A DNA stretch of 64,000 bases from Candidatus Latescibacterota bacterium (GTDB lineage: Bacteria; Latescibacterota; UBA2968; GCA-2709665), in assembly GCA_965205485.1 (NCBI GenBank), contig OZ242180.1, forward strand, positions 3,616,001 to 3,680,000. The letters run 5' to 3'. The notes beneath the pieces are model-generated. The model saw nothing but the letters and a program-made list of their open reading frames with translations. It was not told the DNA's origin and did not search any database. Positions 1 through 64,000 of this stretch are shown here, piece by piece; position 1 is the first letter of the stretch, and every line of letters starts with the position of its first letter. The position numbers were made by a program, and so were the translations under genes.

Positions 1-662
1 TTCGTCAACACCACGAATCCGCTGTCGGGATAGGCCTCCAGGATGCGGTATCCGAAAGCCACGCGCACCTGCCAGCCGAATTCCCGCCCGAGCCGCTCGG
101 TGACGTCCTTCCGTTCGCCATACCGATAAATCAACCGCCGAATCCGCTCGTTGCGGGCGTCTTCGATCCGCTGGTAGAGCCGGTCAGCTTCCATCCGGAG
201 GTTGTCCACCAGCGCGGCGCTATCCGCGCCGGACACCGCCATGAGGAGTTGTTCCTTTGCCCAGACGTCTTCCTTCCAGAATACGCCGGACCGGTTCATC
301 CGCACGGCGTCTTGCACGTTAGGACTCAGGATATTCCTCAGGAATCCCGCAGTGGGATGGGGAGCGTCGATTTCGGCGACAACCAGGATATTCTTGCGCC
401 TCTTGTTCTCGTACCTTTCGAAATTGGCCACATCTTCGAATTGCAGCCGGAAAATCTTCTCTTCCTGAGGCGTATAGATGATTTTTTCGAAGACCTCTTT
501 CAAATGCGGTTCCAGGCTCTCACGGGCGGCCGGATCGATCAGGACAAGTATTTCCTGTGCGGGTCCTACCGACTCGGGCAGCCGCGGGCCGCAGCCGGCC
601 AGCAATATCACGCACAGCGCGGTCGGGGAAATCCAGGTTCGTATTTTGAAACTCGGCGCCAT
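1..662 (-). CDS. DUF4837-like lipoprotein, partial (runs off the left edge)
   Basis: Manual translation from ATG at 662: MAPSFKIRTWISPTALCVILLAGCGPRLPESVG...IYTPQEEKIF...EDVWAKEQLL. LAGC lipobox, and the frame stays open to the window edge. Confidence 0.6.
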   Translation of the reverse strand, partial: MAPSFKIRTWISPTALCVILLAGCGPRLPESVGPAQEILVLIDPAARESLEPHLKEVFEKIIYTPQEEKIFRLQFEDVANFERYENKRRKNILVVAEIDAPHPTAGFLRNILSPNVQDAVRMNRSGVFWKEDVWAKEQLLMAVSGADSAALVDNLRMEADRLYQRIEDARNERIRRLIYRYGERKDVTERLGREFGWQVRVAFGYRILEAYPDSGFVVLT

Positions 663-849
663 GTCCTGAACAGCCGTTTGAAGGCAGTGAAATTGCCGGC
701 GAGCGGTTTGGTTCGCTGCCGGCAATTGTAATTGCACAGTGCGTGCCTGACGTTATCGCTCGTTGGCAAAAATACTCAATCAAAAGGACGCCAGAAAGGG
801 AAAAATGCCACCCGTCCGCCTGACTGGATGTGCCTTCCTTCCGCGCGCG

Positions 850-2715
850 TTACTTCCTGGTGCCGAATTCGATCTGCGCCGCCCAGGTGCTCGATGTACC
901 TTTTTCGGTATTCTTGACTGCGTATCGTACAGAAACGCGGATCCGCGACCCCGTGCAGACGATCCGGATTCCGGCCGTTCGGCCTCTTCCGGACAGGAGT
1001 TGCAGGCGGCTGCCACCCCATACATCGGGCTCGAACGTATATATTCGGGAGTCGAAGTGGGTCACGTCGAAAAGGGCCAGCCAGGCGTCGCCTCTCAGTC
1101 CTGTCCCGCGCTGGACGCGGAGATCCAGACCCGCGGCGCGGCCGCCGCTTTTTCGGATGGGGGCGCGGGCGCCCGCGCCTTCCAGCCACAGATTGAGGCG
1201 CGCGTTTGTTCTGGGCACGGTCAGACGAAGACGTGCGCGTCTCTGATGTCGCGGGCCTGTGATGCCCGAAGTCGTGACCGTCTGCCGCCGCGTGCCCAGC
1301 GTTAGCCGCATCCTGGCGCTGCCGAGGCGACGCCTCATTTCGAAGGCGAATCGCTCGCCACGGGCGGGCAGCGTGTATTTGCCTTGGGGCGCGATGCGGC
1401 CGTGCCGGTCGAGCGTGGCCTGCAACCGTGTTCTCCTGTCCGGCCGCCACACGGCGCCGGTGAACAGACCCCACTCGTTGCTGCCGCTGTAAGCGGAGAA
1501 CGGGCCGCCGTGCAGGCTTGAAAACCCGGGCGGATACCTGCGGGCAAGTACCACCAGTTTGAGGCGATCGATTTCCGTGCGTGCGCCGGTCAGCCAGGCA
1601 ACGGCTCTCCGCCCGGATGCCGCGATTTCGCCGAAAGCGTTTACCTGCCTCGCCCGCAGGTTCCAGTCCAAACCGGAGGAATGCAGGCGTCGTACGTCTT
1701 GCAGCGCAGGCGAAAACGTGGTCCGGACGAAAGTCGCCCCTATACTGCCGGCCGGCACTTCGACCCGGGATCGAAACGCCGCCAGGTGTTCCCGCAGCCT
1801 GCCTCTGCGTTCTCGCTGGGTTTGCGTGACGTGCAGGTCGGCGGTGCGTATCTCGGCAACGCCGGAACTGTCGATGGCGGCATCCCAGCGGTTGCTGGCG
1901 CCCATGGCCGTCCACGTGACCCGACCGGACCGGCCTTCTGCAAACAGGCCGCGGAGTGCGCCGTCTTCGATTGCGGAGCGGTTGCCCACGGTTCGAACGC
2001 TGGCTGGCCTGGCCCACTCGATGCCCGTCGCGGACCGGTTGTGGCGGCTGAAAAGCAGGCCCTGTCCGTAACCGGGTCGGAAGTCGCCCGCGAGCAGGCG
2101 CCGCAAGCCCGGCACGGTCGCGACGCTCACGTATCCGGTGAGGAAGTCCGCAAGCCGTACTTCCAGAGGGTCGCGTTCCGTGAGGAAGACGCCTTCCACG
2201 CGCCGTACTCCGATCACGGTGCGCTGGTAGAGCCGCAGGCTGGACCAGGCGTCAGAATGGCTGGACGGGCGGGTGATCCTGAGGGACGTCCGGACGCGGG
2301 GACCTCGCAGCGACGATACGGTCAGATAGGGCCGGACGGCGGCGAGGGTCTCGGATGTGACGCCGGGAACCCCGAGGAGATCGCCTAGACGTTGGTAGGG
2401 CCCGAACCGCTTTCGATAGGCGATGACCTGGCGCGCCAACTCGGGCGAGAACCAGGGCAGTGCCTGCAGGTCCTCGGAGTTGGCCCTGTTGACGTTGATG
2501 ACCTGTCCGTCCAGATCCCGGAGAACGGCCAGGTACGTCTCCGCGGTTTCAGGATTTAAGGATTCCTGCGCATGAGACGCGAAACCGCAGAGTAAATTTG
2601 GAAGCAGAGCGATGAAAGTCACTTTCGTTCTGCAACTGGCGAATTGAAAGAAAGCGCATACCACAGGCTGCCCCCCTGACATTTCAATTGGGCACAAGCT
2701 ATTGTTAACAAGCAA
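850..2715 (-). CDS. ComEA-like helix-hairpin-helix domain protein with a C-terminal beta-rich region (true start probably downstream)
   Basis: INVNRANSEDLQALPWFSPELARQVIAYRKRFGPYQRLGDLLGVPGV is an HhH_3 motif, followed by a beta-strand-rich region ending AQIEF. Confidence 0.75.
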   Translation of the reverse strand: MLVNNSLCPIEMSGGQPVVCAFFQFASCRTKVTFIALLPNLLCGFASHAQESLNPETAETYLAVLRDLDGQVINVNRANSEDLQALPWFSPELARQVIAYRKRFGPYQRLGDLLGVPGVTSETLAAVRPYLTVSSLRGPRVRTSLRITRPSSHSDAWSSLRLYQRTVIGVRRVEGVFLTERDPLEVRLADFLTGYVSVATVPGLRRLLAGDFRPGYGQGLLFSRHNRSATGIEWARPASVRTVGNRSAIEDGALRGLFAEGRSGRVTWTAMGASNRWDAAIDSSGVAEIRTADLHVTQTQRERRGRLREHLAAFRSRVEVPAGSIGATFVRTTFSPALQDVRRLHSSGLDWNLRARQVNAFGEIAASGRRAVAWLTGARTEIDRLKLVVLARRYPPGFSSLHGGPFSAYSGSNEWGLFTGAVWRPDRRTRLQATLDRHGRIAPQGKYTLPARGERFAFEMRRRLGSARMRLTLGTRRQTVTTSGITGPRHQRRARLRLTVPRTNARLNLWLEGAGARAPIRKSGGRAAGLDLRVQRGTGLRGDAWLALFDVTHFDSRIYTFEPDVWGGSRLQLLSGRGRTAGIRIVCTGSRIRVSVRYAVKNTEKGTSSTWAAQIEFGTRK

Positions 2716-2825
2716 TGAACCTGCCGTAGACGATGCGTCCGGCCGTTGCTCGTTGAATCCAGTGCAATTGAAATGCCAGCGGGTAGCATTTGTGATGCGG
2801 GGAGGAAAAGTGCGAGTGGAGGCGA

Positions 2826-4739
2826 TCAGGGTTCGGACGCGGCCTTGTCCGCGCGGCCGATTGAGAGGAGCTGAATCTTTCCGTCTTTTGCGGTCAGAAG
2901 GTACATCCAGCCGTTTTCCCGGTTGCCCCGGCTGAAGGAGATCTTTCCGGTGGCGCCCGGGATTTCACCGAGGTTCTCCAGCGCGTGCTGAAGTCGCCCG
3001 GGTGTCGTGCCGCCCCTTTCAACTGCGGTCAGAACCGCCGTCATGGCGTCGTATCCCAGCGCGGCCGCAATGCTCTGGTCGCGATTGAACCGTTGTCTGA
3101 AGGCGCCCAGGAACTCGTGAACGGAGACCAGATCGCTGCGAGTAGAATACTTGGCGACAAAGACCGCGCCGTCGGTATAGGAGTCTCGCGCGACTTCGTG
3201 GTGATTCCAGCCGTCGCTGCCCAGCAGTCGCGAGTGAATGCGGTGGAAGGCGATCTGCGGCGCGATCAGCAGGACGTCGTCCTTGCCCCCGGCAATGAGC
3301 AGGCCATCCAGCGTATGCACCGGCGGCGGCTGCACCGTATCGGGATCCACTTCGACCGGGGGCGGTGGCGCCAGCCGAATGCTACCCAGAATCAGCGAGT
3401 CTATTTCGTCCGCGAGGATTTCGGGCGGATGGAGCGCCAGTCCGGCGTCTCTGATGCGTTCCAGCTGACCCCGGTAGTCGGTCGTGCCCGGTTCGTACCA
3501 CGTCTGTATGACGACTTCCGAACCCGACTCTTCCGCACGGGCCGTGAACTCCCTGGCGATTCGCTCACCGTAGGTGTCCCGGGACGCAAAGGTCGCCAAA
3601 GTGCGCATGCCCGATTCCCGGACCGCGTAGTCGGCAATCCGGCGGCCCTGCGCGCCGGGCGTTGCGTTGATCTGAAACACCCAGGGACTCAGGGTCGCCA
3701 GCCCGTCCTCCGATGCCGTGGGCGCAATCAGCGGAACCTCGTAAGAGCCGGCCAGTGCAGCGATGGGAAGGGTCTCAGCGCTGGTGAGGGCGCCGATTAT
3801 GGCAATCACATCGTGTTCTTCGACCAGACTCTGAGCTGCCTTTATCGCGCGTACCGGGCTGCCTTCCGAGTCTTTGAAGACCAGCGCGACCGGCTCTCGC
3901 GATTTGAGTTGATGCAGCTCCCGGGCGACCAGGACACCGTCTACCATGTCCTTTCCCGGCGGGCTTGCCAGGGGCGCGATCACGCCTATCGTGAAGCGCG
4001 CGTCGGCCGGTTCTTCGGGGCCTACGGCGGCAGGTGTGGGCGGCACACCGGCTACGGAGGGCTGAATGCGTTCCGGCTCAAGGCGTTTTTCTCTTACCAG
4101 CGGCGCGAAGGTGCCGTTGGGATACCGATCCACGAATCCGGCCATATCCTTTCCGGATGGTTCGGTCCGGGCAAGTCTCGACGGCCACCGGGCGCGGCCG
4201 AACGCCAGGGCCTCCGCGACGATGTCCCTTCCAAAGTCGTTCTTCAGACGTGCGACGTCGCCATCGGTGATTCTCCCCGCTCCGGCTAGTTGACCCAGCC
4301 GATCCGCTGCTCTGGCCTTCAGGCGGAGGTCTGCCTTTCCGGACACCACGCGGGCGTACAGGGCCGCGGCGGCGTAGACCCTTCCCTGCTGGAATTCGCA
4401 ATCACCGGCGATCAGGTCGGCTTCGGGAAGATAACTGCTGCGCGGGAAGGCGTCGTAGATTCCCACTGCCGTTGCCAGCGCCAGATTGTATTTCCCGAGT
4501 TTGTAGAGCGATTTGGCGAGCATCAGCCGGGAGGCCGATGTTCGCCAGTGTGCGGGGTCGGCTTCGGCCAGCGCCCGGAAGGCCGCTTCCGCCGCCCGAT
4601 AGTTGCCGGCAGTGTAGTCGCCAAGGGCGCTGTGAAACCGGTTTTCGATCTCCCCGCGGCCGATCTGCGCATCGGAAGGATGTGCGACTGCGAGATGAGT
4701 AACGAGGACAAGCCAGAACGCTGAAGCGATCCGATTCAC
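2826..4739 (-). CDS. TPR plus periplasmic binding-protein type 1 domain protein (LpoA/LppC-like)
   Basis: Signal peptide, TPR-like helices, then IGVIAPL...DSEGSPVRAIKAA...AIIGALTS...AALGYDA. Confidence 0.75.
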   Translation of the reverse strand: MNRIASAFWLVLVTHLAVAHPSDAQIGRGEIENRFHSALGDYTAGNYRAAEAAFRALAEADPAHWRTSASRLMLAKSLYKLGKYNLALATAVGIYDAFPRSSYLPEADLIAGDCEFQQGRVYAAAALYARVVSGKADLRLKARAADRLGQLAGAGRITDGDVARLKNDFGRDIVAEALAFGRARWPSRLARTEPSGKDMAGFVDRYPNGTFAPLVREKRLEPERIQPSVAGVPPTPAAVGPEEPADARFTIGVIAPLASPPGKDMVDGVLVARELHQLKSREPVALVFKDSEGSPVRAIKAAQSLVEEHDVIAIIGALTSAETLPIAALAGSYEVPLIAPTASEDGLATLSPWVFQINATPGAQGRRIADYAVRESGMRTLATFASRDTYGERIAREFTARAEESGSEVVIQTWYEPGTTDYRGQLERIRDAGLALHPPEILADEIDSLILGSIRLAPPPPVEVDPDTVQPPPVHTLDGLLIAGGKDDVLLIAPQIAFHRIHSRLLGSDGWNHHEVARDSYTDGAVFVAKYSTRSDLVSVHEFLGAFRQRFNRDQSIAAALGYDAMTAVLTAVERGGTTPGRLQHALENLGEIPGATGKISFSRGNRENGWMYLLTAKDGKIQLLSIGRADKAASEP

Positions 4740-5097
4740 ACGTGGTTCCTCACGGAAATGACATCCCGAACAACTGGTTTTCCAACCTGCCAGAAGCCGT
4801 CTTCAGCCGGACGTGGAATTCTCCGGTGGGGTGAGCAGGTGCAGCTTCGTTTTCGCAGAGTACCGCAGCCGCAAAACCCAAATATAGGGACAATGCTCGG
4901 GATAGGCGAGTGTTTTGTATTTAATTGGTCAGACATCGTATCCCGGCTTCCGATTCAACACTCGCACTTTGCGTGGATATTGGTATTGACAACACGACGG
5001 CGTAGATATACTGTATGACTGGGCTGCTGTTTTTTCGAATTGGGGTTAATCCTTTGAATCCTTAGTAATCCTGTTAATCTTGGTAAGGAGAGAAGAA

Positions 5098-6270
5098 ATG
5101 AAGACCGACGAAACAACCTCCACCTACAGGGCGCCCGCCTTTGCCGACGCGCTGCCCGAGTTGGCGGCGCCGGGCGCGACGCCCGAGCGGCTGGCGCACC
5201 TCGAGGAGCACGGATTCATCATCATCAACGACTTCGTCGACAGTCCGTGGATTCCGGTTCTCCGGGATGCGGGCCGCCGGATTACGGAGGCGTGCGCCCC
5301 GGCCAACGGGTACAGCAAAATCGACAGCTCCAGGGGTTACGTCCACCGTACCGGGAAGGACGAACCGTGGGCGATACGCGGTCTGGTCCATCCGGCATTC
5401 AATGAACCCTGTTTCGCGGAGTTCCACGGCTCGGACGATTTTCTGAACTTCGTGCGCTCCTGGTGCAATGGTCTTGGCCCCGAGGATTTCACGTATGGCG
5501 GTCTGCTGTTGTGGTGCAATCCGAGAGAGACGGAACATTCCCTCAGCTGGCATCGTGACGCGACGTGGTGGGGGACGGGAAAGCCCTATTTCGCGCAGCG
5601 TGAGATCCGCGGGGAGGGGCCCGAAGCGTATACGGAAGAGGTGGAGCGGGAGCGCTGGGCGGAGATTCGCGCGAACAACGCCAGGTCGATTACCGAGCGG
5701 AACGGGGTGAGCATGTTCCTTGCGCTGGTCGACGAAGAATGCCACGAACTCATACCCGGCAGCCACAATCGGTGGCGCACGCCCTACGAGCACGATGTCC
5801 TCCTTCCCAAGGCCATGAAGGAGAAGGGCGTCCCGCACACACCCAGTTGGAACGGCGTCGACCCGTTGCCGGGACAGGTCGCAGTGAGGCTGAAGGCGGG
5901 CGAAGCTCTCATACGGATCGGCTCGAATATTCACACGGGCCACACCGTACCCGAAAGAGAAAGGAATACGCTGTCCATCGGATGGTCCAGGTGGTCCGGG
6001 CCGTTCACGGGTGATCCTTCCGTGGCCGACGTGCGGAGCGCATGGCAGCTTGATCCCGCGGTGCGTGACGCGTTGCCCTACGACTGGATGAGAACTGCGT
6101 GGGACCGATGGGCCGAAACGCAAAAGCTCGGCGATACGCTCGAAGACCGGTACCCCGCTTACGACATCCGGCGGATAAAGGCCGGAGAAGTCGTGGGCTG
6201 GCGCGGCGAGTTGGAGCGCCAGGCCGCCGAGGCTGGCGAGGCCTGGCAGTCCTTTCAGCGGGCCGGATAG
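5098..6270 (+). CDS. Phytanoyl-CoA dioxygenase (PhyH)-like Fe(II)/2-oxoglutarate oxygenase
   Basis: LEEHGFIII, WHRD HxD motif, LIPGSH and distal HTG. SD AAGGAG upstream of ATG 5098. Confidence 0.7.
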   Translation: MKTDETTSTYRAPAFADALPELAAPGATPERLAHLEEHGFIIINDFVDSPWIPVLRDAGRRITEACAPANGYSKIDSSRGYVHRTGKDEPWAIRGLVHPAFNEPCFAEFHGSDDFLNFVRSWCNGLGPEDFTYGGLLLWCNPRETEHSLSWHRDATWWGTGKPYFAQREIRGEGPEAYTEEVERERWAEIRANNARSITERNGVSMFLALVDEECHELIPGSHNRWRTPYEHDVLLPKAMKEKGVPHTPSWNGVDPLPGQVAVRLKAGEALIRIGSNIHTGHTVPERERNTLSIGWSRWSGPFTGDPSVADVRSAWQLDPAVRDALPYDWMRTAWDRWAETQKLGDTLEDRYPAYDIRRIKAGEVVGWRGELERQAAEAGEAWQSFQRAG

Positions 6271-6417
6271 GGTGTAGCCCCACTCTTGTTACCTCCGCGG
6301 TTCCGCCGGAGTCAGGACGAATGGGCGTCGATCCACTTTTTTTGAACAACCGTCCTTGACAAACGTATATAAGATGGCGTCAATTCTGACAGACGAAATC
6401 CGCTTGTGAGGCAGAGG

Positions 6418-6768
6418 ATGATTCGCGCGCTATCCACGACAGGTCTGGCAGTTGGCTTCGCTCTTGCTGCCATCCAGTGCCTGTGCGGGATGTCGGTTCC
6501 GGTTGAAGCATGCCACGCCCAGCCGGTTGAGGCGGACTGCTGCTGCGCCGGAAACGGTGGCAGCGTTAAAGATGCCCCGCCGGATCTGCCTTCCGCGATT
6601 CAGTCCTCAACGCCCCGTTTTCCGGGTCCGGATTCCCACACCGGACCTCGATCGGTCAGCTCCGCCGGGGCTTTTGGTTCATGCATGACCCGCGCGGGCG
6701 TATTTCATTCGGCCCCGCCCCATCCGTTATCCTCGCTGTACCTGATGAATGCTTCGTTTCTAATCTGA
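6418..6768 (+). CDS. Small exported Cys/His-rich protein upstream of the metal efflux operon
   Basis: Signal-like N-terminus, CLC...CH...DCCC, and C-terminal PPHPLSSLYLMNASFLI, typical of leaders of heavy-metal efflux clusters. Confidence 0.55.
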   Translation: MIRALSTTGLAVGFALAAIQCLCGMSVPVEACHAQPVEADCCCAGNGGSVKDAPPDLPSAIQSSTPRFPGPDSHTGPRSVSSAGAFGSCMTRAGVFHSAPPHPLSSLYLMNASFLI

Positions 6769-6781
6769 TTTCCCGCCCTGT

Positions 6782-6841
6782 CAGCCCGTTGAAAAAGCCC
6801 ATCCGGCTTCGCCTGCAGAGCGGCTTTATCACCGGACTGCT
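6782..6841 (+). mobile_element. MITE-like family B, internally deleted copy
   Basis: CAGCCCGTTGAAAAAGCCCATCCGG...TCGCCTGCAGAGCGGCTTTATCACCGGACTGCT matches both ends of the reverse complement of 32472-32572. Confidence 0.6.
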
Positions 6842-6882
6842 GACCGCGTCTCCCGCGGCGCGGTATCTTTCTTCTCCTCGTT

Positions 6883-7046
6883 GGAAGTTGTTTTAAAATT
6901 ACCGGTGAGTTCCCGAGCGCGAGCGAAAAAGTGGCGGTCAAGGCGGGAAATTCCACCCATATTTGTCTATACGGGTGGGTTTGACCAACGCCGACCGGCG
7001 CTTTTGCAGCCGCGCGAAGACCGCTGGGAATTTTAAGACAGCTTCT
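6883..7046. mobile_element. MITE-like family A, 164 bp with ~18-bp terminal inverted repeats
   Basis: GGAAGTTGTTTTAAAATT...AATTTTAAGACAGCTTCT. A near-identical copy lies at 30377-30540. Confidence 0.8.
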
Positions 7047-7148
7047 AAACATCGCCCGAATTTTAGTCGCTGGACGAAAACCCTCCGGCTCGAGTGCGTT
7101 GTTTCGCGCGTGCGCGGCCGTTTTTCCCAGCCACGGAGGTGATCAGTC

Positions 7149-8411
7149 TTGAAGGGATTGCTGAAACTCATCGGGATGTGTCTTTTCCTCATACCCGGGA
7201 TTTCCGGCGCCGCGGCATCGGACCTGGAGGTGTTGGTCGACTCGGCGCTCGCGAAAAATCCCGGTCTGGAGGTTCTTGAGTACCGGTTGGCCGCAATCGA
7301 AGCCAGGGTGCCTCAGGCCGGTGCGCTGCAAGATCCGATGCTGGCGCTGGATTTGCGGAACGTACCGACAAGCAGCTTTGACTTCAACAGTACGCATATG
7401 TCCGGCAAGCAGTTGACGGTCAGCCAGCGGATACCGCTTCCGGGCCTGTTGCACGCGAAAGAGCAGGCGGCGGAATCTTCCGCTGGCGCTGCCAGAGAAG
7501 TCCTTGCGGACCGTACCGGAACGATCGTCAATCTTGTTAAGCAGGGATACTATGCGCTGGCGTTTCTGGAACGGGCAATCGAAGTGACGGAACGGAACCG
7601 GGCGCTCCTCCGGGACCTGGTTCGAATCGCAGAGAAGAAATACGTGGTCGGTCGGGGACTTCAACAAGACGTCCTGAAGGCCCAGGTGTCCCTTTCCGCG
7701 CTGCAGGATCGACTGATCGGGCTGAATACGGACCGCAGGCTTGCGGAGGCGCGGCTTAACCGGGTCCTGAATCGGCCGATGGATACCGCCGTGAATGCGC
7801 CCAGCGACGTGATTGCGACGCCATTCGCCCTGTCGGTGAAGGACGCCCAGCGGCTGGCACTGGCGCACCGCCCGCTGTTGAAGGAAATAGACCATACCAT
7901 TTCCGGTTGGGCGGCAACCGAACAGGCGGCAAGGCGATCGGGCCGGCCCGATCTGACGTTTCGCCTGGGCTACCTGCAACGGGCCCACGTGGCGCCCGAT
8001 CCCGTGAGCGGCAGCGACTTTCTGTCGTTCGGCGTGAGCATGAACCTTCCGATCTTCAACGGACGGAAACGGGACAGTCAAATTGCCGAGGCGCAGGCCA
8101 ATATCAGAATGGTCAGGGCGCAAAAGGAGGACGTCAGCCGCGAGATCCTGTTTCGGGTGGAAGAAATCTGCCTTGAAGTCGACCGGCACTGGAAGCAGGC
8201 GGAGCTGTTCCGTACCGCAATTCTGCCCCAGGCGCAGCAGTCACTGGAATCCGCAATGGCGGGATACCAGGTGGACAAAGTGGACTTTTTGACCTTGTTG
8301 AACAACCAGGTCTCGTTGTTTCAGTTTGAAATCGAACACTATCACCATCTGATCCAACGCGAGAAAAAGCTGGCGGAATTGGAAGCGGTTATCGGAAAAC
8401 GGCTGTTTTAG
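7149..8411 (+). CDS. TolC/CusC-family outer membrane efflux protein
   Basis: TTG start after GGAGG. OEP repeats (ALAKNPGL, SMNLPIFNG, GYQVDKVDFLTLL). First gene of a CBA cluster. Confidence 0.9.
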   Translation: MKGLLKLIGMCLFLIPGISGAAASDLEVLVDSALAKNPGLEVLEYRLAAIEARVPQAGALQDPMLALDLRNVPTSSFDFNSTHMSGKQLTVSQRIPLPGLLHAKEQAAESSAGAAREVLADRTGTIVNLVKQGYYALAFLERAIEVTERNRALLRDLVRIAEKKYVVGRGLQQDVLKAQVSLSALQDRLIGLNTDRRLAEARLNRVLNRPMDTAVNAPSDVIATPFALSVKDAQRLALAHRPLLKEIDHTISGWAATEQAARRSGRPDLTFRLGYLQRAHVAPDPVSGSDFLSFGVSMNLPIFNGRKRDSQIAEAQANIRMVRAQKEDVSREILFRVEEICLEVDRHWKQAELFRTAILPQAQQSLESAMAGYQVDKVDFLTLLNNQVSLFQFEIEHYHHLIQREKKLAELEAVIGKRLF

Positions 8412-8475
8412 CGCGGTTTCCCGATATCGCCTCGGTTTCAGCAAACGTACGCATTGAAGAGGGAAGGGTCGAGTT

Positions 8476-9759
8476 ATGAATTCGAAAACCATCGTTGTGA
8501 CGATTCTCGCCCTGATTGTCGGTGTGGGCCTGGGAATGTGGATCGGAGGAGAGGACGGGTCGACGACTCACGAGTCGGGACCGTCCGTGCACCGGTGCCC
8601 GATGCATCCGACGGTGGTGTCGGACAGGCCCGGAAGCTGTCCGATTTGCGGAATGGACCTGGTGATGGACCAGCCCGGCAGGTCGGGACACGAAGGCGAC
8701 CACGGAGAGGAAGCCGGCGAGGTCCGGATCGATCCGTCCACCGTGCAGAATATGGGGGTCAGAGTCGGGGTCGTGGAACGGCGCCCGTTGAGCCGGACCG
8801 TTCGCACCATGGGACGCGTAGATTACGACGAAACAGGAATGACGGACGTGAATACGAAGGTAACCGGATGGGTTGAGAAACTGCATGTTGACTTCACCGG
8901 TCAGGAGGTGAAGAAGGGACAACCGCTGCTGGATATCTACAGTCCCGAACTCGTGGCCGCGCAGGAGGAATACCTCACGGCGCTGGACTATGTCCGGAGG
9001 CTGGAGGCGGGCGGGTCCGCCGAAGCGCTGGATGGCGCAAAGGCGCTCCTGAGCGCGGCGCGGCAGCGATTGATGTACTGGGATATTGCGGAAGCGCAGA
9101 TTGCGGACCTGGAGCGGACGCGGGAGGCCAGGCGGACCATGACGATCCATTCCCCGCAGGAGGGCGTGGTTGTGCATCGGGCGGTGTACGACGGCGCGCA
9201 TATAAAGGCCGGAGAGCATCTCTATCGAATCGCGGATCTTTCGCGCGTATGGGTCTACGCGGATATCTACGAGTACGAATTGCCGTGGATCAGCAGAGGG
9301 CAGTCGGCCGAAGTCGTGCTCTCCTACGCGCCCGGCAGGGAGTTCAAAGGTGTGGTGAGCTACGTCTATCCGTTCCTGGAGTCCAGGACACGTACCGCGA
9401 AGGTTCGGATGGTGTTCGACAACCCGGAACTGCAATTGAAACCCGAGATGTTCGCCACGGTAAAGATCCTCTCCGAGGTGTCGAAGGAGGCCGTCGTCGT
9501 CCCTGCGGAGGCAGTGATCCGGACGGGAGAGCGAAGCGTCGTGATTCTGGATCTCGGGGAAGGTCGTTTTTCGCCGCGCGAAGTGTCGCTTGGGGTGGAG
9601 GCGGACGACGTCTTCGAGGTGACCGGCGGGCTGCAGGGAGGCGAGCGGGTTGTCGTATCAGCGCAGTTTCTGATCGACTCGGAAAGCAACCTGAAGGCGG
9701 CGCTTGGAAACATCGGCGCACAACACGAAACTTCGGCGCCGATGCAGCATCGACATTGA
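8476..9759 (+). CDS. cusB: CusB-like efflux periplasmic adaptor with heavy-metal-binding domain
   Basis: CPMHP...PGSCPICGMDL motif, GWVEKL...YSPELVAAQEEYL, SAQFLIDSESNL. Confidence 0.9.
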   Translation: MNSKTIVVTILALIVGVGLGMWIGGEDGSTTHESGPSVHRCPMHPTVVSDRPGSCPICGMDLVMDQPGRSGHEGDHGEEAGEVRIDPSTVQNMGVRVGVVERRPLSRTVRTMGRVDYDETGMTDVNTKVTGWVEKLHVDFTGQEVKKGQPLLDIYSPELVAAQEEYLTALDYVRRLEAGGSAEALDGAKALLSAARQRLMYWDIAEAQIADLERTREARRTMTIHSPQEGVVVHRAVYDGAHIKAGEHLYRIADLSRVWVYADIYEYELPWISRGQSAEVVLSYAPGREFKGVVSYVYPFLESRTRTAKVRMVFDNPELQLKPEMFATVKILSEVSKEAVVVPAEAVIRTGERSVVILDLGEGRFSPREVSLGVEADDVFEVTGGLQGGERVVVSAQFLIDSESNLKAALGNIGAQHETSAPMQHRH

Positions 9760-9851
9760 GGTCGGGTAACGCAACCGGGTTCATAGGCGGAACCGGGATC
9801 CGGGACCGATGCCAATGTCACTGACATCTTCTTTAACGGAAAGTCGAGATT

Positions 9852-12800
9852 ATGATTGGTCAAATAATCGAACTCAGCCTCCGGAACCGTATTCTGGTCA
9901 TTATGGCCACGATTTTCGCAATCGCGTGGGGGGGATACGCGATGTTGAATACGCCCCTGGACGCGATTCCGGACCTGTCGGACGTGCAGGTGATCGTAAT
10001 GACTGATTATCAGGGGCAGGCGCCTCGGGTGGTGGAGGACCAGGTGACCTATCCACTCACCTCCGCCATGCTGGCCGTGCCGAAGGCAAGCGTCGTGAGA
10101 GGATATTCATTCTTCGGACTGTCGTTTGTCTATGTGATTTTCGAGGACGGTACGGATATTTATTGGGCCAGAAGCCGCGTCCTGGAGGCGCTCGACACCG
10201 TTTCGAACCGCCTGCCCGCGGGTGTTGCGCCGCGGCTCGGGCCGGATGCCACAGGGGTCGGATGGGTGTACGAATACGTGCTGGTTGACAGTACGGGGCG
10301 CCGGGATCTTTCGGAACTGCGGTCCATCCAGGACTGGTACCTGCGTTACGAACTCAGCAGCGTGCAGGGTGTAGCGGAGGTGGCAGCCGTAGGCGGGTAC
10401 GTGAAGCAGTACCAGGTAACCGTGGATCCCAACCGGCTGCTGGCCTACAATATCCCGTTGCAGAAGGTCAGGAACGCAATCCGGCGGAGCAATAATGACG
10501 TTGGCGGGCGCATCGTGGAATTCGGTGAATCGGAGTTTATGGTCCGCGGCCTGGGGTATCTGCGTTCGACGGAGGATATTCGAAACGTCGCCGTCGGTGT
10601 CGACACACGGGGCACCCCGGTAAGAGTAGGTGATATCGCCGCAGTACAACTGGGTCCCGAGCTTCGCAGGGGTCTGGCTGAATGGAACGGCGAGGGCGAG
10701 GTCGTGGGCGGCATCGTCGTGATGCGTTACGGCGAAAACGCGCTGGCAGTGATCGATCGCGTCAAGGAGAAAATCGAGTCGCTAAAACCCGGTCTGCCCG
10801 AAGGCGTTGAAATCAGGACCGCCTATGACCGGTCCGCGCTCATTCGCAGCGCCATCGACAATCTGCGTAACAAGCTCATCGAGGAGATGTCGGTGGTCGC
10901 GCTTGTATGCGTCGTGTTCCTGCTGCACTTTCGCAGCGCATTCGTGGCGATCTTCGCGCTTTCAACCGGCGTGCTGGTTTCTTTCGGGATGATGTACACA
11001 CAGGGTGTGAGCTCCAACATCATGTCGCTGGGCGGAATTGCGGTCGCCATCGGCGCGATGGTCGATGCGTCGATCGTGATGATCGAGAACGCACATAAAC
11101 ACCTCGAGCAGGACAACGGGAAGCTGAGCCATCTCGAGATTGTCGCTCGAGCGTCAAAGGAGGTCGGTCCTGCCCTCTTTTATTCTCTACTGTTGATCAC
11201 GGTGTCGTTCCTTCCCGTGTTCACGCTTCAGGCTCAAGAGGGGCGGTTGTTCAAGCCTTTGGCCTATACGAAGACGTACGCGATGGGCGGGGCGGCGTTA
11301 CTCGCCGTCACGCTCGTTCCCGTTCTCGTGAGCTTTTTCGTCCGGGGCAGAATCCGGCCGGAGGCGCGAAATCCCAGCAGCAGGTTCTTCATCTGGACCT
11401 ACCGTCCGATGATCGATTGGGTCCTGAAACACAGGGTCGCCACGGTTCTGCTGGCGGTGGCCGTGTTGTTCGTGACGCTCTTTCCGTTCAGGAGCACGGT
11501 TCTCGATCGATTTTCTGATGCGCCGCGCAGCGTCGCGTATCGTGCGCTTCTGAGGCTGGACCGCCTGTTTCCCCTGGAGAAGATCGGTTCGGAATTCATG
11601 CCGCCCCTGTACGAGGGAGACCTTCTCTACATGCCTACCACCCTGCCTGGAATCTCCGTGACCCGTGCGCGTGAATTGCTGCAGCAGACGGACAAGATCA
11701 TCAAGTCGTTTCCGGAGGTCCAGGACGTATTCGGGAAGATCGGGCGCGCCGAGACCGCAACCGATCCGGCGCCGCTTTCAATGATCGAGACTACGATTAC
11801 GTTGAAGCCGGAAAACGAGTGGCGCCCGGGCATGACACCCGAAAAGCTGATCGACCAATTGAACCGGGCGATACAATTCCCCGGCCTGACCAATTCGTGG
11901 ACGATGCCCATCAAGACGAGAATCGACATGCTGTCGACCGGGATCAAGACGCCGGTTGGCGTGAAAGTCGCGGGTGAGGACCTGGAGGTGTTGCAGCGCC
12001 TCGGCGAGCAGATCGAAGGGGTAATCCGCAATCTGCCGGGCACTCTGAGCGTGTTTGCCGAACGCGTCGTTGGCGGAAACTACCTCGACTTCGAAATCAA
12101 CCGGGAAGAAGCAGCGCGCTACGGACTTACGACAGGAGACGTTCAGGACGTGATCATGTTCGCGGTCGGCGGGATGAATATCACAACGACCGTTGAGGGC
12201 CTTGAGCGCTATCCGGTCAATCTGCGCTATGACAGGGAACTGCGCGACAACCTGCCGGCGTTGCGCCGGGTGCTGGTGCCAACACCCACCGGCGCCCAGA
12301 TTCCCATCCAGCAACTCGCGGACATCCGGATCAGAAAAGGGCCGCCGGGGATCAAGAGCGAGAACGCGCGTTTGAACGCGTGGGTGTACGTGGATATCCA
12401 GGGCATCGACGTTGGAACCTATGTGAAGCGCGCACAGCAGGCTGTGTTGGAGAGCGTGTCGATGCCGCCGGGTTATTCGATCACCTGGAGCGGCCAGTAC
12501 GAGTACATGCAGAGGGCGGAGAAGCGATTGAAACTGGTCGTTCCGCTCACCCTTGGAATCATTTTTCTGTTGTTGTATCTCAACTTCAGGAATATTACGG
12601 AGAGCCTCATCGTGATGCTGTCCCTTCCGTTCGCGATGGTGGGCGGGATCTGGCTGATGTATCTGCTGGATTACAATATGAGTGTTGCGGTAGGTGTCGG
12701 ATTCATTGCTCTGGGCGGTCTGGCGGCCGAGACGGGGGTGGTCATGCTGGTCTATCTCGATCATGCGTACGAACGTATTCGGAAGGAGCGAGGTGGCGGG

Positions 12801-13055
12801 ATGAATGCTTCGGACCTGAGGACAGCGGTCATCTCCGGCGCCGTGGAACGGGTCCGGCCGAAGATGATGACTGTACTCACGACGCTGCTGGCGTTGCTTC
12901 CCATTATGTGGGGACACGGCATCGGGTCTCAGACGATGAAGCGCATTGCCGCGCCGATGGTGGGCGGGGTCGCTTCCTCCGCGTTGCTCACGCTTATTGT
13001 GATTCCCGCGATTTACGCGTTGTGGAAAGGCCGATCATTGAAAGATGGGAGTTGA
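9852..13055 (+). CDS. cusA: CusA/CzcA heavy-metal RND efflux transporter
   Basis: LDAIPDLSDVQVI, GPDATGVGWVYEY, GSEFMPPLYEGDLLYMP, ERVRPKMMT, MKRIAAPMVGG. Confidence 0.95.
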   Translation: MIGQIIELSLRNRILVIMATIFAIAWGGYAMLNTPLDAIPDLSDVQVIVMTDYQGQAPRVVEDQVTYPLTSAMLAVPKASVVRGYSFFGLSFVYVIFEDGTDIYWARSRVLEALDTVSNRLPAGVAPRLGPDATGVGWVYEYVLVDSTGRRDLSELRSIQDWYLRYELSSVQGVAEVAAVGGYVKQYQVTVDPNRLLAYNIPLQKVRNAIRRSNNDVGGRIVEFGESEFMVRGLGYLRSTEDIRNVAVGVDTRGTPVRVGDIAAVQLGPELRRGLAEWNGEGEVVGGIVVMRYGENALAVIDRVKEKIESLKPGLPEGVEIRTAYDRSALIRSAIDNLRNKLIEEMSVVALVCVVFLLHFRSAFVAIFALSTGVLVSFGMMYTQGVSSNIMSLGGIAVAIGAMVDASIVMIENAHKHLEQDNGKLSHLEIVARASKEVGPALFYSLLLITVSFLPVFTLQAQEGRLFKPLAYTKTYAMGGAALLAVTLVPVLVSFFVRGRIRPEARNPSSRFFIWTYRPMIDWVLKHRVATVLLAVAVLFVTLFPFRSTVLDRFSDAPRSVAYRALLRLDRLFPLEKIGSEFMPPLYEGDLLYMPTTLPGISVTRARELLQQTDKIIKSFPEVQDVFGKIGRAETATDPAPLSMIETTITLKPENEWRPGMTPEKLIDQLNRAIQFPGLTNSWTMPIKTRIDMLSTGIKTPVGVKVAGEDLEVLQRLGEQIEGVIRNLPGTLSVFAERVVGGNYLDFEINREEAARYGLTTGDVQDVIMFAVGGMNITTTVEGLERYPVNLRYDRELRDNLPALRRVLVPTPTGAQIPIQQLADIRIRKGPPGIKSENARLNAWVYVDIQGIDVGTYVKRAQQAVLESVSMPPGYSITWSGQYEYMQRAEKRLKLVVPLTLGIIFLLLYLNFRNITESLIVMLSLPFAMVGGIWLMYLLDYNMSVAVGVGFIALGGLAAETGVVMLVYLDHAYERIRKERGGGMNASDLRTAVISGAVERVRPKMMTVLTTLLALLPIMWGHGIGSQTMKRIAAPMVGGVASSALLTLIVIPAIYALWKGRSLKDGS

Positions 13056-13146
13056 TTAAAAATGGGTGTTGTCATATATTCGAAGCCAAAGTCCTCATGT
13101 TCAGGGAATGGCCCGAACTTTCCCTTTCTTTACAGGAGATAGAATC

Positions 13147-13500
13147 ATGCGCACGTTCGTTTCTGTTCTGCTATCCAGTGTGTTCGCGTTCTCCCTCATC
13201 GCCGTCTCCGGCTGTTCCACGGCCGAGACCCGAACGACCAAAATCAATGTCCCCACGGCACAGTGCATGATGTGCGCGAACAATATTGAAAAGGCATTGA
13301 AAAAGGTGGACGGCGTATCGGAGGTGGCCGTCGACATGGATGTCAAGGTTGTCAGCGTGACTTACGATGCGTCGCTTACCGAGGCGGCGGCGTTGGAAAA
13401 GGCAATCACCGGGGCGGGTTATCAGGCGAATCAGGCCGCTGCCGACAGCGCGGTCTACGCGAAACTGCCGGACTGCTGCAAGGTTCCTCAGACCCAATAG
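13147..13500 (+). CDS. Exported heavy-metal-associated (HMA) domain protein, likely lipoprotein
   Basis: Signal peptide ending VSGC, CMMC motif, C-terminal YAKLPDCC. SD AGGAG. Confidence 0.85.
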   Translation: MRTFVSVLLSSVFAFSLIAVSGCSTAETRTTKINVPTAQCMMCANNIEKALKKVDGVSEVAVDMDVKVVSVTYDASLTEAAALEKAITGAGYQANQAAADSAVYAKLPDCCKVPQTQ

Positions 13501-13632
13501 GCGCCTCCGGCGCAGCGGTATATATGTCGGGTCAACGTTCCGGTACGTGTTCGGGCTCGCCGTTGGCGACCGCGGTATCAATGAGCAACGGGCGCCGGGG
13601 GACGTCTCCGGACAAAGGCATTGGGGGAGTTG

Positions 13633-14112
13633 ATGTTTAGCAAGGAGATTCAATCGGCGCTGAACGAGCAGATCAACAGCGAATTCCTCGCCTGGTACAC
13701 CTATCTGGCCATGTCCTCCTATTTCAAATCGGTCAATCTGAACGGATTTGCCAGGTGGATGGGAAAGCAGGCCCAGCGCGAGATGGCGCATGCAATGAAG
13801 ATCTACGAATTCCTGCACGAACGGGAGGCGCCGGTCGGGTTCAAGTCGATTTCCGAACCTCCCGCGGACTGGCGTTCGCCGCTGGACGCGATTTCGGAGG
13901 CATACCGACGGGAACAGGACTCCAGCGGCCGGATCAACGATCTGGTCGATCTGGCCATGAAGAACCGCGCCCATGCGACCAATACGTTCCTGCAGTGGTT
14001 CGTGAACGAACAGGTGGAGGAAGAGGCCGGGCTTCGCGCGATCGTGAAGAAGCTGGAACTGGTGGGTGACGATCGATACGGTCTGTTCCTGATCGATCGC
14101 GATATGCGCTGA
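13633..14112 (+). CDS. ftnA: Non-heme ferritin
   Basis: ALNEQINSEF...YLAMSSY...EMAHAMK...FLQWFVNEQVEEE. Confidence 0.9.
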   Translation: MFSKEIQSALNEQINSEFLAWYTYLAMSSYFKSVNLNGFARWMGKQAQREMAHAMKIYEFLHEREAPVGFKSISEPPADWRSPLDAISEAYRREQDSSGRINDLVDLAMKNRAHATNTFLQWFVNEQVEEEAGLRAIVKKLELVGDDRYGLFLIDRDMR

Positions 14113-14150
14113 CTCCCGCCGGCCTTGTTGTCGTGTGGCGATCTGAATTC

Positions 14151-14188
14151 GGCCGCTTCTGGATTGGGTACCGGGGCGGCCTTTTTTT
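14151..14188 (+). terminator. Probable rho-independent terminator after ferritin
   Basis: GGCCGCTTCTGG...CCGGGGCGGCC stem followed by a T7 run. Confidence 0.55.
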
Positions 14189-14206
14189 ACCCGGGGCTGT
14201 GCAAGG

Positions 14207-14896
14207 ATGGTCTATGTCGAAGACTTATGGAAGAGATACTCCGGCGCATGGGCGCTCAGAGGTGTGTCGCTGACGGTGGCGCGCGGCAGGGTGCTGGGCG
14301 TGCTGGGAGAAAACGGAAGCGGAAAGAGTACGTTGCTCCGGATTCTGGCCGGCGTGACGCGTCCCACCCGGGGGCGGTCGCGGATCGGCGAGGTCGAGAC
14401 CGGGTTCGCCACAAAGCGGGTGGTGTCCTTTCTTCCCGAAGTCGATCCGTTTTATTCGTGGATGAGGGTGGGAGAACAACTGGCTTTCCTTTCGTCGTTC
14501 CATGCGACCTGGGATGAGGGGCGGGCCAGGAGACTGCTGGAATTCATGAATCTGCCCGAAGACCGCAAGGTGGGCGCCCTCTCGCGAGGGCAGCGGGCGC
14601 GGCTGAAAGTGGTCTCCTCATTCTCCTGGTCCCCGGAAGTGGTGCTGATGGACGAACCCCTGGGGGGAATCGATCCGCCGTCGCGCAGGCGCATCCTGGA
14701 CAGTCTGTTCAACGAGTTTCGGCATCCTGAGCAGACGGTGTTGATTTCAACGCACCTGGTATCCGACGTGGAACCGTTTATCGAAGAGGTCCTGCTTCTG
14801 CGCGACGGTGAGACATTTGCCTCGGGTCGGACGGACCAGTTGCAACAGGAGCACGGAAGGTCTCTGTCTGAGATCTTCGAAATGGCGGTTGCCTGA
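14207..14896 (+). CDS. ABC transporter ATP-binding protein
   Basis: Walker A GENGSGKST, signature LSRGQ, Walker B VLMDEP, STH. Confidence 0.9.
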   Translation: MVYVEDLWKRYSGAWALRGVSLTVARGRVLGVLGENGSGKSTLLRILAGVTRPTRGRSRIGEVETGFATKRVVSFLPEVDPFYSWMRVGEQLAFLSSFHATWDEGRARRLLEFMNLPEDRKVGALSRGQRARLKVVSSFSWSPEVVLMDEPLGGIDPPSRRRILDSLFNEFRHPEQTVLISTHLVSDVEPFIEEVLLLRDGETFASGRTDQLQQEHGRSLSEIFEMAVA

Positions 14897-14915
14897 CGTA
14901 CGAGGCCAACAGCGT

Positions 14916-15611
14916 ATGAAGATGTTTTGTGCTCTGTATATAAAGGAGTTAAGGGACGCGAGGAATTTATCCTGCATCCTTGCCATTGGCACCCTTGTGG
15001 TGCAGGGTTGGGTCCTGTTGTCCGTTGAAGCGCACGTGATCGCCCTGTTTTTTTCAGCGTTGCCCCTCTCGGCGATCATGTTTGTCCTGCCGTTTCTGCT
15101 GGCTTCCTCGTTCAACGGGGAATGGCGAGCCAATACAACCTATCTGCTCTTTGCGCTCCCCGTCCGGGCGGCTGTCGTGTGCCTCTGCAAATACGCCGCG
15201 ATTCTGAGTATCGGCCTTTTGCTGTTCTCGATTGCCGGCGCAGGCGTCTATGCCGTTGTTGCGCGCGCCCCCGGGGAAGACGTATCTCAGATTCTGGGTT
15301 TCTTCGGTGTAACACCAGCGTCGGTTTACGGATACACCGCCGGGTTCCTGGGATGCTACGCGCTCCTGACGCTTGGCATCGTTACGGCCGTGGAAGGCGC
15401 CAGGTACACGGCATCGCGACTGAGGGGTCTCGTGACGGCCGCTTCGTTTGTAACGTGCGTGATCCTATATCTTTCGATGGCAGGCTATTTCGTGAACGGT
15501 CTGCTGGGAAGTCTTCCAACTGGACCGGCAATGATGGCATACACGGTTCTCGCCGGCCTCGTCTTCATGCTGATCGGGCTCCTGTTGTTTGAGAAATTCG
15601 TGGAAATTTAG
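14916..15611 (+). CDS. ABC-2 type permease-like membrane protein
   Basis: KELR N-terminus, about 6 hydrophobic segments, YLLFALPV...CKY motif, adjacent to the ATPase. Confidence 0.7.
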   Translation: MKMFCALYIKELRDARNLSCILAIGTLVVQGWVLLSVEAHVIALFFSALPLSAIMFVLPFLLASSFNGEWRANTTYLLFALPVRAAVVCLCKYAAILSIGLLLFSIAGAGVYAVVARAPGEDVSQILGFFGVTPASVYGYTAGFLGCYALLTLGIVTAVEGARYTASRLRGLVTAASFVTCVILYLSMAGYFVNGLLGSLPTGPAMMAYTVLAGLVFMLIGLLLFEKFVEI

Positions 15612-15712
15612 ACCATTTTTGTGGTGGATCCGGTAGAACAGGCGCATGCGTCCAGTGTTCTGTCCCGAAGATAAGTTGCCTGAATTCGACCGCCGAGTCG
15701 CCCGGCTCGCAT

Positions 15713-15861
15713 CCCTTCGACCGGCTCAGGGCGGCGCCTTCGAAAGGCACAGGAATCGGCGGGCGAGACCTGAGCCGCTCCCTGAGCTTGTCGAAGGGTC
15801 GGCGAAGGGATATCGATTGGCCATCGACGGATTTTGGAACGCGGGCATTTCGACAAGCTCA
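15713..15861. repeat. Cluster of REP-like CCCTGAGCTTGTCGAAGGG units in both orientations
   Basis: Inverted unit at 15713-15731, direct unit at 15780-15798, partial inverted unit at 15849-15861. The 36 bp at 15770-15805 are identical to 34327-34362. Confidence 0.75.
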
Positions 15862-15959
15862 ATGACCACGTTTCAGCGAGACGGGATGAATCGGCGGTCG
15901 AATGGTGAGGAATTTTTGGGAAAGGACACTAAAAACGGCGGATATGAGAGGGCGAACCC

Positions 15960-18900
15960 ATGCCAGATACGAAAGGTTCACAAGGGAAGTTGAAACGGCC
16001 GAAAAAAAGCTATCCGGACACGGTGCTGGCCAGCCGCGGCAGACCCACATCGGCAATTGTCTGCCCGGACGATGCGCAGTATCGGGAACTGGCTTCGGAA
16101 TTGCAGGCAGCGATCCGTGACCTTTCCGGCGCGGACGTTCCCATCGTGACGGACGCGGACCCGACGACGCCTCCGGACCGCCATCTCATTCTGCTGGGAA
16201 ACGTGAACGCGAACCGCGCGGTCTTCCGTCTCTACGGATACAACTATACCCCTGCGGACGACCTGTATCCGGGCCGCGGGGGATATCTCGTTCAGACGAT
16301 TCACGACCCGTGGGGAAACGGCTCGAACGCCGTGGGTCTCTTCGGCAGCGACCCGGATGGCGTGCGTGCCGCGGTGGGGCGGTTCTCGGCGAAACTGGAA
16401 AAGGGGGAGACGCTTTCGACCGGTCCTCTGTTCGACGTGAGGTTCGGGCCGGAGGCATTGAAGATTCCGGGACTCGAAGACGAACCCGATATCGATTCTG
16501 AGATGGCGGCCGCGGAGGAGGCATTGCGCCGGGGGGAACATACGGGCCTTTGGGGCCGGATCGGCGAGCGGGGGCTCTTGTACGGGCTTACCGGAAAAGA
16601 CGTCTATGCCGAGCTGTATAAGCGCCTCGTGTACCGGATGTACCGGCACGCGATGTCCGATCCGGACAACTACGGCGGCATCTGGGGATTCGACGCCGAT
16701 TTTGCACTGCATAAAGTGATGCCGGGTTGGGACCTCGTCGAGGAGAGCCCGGTGATCTCGGAGGACGACCGGCTGCGGATTACCCGGATCCTGTTCGAGT
16801 TCATCAGCGACTGCGTGTCACACGTGGGCGATATGGAAGTGCCCCGCGTGAGGCACAACCACACCACGTTCGCCGCATTGGGGCTGCACTACGCCGGCGC
16901 CTATTTCCGGAAGTATTACGGGATTCCGGAAGCGGACGCGTGGCTGGCGCTGTCCGACGCGTGTTTCCGGTTCCAGGCAAAGGCGTTCAAGCCTCACGAA
17001 GACTGCAGCGGGTACCAGTGGTTGACCCATTACCACCTGACCAGGTATTCGCTCTCCAGTGGAGATATGACGTTCTTCGAGAACGGGTGCGCCCGGAAGG
17101 CGGCCGACTACGCCGTCCTGACAACGGACAATCTGGGCTATGCACTGCCCTATGGCGACAATGCCTCGCCTTTCGGATGGTGGAGCGAGCTGCCCTATCT
17201 GCGGGCTGCCGTTTTCGCGCTGGAAGACGGGCGATATCAGTGGATGCTCGACAGGAAGACGGTCGTCGAGCCTCGATTCGCGGCATACGAATACCACAGA
17301 CGGGTGACCCCGGTCGAGCCAGCGGACCTTGACGGCACGCAGGTGTTCCCGGTGGATCCGCTGTATTACGCGTCGAATCAGGGGAATGACCATCTGCCGT
17401 TGAAGAAAACCGTCGACAAGGTCGTATTCCGGGACGGGTACGATCCTATGGCGCAGTATCTGTTCCTGGACGGGCTCTCGAACGGAGGGCACAAACATTA
17501 CGACGGGAATTCGATTTGCCGCATAACCCAGCGGCGGCGGATCTGGCTGGCCGATTGCGACTATATCAAGTCGTTACCCAAGTTTCACAACGGCGTGCTG
17601 GTTTTCAGGAACGGACAGTCCGCCGAGATTCCGCCGTTCGTGGAGCTCGAGCGCGCCGCGAACTTCGACCGATCGGGCTTCTCCGAGACCACGCTGCGCG
17701 ACTACAGCGGGGTGGACTGGCACCGCAACATCCTCTGGAACCGGGGTCGGTTCTTCCTGGTGATCGATGAGATGGAAGCCCTGTCGGACGATGATTTCGG
17801 TTTCAGGGCGATCTGGCAGACGCTGGGCGACGTGGCATTGCGCGGCGGCGGCCTGACGGTGGAGCAGGACGGAGAGCGGTTTTTCATCCAGGGACTGAAG
17901 GGACCTTCGCTGAAGCTGGAAGACGACGGGGAAACGGGCAGGAACTGGACGGAATATCCGCACGCGGAACCGGTCGTGCGGATCCTTCAGCAGATCGTGG
18001 ACGTACGATTGAAGGCTCATGAGACCTATCGGTTCTTCAACCTTCTCTATTGCGGCAGCGAACCGGCCACACGGAGTTTGAAGTTGACGCGGCTGACGGA
18101 TGGCGCCGTCCGGATTGACGGTGGTGAGGAAGTCGTCTACGCCGGCACGGGAGAACCCGGTGAACCGGTCGAGATTCCAGGCGGTCCCACCGTGGCCGCG
18201 GCTCAGTTCATGGTCTCTCCGTCCCGTTTCGCGGTCGTTGACGGCACGCGGGTAGGGTGGGGAGGGGTGGAACTGCGTTCGGAACAACCGGTGTCTATGG
18301 AGTACGATCCGGTTCGGTGCGAGGGTCGGGCGGCCGCCCGGCAGGGCGTCAGGCTGTACCTGTGGTCGGATGGTCGCTCGGGCGTTAGTATCGACGGAAA
18401 AGCCGTGGATGCGTCCGTTTCCGGCGACATGGTGTCTTTTGCATTGCCCGCCGGCGACCATCGATTCCGCGTGGTGCCTGACGCCGTAATGTCTCTGCGC
18501 AGGGCGGCCACGCGTACGGTGCGCTCGAATGCGTCGCAGCCTGAATTGATCCGACCCGGCCGGGGCCGCACGGGTCGATTGAAGCCGCTCTGGACCTTTG
18601 GGGAAGAGGGACCGTTTCTCTCGTTGTACGCGGCAGACCTGATGCGGGACGGATCGGACGTGCTGGTGGCGGGCGGCCGGGGCGCGTCCGTATGTGCGCT
18701 GCGGGATGGCGCCGCGCTCTGGCGGTTCCGCACCGGAGGCGAGGTGAGGTCCGTATGGGCCGCGGATCTGGCGGGTGACGGCAGGGCACGGGTAATTGCA
18801 GGGTCCGCGGATACGAAGGTCTACGTGCTCAGCGCAAGCGGAAGGGTGATGTGGGACTATGAAATCCCACTCTACTACCGAAAGCCAATGCTGAAAACCG

Positions 18901-19658
18901 TATTTGCAGGCGACATCAACGGGGACGGCAAGCTGGAGGTGATCGCCGGAGCCGAGTCCTGGCGCTACTATGCGTTCACCCACGAGGGAAAGCTGCTGTG
19001 GTATCAGATGACCGTACACTCATCCACCCAGGGCTGCGCGGCGGATATCGACGGCGACGGCAGGGACGAGGTGATCGCCGGAACGGAATACCATCGCTGG
19101 CACTGCATTGACGGTAGCGGAGCGATCCGATGGTCCTACCATCCCAGTACCGGCCCACGGACCAATTCCGCCACGGCGGGCGATCTGAATGGGGACGGCA
19201 TGAAGGAAGTGGTCTTCGCGGGGGCCGACACGCATATTCATACCCTTGGCGCAGACGGAGGGCTCCTCTGGCAGTTCAATACCGGGGACGAGGTGACGCA
19301 GGTCGTCACGGAGGATATGGATGGGGACGGGCTGGACGAGGTGGTCGCGTCTTCGATGAGTTTCAACGTGTACGTGATCAAGGGCGACGGGCGGACCGTT
19401 GTATGGCGTGCGGACCTCGGGGAGGTCGTGCGTTGTATTGCCGTGGGTGATTTCGACGGAGACGGAAGACCCGAGGTCGCCGCGGGGACCGAGGATGGCG
19501 TCGTGCATCTGCTTGCGAACCGTGATGGACGTACGCTGGCGCGTTTCAAAACCGGCGGCGCGCTGATGACAATGGCCGCGGCGGACGTGGACGGGGACGG
19601 CATTCCGGAAATCGCGGCGGCTTCCGGCGACGGGGCGCTTTACGTATTGAAGCGGTAG
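15960..19658 (+). CDS. Large multidomain protein: heparinase II/III-like module plus C-terminal FG-GAP/PQQ-type beta-propeller
   Basis: RHNHTTF, GHKHYDGNSI, FHNGVLV and WHRNILW motifs. Many DxDGDGxxEV repeats in the last ~350 aa. Confidence 0.65.
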   Translation: MPDTKGSQGKLKRPKKSYPDTVLASRGRPTSAIVCPDDAQYRELASELQAAIRDLSGADVPIVTDADPTTPPDRHLILLGNVNANRAVFRLYGYNYTPADDLYPGRGGYLVQTIHDPWGNGSNAVGLFGSDPDGVRAAVGRFSAKLEKGETLSTGPLFDVRFGPEALKIPGLEDEPDIDSEMAAAEEALRRGEHTGLWGRIGERGLLYGLTGKDVYAELYKRLVYRMYRHAMSDPDNYGGIWGFDADFALHKVMPGWDLVEESPVISEDDRLRITRILFEFISDCVSHVGDMEVPRVRHNHTTFAALGLHYAGAYFRKYYGIPEADAWLALSDACFRFQAKAFKPHEDCSGYQWLTHYHLTRYSLSSGDMTFFENGCARKAADYAVLTTDNLGYALPYGDNASPFGWWSELPYLRAAVFALEDGRYQWMLDRKTVVEPRFAAYEYHRRVTPVEPADLDGTQVFPVDPLYYASNQGNDHLPLKKTVDKVVFRDGYDPMAQYLFLDGLSNGGHKHYDGNSICRITQRRRIWLADCDYIKSLPKFHNGVLVFRNGQSAEIPPFVELERAANFDRSGFSETTLRDYSGVDWHRNILWNRGRFFLVIDEMEALSDDDFGFRAIWQTLGDVALRGGGLTVEQDGERFFIQGLKGPSLKLEDDGETGRNWTEYPHAEPVVRILQQIVDVRLKAHETYRFFNLLYCGSEPATRSLKLTRLTDGAVRIDGGEEVVYAGTGEPGEPVEIPGGPTVAAAQFMVSPSRFAVVDGTRVGWGGVELRSEQPVSMEYDPVRCEGRAAARQGVRLYLWSDGRSGVSIDGKAVDASVSGDMVSFALPAGDHRFRVVPDAVMSLRRAATRTVRSNASQPELIRPGRGRTGRLKPLWTFGEEGPFLSLYAADLMRDGSDVLVAGGRGASVCALRDGAALWRFRTGGEVRSVWAADLAGDGRARVIAGSADTKVYVLSASGRVMWDYEIPLYYRKPMLKTVFAGDINGDGKLEVIAGAESWRYYAFTHEGKLLWYQMTVHSSTQGCAADIDGDGRDEVIAGTEYHRWHCIDGSGAIRWSYHPSTGPRTNSATAGDLNGDGMKEVVFAGADTHIHTLGADGGLLWQFNTGDEVTQVVTEDMDGDGLDEVVASSMSFNVYVIKGDGRTVVWRADLGEVVRCIAVGDFDGDGRPEVAAGTEDGVVHLLANRDGRTLARFKTGGALMTMAAADVDGDGIPEIAAASGDGALYVLKR

Positions 19659-19667
19659 GCCGACCCC

Positions 19668-19704
19668 GCAGCCCTGCGAAGACCGCTGGGTATTTTGAGA
19701 CAGC
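19668..19704. mobile_element. Solitary right end of MITE family A
   Basis: GCAGCCCTGCGAAGACCGCTGGGTATTTTGAGACAGC, 3 mismatches in 37 nt versus the right end of 30377-30540. Confidence 0.65.
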
Positions 19705-19706
19705 GA

Positions 19707-20267
19707 CTAAAGACCCAGTTCATCCGCGATGCCGGCCATTGCGTCACGCACGAATGCGATATGTTCGTCCAGGTCCACCCCGAGTTCCGATGCCCCCGTG
19801 AGGATGTCGTCACGGCTGACGGCCCGCGCGAATCCTTTCTGTTTCATCTTCCTGCGTACGGACGAGGTCTTCAGGTCCGCCAGTTTCCTCGAAGGTTGCA
19901 TCAGCGTGACGGCGACGATAAACCCGGTGAGTTCATCCACGGCGAACAGGGCCCTGTCGAGCAGGCTGTCCCTGGGCACGCCAAGGTACGTGGCGTGAGA
20001 TTTGATCGCGTGGATGACGTCCGCCGGATATCCTCTTTCCGAAAGGATGCTGACGCCGAACATCGGGTGCTCTTCGGGGCTGGGGTGTTTCTCGTAGTCG
20101 AAGTCGTGCAGCAGCCCGGTGATGCCCCACAGATCCTCGTCCTGCCCGAATTTTCGGGCGTAGGCCCGCATTGCCGCCTCCACAGCCAGCATATGCTTGA
20201 CGAGGTTCGGATTCTTCGTGTGTTCGCACAACAGTTGAAAGGCTTCATCCCTGCTCGGTAGTGACAT
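19707..20267 (-). CDS. HD/HDIG-domain metal-dependent hydrolase
   Basis: KHMLAVEAAM...GLLHDFDYE...HP...IKSH...LFAVDELTG. Confidence 0.9.
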   Translation of the reverse strand: MSLPSRDEAFQLLCEHTKNPNLVKHMLAVEAAMRAYARKFGQDEDLWGITGLLHDFDYEKHPSPEEHPMFGVSILSERGYPADVIHAIKSHATYLGVPRDSLLDRALFAVDELTGFIVAVTLMQPSRKLADLKTSSVRRKMKQKGFARAVSRDDILTGASELGVDLDEHIAFVRDAMAGIADELGL

Positions 20268-20343
20268 CAGGGCTCCTTTTCCATGCCATATAGCCGTTGC
20301 CCAGGGTATTCCGTTTGCCTTGATGGAGCGTCTTTGCGGCGGT

Positions 20344-21228
20344 TTATGGACTGGTACGGGTCAGCGTTTCGAACAGTTTTCGGGTTGCCATGGAGTGACT
20401 GCGGCCCTTGCGCTGAAGGACGCCAAGCGTGCGTATCAACGGCTTGCCGCGAAGCGGAAGCGCTCTCAGGGTATCTTTGAACCGGCCCTGTCGCAGCGCC
20501 GATGAAGGCACCAGGGAGATTCCGATATCCACCTCGACGGCGTGGATCAGGGTCGCGATATGGTCCAGTTCCATGACCGGTCGGAGGTTCACGCCGTGTT
20601 TCCTGAAGTACCGGTCGACCGCCGTCCTGGTAGGAAATTCAGGTGTGAACAGGATCAGCGGCTGTTCCGCCAGTTCACCCGGGCTGACGTTCGGCTGCAC
20701 GCTGAGCGGGTTGGATACGGAGCAGATCACCACCATCGGGTCTTCCGCAAACTGGACAGCGTCCACGTTTCGCTGAGAGCGGGGAAAGGCGACGACACCC
20801 AGGTCGATCTGGCCGCTTGCCACGTTGTCGTAGATATTGCTTGCCTGGGCATAAGACAATCGCAGATTTACTTTGGGATGGCCCTTGATGTACGTTTTCA
20901 GAAACGGGGCCAGTTCCATCATGCCCACGCTGTAGATGGCGGAGAGTCCTACGGTGCCTGAGATCTCTCCGCTCAAGGACTGCAAACGGTGCTGCATTTC
21001 ATCGAAGCGTCGGACGATCTCCCGTGCGTACCCGTAGAAGACTTCGCCTTCAGCGGTAAGGGAAAGCCGTCTCTTTTCCCGCTGCACCAGTTGCCGGCCC
21101 TGCCGTTTTTCGATGCTCTTGAGTTGCTGACTGACGGCCGACTGGCTGACGTCATTGAGCAGGGCAGTCTTGGAAAAGCTCTGGGTTTCTATGAGGTCGC
21201 AAAAGACCTTGAGGCTTTCTGTCAGCAC
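20344..21228 (-). CDS. LysR family transcriptional regulator
   Basis: N-terminal HTH SFSKTALLNDVSQSAVSQQLKSIE, followed by a substrate-binding domain. Confidence 0.9.
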   Translation of the reverse strand: MLTESLKVFCDLIETQSFSKTALLNDVSQSAVSQQLKSIEKRQGRQLVQREKRRLSLTAEGEVFYGYAREIVRRFDEMQHRLQSLSGEISGTVGLSAIYSVGMMELAPFLKTYIKGHPKVNLRLSYAQASNIYDNVASGQIDLGVVAFPRSQRNVDAVQFAEDPMVVICSVSNPLSVQPNVSPGELAEQPLILFTPEFPTRTAVDRYFRKHGVNLRPVMELDHIATLIHAVEVDIGISLVPSSALRQGRFKDTLRALPLRGKPLIRTLGVLQRKGRSHSMATRKLFETLTRTSP

Positions 21229-21634
21229 GAAATGGTTCCCGGTTCGGAATGGATGTTTCTTCCCGGACGTGACGGCGATTGCGATCGTACGTAGCGGCGT
21301 TCATAGCCGAAGGTTTACGGGCGCGCGAACACACGGTCATTCGGCATCGTCTATCGGCGGATCGCGACGGGAAAACTATAAGATACGCGAAAGCAAGTCA
21401 ACAGAAAATCTATATGACCGTGCAGTGATCGAGGCGGTGTAACGAGGGTTGAATCGGACACGATCCGCGCCGGAATGAAAACGCGGGTCCGGGTAGAGGA
21501 TCCGCCTAACTGCCTGCTATGTATTAATTTTCTTGTGTCAATCCGGCGATGGGGGTATATTTCGCGTTCCGCCTCAGCCGGTTCCGGCGTTGCGGCGAAG
21601 GGACCTCGCAAGAGATTTTGGAGGAAACCTGATT

Positions 21635-22510
21635 GTGAATTGGTTTGACCGATTGAAGTCCGGAATCCAGACGCTTGTCCGACGGACGATGCCCGATAAT
21701 CTGTGGATCAAGTGCGAACGATGCCATCAGACGCTCTACAGCAAGCAGGTACGGCAGGAGTTCGGGATCTGTCCCCACTGCGGCGCGCACTTCAGGATCG
21801 GGTATAAGGAATACCTGGACCATATCCTCGACGAAGGCTCTTTCAAGGAGATTGCCACTGAGGTAAAGTCCGCCGATCCGTTACAATTTGAAGATCGCAA
21901 GCGTTATGCCGATCGGATCCGGGAGGGTCGCAAGGCCACGGGCCTGGACGCGGCGGTCAGCGTGGGCATCGGGAAGATTGATGGCTGGCGCGTCGGCGTG
22001 GGGATTCACGAACCCGCGTTTATCATGGGTACGCTGTCGTCGGCGGAGGGCGAGCGGTTTTGCCGGCTGATCGATCGGTGCGTCACGGAGCGTCTGCCCC
22101 TCCTCCTGATCTGTCGATCGGGCGGCGCCAGGATGCAGGAAAGCGCGCTTTCGCTGATGCAACTCGCCAAGATCAATGCAAGGCTTGCGCGGTTTGCAGA
22201 CGAGGGTCTGCTGTTCATTTCAGTACTGACGGACCCGACGACTGCCGGCGTGTCCGCCAGTTATGCCCTGATCGGCGACATCAATATCGCGGAGCCCAAC
22301 GCGTTGATCGGTTTTACGGGCGAGCGGATTACCGGTAGTTCCGTGGGTGAGGACGAACTGGAGGCGCTCCGTCGCGCCCAGCGCGCCGAGAAGGTCCTTG
22401 AGCATGGATTCGTTGACATGATCGTGCCGCGCAACGAAATGCGGCAGACGCTGGCCAGGCTGTATTCGCTGTTGTTGAACTCGCGATCCGGCGCAAAGGT
22501 ACGGGTTTGA
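21635..22510 (+). CDS. accD: Acetyl-CoA carboxylase carboxyltransferase beta subunit
   Basis: PDNLWIKCERC...CPHC zinc finger, SGGARMQES, TDPTTAGVSAS. GTG start after GGAGG. Confidence 0.92.
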   Translation: MNWFDRLKSGIQTLVRRTMPDNLWIKCERCHQTLYSKQVRQEFGICPHCGAHFRIGYKEYLDHILDEGSFKEIATEVKSADPLQFEDRKRYADRIREGRKATGLDAAVSVGIGKIDGWRVGVGIHEPAFIMGTLSSAEGERFCRLIDRCVTERLPLLLICRSGGARMQESALSLMQLAKINARLARFADEGLLFISVLTDPTTAGVSASYALIGDINIAEPNALIGFTGERITGSSVGEDELEALRRAQRAEKVLEHGFVDMIVPRNEMRQTLARLYSLLLNSRSGAKVRV

Positions 22511-22566
22511 CACCATGTGACGCCTGACGTTCCGATCTCCGGCCGGCGAACTCATAAGAGGCTGAC

Positions 22567-23091
22567 GTGGGTGCGGGTCTGAACGTCTATGTGACGGTTT
22601 TTCTGTTTCGGAAAAACCGTGTTTTGTTACTTGAGCGTGGGTCCCGCAAACGGTTTGCGCCGGGCCGATGGACAGGAGTCGGGGGCCGGGCGGAACCCGG
22701 CGAGATGGGCGATCTGGAATCGGCGGCGCTCCGCGAGGTGAGCGAGGAAGCCGGCATCGAAGCGGAGGACATCGAGAATCTCAATATCCGCGTCGTTTTG
22801 TCCCGGATTGAAGACGGCGACCTCACCACCGTGGTATTCTTCTCGGGGCATACCGATCGCGAGTCCTTGCATCAATGTGACGAAGGGCGTCTGCAGTGGG
22901 TCGAGTTGGATCGTGTGGATGACCTGGACCTTGTCGAAAACGCCAGATATGCGTTGAATCTGGCCCTCCCGGCAGAGGAATCCGCGTCCCCCGGACTGTT
23001 TCTTGCCGTGGAAGACGCGGCGTGCGGCGGCGCCATCCGCGCGGTGAGGGTGAATCCTCCGGTATCCGGGAATTCGTCCGGAACACGGTAA
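22567..23091 (+). CDS. NUDIX hydrolase
   Basis: Nudix box GGRAEPGE...AALREVSEEAGI, plus CDEGRLQW. Confidence 0.85.
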   Translation: MGAGLNVYVTVFLFRKNRVLLLERGSRKRFAPGRWTGVGGRAEPGEMGDLESAALREVSEEAGIEAEDIENLNIRVVLSRIEDGDLTTVVFFSGHTDRESLHQCDEGRLQWVELDRVDDLDLVENARYALNLALPAEESASPGLFLAVEDAACGGAIRAVRVNPPVSGNSSGTR

Positions 23092-23096
23092 ACACA

Positions 23097-24170
23097 ATGA
23101 AATTCGTCATTCGGGCCGGCGGTTTCGGAACACGGCTGTGGCCCTACAGCCGGACGTCGAGGCCCAAGCAGTTCCACAGGATGGTGGGAGAACGCACCAT
23201 GCTGCAGGAGGCTGTCCACCGGATCCGGCCGCTGGTGGACGTGCGCAACCTCCACGTTTCAACGGGCAGCGACCTGGTCGCGCTGGTTCGTGAACAGCTC
23301 CCCGAAATGCCCGGTACCGGGTTGATCGTCGAGCCGGCGCTGCGCAATACCGGACCGGCCGTGGGACTGGAATGCGTACTTCTCGAAAGCAGGTACCCCG
23401 GCTGTACTGTGGCCAGCCTGGGCTCCGACCACCATATCGGCAAGCCCGGGGAGTTCTGCCGGCTGCTTCGCGTTGCGGAAGAAGCCGTGGAGGAGGATCC
23501 CGACGCCCTCTTTACGCTTGGGGTGAAACCCACCCGCGTGGAGACGGGGTACGGCTACATCCAGAAGGGGGGCGTTGCCAGGCGGGTAAACGGTGAGCCG
23601 GTCTACGGCGTCGCGCGGTTCAGGGAGAAACCCGATGAGCCGACTGCGAGGCGATACGTTGAAAGCGGCGACTTTCTCTGGAACAGCAACATGTTCGTCT
23701 GGAAGGCGCGTACGGTCCTGGCGCTGTTCGAGCAGTTTGAGCCGGAACTCCACCGAATCCTGATGCGCATTCAGGTAGCGGTGGGCACCGCGTCGGAACC
23801 GGATGTCATCGCGCGGGAGTATCCCCGGATGACGGAGGTGGCCATAGACAATGCCGTTATTGAACGAGCGCCACGGGTGGCCACCCTGGAGGCGGATATA
23901 GACTGGAGCGATATCGGCAGTTGGGGCGCGCTGACGGATATCCTTCCGGTGGACACCGAGGGCAATCTGGTCTCGGGCGACGTATTGAATCTGAATTCAC
24001 GGGATATCACGGCTTATGGCGTCGAGGGCAAGCTGATCGCCCTCGTGGACGTGGAGGGTCTGGTCGTTGTCGATACGCCCGACGCGCTGTTGATCTGCCG
24101 GCGCGACCGGGCGCAGCGCGTGAGAGACGTAGTCTCGGCATTGCGGGATGACCGCGCAGGGTATCTTTAG
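23097..24170 (+). CDS. Mannose-1-phosphate guanylyltransferase
   Basis: AGGFGTRLWPYSRTSRPKQF, EPALRNTGPA, ETGYGYI, FREKPD, WSDIGSW. Confidence 0.9.
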   Translation: MKFVIRAGGFGTRLWPYSRTSRPKQFHRMVGERTMLQEAVHRIRPLVDVRNLHVSTGSDLVALVREQLPEMPGTGLIVEPALRNTGPAVGLECVLLESRYPGCTVASLGSDHHIGKPGEFCRLLRVAEEAVEEDPDALFTLGVKPTRVETGYGYIQKGGVARRVNGEPVYGVARFREKPDEPTARRYVESGDFLWNSNMFVWKARTVLALFEQFEPELHRILMRIQVAVGTASEPDVIAREYPRMTEVAIDNAVIERAPRVATLEADIDWSDIGSWGALTDILPVDTEGNLVSGDVLNLNSRDITAYGVEGKLIALVDVEGLVVVDTPDALLICRRDRAQRVRDVVSALRDDRAGYL

Positions 24171-24291
24171 TCGGAACGGATTCTGAATCGACGGCGCCGT
24201 CTGCGCTGCGGACGGCCCTGCAGGCTCAGTTCCACGAATGGCGACCGTGCGCGACGACGCGGCGACTCGGATTGGCATTGGAGAAGTCGGC

Positions 24292-24732
24292 ATGAAAATA
24301 CTCGTGCTTCAGGGACCTAACCTGAATATGCTCGGGAAGCGGAAGGCGGATCACTATGGTCTCGTTACGCTGGACGAGATCCACGCCAGGCTCCGGGAAC
24401 GCGCGAGCGCGGTGGGCTGCGAGCTGGAATTCCTGCAGTCCAACCACGAGGGCGTTCTCGTCGACCGGGTCCACGAGGCGAGGGAGCGCGTCCAGGGTAT
24501 CATTCTCAATCCGGCGGGTCTGACGGGGTTCGGTTACTCGCTGCGGGATGCCGTTGAAGACAGCCGGCTGCCAACGGTGGAGGTGCATCTGTCGAATATC
24601 CATGCCAGAGAAGCGTTCCGGAGGCATTCCTGCTTTTCGGCGATCGTGGTCGGGCAGGTTGCCGGATTCAAGTGGCGCGGATATATCGCGGCGCTGGAGA
24701 TGCTCGTGGATATGCTCAGAGAAGAAGAATAA
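24292..24732 (+). CDS. aroQ: Type II 3-dehydroquinate dehydratase
   Basis: GPNLNMLGKR, QSNHEG, NPAGLT, EVHLSNIHAREAFR. Confidence 0.95.
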   Translation: MKILVLQGPNLNMLGKRKADHYGLVTLDEIHARLRERASAVGCELEFLQSNHEGVLVDRVHEARERVQGIILNPAGLTGFGYSLRDAVEDSRLPTVEVHLSNIHAREAFRRHSCFSAIVVGQVAGFKWRGYIAALEMLVDMLREEE

Positions 24733-24760
24733 AGCAGGACAGGTTGACTGGACAGCGAAA

Positions 24761-24796
24761 CGCCCCGGAGGGATCCCCGGGGCATCTTTGTGTTTC
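24761..24796. terminator. Hairpin between convergent genes, likely terminator
   Basis: GCCCCGG-AGGGATCC-CCGGGGC followed by ATCTTTGTGTTT. Confidence 0.5.
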
Positions 24797-24822
24797 CTGC
24801 TTCGTATTCCGGCCGCGCGCGG

Positions 24823-25515
24823 TCAGTTTCGCCTTGCCTTGATCATGTACCGCACGGCGTCGGCGACGATGCCGGCGGCGCCTTCGATACCGGTTTGCCG
24901 GGTATTGAGCGTCAGGTGATAGTTTTCGGTAGCGTTCCAGGCGATTCCGTAGTGCCGTTTGAGATAGCGTTTCCGGTACTCGTCCATCTTGCGGATGCGT
25001 TTCGTTGCGGCGTCTGATTCCAGATCCTCCCGCTCCATAACCACCTGGATCCGGTAATCGATGGGGGCAACCACGCGCAGATGGAGGGTGTCCGGCCGAT
25101 CTCTCAGCAGCACCTGCCCGCCCCGGCCCACCAGAATCACGTTGTCCCGTTCGGCCAGGCGCGCGACGACTTCACGCGTGATGTTGACAAAGGCTTCCTC
25201 GTCCGGAAGGGGCAGACCGGCATCGCTTCGCCCGGTCAGTTCGGGAACCGTCGCGGTCGCCCACCATTCGTACTCGGAAAGGCCGGTAATGGCTTCCGGA
25301 TGCCCCGGCGTGAGGAATTTTCGAATCACACGCATGGCGGGATGTTCAGGACGTTCGTCGAAACGTTCGGCTTCAGAGACCGGGACCTGGGCCTCATTGG
25401 CCACTTCTACCAGCAGGTCTTTGTTCATGCAAAGATAACCCAGCAGATCCGCCGCCTTTTGTGCGACCGATCGTCCGTCGCTGCCGTATTCTCTTGAAAC
25501 GGTAATCACACCCAT
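24823..25515 (-). CDS. Cytidylate kinase-like family protein
   Basis: VITVSREYGSDGR...VILVGRGG...YHLTLNT. Confidence 0.85.
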   Translation of the reverse strand: MGVITVSREYGSDGRSVAQKAADLLGYLCMNKDLLVEVANEAQVPVSEAERFDERPEHPAMRVIRKFLTPGHPEAITGLSEYEWWATATVPELTGRSDAGLPLPDEEAFVNITREVVARLAERDNVILVGRGGQVLLRDRPDTLHLRVVAPIDYRIQVVMEREDLESDAATKRIRKMDEYRKRYLKRHYGIAWNATENYHLTLNTRQTGIEGAAGIVADAVRYMIKARRN

Positions 25516-25719
25516 GGGGAGCCTCGCTGATGTGAGATGCCGCTTTCGGATTCAACGTTGCGCGGAAAGTCAGGGGATTCGAATATCGGCATAAGTTAGT
25601 GAGTATTTTTGATTTGTCAACAGGTTTAACAGTACGTTGATAAAGTCGCTCTGCGGGCAGGCAAGCATTTCGTGGAGAAACGAGATCCGGCGGTTAACGC
25701 CGGAAAAGAGGGACGGCCA

Positions 25720-27828
25720 ATGAAGAATCGGGTATGGATGTACAGGCACGACGAGATTCAAACCGGAAGACCGTTCGGAATTGACGTTGACGGATCGGAT
25801 TGGCTGTGGGAGGGTTGCGGGCGCAACCGATTGACAGGCCATAATTTACATACAGCGGAGACGGTCCGGATTCCGGTACCCGATATGGCGGGTCGAGCTG
25901 CGGTCCAGGTCATCGCCTGGGAGGACAAGCTGTTGCTCACCCTGGGGGACCTGCCGTACTACCTGGTATACGATCCGGAACGTCGGACAGGCGAAAGGCG
26001 GCAGATCCCCGCAGCCCGGCCCATCGTCTGGTACGGACTCAAGACGCCTTGCGGAAAGGTGCTGCTCTTCGAGCGATCGGAATCCAGGGTTCTGGTTCTG
26101 GATGGTCCGCTGGCGGAACCGCGTGTCGTGGATTGTCCGTTCGAAGGGCAACTGGCGGGCGGATGGTGTATTGAGGAGATGGTCTGGTCGCCATTGACCG
26201 ACCCGTCCAGAATTGTCAGGTTCGATCCCGGTGAGGAACGATTCGTGGACGAGCGCCCCGGTCCCTATCCGGAAGCCTCGTTATCCGGGCACCTCATGCA
26301 TCGCGGCCTGCTTTACACGTGGGATGTGTCAAGGGGCCGGATCCTGCCGCTGGAACCGGTCCGCGGCCGTTGGGAAAAACCGATCCCCGCGCCGGACCAC
26401 GGCAGTGTGTACGGATTCATGGGTGGAGGGTTCGGCTTCGGGGGACGTGCCTATATCTGTCTGAGTACCTATATGCATCCGAGCCGGCTCGATCCGAAAA
26501 CGGGCCGGATCGTGATCCCTGACGGGCCTCTGACGATTGACGGGGAGCCGCCCCGGTTTCTGGATCGTTTTCTGGTATTCGATCCGGATTCCGGAACCTT
26601 CGACTACCTCGCGGCGCCGGAACAACCGGACGGTGTCCCGCTTTTATGTTATCACTGGACGGACGGCGAACGGTTCGCCATTACCGGCACCACCATACCC
26701 TACGCGCATCCCGGGAAATTGGGAAGGGCATTCGGTTCCTGGATCGTGCTGCAGAGCGAACCGGCCGCGCAGGAACCGGGTTTCGGCAATCATGACACGG
26801 CGTTTGACCGGGGTGCGCATCTGAACCGGTACCGCCGCACGTACGGCGCGGAAAGGTCGCTCTATCTGCCGCATACGCCGTGGACGCCGCCCATCGTGAA
26901 TATGGAGGGTCCCGCGACGGATTATCCGCCCGGGATGGAGGCCGAACTGGTCCGCCGTGCCGCCAGGACCGATCGGTCGGAGTACCTCGAGAACCTTGTC
27001 CGGACCATTACGGCCGGGGTGTCGACGGACGCGGAGGCGGTCAAAGCGGTTGCGGGATACGTGAATCGGGCGCTGTACTACAATCCGGTCCAGATACCCG
27101 ATACCCGGGACCCGGTCGCCATACTCGAAGGACACGATGCACGGTGCGGGCAGGGCGTTACGGTCACCGTGGCGATTCTGGAAACGCTCGGTATTCCGGT
27201 GCGGACGGTCGGTCTCTCCCATCACGTGGTTGCGGAGGCCACGTACGACGGCGGCGACCATATCGTGGACGCGCTGTTTTTCGGCGCAAGCCAGCCGCAC
27301 AAGGCGGGGCGCGTGTTGTCCGTGACCGAACTGAAGGCGGATATCTATTTCGCCGATGGCTTCGCGCAGGAGTGTTTCGCGTACGATCCCGAATTGCTCG
27401 AGAGCGAAGACCGGTTCTGGATTCTGGGGTACGTATTCGGCATCTGGGGGTCCGAACCGTATTACTCGTACTATCTGGGGGCCGAAAAGGCGCATCCGCC
27501 GACGTTTCCGCTTTCTCTGCCGGCGCAGCGGATTGGCGGGCGAGAGGTCCGTTTGAACTGGGCGCGGTCGATAAAGATGGGCGGCGGCGGGATCGAGTAC
27601 GACGTGCGGGTTTTCACGGATCGGGCGTGTCGTGAGGAAGTGATGGCCGAAACGACCGGGGACACGTCAATTGTCTGGAGGGTGCCGGAGGCCAACAGAA
27701 TGTACTTTGTGGAAGTACGCGCCGTGGACGATCACCGGGAGCGGAATCCGGACACGTGGTATCCCGCATCGCGGTCCAACTTCGTGCTGGTTCCCGAAGA
27801 CCAGTACGGCTGGTACGGCGTCATGTAG
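25720..27828 (+). CDS. Multidomain protein: beta-propeller-like region, transglutaminase-like domain, FN3-like C-terminus
   Basis: ARCGQ...LGIPVR...HVVAEATY...IVD Cys-His-Asp pattern. C-terminal LNW...YDVRV...YFVEVRAVD. Confidence 0.55.
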   Translation: MKNRVWMYRHDEIQTGRPFGIDVDGSDWLWEGCGRNRLTGHNLHTAETVRIPVPDMAGRAAVQVIAWEDKLLLTLGDLPYYLVYDPERRTGERRQIPAARPIVWYGLKTPCGKVLLFERSESRVLVLDGPLAEPRVVDCPFEGQLAGGWCIEEMVWSPLTDPSRIVRFDPGEERFVDERPGPYPEASLSGHLMHRGLLYTWDVSRGRILPLEPVRGRWEKPIPAPDHGSVYGFMGGGFGFGGRAYICLSTYMHPSRLDPKTGRIVIPDGPLTIDGEPPRFLDRFLVFDPDSGTFDYLAAPEQPDGVPLLCYHWTDGERFAITGTTIPYAHPGKLGRAFGSWIVLQSEPAAQEPGFGNHDTAFDRGAHLNRYRRTYGAERSLYLPHTPWTPPIVNMEGPATDYPPGMEAELVRRAARTDRSEYLENLVRTITAGVSTDAEAVKAVAGYVNRALYYNPVQIPDTRDPVAILEGHDARCGQGVTVTVAILETLGIPVRTVGLSHHVVAEATYDGGDHIVDALFFGASQPHKAGRVLSVTELKADIYFADGFAQECFAYDPELLESEDRFWILGYVFGIWGSEPYYSYYLGAEKAHPPTFPLSLPAQRIGGREVRLNWARSIKMGGGGIEYDVRVFTDRACREEVMAETTGDTSIVWRVPEANRMYFVEVRAVDDHRERNPDTWYPASRSNFVLVPEDQYGWYGVM

Positions 27829-27866
27829 GGACGAAGCCGCCGATATTCCGACGAGAGACGGGGCGG

Positions 27867-29498
27867 CTATTTGTCGGAGGGACTGCTCCGGACCACCGGA
27901 ACGTGAATCAGCGTGGGCCGTTCCGATTCCAGGCCGTCCCGCAGCGCCGGCAGGATCTGGCCGGCGCGTTCAATTCGAGTACCCCTGGCGCCAAAGGCTT
28001 TCGCCATTCCCGCGTAGTCGATCGGACCCAGCTCGGAGGTGATCCCGCGGCCATAACGCGCCTCGTGTCCGGAAAGCGTGATGCCCCACGCTTCGTCGTC
28101 GGCCAGAAGGACCACGAAGGGCAGTCCCTGGCGGGCGGCGGCCTCAAGTTCGGCGACGGTAAAGGTGAGCGCGCCGTCGCCCGAAATGAGGATGACCCGC
28201 CGGTCCGGATACAGGAGGCGTGCGGCCATCGCGGCAGGAATGCCGTAGCCGACAACGCCGCTTGCGCCGCAGGTGAGCCAGTGGCCGGGATATCGGTCGC
28301 AGAGGACCTGGTGGGCCCACTGTCCGATGTTGCCGCCGTCGATGATGACAATGGTGTCGTTGGTAAGGACGGCCTGTACAGCGTGGATGATATCCAGCGC
28401 GTGCAGGCCGTTTCCCTTGCGAGAGGCCACGCACCTCCGGCGAAACGCGTCCCGGCGCCTGGTGGCTTCCTGGAGCCAGGCCGTCCCGGGCGCGATCTTC
28501 CGTGATTTCGCGACCTCCGTCAGCTGGCTGAGCGCGGACCCGGGATCGGCCGCCACGCGAATATGGGCGCCCGCGCCCTGATTGAGCTGGGAGGCATCCG
28601 CGTGGATGCGCACGATCGTCGCATCGGGATGTACGGCGGGCGGTTGAAGGTAACCGACCCGGTAGTCGCAGACCGCGCCGGCCAGCAGAACCAGGTCTGC
28701 ATCGGACAGGAGCCGGGGGCCGCCGCTTGCCGCGCCGACAACGCCCATAAAGGTCTCGATGGGCCGCGGGATGGCGCCCCGGTCCCAGATCGGCACCGCC
28801 ACGGGAACAGCCAGGGATCGGGTGAACTCCGCCAGCGCCTCGCCGCCGTCCGCATAGTGTGTCCCTCCGCCGGCAACCAGAAGGGGACGGTCCGACTGAG
28901 AGATCAGATCGGCGACACGGTCGATTTCTCCGGGATGTCCGGATGCGACGGTGGGCGCCGGATGGCCGGTGTCATGAACCCGTACGACGGCGTCGGCGCG
29001 GATTTCGGCGTCCAGGACGTCCTGGGGAACGGTCAGGTGTACGGGTCCCGGCCTGCCGGACATCGCGGCTTCAAAGGCCTCGTGCAGCATCTGCGGTATT
29101 CGCTCCGGATGGTGGATGGTTTCCGCGTATTTGCACAGGGGCGCCGCGATGGCAACCTGGTCCAGGTCCTGGAAGTGACCGAGCCCCGCGGTGCCGGAGG
29201 ATCCACTTCCGGTGATGAGCAGCATCGGCGCCCCGTCGAAATGGGCGTTGCAGACGCCGGTGAGCGCGTTTACGTGCGCCACGCCGCTGCTGACGGCGCA
29301 AACGCCGACGGTGCGGTTGAGGCGTCCGACGGCTTCCGCGATATACCCTGCGGCCTGTTCGTTTCGCACGTCCACAAGACGTATTCCCGCCCGGTCGCAG
29401 GCGTCGTCCAGGTCGTCCAGGCCATGCCCGCAGAGGGTTGCAACGAAGGCGACGCCCTTTTTCTGTAGTTCCGACACCAGCAGATCCGCGCCGTTCAT
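27867..29498 (-). CDS. Thiamine pyrophosphate-binding enzyme (acetolactate synthase-like family)
   Basis: VRNEQAAGYIAEA, SGRPGPVHL, GDGALTFTVAELE. Confidence 0.9.
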   Translation of the reverse strand: MNGADLLVSELQKKGVAFVATLCGHGLDDLDDACDRAGIRLVDVRNEQAAGYIAEAVGRLNRTVGVCAVSSGVAHVNALTGVCNAHFDGAPMLLITGSGSSGTAGLGHFQDLDQVAIAAPLCKYAETIHHPERIPQMLHEAFEAAMSGRPGPVHLTVPQDVLDAEIRADAVVRVHDTGHPAPTVASGHPGEIDRVADLISQSDRPLLVAGGGTHYADGGEALAEFTRSLAVPVAVPIWDRGAIPRPIETFMGVVGAASGGPRLLSDADLVLLAGAVCDYRVGYLQPPAVHPDATIVRIHADASQLNQGAGAHIRVAADPGSALSQLTEVAKSRKIAPGTAWLQEATRRRDAFRRRCVASRKGNGLHALDIIHAVQAVLTNDTIVIIDGGNIGQWAHQVLCDRYPGHWLTCGASGVVGYGIPAAMAARLLYPDRRVILISGDGALTFTVAELEAAARQGLPFVVLLADDEAWGITLSGHEARYGRGITSELGPIDYAGMAKAFGARGTRIERAGQILPALRDGLESERPTLIHVPVVRSSPSDK

Positions 29499-29605
29499 TC
29501 ACATTCCTCCCGTGGAACTTTCAAGGGGTTCTCACAGTCAAAGGTTAACAGGCTTTTCGGGCGCAGGAGTACGTCCGTCGCCGCTGCGGCGCGCCCGCAA
29601 ACCCG

Positions 29606-30343
29606 TCAGAGACGGTACAGGTCCAGCGAATCGATGGCGTCCGCGACGCGGGACGGAACGAGGTGACGGATTGACGCGCCATTTCGTCTGAGATCCCGGA
29701 CCTCGGTTGAAGACATCCGCGAATAGGCGCCGTCCAGCCGGATGAAACGGATTTTATCCGAGAATGCGGCGAATTCCGGGCTCTTCTCCAGCCTTCGCAT
29801 GGCTTCCCGGTCGATAGTGTCGCGGTTGGCGGCGACGACGTGGGCACTGTCGAAGAGTGCGGCAAGCTCGTCCTCGAGGTTGGAATAGTACCGGGGATCG
29901 AAGACTCTCAGAAGGGTGTCGTATCCGACGACAAAATATAAGTCTGTCGATTCGGGATAAAGGGGACGCAGTGCGCTGGCTTTGTCGACGAACCGGGCGT
30001 GGCTGCAGCCGGCCACCGAGATGTTGGGATACGGTTTCGCATAGTGTTCGAGCATGGCCAGACGCTGTGCCAGCGACGCCCCGTAGATGGGTTTGTCGAC
30101 ATTCGCGTGTGACAGCAGGAGCAGTTCCTCGCCGGCCCGGCACGATTCCGATGCCCGATTCAACATGGCTTCGTGGGCAACGGTCATCGGGTTGAATGAG
30201 GCATCCATCACAACCAGGCTGCCGCCCGGCCGGTTGAGACCGTTCGCCGCTCTCAGCAATAAGGCCGCACGCGGTGGACCACCGGGTTCGAGCGCTTCCA
30301 TGAAGCTTTGCAGTTCCTGCAGTTTCCGTGGATCGACCCGCAT
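29606..30343 (-). CDS. Nucleotidyltransferase of the NadD/NMNAT-like (cytidylyltransferase) superfamily
   Basis: SFNPMTVAH, ANVDK, GYDTLLRVFDPRYY, MSSTEVR. Confidence 0.75.
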   Translation of the reverse strand: MRVDPRKLQELQSFMEALEPGGPPRAALLLRAANGLNRPGGSLVVMDASFNPMTVAHEAMLNRASESCRAGEELLLLSHANVDKPIYGASLAQRLAMLEHYAKPYPNISVAGCSHARFVDKASALRPLYPESTDLYFVVGYDTLLRVFDPRYYSNLEDELAALFDSAHVVAANRDTIDREAMRRLEKSPEFAAFSDKIRFIRLDGAYSRMSSTEVRDLRRNGASIRHLVPSRVADAIDSLDLYRL

Positions 30344-30376
30344 CGGCAACCTGGCGAATGGTAGTTTGTGCCCGTT

Positions 30377-30540
30377 AGAAGTTGTCTTAAAATTACCGGT
30401 GGGTTCCCGAGCGCGAGCGAAAAAGTGGCGGTCAAGGCGGGAAAACTCGCCCATATTTGTCTATACGGGTGGGTTTGACCAACGCCGACCGGCGCTTTTG
30501 CAGCCGTGCGAAGACCGCTGGGAATTTTAAGACAGCTTCT
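30377..30540. mobile_element. MITE-like family A, 164 bp
   Basis: AGAAGTTGTCTTAAAATT...AATTTTAAGACAGCTTCT (17/18 inverted match). Near-identical to 6883-7046. Confidence 0.85.
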
Positions 30541-30603
30541 TAATTGGATATGGTAGGCCGGGGTCCGGAGTAAGTCAATCGAATTATCGGGTGGATTTTC
30601 CGC

Positions 30604-30631
30604 TTGACATCTGCCTTCTCAACCTTACCAT
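30604..30631 (+). promoter_or_regulatory. Candidate sigma70 promoter for the DapA-like operon
   Basis: TTGACA-16 nt-TACCAT, ending about 50 nt upstream of ATG 30681. Confidence 0.4.
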
Positions 30632-30680
30632 TAAATGGGGGTTTGGGTTGAACGTCCAATATCGAGCGAGAGGGAGATGA

Positions 30681-31586
30681 ATGGCGGGGCGGCCGTTTCG
30701 GGGGGTGTTCGTCATCCTGGCAACGCCGTTTTCGGACGATGGATCGCTTGACGAAGACGGGTTGAAGTCCGTGGTGGAATTCTCGATCGCGGCGGGCGCG
30801 CATGGGCTGGTCACGCCGGCAAACGCAAGCGAATTCAGCGCGTTGTCCGACCCGGAACGGCTTCGCGTGATCGAGGTCGTGGGCAGGACGGCGCAGGGCC
30901 GGCTGCCTTTCGTCGCTGGCGTGTCCGGAGTGAGTACCCAGGTGGCTGTGTGGCTGGCGAAACATGCGGCCGACGCCGGCGCCGACGCCTTGATCGCCAT
31001 GCCACCCTATGTGTCCAAGCCGTCGGCCGATGGCGTGAGGGCGTATTACGAAGCGATTTCCCGGACGACCGAACTGCCGATATTCGTACAGAACTATCCG
31101 CTGCCGATCGGCGTGCCATTGTCATCCGCGTTGTTGGGTCAGCTTGCGCGCGAGATCGAACGGGTGCTTTACGTCAAGGAGGAAGTCCCGCCGGTCACGC
31201 ACTCCGTTTCCGCGGATATCGCTGCCTGCGGGAATTCGGTGGAGGGCGTGTTCGGGGGTGCGGCCGGACGATTCCTGATTGACGAAATGAGTCGGGGCGC
31301 GGCCGGAACCATGCCGGCCTGCGACGTCCCCGACGTGCACACCGCAGTATGGAACGCCTGGCAGGCGGGGGACGTGTCTGGCGCCCGCGAGGTGTTCAAC
31401 CGCCTGTTGCCGCTCTTGAATTTTGAATCGCTGCACAGCGTACAGGGTTACAAGGAGGTACTCCGCCGCCGCGGGGTGATCCGGTCGGCCCACGTCAGGA
31501 CCGCCGTGACCGGTCCGCTGGATGCGCACGATCACGCTGAACTCGATGCGATTCTCGCCGAAATCAGCGACCTCTGGTCGGTTTGA
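30681..31586 (+). CDS. Dihydrodipicolinate synthase (DapA-like) family aldolase
   Basis: GVFVILATPF, ANASEF, MPPY, catalytic Lys in YVKEE. Confidence 0.88.
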   Translation: MAGRPFRGVFVILATPFSDDGSLDEDGLKSVVEFSIAAGAHGLVTPANASEFSALSDPERLRVIEVVGRTAQGRLPFVAGVSGVSTQVAVWLAKHAADAGADALIAMPPYVSKPSADGVRAYYEAISRTTELPIFVQNYPLPIGVPLSSALLGQLAREIERVLYVKEEVPPVTHSVSADIAACGNSVEGVFGGAAGRFLIDEMSRGAAGTMPACDVPDVHTAVWNAWQAGDVSGAREVFNRLLPLLNFESLHSVQGYKEVLRRRGVIRSAHVRTAVTGPLDAHDHAELDAILAEISDLWSV

Positions 31587-31609
31587 TCACGAAATTTACG
31601 GAGGGTGTT

Positions 31610-32473
31610 ATGCATGTTGGGATGCGGATACCGTCGATGGGAAGGGAATTGGGTCTCGAGGGTGTGGTGGCGTGGGCGAGCGAATGCGGTTTCGGGTCTG
31701 TGGATGTGCCGGAAGTCGACGCCGGGGTTCGGGGGATTTTCGACAGGGCGGGGCTGGCGATCGGTACCGTCGACTGGGGTGTGGGCGGAGGCCTGCTGAG
31801 CCGGGACGCCGAGGTGCGCAAGAGGGCGGTCGCAGCCATGAAGCGGCGCATTCACGATACGGGTGTCCACGGTTCCGGCGTTGTGTTTCTCTGCCTGGCG
31901 CCGGACGACGGCATGCAGTCACGGGCCGACAGTTTCGAGATCTTCAAAGCCGTTTATCCCGGGGTGGTGGACTATGCGGAACAGCAGAATGTGCATCTGG
32001 CCATCGAACCCTATCCTGGAGGCGCGCCGGGTTACGCCAATCTGGGATGTACGCCGGAGACGCTCCGGGCCGTATTCGAAGTCGTGCCGTCCCCCCATCT
32101 TGGGATCTGCTACGATCCGTCGCATTTCATCCGGATCGGTGTGGACTATCAGCGTCTGCTGATGGAATTCGGAGACCGCGTCCGTCACGTACACGCCAAA
32201 GATACGGAATTGCTGTCAGACGGTCTCTATCTGTACGGCAGCCTCGGACAGAGCTTCGGCAAGCGGTATGGACACGGGGAAGGCTGGTGGCGGTACTGCA
32301 TTCCCGGTTGGGGCGACGCCGACTGGATCTGGATTGTGGCGCGACTCGAAGAGTTCGGCTACGACGGGCCGCTTGCAATCGAGCTGGAAGACGACCGCTA
32401 TATGGGAAGCACGGCCCTGAATCAGGAGGGGCTGCTTGCGGCCAAGGCGTATCTGGAGGACATCATTCGCTAG
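31610..32473 (+). CDS. Sugar phosphate isomerase/epimerase (xylose isomerase-like TIM barrel)
   Basis: LAIEP, YDPSHF, HVHAKD, IELED. Confidence 0.85.
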   Translation: MHVGMRIPSMGRELGLEGVVAWASECGFGSVDVPEVDAGVRGIFDRAGLAIGTVDWGVGGGLLSRDAEVRKRAVAAMKRRIHDTGVHGSGVVFLCLAPDDGMQSRADSFEIFKAVYPGVVDYAEQQNVHLAIEPYPGGAPGYANLGCTPETLRAVFEVVPSPHLGICYDPSHFIRIGVDYQRLLMEFGDRVRHVHAKDTELLSDGLYLYGSLGQSFGKRYGHGEGWWRYCIPGWGDADWIWIVARLEEFGYDGPLAIELEDDRYMGSTALNQEGLLAAKAYLEDIIR

Positions 32474-32572
32474 CAGTCCGTTGAGAAAGTCGCTCTGCAG
32501 GCGAGGCCGAGCAACGCAGTATTTCGACCGCAAGGGCCGGCCGTAGCCCGGATGGGCAATTTCAGCGGGCTG
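32472..32572 (-). mobile_element. MITE-like family B, ~100 bp, overlapping the stop codon of the upstream gene
   Basis: Imperfect terminal inverted repeats CAGTCCGTTGAGA / TTTCAGCGGGCTG. Both ends match 6782-6841. Confidence 0.6.
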
Positions 32573-32622
32573 TTGTGTACGACTCGAATTCCCAATAAGA
32601 CAGCCGGGTCCGGAGGCGCGCG

Positions 32623-33024
32623 ATGAGAAGGTTCAAACCGTTTACGTTTGTCGTGTCACTGCTTTTCATGTCCTGCGGAGAAGACAATCCGCTGAATTAC
32701 GATACGCTGGCAGGCACCTATACGCTCCGCGAAATACAACTGGCGGGCGGCGCGGCGACGCAGACACTGCGTCCGCCCGAAGCAATCGGCACGCTCGTGC
32801 TGACGACTACGGGCGACTTTTCCCTGAGCCTGAGCATCCCTTCGCTTGGGCACGAAGATCGCTATTCCGACGGAACGTACGCCATTGAAGGATCGAGCAT
32901 TCTGTTCCAGGAAGCAGCGACGCTGGGCCTTGTCGGTACCAACGCCACGATCGACGGGAATGAGCTGACGTTGACTTCGTCGCTTGCCGGGTCCCAGGTT
33001 ACCATGGTTTTCGTGAAGGTCTGA
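32623..33024 (+). CDS. Hypothetical lipoprotein (lipocalin-like beta fold)
   Basis: Lipobox FMSC, LAGTYTL, GTYAIEG. Confidence 0.55.
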   Translation: MRRFKPFTFVVSLLFMSCGEDNPLNYDTLAGTYTLREIQLAGGAATQTLRPPEAIGTLVLTTTGDFSLSLSIPSLGHEDRYSDGTYAIEGSSILFQEAATLGLVGTNATIDGNELTLTSSLAGSQVTMVFVKV

Positions 33025-33092
33025 CCCTCGTTGCAGTGGGTCGCCATCCGGGAGCATGAGCCGGAGCAATAACTCGCAGAGGAGCGATGTAA

Positions 33093-34262
33093 ATGGTAAG
33101 GGTGGCAGACGCCGTCGTGATCGGCGGGGGAATCATGGGTGCCAGCGCGGCCCATTTTCTCGCAAAAAAGGGTCTGAGTAATGTCGTGCTCCTGGAAAAA
33201 CGGTCGCTGGCCGCCGTGAGCACGGGTCATTCGGCCGCCGTGATCCGCACCTTCTACTCGAACGACCTGACCATCCGGTTGTCCATGAAGGCGCTGGAGA
33301 TGTTCGCGAACGGACAGGAGGCGCTGGGGGGTGACTGCGGCTTTCGCAATACGGGTTATATCTGTCTTCTGGGTGAGCATACCGCCGCTGCGGGCCTGGC
33401 GGTGCTGGAGGCCGAGCAGCGGAATCACACCCGGGCCGTGGAAGTGGAAACGGATGAGATCGCGGAACTCGTACCGGGCGTGAACACGGACGGGATTATC
33501 TCAGGCATTTACGAACCCGCGTCCGGGTACGCGGACCCCGTCAGGACGGTCAGGAATCTGGTGAAGCGAGCCGCGGACTGGGGGCTGACGTGCTATGAGG
33601 GGGTGGGGGCAACGCGAATTCGGCTTTCCGGCGATCGCGCAACGGGGGTGGAGACGGATGCCGGCGAAATCCGGACAAACCTGGTGGTCAACGCGGCAGG
33701 TCCCTGGGGACGGCATATGGGATTGTCAGCGGGCCTGAATTATTCTCTGCGATGGAGCCGGGAGAGCGATCTGGTTCTGCGATTGCCGGAGGGATACGGG
33801 CGGTTTCCCGTGGTTTCCGATCCCAATCTCAGGGTCTATTTTCGTCCCGACGGCGAAAACGGGCTGCTTGCCGGATTGAGCTTCCCAAAAGAGGTGGAGC
33901 CGATGGACGTGGACGCGTACGATCCGGTTCTGGATGAGCCCACGCGACGGCGCATCGAGTCTGGGACCTTCGAACGGGTGCCGGCGTTCCGGCAGGGCGA
34001 ATACGTGAAGGGCTGGGCTTCGGTCTATACCATTACGGACGACTGGCATCCCCTGGTCGGAGCCGAGCCGGGGCTGGAGGGCTACTATGCCTTCTTTGGC
34101 GGGAGCGGGCACGGGTTCAAGCTGGGTCCGCCGATCGCCGATTCGCTGACCGACACGATCCTCGGCCGGACGCCCGAGTTCGATCTTCACCCGTTCCGTC
34201 CCAGCCGGTTCCAGGAGGGCGATCAGTTCGCGTCCGCTTGGGGAGGAGGAAACCGGGGGTGA
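33093..34262 (+). CDS. FAD-dependent oxidoreductase (DAO/sarcosine oxidase beta family)
   Basis: VIGGGIMG, VNAAGPW, GSGHGFKLGP. Confidence 0.9.
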   Translation: MVRVADAVVIGGGIMGASAAHFLAKKGLSNVVLLEKRSLAAVSTGHSAAVIRTFYSNDLTIRLSMKALEMFANGQEALGGDCGFRNTGYICLLGEHTAAAGLAVLEAEQRNHTRAVEVETDEIAELVPGVNTDGIISGIYEPASGYADPVRTVRNLVKRAADWGLTCYEGVGATRIRLSGDRATGVETDAGEIRTNLVVNAAGPWGRHMGLSAGLNYSLRWSRESDLVLRLPEGYGRFPVVSDPNLRVYFRPDGENGLLAGLSFPKEVEPMDVDAYDPVLDEPTRRRIESGTFERVPAFRQGEYVKGWASVYTITDDWHPLVGAEPGLEGYYAFFGGSGHGFKLGPPIADSLTDTILGRTPEFDLHPFRPSRFQEGDQFASAWGGGNRG

Positions 34263-34326
34263 GAGGAACGGAGAATGCGCACGTTGAGTATCTGGTCGTC
34301 GTCGAAAGATCCGGACTGCGCGCAAA

Positions 34327-34362
34327 CTGAGCCGCTCCCTGAGCTTGTCGAAGGGTCGGCGA
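34327..34362. repeat. REP-like unit
   Basis: 36 bp identical to 15770-15805. Confidence 0.75.
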
Positions 34363-34392
34363 CACAAGGACGTCTACAGCAGGGAGGGCACG

Positions 34393-34710
34393 ATGAACTT
34401 CGACAGAGCCGCGAGCAAAGGCAGGCAAGCAGCAGACGATAGGTCTGTATTCTTGTGGGGTCTCTTCGGTTTTCTGACTTGGCTGCCCGCTGTTTTCGTT
34501 GCCCACCTCATCGAGCCGCGTGTCCCACTCATTTTTCTTCAAAGATCACGGGAAGCAGAAGATGGAGTGGAGTTCGAACGCGCCTACTGTGACCGCATGA
34601 AGACCAAGCAGGTACGCGCTGCATGGTTAGGTTTGGCCGCCAGCATATTGGTGGTTATGTTCATCTATCTCTTCATCCTTGCAGTTGCCCTTACCGCCGG
34701 GGTTAGGTGA
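34393..34710 (+). CDS. Hypothetical small membrane protein
   Basis: SD GGAGG and two hydrophobic segments. Confidence 0.55.
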   Translation: MNFDRAASKGRQAADDRSVFLWGLFGFLTWLPAVFVAHLIEPRVPLIFLQRSREAEDGVEFERAYCDRMKTKQVRAAWLGLAASILVVMFIYLFILAVALTAGVR

Positions 34711-34771
34711 CGAAGAGACATCCTGTGTCACACCAAGGGAAAGATGCTGCGGCAAACCCATTCGTCATCAC

Positions 34772-34800
34772 GGCGGGTGCCCTTCGGGTAATCCGCCTTT
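34772..34800 (+). terminator. Hairpin with TTCG loop just before the R-M island
   Basis: GGCGGGTGCCC-TTCG-GGTAATCCGCC followed by TTTCTCTTGTTT. Confidence 0.45.
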
Positions 34801-34877
34801 CTCTTGTTTGAGAAGGGACCACCCAGGCCAGATGCTGCCATGAAATGTCCAATCTCAGATCGAGGAGAAGCGCGACA

Positions 34878-37319
34878 GTGAGCAACGCCAACCTGAACTG
34901 GATCGCGAACTATATCTGGGGAATCGCCGACGACGTACTGCGCGACCTGTACGTGCGAGGCAAGTACCGCGACGTGATCCTGCCGATGACCGTGCTGCGC
35001 AGACTCGACGCGGTACTGGAGGACAGCAAGCAGGCGGTCCTGGACATGCAGGCAAATCTCGATAAAATCGGTCTGGTCGACCAGGAGGAGCCGCTAAAGC
35101 AGGCAGCGGGACAGGACTTCTACAATACCTCCAGGTTCACCCTGCGCGACCTGCGCGCCCGCGCGAACCGCCAGCAACTCGAGGCCGACTTCAGGGCCTG
35201 GCTGGACGGGTTCTCCCTGAACGTCCAGGATATCCTCGAGAACTTCGAGTTCCGAAACCAGGTCTCCCGGCTTTCCAGGGCCGACGCGTTGGGGACGCTG
35301 ATCGAAAAGCTGACGTCACCTGATATCAACCTGAGCCCGGCCCCGGTGCACAACGGCGATGGTTCGGTCAGGCACTCCGGCCTCGACAACCACGGCATGG
35401 GGACGATCTTCGAGGAGCTGATCCGGCGCTTCAACGAGGAGAACAACGAGGAGGCGGGCGAACACTGGACCCCGCGCGATGCGGTGACGTTGATGGCGAA
35501 GCTGGTCTTCCTGCCCGTCGCTGATGAGATTACGTCCAGCACCTACCTGATCTACGACGGCGCGTGCGGTACAGGCGGCATGTTGACCGTGGCCGAAGAG
35601 GTCCTTCAGCAACTCGCCGCCGAGCGCGACAAGCAGGTCTCCACCCACCTGTACGGACAGGAAATCAATGCTGAGACCTACGCCATCTGCAAGGCCGACC
35701 TTCTGCTGAAGGGTGAAGGAGATGCGGCGGACAACATCGTCGGCGGCCCGGAGCATTCCACCCTGGCCAACGACGCCTTCCCGTCCCGAGAGTTCGACTT
35801 CATGCTCTCCAATCCGCCTTACGGGAAGAGCTGGAAGACTGACCTGGAACGCATGGGCGGAAAGAAGGAAATGCGGGACCCGCGGTTCGTGATCGAACAC
35901 GCGGACGATCCCGAGTATTCGCTCGTTACCCGGTCCAGCGACGGGCAGATGCTCTTTCTCGCCAACAAGTTGTCCAAGATGAAGGAGGGCGGCAGCCGCA
36001 TCGCTGAGGTGCACAACGGCAGTTCTTTGTTCACGGGTGACGCCGGGCAGGGCGAGAGCAACATCCGCCGCTGGATCATCGAGAACGACTGGCTGGAGGC
36101 GATCGTCGCACTGCCTCTCAACATGTTTTACAACACCGGCATCGCGACCTACGTGTGGGTGATCACCAACCGAAAACCGGAACATCGCCGGGGCAAGGTG
36201 CAGTTGATTGATGCCACCGAGTGGTACCGGCCGCTCCGCAAGAATCTGGGCAAGAAGAACTGTGAACTCGGCGAGGAGGACATCCGGCGCATCTGCGACA
36301 CATTCCTGGCCTTCGAGGAAACCGAACAGAGCAAGATCTTCGACAACGCCGCCTTCGGCTACTGGAAGGTGACGGTCGAGCGGCCGCTTCGGCTCGATGG
36401 GATCGACCCCAACCGCGCCTACAAGGCCTCTGAAATCAAGAAGTTAAAGGAGAGCAGTGAACGAAGCGAAACCGCGCCGCCCGTCATCAAGAGGGTCCAC
36501 AAGAGAGGCACGGAAGCTGACCCGCTGCGCGGCCGGTTCCAGGCTACTGTCGACGGCAGGCCCGTCGTGGTCGAGTACGAACCGGACACCGACCTGCGCG
36601 ACACCGAGCAGATTCCGCTGCAGGAAGAAGGCGGCATCGAAGCGTTCCTGGGGCGGGAAGTCCTTCCCTACGCCGCTGACGCCTGGTATCAAGCGGACAG
36701 CGTAAAAGTCGGCTACGAAATCAGCTTCACTCGATACTTCTACAAGCCCCAGCCCATGCGAACTTTGGAGGAAATCGGGGCGGATATTCTGGCGCTGGAG
36801 AAAGAGACTGAGGGGTTGCTGGGCGATCTTCCGATGGTGCGCGAACCGCCGGCTGTGTACGGCAAGCCGCGCATCTACGTGGATACCTCGGTGATCGGCG
36901 GGTGCCATGATGATGAGGTCCGTGAGGCGTCCATGGAGTTGTTCGAAAAGTTCAAGCTCGGAGATGCTATCCTCGTTTATTCCGATGTCATTCTCAGGGA
37001 ACTGGCGGCGGCGCCGGAAAGCGTGCGCCAGATGATCGATCAGATTCCCGCTGCAAACAAAGAGATGCACTTTCTCACGGATGAGGCAGAACGTCTTGCG
37101 GAAGCTTACATTGATTCCGGGGCTTTAGGCCTTGCGAACCGCGCTGACGCGGAGCATATCGCCCTTGCAACCCTGGCCGAGGCCGACGTTCTGGCAAGCT
37201 GGAATTTCAGGCACATGGTGAACTGGCGACGTAACCGGTTGTATAACTCAGTCAACCGGCAAATGGGGTACGCGGAGTTGAACGTCCTATCCCCGGAGGC
37301 AATCAGCTATGACAAATGA
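34878..37319 (+). CDS. hsdM: Type I R-M methyltransferase HsdM fused to a C-terminal PIN domain
   Basis: IWGIADDVLRD, GEHWTPRD, YDGACGTGGML, NPPY, usual HsdM end (LEEIGADILALEKETEGLL). The frame then continues into IYVDTSVIGG...ILREL...DAEHIALAT...SWNFRHMVN. GTG start after GAGGAG. Confidence 0.9.
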   Translation: MSNANLNWIANYIWGIADDVLRDLYVRGKYRDVILPMTVLRRLDAVLEDSKQAVLDMQANLDKIGLVDQEEPLKQAAGQDFYNTSRFTLRDLRARANRQQLEADFRAWLDGFSLNVQDILENFEFRNQVSRLSRADALGTLIEKLTSPDINLSPAPVHNGDGSVRHSGLDNHGMGTIFEELIRRFNEENNEEAGEHWTPRDAVTLMAKLVFLPVADEITSSTYLIYDGACGTGGMLTVAEEVLQQLAAERDKQVSTHLYGQEINAETYAICKADLLLKGEGDAADNIVGGPEHSTLANDAFPSREFDFMLSNPPYGKSWKTDLERMGGKKEMRDPRFVIEHADDPEYSLVTRSSDGQMLFLANKLSKMKEGGSRIAEVHNGSSLFTGDAGQGESNIRRWIIENDWLEAIVALPLNMFYNTGIATYVWVITNRKPEHRRGKVQLIDATEWYRPLRKNLGKKNCELGEEDIRRICDTFLAFEETEQSKIFDNAAFGYWKVTVERPLRLDGIDPNRAYKASEIKKLKESSERSETAPPVIKRVHKRGTEADPLRGRFQATVDGRPVVVEYEPDTDLRDTEQIPLQEEGGIEAFLGREVLPYAADAWYQADSVKVGYEISFTRYFYKPQPMRTLEEIGADILALEKETEGLLGDLPMVREPPAVYGKPRIYVDTSVIGGCHDDEVREASMELFEKFKLGDAILVYSDVILRELAAAPESVRQMIDQIPAANKEMHFLTDEAERLAEAYIDSGALGLANRADAEHIALATLAEADVLASWNFRHMVNWRRNRLYNSVNRQMGYAELNVLSPEAISYDK

Positions 37320-37506
37320 TACCGCAACCGAGAGATTCGATTGCATCCGTTTTGTGCGTGAGGTCCGTGCGAGGATTGCCGAAGAAACGGCCGGCATGAG
37401 CAATAAAGAGCGAATCCAGTACTTTCGCTCGTATCACTATGAAGACCCTGTTCTGGAACGACTGGCCGTGCCTTTGCGCGAATTGGACGAAGACGAAAGA
37501 GGGTGA
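37309..37506 (+). CDS. Small antitoxin-like protein, FDC paralog 1
   Basis: Overlaps the PIN stop by 11 nt. FDCIRFVREVRARIAEETAGMS..ERI.YF. Confidence 0.7.
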   Translation: MTNDTATERFDCIRFVREVRARIAEETAGMSNKERIQYFRSYHYEDPVLERLAVPLRELDEDERG

Positions 37507-37697
37507 ACCCTGATCAATGTCCTGAGGAGCAGCCGGCACCGCGTGACCGTACCGAGGGTTCGGGACTTGCGAGTTGAAACGCTTGACGGAATCATTGCCG
37601 ACGTCGTGAAGTTTCGTGGTCTGTCCAAACCGAAGTACGAGAAACTCTCTTTGGTTGACTCCAAGATCCCCAGCCTGAAGCCTTTTCCCGCAAAAAA

Positions 37698-37793
37698 GGA
37701 TTCCGGCGCTTCAGGGCATACAACGAGGTCAATCGTCAAAACGGATACCCCGCTATTGACATTCGCACGCCGGAGGAGATCCTCCATGGCTGA
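37698..37793 (+). pseudogene. Start-less C-terminal stub of a PIN toxin
   Basis: GFRRFRAYNEVNRQNGYPAIDIRTPEEILHG* aligns with the hsdM-PIN tail RRNRLYNSVNRQMGYAELNVLSPEAISYDK*. In-frame stop at 37656 and no start codon in between. Confidence 0.7.
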
Positions 37794-38001
37794 TGACACC
37801 CATAAAATAAAGAAATTCGACTGTGTCGAATTCATGCGCCAGGCCCGCGCCCGCATTACCGCCGAAACCGCCGATATGACTGCTGACGAACGGATAGAGT
37901 GGTTCAATTCGAAGCGGTATTCCGACCCCGTGCTGGAAGCAATGGCCGCGCGAATACGCAAATCGAATGAGGACAGGGCAACAGACAATCCTGACGGCTG
38001 A
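37786..38001 (+). CDS. Small antitoxin-like protein, FDC paralog 2
   Basis: MADDTHKIKKFDCVEFMRQARARITAETADMTADERIEWF...DPVLE. SD GGAGG, and it overlaps the PIN stub stop. Confidence 0.7.
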   Translation: MADDTHKIKKFDCVEFMRQARARITAETADMTADERIEWFNSKRYSDPVLEAMAARIRKSNEDRATDNPDG

Positions 38002-38017
38002 ATCGAAGGCAAACTGA

Positions 38018-38068
38018 AGCGCATTGGCCGGCGATGCTCTGCATATCGCTACCGCGACGCTTCATCCT
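38018..38068 (+). pseudogene. Internal PIN-domain remnant
   Basis: SALAGDALHIATATLH matches the PIN D-A-x-H-I-A-x-A motif (DAEHIALAT in hsdM-PIN). Preceded by an in-frame TGA. Confidence 0.55.
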
Positions 38069-38175
38069 GAGGAGGCCAGCCCGCTCAGCATGACCTGTTT
38101 TACGATTGCCAGGCACGTGGCTTCCCGCTGTCATCCAGAGGACTTGCCCTGAGCGTGCGGTCCATGAGCCTTTGT

Positions 38176-38235
38176 CCTGAGCCTGCCGAAGGATAGTCAA
38201 AATGTCGAAGGCGCTGCCCTGAGCTTGTCGAAGGG
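38176..38235. repeat. REP-like units inside the FDC array
   Basis: CCTGAGCCTGCCGAAGG at 38176 and CCCTGAGCTTGTCGAAGGG at 38217. Confidence 0.7.
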
Positions 38236-38468
38236 TGCCGACCCCAGGCCGACGAAGGATCTACTGCAGCATCGCATCATCCTCGAGGGTTTTCAGGTGT
38301 CGATACCTGAGAGGCAGCACGTCCGCCTGCCGCGCGGGTCGGAAGAGGCGAAAATTGCTTCGACTCTGCTCAGAATGACATGCGTTGCGACAAACACCGG
38401 CCGAGGGCAACCTGGTTTCCGTTATCCGACCTTATCCCTGAGTATCCCACGTTTCCTGGACAGCAGTA

Positions 38469-38702
38469 ATGAAGAATAAGAGCAACGCAAAGGCTTTCGA
38501 CTGCGTAAAGTGGACGCGCGAGGTCCGGGAGAGGATCAACGCGGAACTGGCGGGAATGTCCCCGGAAGAGCGGCGTCGGCGGCTCAACGCGGCTGTCCGT
38601 AAGGATCCCTACTTCGCTCGCATTCCGAAGTCCCGGGTTGTGCGACCCTGGCAGGACGATGGGGCAAGCGACGGCGGACGATCCGGCGCCGAGGGCCATT
38701 AA
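38469..38702 (+). CDS. Small antitoxin-like protein, FDC paralog 3
   Basis: AFDCVKWTREVRERINAELAGMSPEERRRRL...DPYF. Confidence 0.68.
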   Translation: MKNKSNAKAFDCVKWTREVRERINAELAGMSPEERRRRLNAAVRKDPYFARIPKSRVVRPWQDDGASDGGRSGAEGH

Positions 38703-38766
38703 TGATGTAGACCGGGAAGGGAACGAAGGCTTGCAGCAGCGTATGGACCAAGCGTGAGATTCCGCT

Positions 38767-38964
38767 ATGACCGATGAAGCCGCTGGCAAGAGATTCGATT
38801 GCATCCGCTTTGTGCGTGACGTCCGTGCGACGATTGCCGAGGAAACAGCCGGCATGAGCAATAAAGAGCGAATCCAGTACTTTCGCTCGTATCGCTATGA
38901 AGACCCTGTTCTGGAACGACTGGCGGCGCCTTTGCGCGAATTGGACAAAGACAAACGAGGGTGA
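38767..38964 (+). CDS. Small antitoxin-like protein, FDC paralog 4
   Basis: 54/65 aa identical to paralog 1 by hand alignment. Confidence 0.72.
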   Translation: MTDEAAGKRFDCIRFVRDVRATIAEETAGMSNKERIQYFRSYRYEDPVLERLAAPLRELDKDKRG

Positions 38965-39157
38965 ACCCCGATCTTTGCCCGGTCGAGTAGCCGGCGAGAA
39001 ACAGGGTTTGCACATTGGTTCGTACAAATCCGCCGCAACCAGACGCGTCAACGCCAGATTGGATTCGGCAATACATCGTGGATCACCCGGCCGGATGGTC
39101 TGAAGACCCGGAGAATCCTGACGCTAAGAATGGCCAAGACACCTGGAGGATATACAG

Positions 39158-39370
39158 ATGAGACGGAGCGGGATCATCTTCGAGGTAACTGAAGCGATTG
39201 AAGGCGGATACGACGCCAGAGCGCTCGGCCACAGCATCTTCACGCAGGGAGAAGACTGGAACGACCTGAAGGCGATGGTGCGAAATGCGGTGCGCTGTCA
39301 TTTTGACGACGAGAACATGCCACGAGTGATCAGGCTGCATCTCGTCAGAGTCGAGGCCATCGCGGTATGA
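39158..39370 (+). CDS. HicB-like antitoxin
   Basis: IIFEVTEAIEGGYDARALGHSIFTQGEDWNDLKAMVRNAVRCHFD. SD GGAGG. Confidence 0.7.
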   Translation: MRRSGIIFEVTEAIEGGYDARALGHSIFTQGEDWNDLKAMVRNAVRCHFDDENMPRVIRLHLVRVEAIAV

Positions 39371-39411
39371 AACTGCCCCGAGACGGGCGCCGAATTCGGG
39401 AGGAAATGGAA

Positions 39412-39735
39412 ATGACAGCGGAAACCCTGAATCAACATATTGAGATCACACCGGGCATTTCAGGCGGCAAACCGCGCATTGCCGGTCGTCGAATTGCCGT
39501 GGAGAATATCGTCATCTGGCACGAGCGCCTGGGCAAGAGCGCTGACGAAATCGCCAGTGATTACGATATTACTCTTGCGGATGTGTACGCAGCACTGGCT
39601 TACTATTTCGATCATCAGAATGAGATTGACCAATCTCTTGAGGAGAGTCGTGCATTTGTAGAATCCTTACGTCAGAAGTTCTCTTCGAAGATTTCCCAGA
39701 AGATTCAAGACCCGACCCAACATGGCAACGATTAA
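39412..39735 (+). CDS. DUF433 family antitoxin (in frame behind a MKLPRD HicA-like stub starting at 39367)
   Basis: HIEITPGISGGKPRIAGRRIAV...EIASDY.ITLADVYAALAYY. Confidence 0.85.
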   Translation: MTAETLNQHIEITPGISGGKPRIAGRRIAVENIVIWHERLGKSADEIASDYDITLADVYAALAYYFDHQNEIDQSLEESRAFVESLRQKFSSKISQKIQDPTQHGND

Positions 39736-40051
39736 GTTTTTGACCGATGAGAATGTTTCCAGAGCAGTTGTAATGGGGCTGCGACGTAGAGGTGTGGACG
39801 TACTGACTGTTGCCGAAGCGGGTAGTCGTGGAGCGTCTGACGAAGTAATTCTCGGAATTGCCGGGGAAACAGAACGCGTCATCTTCACGCAGGATGATGA
39901 CTTTCTTCGTCTTGCAGTAATTGTACATGACCACAGAGGAATTGTCTACACGTCTCAAGAAAATACGGTTGGTGAGATAATTCGTGGCTTGATGTTGATC
40001 CATCAGGTTCTGGAAGCGGAAGAGATGGTTGGGCATGTTGAATACCTGTAG
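39722..40051 (+). CDS. DUF5615 (Mut7-C/PIN-like) toxin
   Basis: FLTDENV...GVDVLTV...SDEVIL...IFTQDDDF...HRGIV. Overlaps the DUF433 gene. Confidence 0.85.
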   Translation: MATIKFLTDENVSRAVVMGLRRRGVDVLTVAEAGSRGASDEVILGIAGETERVIFTQDDDFLRLAVIVHDHRGIVYTSQENTVGEIIRGLMLIHQVLEAEEMVGHVEYL

Positions 40052-40217
40052 AACCCATCGAAATCTTGGCCAATTCAGACCTGTTTGTCGCCCACCGCAC
40101 GATTGCCTTGTACCTTGCGTTGGGCGCTGACGCTTGATTTCGGACGACCAGCGTCGAGCTCAACCACGAAATCAGCTTCACCCGGTTTAGTATAGCCCCC
40201 TCTTTGTAGGTGCCGGA

Positions 40218-41045
40218 ATGCCTTTTCCAGAACCACTCAAGAGAAGGGTCCGTGAACAGGCACTTTTCCACTGCTGTATATGCCAGAAGATATCTGTCAG
40301 TTTGGAAATCCATCATATCATCCCAGAAGCAGCAGGCGGGCCGGATACGGAGGATAACGCGGCACCACTATGCCCCGGCTGTCACGGTGATTTTGGAGGT
40401 AACCCGGAAAAGCGTTCTCGGATTCGAGAGATGCGAGATCGCTGGTACGATATATCCGAGAATTGTGTTATTGGATCCACAAGAAATCCAATGCCAGATT
40501 CTCTTGAAACTGATCGATATTCATTTGCCTGTGACGAGTTTGTCCATCCTCTGATTGTTCGTGAGTTGTTAGGATGGATTTCCGATACATCAGAGACGAT
40601 TGTTGGAGTGGATCTTGAATCGGCCAACACGAGCAATCGGTTCCATGGTGACTTCGAGATAGATGATCGCGATGGCAGAAAGTGGGTGAAGTGGAACGAA
40701 CCTGAGAGTGCCCGGAGAGGGTTTTTCAAATACGCACACATTGCGACTTCGCCAACCGGAGTTGAAATGGTGGAGTGCTACGATTGTGGTGGAGGTAGTG
40801 GCGTATTTGGAAGTGTTGGGCTATTCCTTATTGATCCAGATCGAGCTTTAGACGAATCTTGTTCAGGAAAAATACCCACGCGGGATCGCCAGGTGCTTAA
40901 GGTCCTCGGATCAGTTCGTTTGGGGGATAGATACGTTGGCGAGATTACGTACAATGATAAGATCCTTGCCATTAGTCCAGACGAGGGTAGGATCAGATCT
41001 CTCGGAAGCACTTCAGAGTCGTGCCGCAAGTACCGTATTTTATAG
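40218..41045 (+). CDS. HNH endonuclease with uncharacterised C-terminal domain
   Basis: CCIC...EIHHIIP...GGPDTEDNAAPLCPGCH. Lower GC than the flanks. Confidence 0.8.
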   Translation: MPFPEPLKRRVREQALFHCCICQKISVSLEIHHIIPEAAGGPDTEDNAAPLCPGCHGDFGGNPEKRSRIREMRDRWYDISENCVIGSTRNPMPDSLETDRYSFACDEFVHPLIVRELLGWISDTSETIVGVDLESANTSNRFHGDFEIDDRDGRKWVKWNEPESARRGFFKYAHIATSPTGVEMVECYDCGGGSGVFGSVGLFLIDPDRALDESCSGKIPTRDRQVLKVLGSVRLGDRYVGEITYNDKILAISPDEGRIRSLGSTSESCRKYRIL

Positions 41046-41098
41046 CAGTTCATCCTTTCCTTACATCCAATTCGTCACGATGATAACTCAGGCCCATT

Positions 41099-42532
41099 GT
41101 GCCCAATCCCATTAACCCATATCCTGCCTACAATCCTCCGAGTGTCGAATGGATCGGCGATGTGCCGGCGCATTGGGAAATTAGGCGACTCCGCACCGTC
41201 GCTGAGTTGCGTGTCAGTAACGTGGATAAGCACACTAAGGAGGGTGAAATTCCCATTCGGCTCTGCAATTACGCCGATGTGTACAAGAACGACCGTATCA
41301 CTTCGGCCATGCCATTCATGAATGCAACGGCTTCGCAGGGTGAAATCGAGAAATTCCATCTGAAGAAAGGTGATGTCCTCATTACCAAGGACTCAGAGAC
41401 TTGGGACGATATTGGGGTTCCCGCCCTGGTAACGGAGCCAGCCATGAACCTTATTTCTGGCTACCATTTGGCTTTGCTCCGGCCTTTCAAGGAGGCGATA
41501 GGGCCGTACCTGGCTCTGACGTTGCAGAGTAAGCCGGTTGCGTATCAGTTTCACGTGCGGGCGAATGGCGTAACAAGGTACGGCCTTACTCACGCTGGGA
41601 TCCAGTCCGTTCGTATCCCGCTCCCACCCCTCCTCGAACAAAACGCCATCGTCCGCTTCCTCGACCACGCCGACCGACGTATCCGGCGCTACATCCGTGC
41701 GAAGCAGAAGCAGATTGCGCTGCTGGAGGAGCAAAAGCAGGCTATTATCCACCACGCCGTCACGGGCCAGATCGACGTCCGAACCGGCCAGCCCTACCCG
41801 GCCTATAAGGACTCAGGTGTGGAGTGGCTGGTGGAGGTGCCGGTGCATTGGGCGGTACTTCCTCTGAAGAGGGCTTTTGGCTCTATGGAGTACGGAATCT
41901 CAGATTCGGGATCCGATGACGGCACTATTGGCCTGCTCACAATGGGGAACGTTCGTGACGGAACGGTAACGGTACCAACGTACGGCGGAGTCACCTCTGT
42001 TGATCCGACCCTGCTACTGCAGGACAAGGATCTACTCTTTAACCGCACAAATAGCCCTGATCTGGTAGCCAAAGTCGGTCTGTTTCGTTCCCAAGGGAGA
42101 CCAATAACTTTCGCTTCGTATCTCGTGCGAATGCGAACCGGCCCTGAAAACAGTCCAGAATACCTAAATCTGCTCTTGAACGATGTAGGCTTCGTGTCTG
42201 TCGCACGAAGAGCAGCAATTCCCAGTCTACATCAGTCGAATCTCAATCCAACCCGTTACGGTCGTCTGAAGATTCCACTTCCTCCTCAGTCTGAACAGGA
42301 GGCAATCGTCCAAGGTGTAACCGAGTGGTCGTCGGTCGTTAATTCTGCGATTGTGAAAACGAACCGTGAAATCGATCACTTACGCGAATACCGCACCCGC
42401 CTGATCGCCGATGTCGTCACCGGCAAGCTCGATGTACGCGATGCGGCGGCTGAACTACCTGAAGAAGACCTCTCGGGTGACGCAGAGGAATCGGCTGAAG
42501 AGTATAAAATCAAAACGGACTTGACCGTATGA
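41099..42532 (+). CDS. hsdS: Type I R-M specificity subunit
   Basis: Two TRDs, each preceded by PYPAY...VEW...VP.HW. IPLPPLLEQ / IPLPPQSEQ, LREYRTRLIADVVTGK. Confidence 0.92.
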   Translation: MPNPINPYPAYNPPSVEWIGDVPAHWEIRRLRTVAELRVSNVDKHTKEGEIPIRLCNYADVYKNDRITSAMPFMNATASQGEIEKFHLKKGDVLITKDSETWDDIGVPALVTEPAMNLISGYHLALLRPFKEAIGPYLALTLQSKPVAYQFHVRANGVTRYGLTHAGIQSVRIPLPPLLEQNAIVRFLDHADRRIRRYIRAKQKQIALLEEQKQAIIHHAVTGQIDVRTGQPYPAYKDSGVEWLVEVPVHWAVLPLKRAFGSMEYGISDSGSDDGTIGLLTMGNVRDGTVTVPTYGGVTSVDPTLLLQDKDLLFNRTNSPDLVAKVGLFRSQGRPITFASYLVRMRTGPENSPEYLNLLLNDVGFVSVARRAAIPSLHQSNLNPTRYGRLKIPLPPQSEQEAIVQGVTEWSSVVNSAIVKTNREIDHLREYRTRLIADVVTGKLDVRDAAAELPEEDLSGDAEESAEEYKIKTDLTV

Positions 42533-42669
42533 AGGTCCTGAGCACCTGCCCGGCCGCTCAATTGATCGGGGAGGCCGTTCAAGAGCGTGCAATTGCACCT
42601 GGTGACCCAACAGCAACTCCAAGACTGATGCGTTATGTGCCTTGGTGGGCGACGGAGTGATCCGATACT

Positions 42670-42780
42670 GGTACTTGATGACGATGTTGTTCAGGCAACC
42701 GAATCGAGCATGAAATACCCATATATGATAATTATTATCAATAAATTATGTTGATCAAGTCGTACTTGACGGGTACTTGA
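42670..42780. promoter_or_regulatory. AT-rich element: TGATAAT-T-ATTATCA palindrome, IHF-consensus site and GTACTTGA direct repeats
   Basis: Palindrome at 42726-42740, TATCAA-TAAA-TTA at 42736-42748, GTACTTGA at 42671, 42762 and 42773. Confidence 0.5.
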
Positions 42781-42989
42781 TAACTGTGGCCGCCGACACA
42801 ACCGGAATTGGACTTGAGTCGAAACAATTCGGTACACATTCCGCAGGAACCACCCGCGTTAACGCCCAATTGAAAGTCCACCGTTGAAAACTTCAACAAG
42901 ACTCATTTTAGTCCCTCGCCGCCACAAGTGTTGCCCATCGCCCGGCAAATGTTTATATTGTGTAACACAGAAACTGTGAGGATGTGACT

Positions 42990-43181
42990 ATGAGAAATAT
43001 TACCGTTTCCGTCGACGAAGAGACCCATCGGCTCGCCCGTATCCGTGCGGCAGAGTTGGACACGTCGGTATCGGCACTCGTGCGAGACTTCCTGAAGAAC
43101 CTGGCTGCCGACCGCGTCGGCGGAACAGCGGCCGCAAGGCAGGACGTTGAGTCCGCAGCCGAACGTCGTCGCGGGATGTAG
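42990..43181 (+). pseudogene. Truncated orphan RHH antitoxin, paralog of 44099-44461
   Basis: MRNITVSVDEETHRLARIRAAELDTSVS shared with the second copy. It stops early and has no PIN partner. Confidence 0.6.
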
Positions 43182-43323
43182 CACGCGGTGATTGAGAAAA
43201 TCACTACCAATGGCGGCCGATTCAGTTGTGGTGAACCACAACACGTTTACGGTTTGATCGCAGACACCTGACGGACGTTGAAGGACCTGCAGAAGAGCGC
43301 ACAGTTGCAGCGGAGGTGAGAAT

Positions 43324-43566
43324 ATGATTGACTGGTCGAAATGCCCGGTCGTGGAGAGCGTGCCTGGGAAGGTGAGCGGGGCCTGGGTGTTCAAAGGAAC
43401 CCGGCTGCCGCTGTACGTCCTCTTTGAGAACCTTGCGGCGGGCGCGACCATCCACGACTTCATCGAGTGGTTCGGAGGTGTGGATGAATCGGAGGTGAAG
43501 GCAGTGCTGGAGCATGTGGCACAGGAGCTCCGTACAAGGGTGGTTCATGCGCATCCTGTTCGATAA
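43324..43566 (+). CDS. DUF433 family antitoxin
   Basis: IDWSKCPVVESVPGKVSGAWVFKGTRLP...FENLAAGATIHDFIEWF. Confidence 0.85.
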   Translation: MIDWSKCPVVESVPGKVSGAWVFKGTRLPLYVLFENLAAGATIHDFIEWFGGVDESEVKAVLEHVAQELRTRVVHAHPVR

Positions 43567-43882
43567 CGGGACACCCAGGCAGTTGCGCGTCCGGCTCTTT
43601 GGCCATGTCGTCGAAGAGGCCAGGGAACGCGGATGGGACGGTTTGGCCAACGGAGACTTGCTGGACCGTGCTGAAGAATTCGGCTTCGATGTCTTGATCA
43701 CGACCGACCAAAGCATCCAATATCAGCAGAACATGCCAGACAGACAGGTGGCCGTGGTTGTCTTGATGCAAACCGCTTGGCCGCGCATCTCGCAGAGAAC
43801 GGAAGCCATCCGCGTTGCATTGGACGAAATCCAGCCCGGCGAAGTCCGGGAAGTCCACATCCCGGCGATAGGCGAAACATAG
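43547..43882 (+). CDS. DUF5615-like PIN toxin
   Basis: MRILFDNGTP...NGDLLDRAE..FDVLITTDQSIQYQQN. Confidence 0.8.
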   Translation: MRILFDNGTPRQLRVRLFGHVVEEARERGWDGLANGDLLDRAEEFGFDVLITTDQSIQYQQNMPDRQVAVVVLMQTAWPRISQRTEAIRVALDEIQPGEVREVHIPAIGET

Positions 43883-44066
43883 CGCGGATCAACGACGCCA
43901 GCAAGAAAGGGCTGGAGCGTCCTGTATGAACGACCCTGGTCGGCCATCGCTGCAATCGCCTCCGGGGTCCGATTGTAGGGGACAGGTTTCGCAGGCGCCT
44001 TTACCAGGTCAACGATGGTAACCCGTCCTGCCGCAGGTCTTGTCCGTGGGCCGGTTGATGACCATA

Positions 44067-44087
44067 CTGTGTTACACAGAAACTGTG
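44067..44087 (+). promoter_or_regulatory. Probable RHH operator CTGTG-TTA-CACAG-AAA-CTGTG
   Basis: Alternating inverted 5-mers just upstream of the RHH ATG. Conserved upstream of the other copy (about 42958-42978). Confidence 0.55.
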
Positions 44088-44098
44088 AGGTTGTGACT

Positions 44099-44461
44099 AT
44101 GAGAAATATCACCGTATCCGTCGACGAAGAGACACATCGGCTCGCGCGCATCCGTGCGGCAGAATTGGACACGTCGGTATCGTCCCTCGTGCGAGACTTT
44201 CTGAAGAGTCTGGCAGAGAACCCGGACACGGATGGCGAATCCGGTTCCGGGTCTGTCGAAACCATCTATCAGCGTCGGTGCAGGCTGCTGCGGGAAGTGC
44301 TCGCGGACTTCGATAGACAGGGCATCGGGTTGCGGATGTCCGACAACCTTCCCAGGGAGGCGTTGTACGATCGCAACGCGGCAAGGGCCGAAGCTGTCGC
44401 CGAGCGGGAGCGGCAGCGCAGTATCTCCGAAGCACTCGGATCCTCACCATGCGATTCGTAG
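44099..44461 (+). CDS. Ribbon-helix-helix antitoxin (VapB-like)
   Basis: MRNITVSVDEE...VSSLVRDFL RHH pattern, LPREALYDR tail. Overlaps the PIN gene. Confidence 0.75.
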   Translation: MRNITVSVDEETHRLARIRAAELDTSVSSLVRDFLKSLAENPDTDGESGSGSVETIYQRRCRLLREVLADFDRQGIGLRMSDNLPREALYDRNAARAEAVAERERQRSISEALGSSPCDS

Positions 44462-44874
44462 ATACCAACATTCTGCTGTATGCTGTCAGCGAGATCCCGG
44501 AGGAGGCCGACAAGCGGGCGCGGGCGGCGGAAGTCCTGACGGAACCCGACCTCGCTGCGTCCGTTCAGGTGCTGCAGGAGTTCTACCACCAGGCCACCCG
44601 GCCGACTCGAATCGGCAGTCTTTCTGGCAATAAAGCATTGCAATTCCTGGAGCCGATTCTGCTTTTTCGGATTCAGACCATGTCGACGGACGTATTTCTC
44701 AATGCCATTGCCATTAGCCGACGATTTCGCCTTTCCTACTGGGATGGCGCAATTCTCGCCGCAGCCCGTGCCTTGGGCTGCGATGCCGTGTACTCCGAGG
44801 ATTTGAGCACAGAACAGGACTACGACGGCCTCCGGGTCATCAATCCGTTCACGCACCAACAGGCTCCGCAGTGA
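44449..44874 (+). CDS. VapC-family PIN toxin
   Basis: FVDTNILLYA, SVQVLQEF, LSYWDGAILAAA, YSEDL, INPF. Confidence 0.9.
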   Translation: MRFVDTNILLYAVSEIPEEADKRARAAEVLTEPDLAASVQVLQEFYHQATRPTRIGSLSGNKALQFLEPILLFRIQTMSTDVFLNAIAISRRFRLSYWDGAILAAARALGCDAVYSEDLSTEQDYDGLRVINPFTHQQAPQ

Positions 44875-47872
44875 ACACAGACACCACCGAGAGCGGGCTT
44901 GAACGCCTGATTTGCGCCGCCCTGACAGGCCAGGGTTGCGAGCCGCCTGTTTCAGGCACCGTGGGAGAACCGCCCGCCGGTTACGGCGGTGTCGGCTGGA
45001 GCTGCGGCAATCACCACGACTATGACCGTGAGTTCTGCGTCGATCTGGCGCAGCTGTCGGCATTCCTGCACGCCACCCAGCCGGAGGCCGCCGAGGCGTT
45101 GCCGCTTTCTGAAGACGGTCCCGTGCGGCGCGCATTCCTGACCCGTCTCCAGGGCGAAATCAGCAAGCGCGGCACCATCGACGTGCTGCGCAACGGGATC
45201 AAGCACGGAGCGTTGAATCTGGACCTGTTCTACGGCACGCCGTCGGCCGGCAATCCGCAGGCACAGGAATTGTTCGAACTGAACCGGTTTACCGTTACGC
45301 GACAGCTTCGCTACAGCCGGGACGATGCGCAGCGGGCGCTGGACATCGGGCTGTTCATCAACGGGCTGCCGGTGTTCACGTTCGAGTTGAAGAACAGTCT
45401 CACCAAACAGACGGTGGACGATGCGGTCTGGCAGTACAAAAAGGACCGCAACCCGCGTGAAAAGCTGTTCGAGTTCGGGCGGTGCATCGCGCACTTCGCG
45501 TTGGACGAACGCGAGGTGCGTTTTTGTACGCACCTGAAGGGGAAGGCGTCCTGGTTCCTTCCCTTCAACCGCGGCTGGAACGACGGGGCGGGCAACCCGC
45601 CCAATCCGGACGGTCTTTCAATCGCCTATCTCTGGCGCGAAGTCCTCACCCGGGAGAGTCTCACCAACATCCTCGAGAATTACGCGCAGGTGGTGGCGTC
45701 GAAGGACGAAAAGAGCGGAAGGCAGCGAAAGACTCAGATCTGGCCGCGCTACCATCAACTCGACGTGGTGCGCCGCCTGCTGGCCGACGCGGGCGACCGC
45801 GGCGCCGGTCAGCGCTACCTGATCCAGCACTCCGCCGGCAGCGGCAAGAGCAACTCCATCGCCTGGCTCGCGCACCAGTTGATCGGACTGGAGAAGGACG
45901 ACGCTCCGGTCTTCGACTCGATCATCGTCGTCACCGACAGGGTCATCCTGGACCGTCAGATCCGCGACACGATCAAGCAATACGCCCAGGTGGCGGCAAC
46001 GGTCGGACACGCCGACCGCTCGGGCGATCTTCGTGAGTTCATCGAAAGCGGGAAGAAGATCATCATTTCCACGGTCCAGAAGTTTCCGTTCATTCTGGAC
46101 GAGATCGGCAATGAACAGCAGGGGAAGCGCTTCGCCATCATCATCGACGAAGCCCACTCGAGCCAGGGGGGTCGTACCAGCGCGGCGATGGCTCAGGCGC
46201 TGTCGGAGGCAGGCGAAGAGGACGATCAGGATACCTTCGAGGACCGGATCAACCGCCTGATGGAGTCGCGCAAGCTCCTGCCCAACGCCAGCTACTTCGC
46301 GTTTACCGCCACGCCGAAGAACAAGACGCTCGAGATCTTCGGCGCTCCGGAACCGCAGCCGGACGGTTCGGTGAGGCATCGCGCCTTCCACAGCTACACC
46401 ATGAAGCAGGCGATCCAGGAAGGATTCATCCTGGACGTACTGTCGCACTATACGCCTGTGGCGAGCTACTACAAGCTTGCCAAGACGGTTGAAGACGACC
46501 CCGAGTTCGACGCTCGAAAGGCGCAGAAGAAGCTGCGCCGCTTCGTGGAGGGCAGCGATCACGCGATCCGCCTGAAGGCCGAGATCATGGTCGACCACTT
46601 CCACGACCAGGTGCTGAAGCAGGGCAAGATCGGCGGCGCGGCGCGGGCGATGGTGGTCACGAACGGCATCGAGCGCGCGATTCAGTACTATCACGCCATC
46701 CGCGACTATCTCAAGGAGCGCAAGAGCCAATTTGAGGCGCTGGTCGCGTTCTCCGGCGAACACGACTTCGGCGGCGGCAGGGTAAGCGAGGCGTCGCTGA
46801 ACGGCCTGCCTTCGGCCCAGATCGCCAGGCGATTTCAGGAGGATCCGTACCGGTTCCTGGTGTGCGCGGACAAATTTCAGACCGGCTACGATGAGCCCCT
46901 GCTGCACACCATGTACGTAGACAAGACGCTGTCCGGCATCAAGGCCGTGCAGACGCTGTCTCGCCTCAACCGGGCCCACCCGAAGAAGCACGACGTGTTC
47001 GTTTTCGACTTTCTCAACGACACCGATACGATTCAAGACGCGTTTTCTGACTTCTACCGGACGACGATTCTGGCCGATGAGACCGACCCGAACAAGCTGC
47101 ACGACCTGCAGGCGAACTGGACGGACCCCAGGTCTATTCTGAAACGCAGGTCGACGAGTTTGTGCGGCTCTATCTGGAAGGGGTGGAACGCGACCGGCTG
47201 GATCCTATTCTGGACGCTTGTGTCGCGGTCTATCGACACGACCTTGACGAAGACGGCCAGGTTGCATTCAAGGGCAACGCCAAAGCATTCGTGCGTACGT
47301 ACGCCTTTCTTTCGTCCGTGCTTCCGTATAACGTTGCCGAATGGGAAAAACGTTCGATTTTCCTGAACTTCCTGGTGCCGAAGTTGCCGGCGCCCGAGGA
47401 AGAGGACCTCTCCAAGGGAATCCTGGACGCGATCGATCTGGACAGTTATCGGGTGGAGAAGCGGGCGATGCAACGGATCCTGTTGGAGGACGAAGATGCC
47501 GAGATCGATCCGGTACCGGGTTCAGGGGGAGGGCATCAACCGGAGCTGGAATTGGATCGACTTTCCAACATCATTCGGGAATTCAACGATAACTATGGGC
47601 ATATTAAATGGGCAGATGAAGACCGTGTACAGCAACTCATCGTCGAGACAATTCCCGCCCGCGTCGCCGCTGACACCGCGTTCCAAAACGCCCGGGTAAA
47701 CTCCGACCGGCAGAATGCACGGATCGAACACGACAAGGCGCTGCTGCGCGTGATGACCGCCATGATGAAGGACGACACCCAGCTATTCAAGAATTTCATG
47801 GACAATCCTGGCTTTAAGCGCTGGATGACTAACAAGGTGTTCGGACTTGCGTACAATCCGGTAGAGAGGTAA
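44871..47872 (+). pseudogene. hsdR: Type I restriction endonuclease HsdR with a 1-nt frameshift near 47115 (real or sequencing error)
   Basis: DIGLFINGLP..FELKN, QHSAGSGKS, DEAH, FTATP, QTLSRLNR. At GCG-AA-CTG-GAC the homologous reading (LDGPQVYSETQVDEF) moves to the frame of ORF 47162-47872. Confidence 0.85.
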
Positions 47873-47996
47873 CGTAGGTCACGCTGTGTGTCCGTTTAAT
47901 GGCTTGATTCGGACAGAAGATACCGGAGACAATCTCGCACACACAGTCCACAGGCAATGTAATTCGGATTCGAACCGACTGCCGTGTAAATACTGC

Positions 47997-48200
47997 ATGA
48001 AGATTCGGGAACTATTGAGAGAATTGCGCAAGGACGGATGGTACGAGGTGCGCCGCCGCGGGAGCCACCGGGTGTTGCGACATTCGACAAAGCGTGGCAT
48101 CGTCGTGGTTGCTGGGAACCCCAACGCGGATATCAAGGCCGGTACGCTGAGCCAGGTACTCAAACAGGCCGGATTGAAAGAGAACGACATGGAGGATTAA
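47997..48200 (+). CDS. hicA: HicA family toxin
   Basis: MKIRELLRELRKDGWYEVRRRGSHRVLRH...GTLSQVLKQAGL. Confidence 0.88.
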   Translation: MKIRELLRELRKDGWYEVRRRGSHRVLRHSTKRGIVVVAGNPNADIKAGTLSQVLKQAGLKENDMED

Positions 48201-48201
48201 G

Positions 48202-48423
48202 ATGGCACAGACTGAGTATCTTGTCATTGTAGAGAATTACGGCCACGGGTCGTACGGGGCGTATGTACCGGAACTTCCGGGGATTGGCGTTGCGGGTGAG
48301 ACGGAGGAGCAAGTGCGCGACCTGGTTGCCGAAGCTATCAGGTTGTATCTAGACGAACTTGAGCGGGATGGTGAGTCGAAGTCGACTTCGGTAGTGGTGA
48401 ACCACTACACCGTTACGGTCTAA
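48202..48423 (+). CDS. hicB: HicB family antitoxin
   Basis: YLVIVE...YGAYVPELPGIGVAGETEEQV..LVAEAIRLYL. Confidence 0.88.
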   Translation: MAQTEYLVIVENYGHGSYGAYVPELPGIGVAGETEEQVRDLVAEAIRLYLDELERDGESKSTSVVVNHYTVTV

Positions 48424-48437
48424 CCCTCGGTGCCCGA

Positions 48438-48476
48438 CGGCTTTCAACCCCGCGATGCCGGAGTGCTTGAAAGCCG
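48438..48476. terminator. Inverted repeat after hicB
   Basis: CGGCTTTCAA...TTGAAAGCCG. Confidence 0.4.
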
Positions 48477-48577
48477 GTTGATTCGACATCACACCGCTCT
48501 GGATGTTATCTTAAGTAGTACGGTAGGGAGAGATAGATGAAAATCGTATATGTAATCAGATCGCTCACGGGACTGCG

Positions 48578-49444
48578 ATGAACAAGAGGTATGCCCCTGT
48601 AGAGAGGTGCATCTACTGCGGTACAAACGAAGGACCTCTTGGTGACGAGCACATTGTCCCGCTTGCGCTCGGTGGCCGACTAATCCTGCCTAAATCAAGT
48701 TGTAGAGATTGCGAGAAGATAATAAATCGTCAGGTCGAAGGGCCAATCTTACAGAGTGAATGGGGAGATTTCCGGATTAAACACAATTTTCCGACGCGAA
48801 ACAAGAAAGGTCGACGTTCTACATCCGAGTTACGTCGGCCCGACGGATCGAAAATGCGCATTCCCATCCGCGAACACGCAACGCCTGTTCCTTTATATCA
48901 ATTCCGGGATGCACGTTTACTTTCAGGAGGTCAGGCTCGCGAAAACGACTTTACAGTATCCATGCTTGCAAGTCACACAGACGAAATGGCGATGCAGAAG
49001 AGGCATGAAGAGTGGGACCGTACGCATACATTCGTGGCTGAGCCATACCGATTTGCTCGATGGATCGCGAAGATTGCATATAGCTATGCAGTTGCAGAAC
49101 TCGGAGGAAGGTTGTTCATGCCTCTTGTTACTGATGTGATTCTTGGGAAATCCGAAGACGTTCTGTCCATCGTCGGAGGATCCAAGTCTCCGCACAAAGG
49201 AACTCTTTCTGGAACAATCGAAGTAAAGACCAGCTTTCAAATTGAAGTACGAACAGCGCAATATGGTATGGGATTGGTAGGACTCTTGATCGTACACGTG
49301 CAATTGCTAGAACCGTTAGCGATACCCTCGTACCACACTGTGGTTGGCATCATTGACTTTGCGAATCCCCATCATTGCGAGGAATTCGAAAAATTCCGCG
49401 TGCAGCATCGATGGCAGCCAAATGAAATTGGAGGAAGTGCGTAG
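48578..49444 (+). CDS. HNH (HNH_5-like) endonuclease domain protein
   Basis: CIYCG...DEHIVPLALGG...SCRDCE, then AKIAY. Low GC. Confidence 0.75.
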   Translation: MNKRYAPVERCIYCGTNEGPLGDEHIVPLALGGRLILPKSSCRDCEKIINRQVEGPILQSEWGDFRIKHNFPTRNKKGRRSTSELRRPDGSKMRIPIREHATPVPLYQFRDARLLSGGQARENDFTVSMLASHTDEMAMQKRHEEWDRTHTFVAEPYRFARWIAKIAYSYAVAELGGRLFMPLVTDVILGKSEDVLSIVGGSKSPHKGTLSGTIEVKTSFQIEVRTAQYGMGLVGLLIVHVQLLEPLAIPSYHTVVGIIDFANPHHCEEFEKFRVQHRWQPNEIGGSA

Positions 49445-49557
49445 ACTTGGGAAAGGGACTTCCGACGGGTTCCGCTAACTCCACCTATCTTTCGCATTCT
49501 AGCGGGATATCGGAGTATATTCGGCGGGCGGGTAGAAGCTTGGCAGCAGATACGGAC

Positions 49558-49600
49558 CGCGGAAGCGGGTGGATTCTTCTACCCCGTTCCGCGTTTCTTT
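49558..49600. terminator. Hairpin between convergent genes
   Basis: CGCGGAA-GCGGGTGGA...TCTACCCCG-TTCCGCG followed by TTTCTTT. Confidence 0.45.
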
Positions 49601-50888
49601 ATGTCCGGTTTGACAGCACTTCCTTCTCGTACGCTTCCATTTCCGGAATCCAGGCGACGCCGGGGGGGACGCCGGTTTTCAGACAGGCCATGTCCCATAC
49701 GGCGGAAAAGGGCATGGTTTTCATGTCTTCCATCAGGGCCAGCTTCTGCGCCAGTTTGCCCTCCCGTTCCAGTTCCTTCAGTTGCCGCGTGGGATCGAGC
49801 AGCGCGTAGAGGATGGCTTTCCGCGTCGCGCGGGCGCCGATGACGTAGGCGCCAATGCGGTTGATGCTGGCGTCAAAGAAGTCCAGGGCCACGTACACGC
49901 GGTCCAGGGCGTTGCAGCGGACAATCTCGAGAAAGACGTTGCGTACATCGTCCCCGAACAGAACGACGTGGTCCGAATCCCAGCGGATGGGCCGGCTCGT
50001 GTGGATGAGCAGCCTTTCGTGGAAGGGAAGGTGCGAGGAAATCTTGTCCGCGATGGATTCCGTGGGGTGGAAGTGGCCCATGTCCAGGCAGAGAACCGCG
50101 CCCCGAGACAGGGCGTAGTTCGCGTAGAAGTCGTTTGAGCCCGCTGTGTAGTCTTCCACGCCCAGGCCGAAGAGCTTGCCCTCGACGGCGTCCACGCAGG
50201 CCGGTCCGATGCCCAGCGAGGGATCCAGGACGGCGTCCAGGGATTCCACGAGGCGTTCACGGGGTCCGATTCGGTCCGCCGGATGGTCCTTGGCGCCGTC
50301 GGGAATCCAGTGGTTGTTCACGCACACGTCGTCCAGCGCAAGCCCCATCGCTTCCGCGATCCACCGGCTAGCCACGCCGTGGCGAATCCAGAATTCCCGG
50401 ACTTCCACCTCCGGATGGGCCAGGGTGTACCCGTCATTCGCCTTCGGATGGGCGAAATACGTGGGGTTGAAGTCCAGCCCGACCCCGTTTTCCTTCGCCC
50501 ACGTTATCCAGCCGGCGAAGTGTTCGGGTTCGAGCCTGTCGCGGTCCACGATTTTACCGCCCGTGTCGCCGTAGGAAGCGTGGACGTTCGCGCGGTGCCT
50601 CCCCGGCAACAGGTCGATCGCCTGTTTCAGATCGGCCCGCAGCTCATCCCCGTTTCGGGCCCGGCCCGGATAGTTCCCGGTGGCCATGATGCCGCCGCCC
50701 TCCACGGCTTCGTCCTTCGTCTCGAACCCCGCCACGTCGTCGGCCTGCCAGCAGTGAAGCGATATGGGCACATCGGCTGCCTTTTCCACGGCTTCGTGCG
50801 TGTTCACGCCGAAGGCGGCGTACTGTTCGGCGGCCTCCTGAAAGGCGGCCTCGATCTGCGCGTCGGTCCGCGTCGTCTGGTATTGCAT
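49599..50888 (-). CDS. rhaA: L-rhamnose isomerase
   Basis: ISLHCWQADDVAGFE, ATGNYPGRARN, GLDFNPTYFAHP, LDMGHFHPTE, RWDSDHVV. Confidence 0.95.
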   Translation of the reverse strand: MQYQTTRTDAQIEAAFQEAAEQYAAFGVNTHEAVEKAADVPISLHCWQADDVAGFETKDEAVEGGGIMATGNYPGRARNGDELRADLKQAIDLLPGRHRANVHASYGDTGGKIVDRDRLEPEHFAGWITWAKENGVGLDFNPTYFAHPKANDGYTLAHPEVEVREFWIRHGVASRWIAEAMGLALDDVCVNNHWIPDGAKDHPADRIGPRERLVESLDAVLDPSLGIGPACVDAVEGKLFGLGVEDYTAGSNDFYANYALSRGAVLCLDMGHFHPTESIADKISSHLPFHERLLIHTSRPIRWDSDHVVLFGDDVRNVFLEIVRCNALDRVYVALDFFDASINRIGAYVIGARATRKAILYALLDPTRQLKELEREGKLAQKLALMEDMKTMPFSAVWDMACLKTGVPPGVAWIPEMEAYEKEVLSNRT

Positions 50889-51004
50889 CCGGATTCTCCC
50901 TGACGGTTTACCGGGAAAATGGGGCGTTCCCTGGTACCTGCCGATTTTCGCCCGATTCCCGCATGGAACAGGCAGGCAGTGAAATCGCGTGGTGTCTTCG
51001 ATAG

Positions 51005-51394
51005 CTATCTAACACCCGGCAGCGCTGCGACCTTATCCTGAAGCCACGCCTTCAACCCGGCGAACCGGAATGACCCGGCTTCCAGGTTCCCTACGATAAA
51101 CGCGTATGCCTCATCGTCGTCACAGTCGATAAAGTGGCCGTTCAGACGCAGGAAGGTGTCGGTGACAAAAAAGGCCGCCCGTTTGTTGCCGTCCACAAAA
51201 GGATGGTTGTTGGCGAGGCTCTCCATGAGGGCGGCGGCCTGGTCGATCAGACCGTCGTAGTATCCAAGCTGCGGACGCATGAGCGCCGACGCGAGCGCGC
51301 CTTCATCACGTATTCCAGGTGCCCCGCCAAACGTGCTGATCAGGGCGTCGTGCATGACCAGGACTTCCTGTATGGTGGGGAAGTCGTGGGTCAT
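51005..51394 (-). CDS. Doc/Fic family toxin
   Basis: GIRDEGALASAL.RP...NHPFVDGNKRAA. Confidence 0.9.
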   Translation of the reverse strand: MTHDFPTIQEVLVMHDALISTFGGAPGIRDEGALASALMRPQLGYYDGLIDQAAALMESLANNHPFVDGNKRAAFFVTDTFLRLNGHFIDCDDDEAYAFIVGNLEAGSFRFAGLKAWLQDKVAALPGVR

Positions 51395-51618
51395 CTGGCC
51401 AGCATTTCACCCAGACGGCGATGTCTTTCCACGCTGGCCTGAAAGTGGGCCATGATCTCAGCGCGCGGCTTCTCCCGGGTGCGGTTATCGATGTATTCCC
51501 GCATGGCCTCTTCCAGCACTACCTGAAAGTGACGACCCTCCATGCGGGCAATCTCCCGCATGGTGCCCAACAGCTCGGGGGCAACCTGGCTGGAGAATTT
51601 CTCTCTTGGCATATTCAT
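51391..51618 (-). CDS. Antitoxin partner of Doc (RHH-like)
   Basis: EKFSSQV...LEEAMREYI. ATGA overlap with doc. Confidence 0.7.
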   Translation of the reverse strand: MNMPREKFSSQVAPELLGTMREIARMEGRHFQVVLEEAMREYIDNRTREKPRAEIMAHFQASVERHRRLGEMLAR

Positions 51619-51666
51619 AACCGAACGACTCCGTTTTTATTCAAAAATGGGCCTTCGAAGTCCGGC

Positions 51667-51684
51667 TGTCAAGATTTATCTTGA
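51667..51684 (-). promoter_or_regulatory. Palindromic operator overlapping a -35 box of the antitoxin-doc operon
   Basis: TCAAGAT-TT-ATCTTGA at 51669-51684, and TTGACA on the minus strand at 51667-51672. Confidence 0.55.
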
Positions 51685-51789
51685 TAAAAATGGGTAAATG
51701 AACCGCGTTGTCGATCAGGAACCCGTTATCTTTCGATGTCGTGATCCGGGATCTCTCTAATATCCGTGTCCGTATCGCCTTGCCGCCTG

Positions 51790-52740
51790 TCAGCCAATTA
51801 GCGCCTGCAATTCGGGCAGGAGGTAGGCGAGGGCGATGCTGACGAGCAGCCCGCCGGTAATTTTGACGAAGTCCGTTGCGACAAGCCGCGTCACTTCCCT
51901 GCGGCTGCGGTGGCGCTGATTCCAGGCGACCGCGATTTCGCGTCCGGCCAGGAGGCCGACGAAGACCCAGGTCGTGCTCATCGGCAGCTTGCTGACCTCT
52001 TTAAACAGCAAAAGCACGATGCCGTAAATCAGGTCGACAAAAGTCGCTGACCGGATGTCGGTGGTATTGGTCTTGGTGAGCACCACCTTCTGGATGGCGC
52101 CGCCGTGGTTGTAGAAGATAATGGCATGCAGGGCCAGCATGACCACCAGCGAAAGAAAGAACCATTCCGCGGTCAGGCTGCGTGGAAGGAAAACGAAGAT
52201 ATTGGCCAGGTCCTGTATCAGCCATTGGCTCCACAGGAAGCCGGTGGAACACCACTGCGCCACCACCCACCAGCCGGTCGTGGGTCCCTCTGTTTTGTGG
52301 AAGCGGGATTCGATTGTCCCGGTGACCCATCGGTAGATCAGAATTGCCGCGATGAAGGCCGTTGCATACCCGGCGAGCGATTTGACCAGCATGGCCGGCA
52401 GCGCCTTCGGCGCAAAGATCGTCAGGGTGAGAAACGTGGTGCTTACGGGAATGCCCCAACGTGTCAGAAGGAGCAGGACGAACGGAGGAACGCAGTAAAT
52501 CCAGGTCCACTGTTCGGGTTCGGGGATCTTCTCCAGCCTGCCGTAGGAGACGTCGTCGTGCATCCACCACCCGTAGACGAGGACGACGATCAGAATACTG
52601 CATGCAAAGATCCAGAGTACCCACCAGGGGCGTCTGGCATTGGAACTGAGAAAGGTCCCGAGTGTCTGGATTGCGTCGTTTCCAACAATGGAATAGGCGC
52701 CAAGCAAAAATCCGACAACCATGATCACTTCCTGACTCAA
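51790..52740 (-). CDS. Polytopic membrane protein, distant PiT/PHO4-like transporter
   Basis: GNDAIQTLGTF, GIPVSTTF, QDLAN, PMSTTWVFVGLLAG. Confidence 0.6.
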   Translation of the reverse strand: MSQEVIMVVGFLLGAYSIVGNDAIQTLGTFLSSNARRPWWVLWIFACSILIVVLVYGWWMHDDVSYGRLEKIPEPEQWTWIYCVPPFVLLLLTRWGIPVSTTFLTLTIFAPKALPAMLVKSLAGYATAFIAAILIYRWVTGTIESRFHKTEGPTTGWWVVAQWCSTGFLWSQWLIQDLANIFVFLPRSLTAEWFFLSLVVMLALHAIIFYNHGGAIQKVVLTKTNTTDIRSATFVDLIYGIVLLLFKEVSKLPMSTTWVFVGLLAGREIAVAWNQRHRSRREVTRLVATDFVKITGGLLVSIALAYLLPELQALIG

Positions 52741-52939
52741 AGCGGTTCTCCTCCGTTCGAAAGGGTTTTGCAGGCGGCAATTGTGGACCGGGCATATTGT
52801 CTCCTGCCTGTCGACGGAGACGGTGTCCGGATCTGACGCCTGCGGTAAATCCGGACGTCAAAGTAAGGTGTGTCGAAAGATCGTTTACCATGGGAATCAC
52901 GCTGTTCGCCGGCTGATATTGCCGTCGACTGATTTCGAA

Positions 52940-54088
52940 TCAATTCGGGCAGTCCTGATCCACAAGTTCGCCTGATTTCACAGTGGCCAGCGGTTCCCAC
53001 GAGCCGCCGGAACGTTCGACGCCGAGGACGTCGGAAAGGCGTCCGTCGGGGTTCCACCGCAAAACCGCGATATCGGCGCACGCGCCGGGCGCCAGTGTGC
53101 CCACCTCGCCCGTCAGCCCCAGTAACTCGGCGGGCCTGGCCGTCGCCCGCGCGAACACTTCCGCTTCGGGCATGCCCGCGGCGACATACTTGGACATCGT
53201 CCTGGGCAGGTGGTGGGGCGGGTCGGCGCCCACGTGCGCATTGTACTGGTCGGTGGAAATCGTATCGGGGTAGAATCCCTCGGCGATGGCCTGTTCCGCG
53301 TGCGGAAAGCTGAAGGACTGCATCCCGTGGCAGCCGTCGAAAAGGACGCCCCGGTCGCGGGCGTCACGGACCGCGCGCCGCACCTCTCCGCCGGCGATGA
53401 TGTTGTCCGGACGGGGGCTGAACGTGTACGTGAAGAGGTCTCCCGCGCGCAGGAGCGACAGTTGTTCTCCGAGCGGAAAGTCGACGTTGAAACGGGGCCC
53501 GTAGAGGATCGGGCGCCCGCTGCGTTCGGCCGCTTCGACGCCACGGCGCATGATCTCCCGGGGGTCGTGGGCGAGGCGTGGCTCGAGTACCGTGTTGAAG
53601 GCGATGCCCCAGATGTCCTCGCCCGCTTCAGCGATCGTATCTACGCAGAGATCGACGTCCGCGTTCTCGAGGCGCTCGAAACAGTGATCGGGCGGCGACT
53701 CACCGGATTTCGACAGGTGAAGCGCGAGCCGCACCCGCGTGCGGCAACCCTGGATGACCTCCTCGCGATAGGCAGGCCAGTTGAGAGCGCCGGCATCGCC
53801 TTGCGACAAACACGTGGTGACCCCGTGTGGAAGAAAATGCGTATCGGGATCCACGCCGAACCGGGAACCGCCCCGTGCCGGATGGGCGTGCATGTCAACC
53901 AGGCCCGGCAGAAGCAGGGCGTCGGGGTAGTCGAGATTCAGACCCGCGGTTCCTTTGACGTCGGGACCGGCTGCGACAATCCGGTCGCCCCTTACGGCGA
54001 CGGCGCCCGGGCCGTCCCGACCGGTGTCGGCGCAGAATACACGCTCGGCTGAAATCAGAAGGTCATAGTCTTCGGCTGTTTCGGACAT
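52940..54088 (-). CDS. Amidohydrolase superfamily enzyme (dihydroorotase/deacetylase-like)
   Basis: PGLVDMHAH, DAG, HGMQSFSF, PDTISTD, GTLAPGACADIAVL. SD AAGGA. Confidence 0.8.
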   Translation of the reverse strand: MSETAEDYDLLISAERVFCADTGRDGPGAVAVRGDRIVAAGPDVKGTAGLNLDYPDALLLPGLVDMHAHPARGGSRFGVDPDTHFLPHGVTTCLSQGDAGALNWPAYREEVIQGCRTRVRLALHLSKSGESPPDHCFERLENADVDLCVDTIAEAGEDIWGIAFNTVLEPRLAHDPREIMRRGVEAAERSGRPILYGPRFNVDFPLGEQLSLLRAGDLFTYTFSPRPDNIIAGGEVRRAVRDARDRGVLFDGCHGMQSFSFPHAEQAIAEGFYPDTISTDQYNAHVGADPPHHLPRTMSKYVAAGMPEAEVFARATARPAELLGLTGEVGTLAPGACADIAVLRWNPDGRLSDVLGVERSGGSWEPLATVKSGELVDQDCPN

Positions 54089-54183
54089 CGATCGTTCCTT
54101 TTCGGTGGAAGAAATGGTTGGGATACGTCCGCCAGATAGGGGGATCGGGGACGCATGCGGGAATTCCCCGGCGTTCCGGTTCC

Positions 54184-55714
54184 TCAGTTGCACGCGTTCA
54201 AACGCATTCCGCCAATCTCTATAGCGCTGCCACCAGTACGCGTGCACTCGATCGTGACATTCACCAGAGATGCTCCGGCCGGCACTGTGACCGTGGCGTG
54301 TTGTTGGGTCCATTCGGGGTTTTTGTTGAAAACGCGTGTTTCTGCGTCGTTTCGACCTCGAAGAACCGAAACGTCGCCTCGATGCCGGCCCCAGGATGTC
54401 CGCGTGTCCAGACCGAAAAGGTATTCGCGCCTCTTTCCAGACCGCCCAACCCATCAACGCTGCAGATTGTCCCGACATTCCGTACAGTCAGGAAAACACC
54501 GATGGCATCAGGTCCTCCGTCGTTCCGGACCACTTCTGCCGGCAGCATGTCGTATCCGTCCGGAACGCCGTCCGCATTCAGATCGACACTCAATTCGGGA
54601 AACACATTCACTAAAGCGGATCCGGTCGTTGTACGATAGAGAATCGTCCGCCCACTCCGAATACGTCCTCACCGGGACACGGTTGTCCCTGCACCAGGAC
54701 AGCATCCGGTCGACCCGCTCGAGATAGCCGCCCCAGCCGTCCGGCATGACGTGCTCCCAGAAGTGGCTGTGGCCGATGAGCACGCGGTGCCCGGCGATCC
54801 CGTCCGCGATTCGTTTCAGGTTCCAATCCAGGTCCCGCGCCTCGTCATCGAAGTCGCCCCACTGCATACCGAAACGCTTGTCCCCATTGGGATCATCCTC
54901 GTTGAAGCACTTCAGAGACCGGTCGGGGTAGGTCGCGGCGGCGACGTATCCGTACAAGATCTCCGAAACACGCTTTGACGTCTCCACGCCAGAAGTCGGA
55001 GCACCCTCCGGAGCCGGGCTGTATCCACGTCACGGGACGATCAAGGCCAATCTCGTCAAACAATTCGAGCGACGACTCGGCCAGAAGCCTGCGCGCGTCC
55101 AGCGTCATCCGGACGTCCGCCTTGCTCAGCTTGTAGAAGACCACGTCCCGTAATTCGCCCAGATCGACGTTGTCTTCGTCCCAGAAACTGCGCAGCGCCA
55201 ATACGACGTCGCCCGATCGTTCGATCTGTCTGAACCGAAACACACTGTCTATATGGGGAACGTAGACGGCGATGAATCTCGTCTGGTTCGGGTCGTTCAG
55301 GACGCCAGGCGTCCGGCTTCTCATCAGATTGCCCGAAATATCCGCGCGATATTCCGGCAGCAACGAAGGGTCGATCGCTTCAGGCGTCAGGTAGACGTGA
55401 TTTGCATCCACGTGGTCGACGCCCGGCGTCGCGCGCCAGGCATCGGCGTCGGCGCCTTGAGGGAGCGGGAGCTTGTCCACGCTGTGAAGGGGCGTGTGGT
55501 CCATGATTTCGTGCCCCCGGTCCTGCAACGACCTGACCAGCCTCGTATAGTCCTCGTCTCCGGCCATTCTCCCCGGGCACAACGCGGCGCAGAACTTGAA
55601 CCCGTACCGGTTGAAAACCTCCGCGAACTCGATCCATTGCCGTATCGGCTTGTTGTCGTCCACGCGAAAGCAGATGCCTCCGCGTTTGTCTGTTCTCACG
55701 TTTCCAGAATCCAC
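54184..55714 (-). pseudogene. Polysaccharide deacetylase-like gene broken by three frameshifts
   Basis: FRVDD...GHEIMDHTPLH in 54893-55714. Continues in 54508-54987 (GHSHFW), then 54261-54611 (DLNADGVPDGY), then a final frame ending at TGA 54184. Confidence 0.6.
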
Positions 55715-55948
55715 GTAGACCTTCTGGCAACCGGCTTTCGTTCAATTGGAATATTGCCCTGGCATCAGTCGAATCTCAATTGAAAGACCGCGCATGCCTG
55801 CTGTTTCGTATTCCGCGTTCATCCAATGCACGCCGGCCGGGCGTGGTGCCTCTTTCGATCCGACCGAATTCTTCTTACCATGACGTGTCATACGGGTTCC
55901 ATTCGAGGCAGTATCAATCCAGGATCCTTCACACCAGGGAGCGTCCCG

Positions 55949-56266
55949 ATGATCTACGAACACCGCATCTACAGAGTCCCGGAAGGCCGGATGCCGGACA
56001 TCCTCAGCCGGTTTGAAAACATTACATTCGACCTGTTTGACCGGCACGGCATCAGAGTCTCCGGTTTCTGGACGCGAAAATATGCCAATGAGCTGATCTA
56101 CCTCTGTGAATTTGAAAGCGAAGAGGCGATGGACGCCGCGTGGGATGCATTCCGCGCGGATCCAGACTGGATCGCGGCGCGGGAACGAACCGAAGCCAAC
56201 GGACCCATCGTAGATGAGGTTATCTCAGACGTCCTCATCCCAACCTCCTTCTCGCCGATGCAATAG
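55949..56266 (+). CDS. NIPSNAP family protein
   Basis: MIYEHRIY...FDRHGIRVSGFW...WDAFRADPDW...PTSFSPMQ. Confidence 0.85.
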   Translation: MIYEHRIYRVPEGRMPDILSRFENITFDLFDRHGIRVSGFWTRKYANELIYLCEFESEEAMDAAWDAFRADPDWIAARERTEANGPIVDEVISDVLIPTSFSPMQ

Positions 56267-56294
56267 GCGCGGTTCCGATTGAAGCCCCACACCG

Positions 56295-56624
56295 TCATTT
56301 GGGGGGAAGCGAACGGACGTAATCCACCGCTCTGTACACCCAGTCCGTCAGGTCTTCGTCCGATTCGATTGCGGGCGGCTCCACCATCGCCCATCCCTTC
56401 ATGACGCGCCCCGTAATGTCGAACGGCCGCGTGTGCGGCTCGGCAAGTGTCCGTTCGTGGTGTGCCCTGTCGAGACGGACAATCAGGGACCCCTTCCACG
56501 TGCCTGCGCACATGTTGCCGCCGATCATGAAGCAGACCCCTCCGAACATCCTCTTCTCGGAGAATCCGTCCTCGTCAATCAGGATCGTCCGTATCCGACT
56601 GACGAGTTCCTCGTCGCCTGCCAT
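56295..56624 (-). CDS. TfoX/Sxy N-terminal family protein
   Basis: EKRMFGGVCFMIGGNM...FDITGRVMKGWAMV...SLPPK. Confidence 0.85.
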   Translation of the reverse strand: MAGDEELVSRIRTILIDEDGFSEKRMFGGVCFMIGGNMCAGTWKGSLIVRLDRAHHERTLAEPHTRPFDITGRVMKGWAMVEPPAIESDEDLTDWVYRAVDYVRSLPPK

Positions 56625-56627
56625 TCG

Positions 56628-57194
56628 CTATATCTCCTCGAACAGCTGTCTCAGTCTGAATACCGTGTTGTGATTTCGGGCGGTGAGCTTCTGATACTCC
56701 GGTGATCCCGGCAGCTTCACCCACGTGGACCGGGTCGGTCGTGTCCTGGATACCGACCAGTAGATCACGCCGGGCCCTGACGTCACGGTCTCCCACTCCG
56801 GCCGCGGCGATGGGAGCCGGGCAAGGATGTCCTCCGGTCGTGCTCCGGCCAGCGTAAAGAGCGCGTGGTGCATCCGCTCGTCGTCTTGTCCCCAATCCTC
56901 GGGCGCCGCGTCAACCGCGGTTCGATATGACTTTCTGGACAGGACGACAGCGCGCGCGTTATACGAAAAACGTGCCGAAAGCGCGCTTTCGACTTCGTCC
57001 GCGAGCGCCGGTTCATCGGAATTGGTCGACCGAAACAGGATGTTACCGGTCTGGATGTAGGTGCGGACGCTGAGGAATCCCATGTCCTCAAAGCAGCCGC
57101 GGAGCGCGTCTTTGGGAACGATGTTCTTCCCGCCGACGTTCACCCCGCGCAGGAGCGCCAGAAATCGGGGATGTGCTCTCTCTTCGCGTGACAT
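56628..57194 (-). CDS. DUF1697 domain protein
   Basis: ALLRGVNVGG...VRTYIQTGNILF...TARNHNTV. Confidence 0.88.
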   Translation of the reverse strand: MSREERAHPRFLALLRGVNVGGKNIVPKDALRGCFEDMGFLSVRTYIQTGNILFRSTNSDEPALADEVESALSARFSYNARAVVLSRKSYRTAVDAAPEDWGQDDERMHHALFTLAGARPEDILARLPSPRPEWETVTSGPGVIYWSVSRTRPTRSTWVKLPGSPEYQKLTARNHNTVFRLRQLFEEI

Positions 57195-57229
57195 CTGTAC
57201 TACACTCCCGTCGGCGACGAAGCGTGAGG

Positions 57230-58894
57230 CTACAGGGCGCCCCGGTTTCGCAGTAACTTTGCGATATCCTCATGACCGCGTCGATTTGCCCAGGCGAGGG
57301 GCGTCGCCCATTCGGCGCCCGCGGCGTTGGGATCGGCGCCGCTATCCAGTAGAAGCTGCACCAGTTCCGCGTTACCCTCGCGTGCGGCGATCCCCATGGG
57401 TGTCGAGCGGTCCTCCTCATCGATTGCGTTGACGTCAGCGCCGAATTCAATGAACATGCGTACCATCATGGCGGCATCGGACACGGCCCGGTTGGGGCGG
57501 CAGAGGTCGTGCAGCGGGGTTCGCCGCTGCCAGTCGGGCAGGTTCGGGTCCAGGCCGTGTTCGAGGAGCCGGCGCGTCATGCGTGGCACGTGGTAGAGAT
57601 AGGTCTTGCAGGCCGTCAGTACGCGGGGCATCGGGTGTTTGCGCTGCAGGAACATATCGAACATCGCCTCGTGGGCATCCGTGGATTCTCCACGATCCTC
57701 CATGCGCCCGCAGCCGCTGATCGCGGCGGTGTAGGGTGTGGTCAGGTACTCGCTCTCCTCGTTGGAAAACGGATCGTCGGTGTAGCGGAGGATCGCGGCC
57801 ACCGTCTCGAACTCGCCCCGCTGTACGTAGCCCCACGCTCCGGATGCGCGCCCGCCGTAGCCGTAGAGCAAGCCCCGCATGGCGTCAGAGTGGGCACGTA
57901 TCGCGGGGGACCCGGAGGAGTCCACGTGCCCGTTCGGATCGGCGCCGGCTTCAAGAAGCCATCTGGCGACTTCGAGGTCGTCCTGCACGGTCGCGGTCAT
58001 CAGCGATGCCCCGTAGGGGCACAGCCGGCTTTCCGGCAGACCGGGATCCGCCCCGTTATCCAGCAGAAAGCGGACAATGTCACGGTGGCCGCGTTCCACC
58101 GCGGCCGACAGCGGGCGTTTCTGAAGATTCTCGCCGTCGTTCACGGCGGATGGGTCGGCGTCGACAAACGCCCTGACGGCATCCAGGTCTCCCCTCGCGG
58201 CAGCCAGCGTTGGGGTGTCGCGGACGCCTGCGTCCAGCAGAAGTCGCGCCAGATCGGGACTCGCTTCCGACCTGTGCCACATCAGGTCCCGCCAGTAAAT
58301 GTAGTGGATGGCGCGGAAACCGGCGTGGTCGGCGGCATCCACCTCGATGTCGCTGTCGAGGAGCGACCTTACTGCCGCGCGGTCGTTCGCGATGACGGCG
58401 AGATGGAGTGCGGTCCTGCCTTCGGGGTCCCGTTGTGATTCGATGCCATCTGTGCCTTCAAGCAGGCGTTGGATCTCCGCGTGGTCTCCGGCGTCTATCG
58501 CTTTGTGCAGCCGCGGGTCCGGCGCCTCCGAAACGGGCCCGGAGGCCTCCCTGAGATAGTCTGCGACCGAAGTATGGCCGCGGTCGTCTGCCATTTCGAT
58601 GAGGTCCGCGACTTCGTCGTACGGATACGCCTCCCATAACACCCTGGTTGCGTCCGAACTGCCCTCCCGCACCGCGAAGTGGATCGGCGGGGTGTACCAG
58701 AATTGCAGTCTGGCGCAGTCCGGATCCTCGCGCAGGTGATTGCGCAGGGCGCCGGCATCATTCCGGATCGCGGCGCTGATCAGTTCCCAGTAGAGGCGTC
58801 CCTCTTGTGTTTCGATGCACCAGGACGGCCGGTGCATGGCCTCGATGACGTCCTGCGGCGTTCGTTCCGATTCGCCGGTTTTTTCAATGTTCAT
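57230..58894 (-). CDS. Ankyrin repeat protein (in frame with the upstream phosphoesterase ORF)
   Basis: Several ankyrin repeats (GRTALHLA, RPLSAAVERGHRDIVRFLLDNGADP, TPMGIAAREGN, TPLAWANRRGH). Has its own SD GAAAGGA before ATG 58894. Confidence 0.8.
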   Translation of the reverse strand: MNIEKTGESERTPQDVIEAMHRPSWCIETQEGRLYWELISAAIRNDAGALRNHLREDPDCARLQFWYTPPIHFAVREGSSDATRVLWEAYPYDEVADLIEMADDRGHTSVADYLREASGPVSEAPDPRLHKAIDAGDHAEIQRLLEGTDGIESQRDPEGRTALHLAVIANDRAAVRSLLDSDIEVDAADHAGFRAIHYIYWRDLMWHRSEASPDLARLLLDAGVRDTPTLAAARGDLDAVRAFVDADPSAVNDGENLQKRPLSAAVERGHRDIVRFLLDNGADPGLPESRLCPYGASLMTATVQDDLEVARWLLEAGADPNGHVDSSGSPAIRAHSDAMRGLLYGYGGRASGAWGYVQRGEFETVAAILRYTDDPFSNEESEYLTTPYTAAISGCGRMEDRGESTDAHEAMFDMFLQRKHPMPRVLTACKTYLYHVPRMTRRLLEHGLDPNLPDWQRRTPLHDLCRPNRAVSDAAMMVRMFIEFGADVNAIDEEDRSTPMGIAAREGNAELVQLLLDSGADPNAAGAEWATPLAWANRRGHEDIAKLLRNRGAL

Positions 58895-59926
58895 CCCGGT
58901 CCTTTCCGTAGGTTTGCGTCGACTTCCGTTCGTCCGTTGCTTCTTCACGATCCTTTGCTCGAAGCTGAACACGTTCTCGCTGGCGGGGTCCACCGTGACC
59001 TCGATCCAGTGTACGTCCGACGCGCCGAACGTCTCCACGCGCGTGAAATTCGCGAATCGCCTGCCGCCACCCTTGCGCCGAAGCGGCTTGTCGATCCGGA
59101 AATAGTGCGAGTCACCATGCGCAAGGACGACCGGCCTCCCGAATCGTTCCGTTTCCTCGCGCAACACGTCGAGGACCGCCTGGTAGTGGGGAGGGTCCGG
59201 CGCATGCCTTTGCTCCAGGCCCATCGACGCGTGCAGGGTAAGAAACAGCGCCTTGCCGGACCCGGACGCCTCCGAAAAAGCACGGCGAAGCCATGCGATC
59301 CCCGCATTGGTGCGCCGTTCGACCGCCGCGTCGTGCCGTTCCGTCCTCACCGGGACCGCGCCAACCTCTGTCGAATCCCGGCGTTGAAACCCTCGCAACC
59401 CGTTTCTGCTCCCCACAATGTGAATGGTCGCGAAGTGAACCCCGGCCCGTTCCCAGCGGACGTTCTCGACAAACTCGCTGTATTCGGGCACCGACGCCTG
59501 GGATTCAACCCGCATCGTCCGCTTGCCGAGCGTCATCCCGGCACGGGGATAGAAAAGTGAACGCAGTTTCCGCAGGCGTTCCAGCGGATCGAAGCGGCCG
59601 GCGATCTTGCGATGACAGTCCGTCCATTCGTTGTCGCCCGGCGTGAGGATGAACGGGTCATCGAAGCGATTGAACCTTTCCAGACGACCTTCCAGAACCG
59701 CATCCGTGCATGGTTGTCCGCCACGTTTGATGTCGCCCGCGTGGATGACCCATTGTACGTCGTCGTCCGCGTTGATCATGTCGGTCAACCTTGCGAACCG
59801 GATACTGTCGGCATCGGCGTACGGCACGTCTCCGATAAGGGCGAACGAGAAGGTATCGGCGCCGGCCCGGCTTTGCGAGGACGTCAGCGCAATCGCGATA
59901 AGCAAGGCGGATAACCTCACGGCCAT
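58895..59926 (-). CDS. Secreted calcineurin-like metallophosphoesterase (no stop before the ankyrin ORF)
   Basis: Signal peptide, GDVPY, HAGDIK, TPGDNEWTDCHR, HGDSHYF. Confidence 0.75.
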
Positions 59927-60200
59927 TGTCATTAAAGCCTCCGTACAGTTGGTAGATTTCTGCATACCGCGAACACGCGCCACACGCAGGCCCGGCGAAA
60001 AACCGCGCAGATCTACTACGGGCACCGCGATCGGCCGCCGCTGGCCAACGATTCCGGAATCCCGGCGGTGTTCTGGCGGGACGATCCCGATCCGGAAACG
60101 CGCGCGTTTTACGGCGTACTCAACGAGCGGACCCGCCTTTACATGGCCGCCTTCGGGCCGCGCGAGGACTGAGCAGGCGGTTTATCGCAAAATCGCATCT

Positions 60201-61190
60201 TCATCCGTCAGTCCCGCCATCCCCAAGGATTACACGGCCGCCGCGGTTCGCCGCTTCCTCGGCGCCCAGCCCGATGCGAACGGCTTCGAGGGCCGTATCG
60301 AGGTCCGATCGCCAATCATCCCTTCCACCGCGCACTTCCTCCAGAAAGAGGCTTTCCAGAGACGTCCCCCGTTCCGTAGGCGGCAGCGATTGCTCTTTGA
60401 CGTCGGCGGACGAGAGCCGCCAGCCCCCGTCCCTTTGGACCAGCGTTCCTTCCTCCAGCACGAACCGCTGATACTGCTCGGCGTTTCCGATTGGAATCCC
60501 GCCCGCCCAGGTCCATTCGGCCGTCCCTCCGCCCGTGAAGCCTACGGCGACACGGTTGACGAAGCGTTCGTACGCTCCGGCGTTGTCCATTCCGTCATAG
60601 TGGGCGTACCCTTCCACCCAGGAAGCCGGGCCGAAGAGGTCCACCAGAGGGTAGACTTGATAGACGAAGAAGAGACTCGGCGGCCCCGACGTGGGAATGT
60701 TGAACAGTACCTCCGGCCGCGCCCCTCTCCCCGGCGTCAGCCGTACGAACAGCGCCAGCAGAAGTCCGCCCAGTGATCCAACGGTCTCCTTGAGTTGCCG
60801 ATGGGCGCCGGAGACGACCTCGGGATGCGCCACGCGCAGCACCGTGCCGGTCGAGCGCGCGAGGTCGACCAGGCCGGCCCCCTCGTCGACGTGCCGCGCG
60901 ACGGGATATTCCAGGAAGACGGGCTTGCCGGCCTCCAGGGAGGCCCGCGCGATGGGGCCGTGGCTGTCGTTGTTGGTACAAACCACAAGTCCATCCACGT
61001 CGGACCGGTCGATCAGCGCCTTCCAGTTTTCCAGCAACGGCAGACCGTGCTGACGGGCCAGTTCCACACCCGTGCGCGGGTTCCTGGCTGCCAGTGCGGT
61101 CAGCCTGCATCCCTGCATCGACGCGAATGCACGCGCGCGGCTTTGCGCCATGCCGCCCGAACCGACCAGGCCCAGACGAATCGAATCCAT
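60201..61190 (-). CDS. Gfo/Idh/MocA family oxidoreductase
   Basis: LGLVGSGGMA, CTNNDSH, AGKPVFLEYP. Confidence 0.85.
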   Translation of the reverse strand: MDSIRLGLVGSGGMAQSRARAFASMQGCRLTALAARNPRTGVELARQHGLPLLENWKALIDRSDVDGLVVCTNNDSHGPIARASLEAGKPVFLEYPVARHVDEGAGLVDLARSTGTVLRVAHPEVVSGAHRQLKETVGSLGGLLLALFVRLTPGRGARPEVLFNIPTSGPPSLFFVYQVYPLVDLFGPASWVEGYAHYDGMDNAGAYERFVNRVAVGFTGGGTAEWTWAGGIPIGNAEQYQRFVLEEGTLVQRDGGWRLSSADVKEQSLPPTERGTSLESLFLEEVRGGRDDWRSDLDTALEAVRIGLGAEEAANRGGRVILGDGGTDG

Positions 61191-61212
61191 AGTTTAAATT
61201 CCTGTTATTGAG

Positions 61213-62400
61213 TTATTTCGGGGTTTTTTCGCTGCCGTCGAACCGCCGGAGCAAGTCGCCGATGTCGTCCAGTGTCACGACGTCCACGTCGCCCCGGGTC
61301 TGCCGAAATGAACCCCCATAAACAAGCCCCCTGTCCGAGATCTTCGGCAGGAGCCTGGCGATCCGGTTCAGCGCGTCGAAGTAATCGGATGCCACGGTGG
61401 CGCCGGATTTGATCTCGACGGCGCCAATCCGATTTCCCATTTCATAGAGAAGGTCGCACTCGAGGCCGCGTGTATCGCGGAAAAAGGACAGATTGGAGCG
61501 GCGGCCGCGATTGAACAGGTACTTTATTGCCTCTGCGACAACGGCATTCTCAAACAGCGCCCCACGCAGCGGGTGGGTCGCAATCTGACCGGCGTGTTCG
61601 ATTCCGATCAGATAACTCGCCAATCCGACGTCGTAAAAATAGAGTTTGGGCGATTTGATCAGGCGCTTGCGAATATTCGCGTAGAAAGGCGGTAGTTGAA
61701 AGACAACATAACTGGCTTCCAGAATTGACAGCCACTCCCGCGCGGTGGTATGGGAAACGCCCGCGTCGGCGCCCAACGATGAGACATTCAGCAACTGCCC
61801 CGCCCGCCCGGCGCACAGGCGCGCGAATCGACGAAAACTGCTGAGGTTGCGGATTTCACCAAGACGACGCACGTCTCGCTCGACGTAGGTTTCGAAATAG
61901 TCGCCCAGCGCCTGCCGCGGCTCCAGATTCTGATCGTGGATTCGTGGATAAAACCCGGAGTACAGGATGTCGTCGACACTGCCGCCGGCGCCCGCGCGAC
62001 GCCGTTCGTCAATTGTGAACGGCAGCAGGCACAGAAGCGCCGTACGTCCCGCCAGGGACTGGCTGATGGTATCCGAGAGCCTGAACTGCTCGCTGCCGGT
62101 GAGGACGTAAAGACTGTTTCCGCCATTTTCGTCGGCGAGGACCTGAAGGTAGGAAAGGAGTTGTGGGACCCGCTGGATTTCATCCAGAATGACGCCGTCG
62201 CCGTGCTGCGAGAGAAATCCGCGAGGGTCGGTTTCGGCGAACAGGCGCTGATCGGGCGCCTCCAGGTTGACGTATTTGAGATGGGGAAACGCGGCGCGGC
62301 AGAGCGTCGTCTTGCCGGACTGCCGCGGTCCAGTCACGGTAACAAAGGGATACTGCTTGAATAACGCGACCAGTCTGTCTGTGAGTTCACGATGAACCAT
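61213..62400 (-). CDS. AAA_14 ATPase with DUF4143 domain
   Basis: GPRQSGKTTL, ILDEIQ, LTGS, ETYVERDV, KSPKLYFYDVG, ECD...EIKS. Confidence 0.88.
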   Translation of the reverse strand: MVHRELTDRLVALFKQYPFVTVTGPRQSGKTTLCRAAFPHLKYVNLEAPDQRLFAETDPRGFLSQHGDGVILDEIQRVPQLLSYLQVLADENGGNSLYVLTGSEQFRLSDTISQSLAGRTALLCLLPFTIDERRRAGAGGSVDDILYSGFYPRIHDQNLEPRQALGDYFETYVERDVRRLGEIRNLSSFRRFARLCAGRAGQLLNVSSLGADAGVSHTTAREWLSILEASYVVFQLPPFYANIRKRLIKSPKLYFYDVGLASYLIGIEHAGQIATHPLRGALFENAVVAEAIKYLFNRGRRSNLSFFRDTRGLECDLLYEMGNRIGAVEIKSGATVASDYFDALNRIARLLPKISDRGLVYGGSFRQTRGDVDVVTLDDIGDLLRRFDGSEKTPK

Positions 62401-62628
62401 AAGTATTGGAAAATGTACCGAAGAAGCGATATATTTGCAAGTACTACTTTCAATTTTACACACAAGGTGACGATACGCCTTAAAGCGTTTCCCTTTCAGT
62501 TGTCTCAACCAGACGTTGATACGGTCTCATATTCACAGATACCGACAACCGCGACAATGCGTTAAATTGACGTTGTTCAATACATGGAGAACCTAGTTCT
62601 ACGTCAACTCACAAAGGGAGACGTTACA

Positions 62629-63396
62629 ATGTTCGATCCCAGGGAGGTTGGACGACGGATTCAGGAACAGCGAAAGCAGAAGAGGCTTACCCAGGAACAG
62701 CTCGCTCAGGCCGTATGCATCAGCGTACAGGCGGTTTCCAAGTGGGAGAACGGGGAGTCGATGCCCAATATAGGGACATTCCCCGCCCTGTGCAAAACGC
62801 TTGGCGCCTCGTCCGACGCGCTGCTCGGAATCGACTGCGAGCCCGAAATCGAGGTGCTCGGTGCGAGGTTGGCGCGGCGGGTGAGTCATATCGAGAGCGG
62901 GGAGGAACGAAACGTCGCGCTGATGAAGGTGTTGGGATATCTCGTCTCCTCAGGTGACGGTCCCTGGAATCCCGATCGCAATGTCTCATACAGGCTGTCC
63001 GGGAATGGACTCACGGGCTTCGGTTTCTGGAGCCGCAGCGGACTCGCGTGCTTTGCGGCAGGCGATGCCCTTGCAGAAGACGTCCCGCCATCCACGTTGA
63101 TGGACAGCCTTCGCACCCTGCTCTTACCTGAATGCTGGTCCATCGCTTGCGCATTGTTGAACGGACCGCGTCGTTTTGACTCGTTGTTGGAAGCTGAGGT
63201 CGCCGAGTCCACGCAGGCTTTGTCGGACGCGCTGCGTGAATTGATCCAGGCAGGTCTATTGGTGCAGGAAAGTCGGGGCTATCGGCTGGAAGAGGACTAC
63301 GGGTTGCTGCTGACGGGGATGATCAGAGCCCTTGGCGTTGCCAGCCTGAGAGTGGATCACGGGCGGGGGATACGCGTGAACAACACGGCCGACTGA
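62629..63396 (+). CDS. XRE-family HTH transcriptional regulator
   Basis: LTQEQLAQAVCISVQAVSKWENGESMP. Confidence 0.85.
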   Translation: MFDPREVGRRIQEQRKQKRLTQEQLAQAVCISVQAVSKWENGESMPNIGTFPALCKTLGASSDALLGIDCEPEIEVLGARLARRVSHIESGEERNVALMKVLGYLVSSGDGPWNPDRNVSYRLSGNGLTGFGFWSRSGLACFAAGDALAEDVPPSTLMDSLRTLLLPECWSIACALLNGPRRFDSLLEAEVAESTQALSDALRELIQAGLLVQESRGYRLEEDYGLLLTGMIRALGVASLRVDHGRGIRVNNTAD

Positions 63397-63595
63397 GACG
63401 ACCGTCTCACGGAATCCCCGACCATTGGTTTTCATCCTGTTCATCCTGTTCACATGTATTCTCCTTCCTCGAAAATCCGCAACAATAGTGTTGCCAACGC
63501 GACGGATGGAGCGTAATTTGGGTGCGTTCTGAGGGGATCCGACACGCGGATATCAGGATTCGCCGGTACGACAACCTGTTATCGAGGGAAGGCAA

Positions 63596-64000
63596 ATGAC
63601 TTACGTCGTGGAGCGCCCCGCGGGCGCAGACCAGATCGATCACGAGATGCCGCTGACGTCGTTCAACCCCGATTGCATTCTTGAGAAACTGGATCTGACT
63701 GCGGCGGGGTTGGAAGAAGCAAAACAGGCCGCTGACGCCGGGGACAGGACGGGCGCCCTTACGGTCCTGCGCGACTATTACAGGGCGAAATTTCCGCTGG
63801 GGGAGGCGGTTGAAGAGGGTGATCATACAGAGGCGGACAAGATCTGCCGCCGTATCATCCAATGGGGGCCGTACGACGAGGCGCAATATGGCGACGATTT
63901 CGACTGGGAGTGGGACCCGCCCGGGGATATCGAGTGGGTATGCGTCGTCTATCGCTTTTACTGGGCCGCGCCGCTCGTAAACGCCTACGCGGCATCGCGC
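63596..64000 (+). CDS. Heparinase II/III N-terminal-like protein, partial (runs off the right edge)
   Basis: Manual translation: LDLTAAGLEEAK...ALTVLRDYYR...FDWEWDPPGDIEW...YRFYWAAPLVNAY. SD GAGGGAAGG. Confidence 0.55.
   Translation, partial: MTYVVERPAGADQIDHEMPLTSFNPDCILEKLDLTAAGLEEAKQAADAGDRTGALTVLRDYYRAKFPLGEAVEEGDHTEADKICRRIIQWGPYDEAQYGDDFDWEWDPPGDIEWVCVVYRFYWAAPLVNAYAASR

Follow-up and report, generated by a model that had tools for sequence, protein, structure and literature searches.

The locus described here raises two questions: why the methyltransferase subunit of a type I restriction–modification (R-M) system should run, without an intervening stop codon, into what looks like a ribonuclease toxin, and what role is played by the small gene coupled to the 3' end of the fusion. 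It lies in the window, i.e., the whole 64,000-nucleotide stretch of DNA that was analysed.

One open reading frame for HsdM and a PIN domain

Plus-strand positions 34845..37319 form a single open reading frame of 824 amino acids, counted from the ATG at 34845, in which an intact type I HsdM leads through a 13-residue linker into a predicted 150-residue PIN domain of the VapC fold (Table 1). The protein carries HsdM_N (residues 20–156, E 3.3e-19) together with N6_Mtase (residues 182–494, E 1e-52) and a weak Eco57I match in Pfam, and both the SAM motif DGACGTGG and the NPPY motif SNPPYG can be read from its translation. In addition, the HsdM part matches the PADLOC profile MTase_I at E 1.4e-237, while its score against the NCBIfam hsdM model, 94.4 bits, lies under the equivalog cut-off of 242.75. 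Relatives of 812–814 aa start aligning at residue 12 of the window frame, and hence the GTG at 34878, the start adopted in the initial annotation of this DNA, is likelier than the ATG at 34845.

The translation stays open throughout the junction, where the HsdM end (...EKETEGLLGDL) continues through LPMVREPPAVYGKP to RIYVDTSVIGG... with no stop between the two parts. The linker, at which the first 10 residues of the AlphaFold2 (AF2) model have a pLDDT of 66, has a motif, vREP, that is retained in most fused proteins. The gene product is most likely one polypeptide, a working type I methyltransferase subunit running, by way of this short and probably flexible linker, into a predicted VapC-type PIN nuclease.

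Table 1. Features of the HsdM–PIN locus (window coordinates)
Feature	Position	Strand	Details
HsdM part	34845..36827	+	residues 1–661; likelier start GTG 34878; Pfam, PADLOC and motifs
Linker LPMVREPPAVYGK	36828..36866	+	residues 662–674; translation
PIN domain (predicted), cassette type A	36867..37319	+	residues 675–824 plus stop TGA 37317–37319
GGAGG ribosome-binding site of partner	37295..37299	+	within PIN coding end; 9 nt before ATG 37309
Partner copy 1	37309..37506	+	65 aa; cognate to fused PIN; predicted neutraliser
Orphan PIN stump, last ~33 residues	37683..37781	+	tblastn 45% over residues 127–159, E 5.6e-5
Orphan partner copy 2, type B	37786..38001	+	49% identical to copy 1
Orphan partner copy 3, type D	38469..38702	+	37–40% identical to copy 1
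Orphan partner copy 4, type A-like	38767..38964	+	83% identical to copy 1
Weak hsdM 3' remnant (residues 607–636)	40114..40203	+	tblastn 43% over 30 residues, E 0.036
hsdS of same operon	41099..42532	+	Pfam Methylase_S, E 5e-16
hsdR of same operon	44871..47366	+	Pfam HSDR_N, SWI2_SNF2, ResIII, T1R_D3-like

Continuity and distribution of the fusion

A fusion of this kind could arise as an artefact or mark a pseudogene, if an assembly or sequencing error had erased a stop codon or put the sequence out of frame, or if the internal ATG at 36834 (M664) were the sole start of the PIN, a point that the initial annotation had raised against its own claim of an in-frame fusion. Two features of the relatives are in keeping with such a reading: some are short gene calls of 186–278 aa that begin within the hsdM end, and at one locus (L004) hsdM extends over three frames. 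However, the sequence of one short call, P0002, recurs in an orphan unit of locus L094, which accounts for it, and L004 is a frameshifted fusion.

The fusion itself holds up. A search for proteins that combine N6_Mtase or HsdM_N with a PIN, as had been suggested, gives 120 listed clusters of full-length proteins (525–920 aa) in which N6_Mtase is fused to this PIN. Only five of the 120 bear a name, and this is either 'N-6 DNA methylase' or 'type I restriction enzyme M protein', so that the toxin domain has gone unnoticed in annotation. Within the genus, HsdM orthologues are 92–97% identical to that of the window, and nine of 12 (at least 92% identity, the window's included) have open frames of 827–835 aa, eight of them being in-frame HsdM–PIN fusions in addition to the window's. 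The proposed check of reads at the junction is answered by contigs from four sequencing runs, which stem from at most two samples of one study, probably the source sample, and are not independent; X1 record 2 (36594–36886) and X2 record 12 (36686–36886) span the junction with 0 differences, and no insertion or deletion is listed there among the bridging contigs. Of 121 fused proteins, only 56 have M664, which is a leucine in P0002, the closest relative. This leaves a PIN made solely from the internal ATG unsupported; upstream of this codon the sole purine-rich stretch is ~19 nt away. On the fused clusters, the bridging contigs, the genus frames and the distribution of M664, we reject the artefact or frameshift and the internal-start explanations, which retain hardly any probability.

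As a separate observation, one RNA run (X22) contains a small share of the whole stretch.

A predicted VapC-fold PIN domain with conserved residues

The window's PIN tail has no direct match in Pfam (E up to 10), in NCBIfam or, by phmmer, in the PDB; PADLOC matches neither the PIN nor the partner, and a profile of the PIN family yields nothing meaningful among PDB sequences. The family can nevertheless be placed through its homologues and its predicted fold. A short-length search gives 883 homologues (some of these matches being fragments), mostly of about 152 aa, and among the 94 that were aligned Pfam recognizes PF01850 in 53, PF13470 in 39 and PF16289 in 22. The AF2 model (pLDDT 94.6, pTM 0.88) has the alternating strand–helix core found in VapC. 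Foldseek gives this model 17 PDB matches at E<=1e-3, mostly VapC/FitB toxins, at TM scores (target) of 0.56–0.68 and an rmsd of about 4 Å. The top-ranked chain is that of a cyclodehydratase (9oq8_C, RohQ), and the VapC toxins 3zvk, 5ecw, 5wzf and 5x3t match with TM scores of 0.64–0.66. Because many of the homologues match PF01850 and the modelled fold matches VapC, we identify the fused tail as a PIN domain of probable VapC fold.

Seven residues of the domain (D680, S682, E719, H771, S785, W786 and N787) are invariant in all 121 fused proteins and D768 is retained in 119, with dN/dS values of 0.18–0.21. We take D680, E719 and D768 to stand at the expected acidic positions of a PIN, i.e., at the end of strand 1, in the helix after strand 2 and in the D..H.A helix, respectively. 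In the acidic pattern of the initial annotation (YVDTS, ILREL, DAEHIA and SWNFRH), SWNFRH is a motif specific to this family, with Asn and His near the usual place of the fourth acidic residue in a by-eye mapping. From the alignment, inspected by eye, and from what we recall of PIN domains, the fourth position is presumably occupied by N787/H790. We infer that the domain is an active nuclease and toxic.

A small partner gene completes a putative toxin-first module

The partner gene, which had been described as coupled to the PIN, is indeed so: its 5' end overlaps the end of the PIN frame, stop codon included, by 11 nt, and its family lies directly 3' of the PIN in most loci. With a profile made solely from the four copies of the window, the partner is detected 3' of the PIN, in the same orientation, in 60 of 80 loci, and two profile rounds raise this number to 77, with a spacing of at most 60 nt in 75. 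An adjacent, co-oriented small gene is what a type II toxin–antitoxin pair would show. In 73 of the 80 loci the PIN and partner occur in ORFs that contain no hsd gene; they form a widespread two-gene module, toxin first, in bacteria and archaea, and natural partner–PIN and PIN–partner fusions exist (P0129, P0173). On viral contigs the family is rare, the PIN profile finding 10 loci there, and no mimic of the partner borne by a phage was seen in this search.

The partner is modelled as three helices (pLDDT 86.5) that have no Foldseek match in the PDB at E<=0.001, and Pfam, NCBIfam and PADLOC give no DNA-binding or antitoxin profile for it. The family has no name and its Atlas clusters are unnamed. 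The predicted complex of PIN and partner scores 0.85, against 0.82 for one control with an unrelated partner, so that the score does not bear on binding either way, and the dN/dS of the partner is 0.38–0.51, from few substitutions. We predict that the partner is a neutraliser, antitoxin- or immunity-like, of its PIN.

PIN and partner are exchanged as a cassette

The body of the fused protein and its tail differ in conservation. Residues 1–500 of HsdM are 74–97% identical in 117 of the 120 fused clusters, and the PIN is 47–63% identical in 116. In six of eight genus relatives, DNA identity runs at 80–98% along hsdM and falls to 47–60% from about position 36945 over PIN and partner, the drop (from about 90% to about 50%) lying roughly 25 codons inside the PIN. 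In comparisons with L097 and L098, dS of the PIN (0.245) is lower than that of hsdM (0.56–0.64). Four PIN types occur in the genus, each with its own partner type, and the two vary together with r = 0.96 over 45 non-independent pairs, the genomes being kin rather than independent samples. PIN and partner have thus been replaced jointly, the fusion persisting through these swaps and the linker motif being largely retained.

Orphan parts of such cassettes follow the resident pair in the window. The PIN stump (HMM E 1.3e-8) ends in ...NGYPAIDIRTPEEI, as does the PIN variant of P0003/P0004; by the type-B partner copy that follows it, we assign it provisionally to type B. Of the cognate partners in sister strains, that of the type-B PIN in L096 shares 85% identity with copy 2 (dN/dS 0.26, from few changes) and that of the type-D PIN in L095 shares 91% with copy 3. 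All eight relatives have arrays made up of partner copies, PIN stumps or both; five of the eight also have clear hsdM 3' fragments, at the same relative place as the weak remnant in the window. In L094, an HsdM–PIN(C)–partner(C) locus is followed by an intact unit consisting of hsdM codons 604–661, PIN(A) and partner(A). Among the orphans the PIN parts are truncated and the partner frames intact, the pattern to be expected were a PIN harmful without its match and a partner harmless.

This swappable cassette with its orphans is the most unusual feature of the locus, and one that the initial annotation had missed. The polymorphism, the joint replacement of PIN and partner and the orphan partners fit a toxin/antidote pair under conflict, a fit that does not separate a guarding from an addictive role, the two functions proposed in the initial annotation.

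The operon and the place of the PIN within it

The hsdM–PIN gene belongs to a complete type I system, since hsdS and hsdR lie in the same operon and the gene order is the same in relatives. No recombinase gene was identified near the locus, only weak Y1-transposase-like (RAYT-like) genes or remnants. The operon also holds other toxin–antitoxin-like pairs, namely DUF433–DUF5615 twice and RHH–PIN, an abundance indicating that such modules land there often.

One explanation would make the PIN the restriction enzyme's own working nuclease, with substrates such as DNA flaps, R-loops or phage transcripts at methylase-bound sites, with the small protein as an assembly factor or regulator. PIN-like folds do include DNA flap nucleases. 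Restriction modules of this kind have also been raised, as a possibility stated as not shown, in section 17 of a survey of PIN domains (Matelska, Steczkiewicz, Ginalski 2017, PMC5499597). We nonetheless consider this role very unlikely: the operon has an hsdR with an HSDR_N nuclease region, the module mostly has no hsd gene in its ORFs, and allelic swaps with orphan partners suit a conflict system and not a core part of an enzyme.

A second explanation is hitch-hiking, whereby a toxin-first module settled behind hsdM, the hsdM stop was lost, and the neutral fusion spread with a highly mobile HsdM lineage, the module acting like any other selfish toxin–antitoxin pair. The many pairs in the operon would fit, and the available parts of Matelska et al. 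report PIN-type toxin–antitoxin genes within type I operons, coupled to hsdM, hsdS or hsdR (PMC5499597), the DUF433–PIN_10-type pairs of the window being exactly the kind described there. The fused PINs form essentially one clade, with seven changes between the fused and solo states against 64–78 in shuffles and a single split containing 121 fused and seven solo PINs, as judged from a FastTree tree, a less reliable method. Recombination within the first PIN codons would moreover preserve the frame automatically, and loss of the PIN is tolerated in the genus, where three orthologous hsdM genes no longer have it yet retain hsdS and hsdR, and no partner copy was seen at two of these loci (L102 and L104). 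Against neutrality, the fusion is kept over more than 100 clusters and several phyla with invariant catalytic-type residues, and three fused proteins carry an HsdM only about 41% identical, which implies either an ancient fusion or more than one origin or transfer of it. Hitch-hiking is an explanation that we regard as unlikely.

Comparison with known systems

The initial annotation recognized no named system in this fusion, in agreement with our literature search, which found no description of an HsdM–PIN fusion with a swappable partner cassette. The closest precedent for a nuclease guarding an R-M system is PrrC in the type Ic system EcoprrI, as presented in the available parts of PMC3710099, PMC3506569 and bioRxiv 10.1101/2024.01.29.577857; the first two describe PrrC as thought to be kept latent by its association with the Hsd complex. 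In both cases an RNA-directed suicide nuclease, putative in the window, is genetically bound to a type I system. Unlike the window's nuclease domain, PrrC stands as a protein of its own, in which an ABC-ATPase head is combined with a HEPN nuclease, and it lacks a small partner, whereas here the effector is a PIN, covalently fused to HsdM, polymorphic and followed by a dedicated partner gene; no ATPase or HEPN profile matches the fused ORF in Pfam or PADLOC.

A PrrC-like guard would have the assembled HsdM2S1(R2), with or without the partner, silence the PIN until a phage anti-restriction protein (an Ocr/ArdA DNA mimic or a Stp-like peptide) releases it allosterically by binding or distorting the complex, leading to abortive infection, and the diversity of PIN and partner would reflect an arms race with phage inhibitors. 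A plain neighbouring toxin–antitoxin pair leaves a single feature unexplained, the covalent tether, which guarantees co-localisation of the PIN with HsdM and has survived the cassette swaps, and a complete type I system is there to be guarded. The PIN family, however, is mostly a free two-gene module (about 120 listed fused clusters versus the 883 short-length matches, some of them fragments), is rare on viral contigs, and comes with orphan partners of non-resident types for which a guard has no use. We hold guarding of the PrrC type to be possible but unlikely.

VapBC pairs resemble the window module in the VapC-like fold, the presumed Asp/Glu/Asp positions with their conserved residues, the small adjacent co-transcribed partner and the wide, patchy distribution. 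They differ in that the window module is toxin-first, its partner lying downstream and being without an RHH, AbrB, PHD or HTH profile or any other profile or structure match, and in that its PIN has an SWNF-H motif and is fused to a 661-residue enzyme. The operons of Matelska et al. consist of separate genes, and the available parts of that paper mention no fusion, although its Supplementary Figure S7 might show one (PMC5499597); section 17 states that no direct interaction between the toxin–antitoxin and R-M components is known.

The arrangement of conserved body, sharp junction and variable C-terminal toxin, with a cognate small gene directly 3', is shared with CdiA-CT/CdiI and Rhs. Such polymorphic toxins, which are exported to kill neighbours, are accompanied by orphan toxin–immunity modules. 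As in those systems, an orphan unit, that of L094, keeps a piece of the conserved body, and the spare immunity-like genes of the window correspond to toxins found in sister strains. In contrast to them, HsdM is a cytoplasmic enzyme, and a Pfam search of the fused ORF gave no secretion-related domain, so that any conflict would have to take place inside the cell, among alleles, mobile elements or phages. In phase-variable type I systems, the DNA-recognition domains of HsdS are shuffled from silent hsdS cassettes, usually by a site-specific recombinase. There, too, recombination among tandem partial copies in the operon alters one module of the enzyme, whereas here the swapped unit is the putative toxin domain of HsdM with its partner.

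A proposed toxin–antitoxin-type cassette tied to HsdM

The explanation that we favour, with a probability of about one half, is a toxin–antitoxin-type cassette tied to HsdM and acting in addiction or abortive infection. A free-standing, toxin-first module, present in many phyla, would have been captured by one HsdM lineage as a C-terminal fusion, and the partner, which would share the mRNA but be translated from a ribosome-binding site of its own, would be the cognate neutraliser. New PIN–partner pairs would enter by recombination within the conserved 3' part of hsdM and the initial ~25 codons of the PIN, and displaced units would accumulate downstream, their PIN parts being deleted and their partner genes persisting. 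The PIN would be silent as long as partner is supplied; should the supply stop, through loss or replacement of the locus or through phage shut-off of host expression, the PIN would cut RNA and growth would halt. We infer both the neutralisation and this trigger. The restriction locus, or one allele of it, would thereby be hard to lose or displace, with a possible abortive-infection back-up. We note that a neighbouring, unfused toxin–antitoxin pair would give addiction equally, and hence the cassette explanation is silent on why the fusion has been kept. Also weighing against it are the tolerated loss of the PIN in the genus, the lack of a direct profile match for the window's PIN, the Asn/His that seem to stand in for the fourth acidic residue, and a partner that, unlike VapB, lies 3' of the toxin and has no recognisable antitoxin fold.

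More tentatively, and as a possibility only, HsdM–PIN and partner may constitute an intracellular polymorphic toxin–immunity system built on a restriction enzyme. VapC-type PINs act as dimers, and the two HsdM tails of an HsdM2S1 core might bring two PINs together. The PIN would be active only in a certain state of HsdM2S1 and would fire when this is disturbed by phage anti-restriction proteins or by displacement by a rival allele, the orphan partners serving as an immunity library and the orphan hsdM'–PIN–partner units as silent cassettes. If true, this would be a new way to guard and diversify R-M systems.

Suicide nucleases and toxin–antitoxin pairs nested in type I operons are already known, and PrrC is the only case in which it is understood how, or whether, they communicate with the restriction enzyme. 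With the effector built into HsdM here, a single protein suffices to test directly how immunity is linked to suicide or addiction. Until now, allelic cassette swapping with orphan immunity-like arrays has counted as a hallmark of polymorphic toxins that are exported, and in this locus it points to a conflict inside the cell in which restriction alleles, mobile elements or phages take part. The PIN–partner pair is also an uncharacterised toxin-first module in its own right and a very widespread one, its short-length matches coming from bacteria and archaea alike.

A continuous HsdM-PIN reading frame

Translation of the hsdM-PIN gene runs without a stop from the end of HsdM (...EKETEGLLGDL) via LPMVREPPAVYGK to about 150 residues starting RIYVDTSVIGG, which bears out the in-frame reading of the initial annotation, and the 11-nt overlap that it had claimed between the PIN stop and the partner gene is seen as well (end at 37319, start at 37309). 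With residues counted from the ATG at 34845, Pfam places HsdM_N at residues 20–156 and N6_Mtase at residues 182–494, the SAM and NPPY motifs are legible, and the PADLOC type I methyltransferase model matches with E 1.4e-237. Relatives of 812–814 aa align from residue 12, and the GTG at 34878, the start favoured at the outset, is therefore probably the true one. At dN/dS of 0.06–0.07 for hsdM and 0.18–0.21 for the PIN, the comparison demonstrates purifying selection on a predicted bifunctional polypeptide.

Features of the hsdM-PIN operon (window coordinates unless a relative's locus is named)
Feature	Position	Strand	Remarks
HsdM-PIN ORF	34845–37319	+	single open reading frame, 824 aa from ATG
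Partner copy 1 (cognate)	37309–37506		65 aa; 11-nt overlap with HsdM-PIN stop; GGAGG 9 nt before ATG
PIN stump	37683–37781		joined to partner copy 2
Partner copy 2 (orphan)	37786–38001		85% identical to type B cognate partner
Partner copy 3 (orphan)	38469–38702		91% identical to type D cognate partner
Partner copy 4 (orphan)	38767–38964		type A-like
RAYT-like gene, C-terminal remnant	39015–39161		...YIVDHPAGWSEDPENP...
RAYT-like gene in relatives	L094 5432–6172; L104 2536–3285		
70-aa ORF	39158–39370		MRRSGIIFEVTEAIEGGYDARALGHSIFTQGEDWNDLKAMV...; kept in L102 2808–3071, L104 3443–3769
DUF433 gene	39367–39735		E 6.9e-19; 14-nt overlap with next gene
DUF5615/PIN_10 gene	39722–40051		E 1.6e-20; behind DUF433
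hsdM-end remnant, weak	40114–40203		E 0.036
HNH protein	40218–41045		HNH E 2.8e-9; between toxin-antitoxin pairs and hsdS
hsdS	41099–42532		downstream of hsdM-PIN
RHH gene duplicate, truncated	42984–43181		
Second DUF433 gene	43324–43566		E 2.2e-10; between hsdS and hsdR
DUF5615-like gene, weak	43514–43882		E 0.007; partner of second DUF433
FitA-like RHH gene, weak	44015/44232–44461		
PF01850 PIN gene	44449–44874		E 2.5e-11; 3' end overlaps hsdR start 44871
hsdR	44871–47366		downstream of hsdM-PIN
HNH_5 protein	48578–49444		E 2.6e-7; after hsdR

The region 36300–37700 is tiled by contigs of four sequencing runs (X1–X4), which derive from at most two samples of one study, probably the source, and are thus not independent. 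Two contigs span the HsdM/PIN junction, where the initial annotation had called for a read check, with zero differences and no indels listed. The search for proteins combining N6_Mtase/HsdM_N with PIN, which that annotation also proposed, yields at least 120: PIN homologues limited to 453–1442 aa give 121 matches, and in the 120 listed this PIN forms the C-terminus of a protein with N6_Mtase and mostly also HsdM_N. Many are encoded on contigs millions of bases long; the source records name few of them, and then only as 'N-6 DNA methylase' or 'type I restriction enzyme M protein'. An all-against-all representative search adds a diverged full-length fusion (P0166, 774 aa). The genomes of 40 relatives (kin, many of them metagenome-assembled) hold 12 same-genus HsdM orthologues at ≥92% identity, the window's own included, and nine of these are open frames of 827–835 aa. 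Short gene calls starting within the hsdM end (P0002–P0010) are accounted for, at least partly, by an orphan unit of the relative's locus L094, in which the P0002 sequence is found; in locus L004 the hsdM part of the fusion is split across three frames. As judged from these sequences the fusion is real, and we regard an artefact as extremely improbable. Production of the PIN only from the internal ATG at 36834, which the initial annotation had weighed, does not fit the homologues: this Met is present in only 56 of the 121 fused proteins, so that separate initiation is not a general feature.

The PIN domain and its partner

The tail itself gives nothing meaningful in Pfam (E up to 10), NCBIfam or PDB sequence searches. 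A homology search returns 883 proteins. Most stand alone and are about 152 aa long, and the source records of some call them 'PIN domain protein' or 'VapC family toxin'. Among 94 aligned homologues PF01850 is matched in 53, PF13470 in 39 and PF16289 in 22. An AlphaFold model built on the homologue alignment (pLDDT 94.6) has mostly VapC/FitB toxins as PDB fold neighbours (3zvk, 5ecw, 5wzf, 5x3t and others; target TM 0.56–0.68), the top-ranked chain being the cyclodehydratase RohQ (9oq8_C). The initial PIN call is thus upheld through homologue profiles and a VapC/FitB-like model, and not through any direct profile match. Among the fused proteins D680 and E719 are invariant and D768 is present in 119/121, at what we take to be the expected spots of the first three PIN acidic residues; the motif S785-W786-N787-F788-x-H790, almost invariant in all 121, presumably marks the fourth position, where, mapped by eye, Asn/His seems to stand in for the acidic residue.

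The four partner copies of the window are paralogues (83–37% identity to copy 1). Among the best 80 of about 600 PIN-profile genome loci, from many bacterial phyla and some archaea, a profile built from these copies alone finds a same-strand homologue just 3' of the PIN in 60, and after two profile rounds a partner lies behind the PIN in 77 (within 60 nt in 75) and is not found in L036, L057 and L067. Fusion proteins of both orders, partner-PIN and PIN-partner, occur naturally (P0129, P0173). A K-x-F-D-x-V-x3-R motif is nearly invariant across the family, and the structure model predicts three helices (pLDDT 86.5). Searches of Pfam, NCBIfam and PADLOC return no family for it and PDB no fold neighbour, and its Atlas matches are unnamed clusters only. 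Linkage, natural fusions and the nameless partner together argue for a widespread, unnamed, toxin-first two-gene module. The partner genes are short, and their dN/dS estimates come from 7–18 substitutions per class. Elsewhere in the genome, outside the window, the PIN query matches a single further protein (G000:C1:1094791-1095237; 155 aa, 27% identity), beside which we looked for a partner-family gene and found none.

Of the 80 loci, 6 encode HsdM in one open reading frame with the PIN, and in a further one the frame is shifted; a role of the PIN in the restriction chemistry itself we consider very unlikely.

Exchange of PIN-partner cassettes

HsdM residues 1–500 are 74–97% identical to the window's in 117 of 120 fused clusters and only about 41% identical in the other three, which form a second HsdM lineage; PIN identity is 47–63% in 116 clusters and 89–92% in four. 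In these three, P0363, P0368 and P0370, the HsdM of only about 41% identity is fused to a PIN of about 50%, and the PIN has thus also been joined to the second, distant lineage. In DNA alignments of the window with eight same-genus relatives, identity is 80–98% across nearly all hsdM bins and 71–91% over the linker and first ~25 PIN codons; past ~36945, over PIN core and partner gene, it is 47–60% in six relatives and remains 87–93% in two. Against these two, synonymous divergence is 0.245 in the PIN and 0.56–0.64 in hsdM, i.e., less than half; the two halves thus have different histories, through recombination rather than fast drift.

Four PIN types occur in the genus, A (window, L097, L098), B (L096, L099, L100, L101), C (L094) and D (L095), each with its own partner type, and PIN and partner identities correlate with r = 0.96 (45 non-independent pairs). 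Loose contig ends of the four runs at 36904 and 37233 resemble other PIN variants diverging there and coincide exactly with the points where the cassette turns variable, so that the sample(s) apparently contain several cassette types side by side. A quick FastTree tree was built from 121 fused PINs together with 93 free-standing ones. On it the fused or free-standing state changes 7 times, versus 64–78 with labels shuffled, and a single split with support 88 groups every fused PIN with 7 free-standing ones; the variants therefore diversified mainly inside the fused lineage.

Orphan copies and decay

Spare partner copies and/or PIN stumps lie between hsdM-PIN and hsdS in all eight relatives, and five of these also have pieces from the 3' end of hsdM (codons ~604–661) there. 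In L094, HsdM-PIN(C)-partner(C) is followed by an intact unit of hsdM codons 604–661, full PIN(A) and partner(A), an apparent intermediate; this orphan PIN(A) is 97–99% identical to the expressed PIN of L097/L098 and has a dN/dS of 0.17 against the window PIN. Among the window's orphans the PIN portions are cut down and the partner ORFs whole, as would be expected if an unmatched PIN were harmful and the partner harmless or useful. The reading in which the PIN guards the HsdM complex allosterically in the manner of PrrC, with PrrC/EcoprrI as the classic precedent (PMC3710099, PMC3506569, bioRxiv 10.1101/2024.01.29.577857), leaves orphan partners of non-resident types unexplained, and we hold it to be doubtful.

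Three unfused orthologues in the genus (662–674 aa) are secondary losses: L102 and L103 keep a 'CWNFRQMVNL' PIN remnant directly behind hsdM, and all three have weakly Y1-transposase-like (RAYT-like) genes or remnants in the PIN's place. These genes may drive the rearrangements. In relatives the RAYT-like gene either directly adjoins an hsdM 3' fragment or forms an in-frame fusion with it; the gene's match to Y1_Tnp/IS200-like transposases is weak (E 7e-4, below cut-off). Second PIN-like units, each sharing its frame with a partner copy, lie behind hsdM-PIN in two other phyla (L008 6802–7455, with degenerate YADLS and TWCGRL in place of YVDTS and SWNFKH; L019 7168–7833), and orphan decay thus reaches beyond the window's genus.

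Proposed function and relation to known systems

We favour, at a probability of roughly one half, a toxin-antitoxin-type reading of HsdM-PIN and its partner, which would result in addiction or allele exclusion and perhaps in abortive infection. The PIN would be a toxic nuclease, which the partner would bind and silence, and which would become active once partner supply fails. Antitoxin arginines of VapBC and FitAB reach into the acidic pocket of the toxin, and the near-invariant Arg of the partner could enter that of the PIN. The sequence comparisons establish a tightly linked, co-replaced partner and a population structure of the conflict type. Addiction gives no reason for retention of the covalent fusion; that the fusion is a neutral hitch-hiker strikes us as unlikely.

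The module is akin to two known kinds: effectors of the toxin-antitoxin or abortive type that lie within R-M systems, and polymorphic toxin-immunity cassettes. CdiA-CT/CdiI and Rhs loci are organised as cassettes with orphans, a logic that HsdM-PIN resembles without any export. It differs from VapBC proper in the position and fold of the partner, and from the PrrC type in its domains. In the available portion of Matelska et al. 2017 (PMC5499597), PIN toxin-antitoxin genes within type I operons are separate genes, whereas the window PIN is fused to HsdM, and direct interaction between toxin-antitoxin and R-M systems is stated as not known. Full-text searches of openly accessible papers yielded none on an HsdM-PIN fusion.

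Other genes of the operon

The first DUF433 and DUF5615/PIN_10 genes (39367–40051) are of the same DUF433-PIN_10 type as the toxin-antitoxin pairs of type I R-M operons in the portion of Matelska et al. available (PMC5499597). The weak RHH gene followed by the PF01850 PIN gene forms a classical VapBC-like pair. The operon thus has at least four toxin-antitoxin-like units. The 70-aa ORF has no Pfam, NCBIfam or PADLOC match; behind its homologue in L102 and L104 lies a 350-aa ORF that is missing from the window. The second DUF433/DUF5615-like pair is shared by L103 and L104.

Follow-up and report, generated by a model that had tools for sequence, protein, structure and literature searches.

The window analysed here is a 64,000-nucleotide stretch of a Candidatus Latescibacterota genome (GCA_965205485.1, OZ242180.1:3616001-3680000), in which hsdM, hsdS and hsdR lie on one strand in the layout of a type I restriction-modification (RM) operon, as identified by Pfam and NCBIfam searches. 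Counted from the first letter of the window, the genes of this operon and the relevant parts of hsdM are:

34845..37319, + strand: type I hsdM with an in-frame C-terminal PIN domain, 824 aa (open reading frame; HsdM_N and N6_Mtase matches; PADLOC MTase_I)
36654..36842, + strand: hsdM 3' segment, aa 604-666, which recurs as a downstream copy in congeners
36870..37319, + strand: PIN tip A, 149 aa, predicted VapC-like fold, acidic residues D5, E44 and D93 present
40218..41045, + strand: HNH nuclease gene, embedded ahead of hsdS
41099..42532, + strand: hsdS
44871..47870, + strand: hsdR, frameshifted near 47125 relative to congeners in the present assembly

For hsdM the start was taken at 34845, with 34878 a possible alternative. 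The intact PIN upstream of the small genes described below makes up the C-terminus of a type I HsdM protein, to which it is fused in frame. This fusion was absent from the first-pass annotation, as was the HicA identity of the spacer at 37528-37660. Pfam, NCBIfam and PADLOC searches of the HsdM carrier and the operon found no secretion domain.

The predicted model of tip A (pLDDT 90.7) matched the VapC structure 4xgq_A with Z 12.9 and rmsd 2.2 over 117 aligned positions. Pfam PIN and PIN_3 gave weak matches in 7-9 of 11 relatives and none for the window's tip A, and a PDB sequence search with the PIN profile returned nothing under E 0.19. Among 80 PIN relatives, E44 and H96 were kept in all and D93 in 79, none of these residues being part of the search patterns; D5 was kept in 80 of 80, D5 itself being part of a search pattern. 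Fused PINs retain their acidic residues and show dN/dS of 0.22-0.26. The PIN tip would be an active RNase.

Behind the PIN tip, overlapping its end and reaching almost to the HNH gene, we located the following features:

37309..37506, + strand: FDC copy 1, cognate of tip A, 65 aa, with an 11-nt overlap with the PIN stop
37528..37660, + strand: 3' remnant of a hicA toxin gene, aligning with the intact hicA of relatives G002, G004 and G006 (Pfam HicA_toxin in an intact relative)
37705..37793, + strand: start-less tip-B PIN tail, holding the GGAGG ribosome-binding site of copy 2
37786..38001, + strand: FDC copy 2, orphan partner of tip B, 71 aa
38030..38062, + strand: GDALHIATATL, a fragment from the interior of a PIN, interrupted by the repeat element
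38057..38385, no strand assigned: dispersed repeat element, its inverted repeats imperfect, each segment with 16-29 matches in the genome
38469..38702, + strand: FDC copy 3, orphan partner of tip C, 77 aa
38767..38964, + strand: FDC copy 4, 65 aa, an orphan of copy-1 type (83% aa identity), also in G006
39158..39370, + strand: intact HicB-like gene, labelled by position, followed only by a six-codon hicA stub
39415..40051, + strand: DUF433-DUF5615 toxin-antitoxin pair
40113..40184, + strand: second copy of the hsdM 3' segment, eroded (71% over 72 nt), with better kept orthologues in congeners

ORF calls bore out the four paralogous FDC genes of 65, 71, 77 and 65 aa that the first-pass annotation had reported. 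All four share F-D-C, R17, R20, I23, E26, A28, M30, E34-R35 and D46-P47, and their amino acid identity to copy 1 is 49% for copy 2, 37% for copy 3 and 83% for copy 4. Searched against the 5.13-Mb genome, a four-copy profile recovered these four and one distant lone relative only. Copy 2 shares 85% identity with a tip-B cognate (71 aa) and 50% with copy 1; copy 3 shares 92% with the tip-C cognate (76 aa) and 40% with copy 1. Copies 1 and 4 share a 235-nt repeat at 88%, and copy 4 appears to add no evident specificity beyond the type of copy 1. A 152-aa GTG frame entering copy 2 was set aside as spurious; it has no family and overlays the hicA remnant and the PIN tail. A promoter and terminator scan of the + strand of the array gave nothing useful. 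No RNA data set was listed for the stretch, a result that bears on expression neither way.

The FDC protein is predicted to form three helices. It has no Pfam, NCBIfam or PADLOC family (NCBIfam and PADLOC 2.0 gave no match for the PIN either), a Foldseek search with its model returned nothing at E<=0.001, and an Atlas search yielded unnamed clusters only. The family comprises 2265 clusters at 50% identity, without a name, and tandem two-FDC proteins are frequent.

Both PIN fragments in the window align to relatives' PIN tips, as had been supposed. The start-less tail before copy 2 matches the end of a relative's HsdM-fused PIN tip at 93% over 27 aa and the resident PIN at 52%; its DNA homology begins at about 37705 rather than at 37698, and the overlap with copy 2 is 8 nt. 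The DALHIATAT fragment, matching a relative's PIN at 10 of 10 positions, lies at 38033-38059, in a stop-free frame that starts at 38018, the position originally given for it. In relatives it continues into a SWNFRH motif; here the repeat element interrupts. We take this element to be REP/MITE-like. It is absent between FDC2 and FDC3 in G004, G006, G014 and one contig of sequencing run X5 (labelled sponge metagenome). Copies 3 and 4 had also been said to repeat the stop/ATG overlap of copy 1. Strings of 12 nt are indeed present at all three genes, each once in the genome, but they lie inside FDC codons 1-4, so that for copies 3 and 4 the FDC gene itself carries them. Upstream of these two copies, no PIN-homologous DNA was detected within the window. 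The HicB-like gene has no Pfam match of its own and directly precedes a Pfam HicA gene in G002, G004 and G006. Across 12 locus segments, intact and broken genes numbered 3 and 5 for hicA versus 5 and 1 for hicB, and 9 and 6 for DUF5615 versus 19 and 4 for DUF433, a pattern that fits decay of the toxin first.

Comparison with 11 congeners, whose HsdM proteins are 92-96% identical, confirmed the cassette exchange at the hsdM 3' end that the first-pass annotation had proposed. These carry one of four alternative PIN tips (A-D) or none: HsdM frames are 827-835 aa with PIN in 8 of the 11, and 662-674 aa without PIN in the other 3. PIN tips are 80-99% alike within a type and 51-64% between types, and each tip type is followed by its own FDC type, with cognate FDCs 31-52% identical between types. 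Measured in 50-nt steps, DNA identity stays at 74-100% as far as PIN position +50 and then lies at 42-70%, apart from one island of 80-96% at the SWNFRH motif. We conclude that alternative tips are fused to HsdM, each paired with its cognate FDC, that the left breakpoint lies where this identity falls, and that copies 2 and 3 originate from cassettes of tips B and C.

Displaced cassettes are also found in the congeners. G001 carries hsdM-PIN D-FDC and then an intact cassette of hsdM 3' segment, PIN A and FDC1. Across the congeners, one orphan PIN cassette is intact versus 17 PIN remnants, all broken, and 16-17 of 20 orphan FDC genes are intact with 3-4 broken. The array copies are mosaic. In G002, hsdM is gone and the orphans are still retained. 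Run X5 holds pieces of relatives at about 90-95%; sequencing runs with small word shares were excluded as habitat evidence.

Beyond the congeners, the supposed linkage of FDC homologues to PIN genes held: FDC lies directly behind PIN in 78 of 80 PIN relatives; an intact PIN rarely lacks FDC, at most 2 of the 80 doing so. HsdM fusion was found in 59 of the 80, over several phyla. N6_Mtase is present in all of the best 120 of 174 long relatives, which puts the HsdM-PIN fusion at no fewer than 120 protein clusters. Over 48 fused loci, rho was 0.72 for PIN-FDC, 0.22 for PIN-HsdM and 0.21 for FDC-HsdM. Among 28 FDC genes located elsewhere than in the congeners' arrays, only 9 have an intact PIN ahead of them, and lone FDC genes are therefore common. 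In four loci the PIN is deleted to its last 10-13 codons and the FDC is intact. Natural single-chain PIN-FDC fusions also occur (P0288, P0292, P0329).

These data weigh on the idea that toxin-antitoxin debris and repeats collect in the RM operon as in a sink, the fusion being an accidental read-through and the FDC duplicates functionless. The window invites such a reading, being rich in fragments, with a repeat element, several other toxin-antitoxin pairs and a frameshifted hsdR; the orphans of G002 persist without hsdM, and a 'genomic sink' has been suggested for embedded genes in part of one study (10.1101/2024.01.29.577857). Yet the strict co-divergence of PIN and FDC, the spread of the fusion over phyla and protein clusters, and the low dN/dS and kept acidic residues of fused PINs argue against it, and we regard it as very unlikely.

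The relation of the two proteins was also modelled. Prediction of a PIN A-FDC1 complex lent weak support, scoring 0.52 versus 0.01 for the best control. Of 157 solved pairs, 116 reach this mark, as do 2 of 215 mismatched pairs; 18 of the 157 and both mismatches do so at <=0.60. The prediction runs agreed in 96% of contacts, with a partner pLDDT of 66-68. Such a prediction is blind to inhibition versus activation, and FDC could instead be an activator, adaptor or sensor subunit of PIN, with extra copies widening what is sensed. The toxin-first gene order, the lack of a known antitoxin fold and the frequency of tandem two-FDC proteins would fit this role; however, FDC outlasts a deleted PIN while an intact PIN hardly ever lacks FDC, the pattern of an antidote, and we consider such a role highly improbable. 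FDC would probably act as an antitoxin that neutralises PIN, and the small genes behind hsdM-PIN are likely antidotes to toxin versions of related bacteria.

Several FDC matches were present in 20 of 59 fused loci versus 1 of 21 unfused loci, the 20 being 15 arrays, 2 loci with distant copies and 3 where one ORF carries two FDC motifs. For arrays in fused versus unfused loci we obtained p=0.008, and p=0.09 when 9 home-lineage loci were removed, the loci being non-independent. Eight loci from other lineages likewise carry arrays, and the resident FDC type is repeated in several arrays. In the other 39 of 59 fused loci there is just one FDC gene; most swaps thus leave no array behind. A stand-alone PIN relative with an FDC-like partner adjoins a plasmid replication gene; the sections of PMC6406750 available to us do not identify this relative as a tested module. 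Viral contigs held one distant stand-alone PIN-FDC locus. None of 729 matching plasmid records covers the HsdM-PIN junction at 80%, and thus no vehicle was identified.

The linkage, the alternative tips and the matches of copies 2 and 3 support a history of orphan cassettes, and tip exchange followed by toxin-first decay is the most likely account, one we favour with some reserve. A reverse-order PIN-FDC cassette, with a VapC-like RNase first and a small helical partner second, would have been grafted on the HsdM C-terminus. It would be swapped between strains by recombination at shared hsdM/first-PIN-codon DNA on the left and at an imprecise junction on the right, so that older or foreign cassettes land downstream. 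Displaced PINs would lose their start and be deleted, mostly to the last codons, which contain the FDC ribosome-binding site. Loss of a toxin should be free, while loss of its antidote first, or at a swap with the old toxin present, should be lethal; FDC genes would remain because of this order of loss. The array may then be a record of tips A, B and C and a further A-like tip.

Whether this history also produced a selected bank of immunity, as the first-pass annotation had suggested, is a separate matter. In such a bank, orphan FDC genes would be expressed and kept to neutralise incoming tips, as anti-addiction against neighbours' hsdM-PIN alleles, plasmids or islands, or to allow a safe tip switch. 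The excess of intact orphan FDCs over intact PIN remnants is what a bank would give; the orphans match tips circulating in the same genus, arrays recur in other lineages, and it has been proposed in print that orphan antitoxins act in anti-addiction (PMC7354431, in part), although that text calls it undemonstrated as a common use of orphans. Orphan dN/dS is 0.44 (0.26-0.66) for FDC2 and 0.23 (0.11-0.44) for FDC3. Dead PIN tails, however, gave 0.22-0.31, as low as the orphans, so dN/dS does not discriminate selection, and we rejected low pairwise values as proof of it. The ribosome-binding site is strong for copy 2 and weak for copies 3 and 4, whose predicted anti-SD duplexes are -3.0 and -4.7 kcal/mol compared with -9.5 and -10.6 kcal/mol for copies 1 and 2. 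The broken orphans, the arrays that repeat the resident type and the commonness of lone FDC genes and of other antitoxin excesses also speak against a bank, and chance keeps short genes open long. On the other side, 4 of 8 orphan FDC2 cassettes, stemming from no more than two lineages, have a PIN tail changed at 4-6 of 15 aa (1 in cognates) and an FDC core still within the range of cognates, which is unexpected from passive decay alone. Overall, copies 2 and 3 do partner other tips, and the selected bank itself is a possibility that we hold rather doubtful.

The likeness to Rhs/CdiA proposed at first is partial. As with orphan cdiA-CT/cdiI and rhs-CT/rhsI modules (Poole et al. 2011, PMC3150448, in part), a conserved carrier bears a polymorphic C-terminal toxin with a cognate small gene directly behind, downstream orphans are full-length-carrier fusions in other strains, and the carrier 3' end is repeated. 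In contrast, the HsdM carrier is a cytoplasmic methyltransferase that is not secreted and does not carry the toxin into other cells; almost every orphan toxin has been destroyed, and all tips belong to one PIN family. VapBC (Matelska et al. 2017, PMC5499597, in part) shares the VapC-like fold, the acidic active-site residues, the overlapping small partner gene and the weak PIN/PIN_3 matches, whereas here the partner lies downstream, without a known family or an RHH, AbrB, Phd or HTH DNA-binding fold, and the toxin is fused to HsdM. Passages of that survey describe co-transcription of PIN genes with subunits of type I RM systems, with no mention of fusion in those passages, and list a direct RM-TA link as not shown. 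PrrC in EcoprrI and other defence genes embedded in type I RM operons (Payne et al., 10.1101/2024.01.29.577857, in part) are alike in placing variable same-strand toxin or nuclease genes between hsdM, hsdS and hsdR, with a ribonuclease as possible RM back-up; here the effector is instead covalently joined to HsdM, has its own partner gene, and neither PIN nor FDC matches a PADLOC 2.0 model. Toxin-less antitoxin-like genes have been read as remnants or protection (PMC7192599, PMC7354431, both in part); by comparison, the FDCs are stacked at one locus and assignable to specific alternative upstream alleles. A literature search, with subscription journals and supplements outside its scope, found no title or abstract on an HsdM-PIN fusion or FDC array.

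The fusion may serve as an addiction that stabilises the RM operon or as a PrrC-like guard, set off by a hit on the RM complex or on FDC synthesis, and we give these two about equal weight. More speculatively, and with well below an even chance in our view, HsdM would be an intracellular polymorphic-toxin carrier whose swappable tip guards the restriction complex or renders each hsdM allele addictive, with alleles passing among bacteria from several phyla that co-occur and expressed arrays of tip-specific antitoxins giving immunity to rival alleles. Through HsdM-PIN, a restriction-modification enzyme is tied directly and covalently to a putative toxin-antitoxin pair, and FDC is a large partner family without a name. 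The series of tips and partners A-D offers a ready matrix for antitoxin specificity and for orphan protection by anti-addiction.

The open reading frame preceding FDC copy 1, the first of four small putative antitoxin genes behind hsdM, encodes a type I HsdM of 824 aa, the last 149 residues of which are predicted to adopt a VapC-like fold: the PIN model (pLDDT 90.7) aligns with 4xgq_A at Z 12.9 and an rmsd of 2.2 over 117 residues. Weak PIN or PIN_3 matches were found in 7-9 of 11 relatives, with none for the window copy. Among titled records, the nearest are MAGs of Latescibacterota and Gemmatimonadota. On the 3' side of the array lie a HicB-like gene, a DUF433-DUF5615 pair, a degraded second copy of the 3' end of hsdM, an HNH gene, hsdS, more toxin-antitoxin genes and hsdR. 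Features of the operon are as follows.

37528-37660, hicA 3' remnant
38057-38385, member of a dispersed repeat family; its inverted repeats are imperfect and each segment has 16-29 matches across the genome
39158-39385, intact HicB-like gene with a six-codon hicA stub
42921-44874, further toxin-antitoxin genes between hsdS and hsdR: two RHH/DUF6364-like genes (a 185-nt repeat, 85%), DUF433-DUF5615 and a canonical PIN
44871-47870, hsdR, frameshifted near 47125 relative to congeners, which may be a true inactivation or an assembly error

The window hicA is split in two pieces, while three congeners (G002, G004 and G006) retain a complete hicA/HicB-like pair. Among congeners, the toxin-antitoxin genes between hsdS and hsdR differ in count and integrity, hsdS identity is about 29-52%, and some loci embed other defence-type genes: GmrSD, ThsB-like TIR genes and an 8xMP membrane protein (L033:6186-8291, L038:7706-8086, L038:2964-4143). 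At locus L032 of G002, hsdM, hsdS and most of hsdR are gone, but hicBA and a PIN pair remain, as does an orphan FDC2 that is still intact.

The HsdM terminus carries alternative PIN tips. HsdM is 92-96% identical in 11 congeners, eight of which have frames of 827-835 aa with a terminal PIN and three of which end at 662-674 aa. Counting the window, tip A occurs in three genomes, B in four, and C and D in one each; tips are 80-99% alike within a type and 51-64% between types, and every tip type is paired with its own FDC type. The left breakpoint is seen in the DNA: identity to the window is 74-100% per 50 nt until 50 nt inside PIN, beyond which it is 42-70% for tips B and C, except for an island of 80-96% at the SWNFRH motif. 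In G001, hsdM-PIN D-FDC is followed by a complete second cassette of hsdM 3' segment, PIN A and FDC1. Congener arrays hold one to four FDC copies in varying order and number. The cassette exchange anticipated by the first-pass annotation is thus borne out by the alternative tips and the G001 double cassette.

The four paralogous FDC genes are present at 37309-37506, 37786-38001, 38469-38702 and 38767-38964 as first described, with 17 invariant alignment columns; in that four-gene alignment, identity to copy 1 is 49% for copy 2, 37% for copy 3 and 83% for copy 4. Copies 2 and 3 originate from other cassettes: copy 2 is 85% identical to a tip-B partner versus 50% to copy 1, and copy 3 shares 92% identity with the tip-C partner against 40% with copy 1. 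Copy 4 matches the resident type, and a 235-nt repeat (88% identity) contains copies 1 and 4. The tail ahead of copy 2 (93% to a tip-B end) and the DALHIATAT piece (38033-38059) are both genuine PIN DNA, as had been proposed. The stop/ATG strings reported for copies 3 and 4 exist, but they lie within the first codons of the FDC genes themselves, and PIN DNA was not detected upstream of either copy in the window. Contig pieces from a public run, which may be that of the source sample, match 37406-37777 exactly and cover 38479-38877 with two differences. In a search of all 5.13 Mb of the genome, which is a single contig, the FDC profile finds the four array genes and one distant lone gene (G000:C1:2778398-2778571), beside which no PIN was detected. 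A distant stand-alone PIN in this genome (28%; G000:C1:1094800-1095231) has no adjoining FDC match.

Another copy of the 38057-38385 repeat, which we take to be REP/MITE-like, lies near 34337. A short stretch recurring several times in congeners' loci (window 39049-39140; L037:7411-7767; L039 behind FDC2) resembles the end of a REP-associated, RAYT-like transposase and had no Pfam match. PIN fragments are joined to this stretch at a common RIR-x-Y, and this sharing suggests microhomology junctions.

PIN-FDC pairing extends beyond this lineage. In the best 80 of 585 PIN relatives on genome contigs, FDC lies directly behind PIN in 78, in support of the suspected linkage; 59 of the 80 are HsdM fusions, which are over-represented because the ranking is by likeness to the window PIN. 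Record titles in this set place fusions in Gammaproteobacteria, Acidobacteriota, Gemmatimonadota, Rhodothermales and Spirochaetia, and stand-alone pairs also in archaea. Of 174 long relatives, at least 120 carry N6_Mtase, with no exception among those listed. Over 48 full fusions, pairwise identities of PIN and FDC correlate with rho 0.72, against 0.21 and 0.22 for FDC and PIN with HsdM, the pairs being non-independent. Extra downstream FDC genes or remnants occur in 15 fused loci (eight outside the home lineage) and no unfused locus, a contrast that is weak without the home lineage (p 0.09). The FDC profile matches 2265 clusters at 50% identity, and the family is absent from Pfam, NCBIfam and PADLOC; among 20 inspected proteins, some contain two motifs, some join PIN and FDC in a single chain, and one fuses FDC to HsdS (P0245, P0252, P0255, P0288, P0292, P0325, P0329).

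We infer that FDC is the antitoxin from its overlap with the PIN stop, its co-divergence with PIN, its survival after PIN loss and the rarity of intact PIN without FDC. The predicted PIN-FDC complex scores 0.52 versus 0.01 for the best control (contact agreement 96%, partner pLDDT 66-68) and lends weak support to binding: the mark was reached by 116/157 solved and 2/215 mismatched pairs, with 18/157 solved pairs and both mismatches at 0.60 or under. One stand-alone relative, annotated as VapC-family, is accompanied by a partner resembling FDC (hhalign 82.5%, E 1e-5) and adjoins a plasmid replication gene.

We propose that an incoming cassette would recombine via sequence shared in hsdM and the opening codons of PIN. 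Lacking a start, the PIN it displaces would decay, often down to the last codons holding the FDC ribosome-binding site. Clean decay to the last 10-13 codons is seen in four loci (L137, L144, L145, L152), where hsdM lacks a tip and FDC is intact; in two of these the FDC motif is altered to FAC. Loss of the old FDC by swap or deletion while the old PIN remains would kill the cell, and FDC genes would therefore accumulate.

The first-pass annotation had also raised the possibility that the orphans are retained as an immunity bank, which we consider possible but less likely than decay with toxins lost first. Toxins are indeed eroded and antitoxin-like genes kept: of the 20 orphan FDC genes in 12 locus segments from 11 genomes, 17 are intact (16 if a start-lost gene is excluded) versus 17 broken PIN remnants, with one intact orphan cassette. 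However, hicA (3 intact, 5 broken) versus hicB (5, 1) and DUF5615 (9, 6) versus DUF433 (19, 4) are skewed likewise, as expected if toxins must go first. Orphan dN/dS is low (FDC2 0.44, 0.26-0.66; FDC3 0.23, 0.11-0.44; cognates 0.40), but it does not discriminate since dead PIN-B tails are equally low (0.22-0.31); pairwise dN/dS mostly reflects time spent as a working cassette, and copies are mosaic. Selective retention is favoured by four of the eight cassettes with an orphan FDC2, from no more than two lineages, in which the tail has drifted at 4-6 of 15 residues (cognates 1) with the core in the cognate range. Against it, anti-Shine-Dalgarno pairing is weak for copies 3 and 4 (-3.0 and -4.7 versus -9.5 and -10.6 kcal/mol for copies 1 and 2), the DNA ahead of copy 3 is replaced by a repeat element, and only nine of 28 distinct FDC loci outside congeners' arrays lie behind an intact PIN (one behind a split PIN, nine behind a short tail, nine with no detected PIN).

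The likeness drawn to Rhs/CdiA holds for organisation, the array being arranged like the orphan cdiA-CT/cdiI and rhs modules of PMC3150448; but the carrier is not exported and the orphan toxins are dead, which places the array outside the CDI/Rhs class. In action, HsdM-PIN-FDC may resemble a VapBC pair, but its partner lies downstream and fits no known family. PIN genes adjoining type I RM genes (PMC5499597), defence genes embedded in type I RM operons (bioRxiv 10.1101/2024.01.29.577857) and orphan antitoxins (PMC7192599 and PMC7354431) are already known. The literature titles and abstracts searched contain neither an HsdM-PIN fusion nor an FDC array; supplementary material, including Figure S7 of PMC5499597, may bear on the point.

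The array is real and recurrent, and its first reading was right in part; the fusion and its tip exchange are a stronger result than the immunity bank. With no preference between the two, the fusion would make the RM operon addictive or would serve as a PrrC-like guard.
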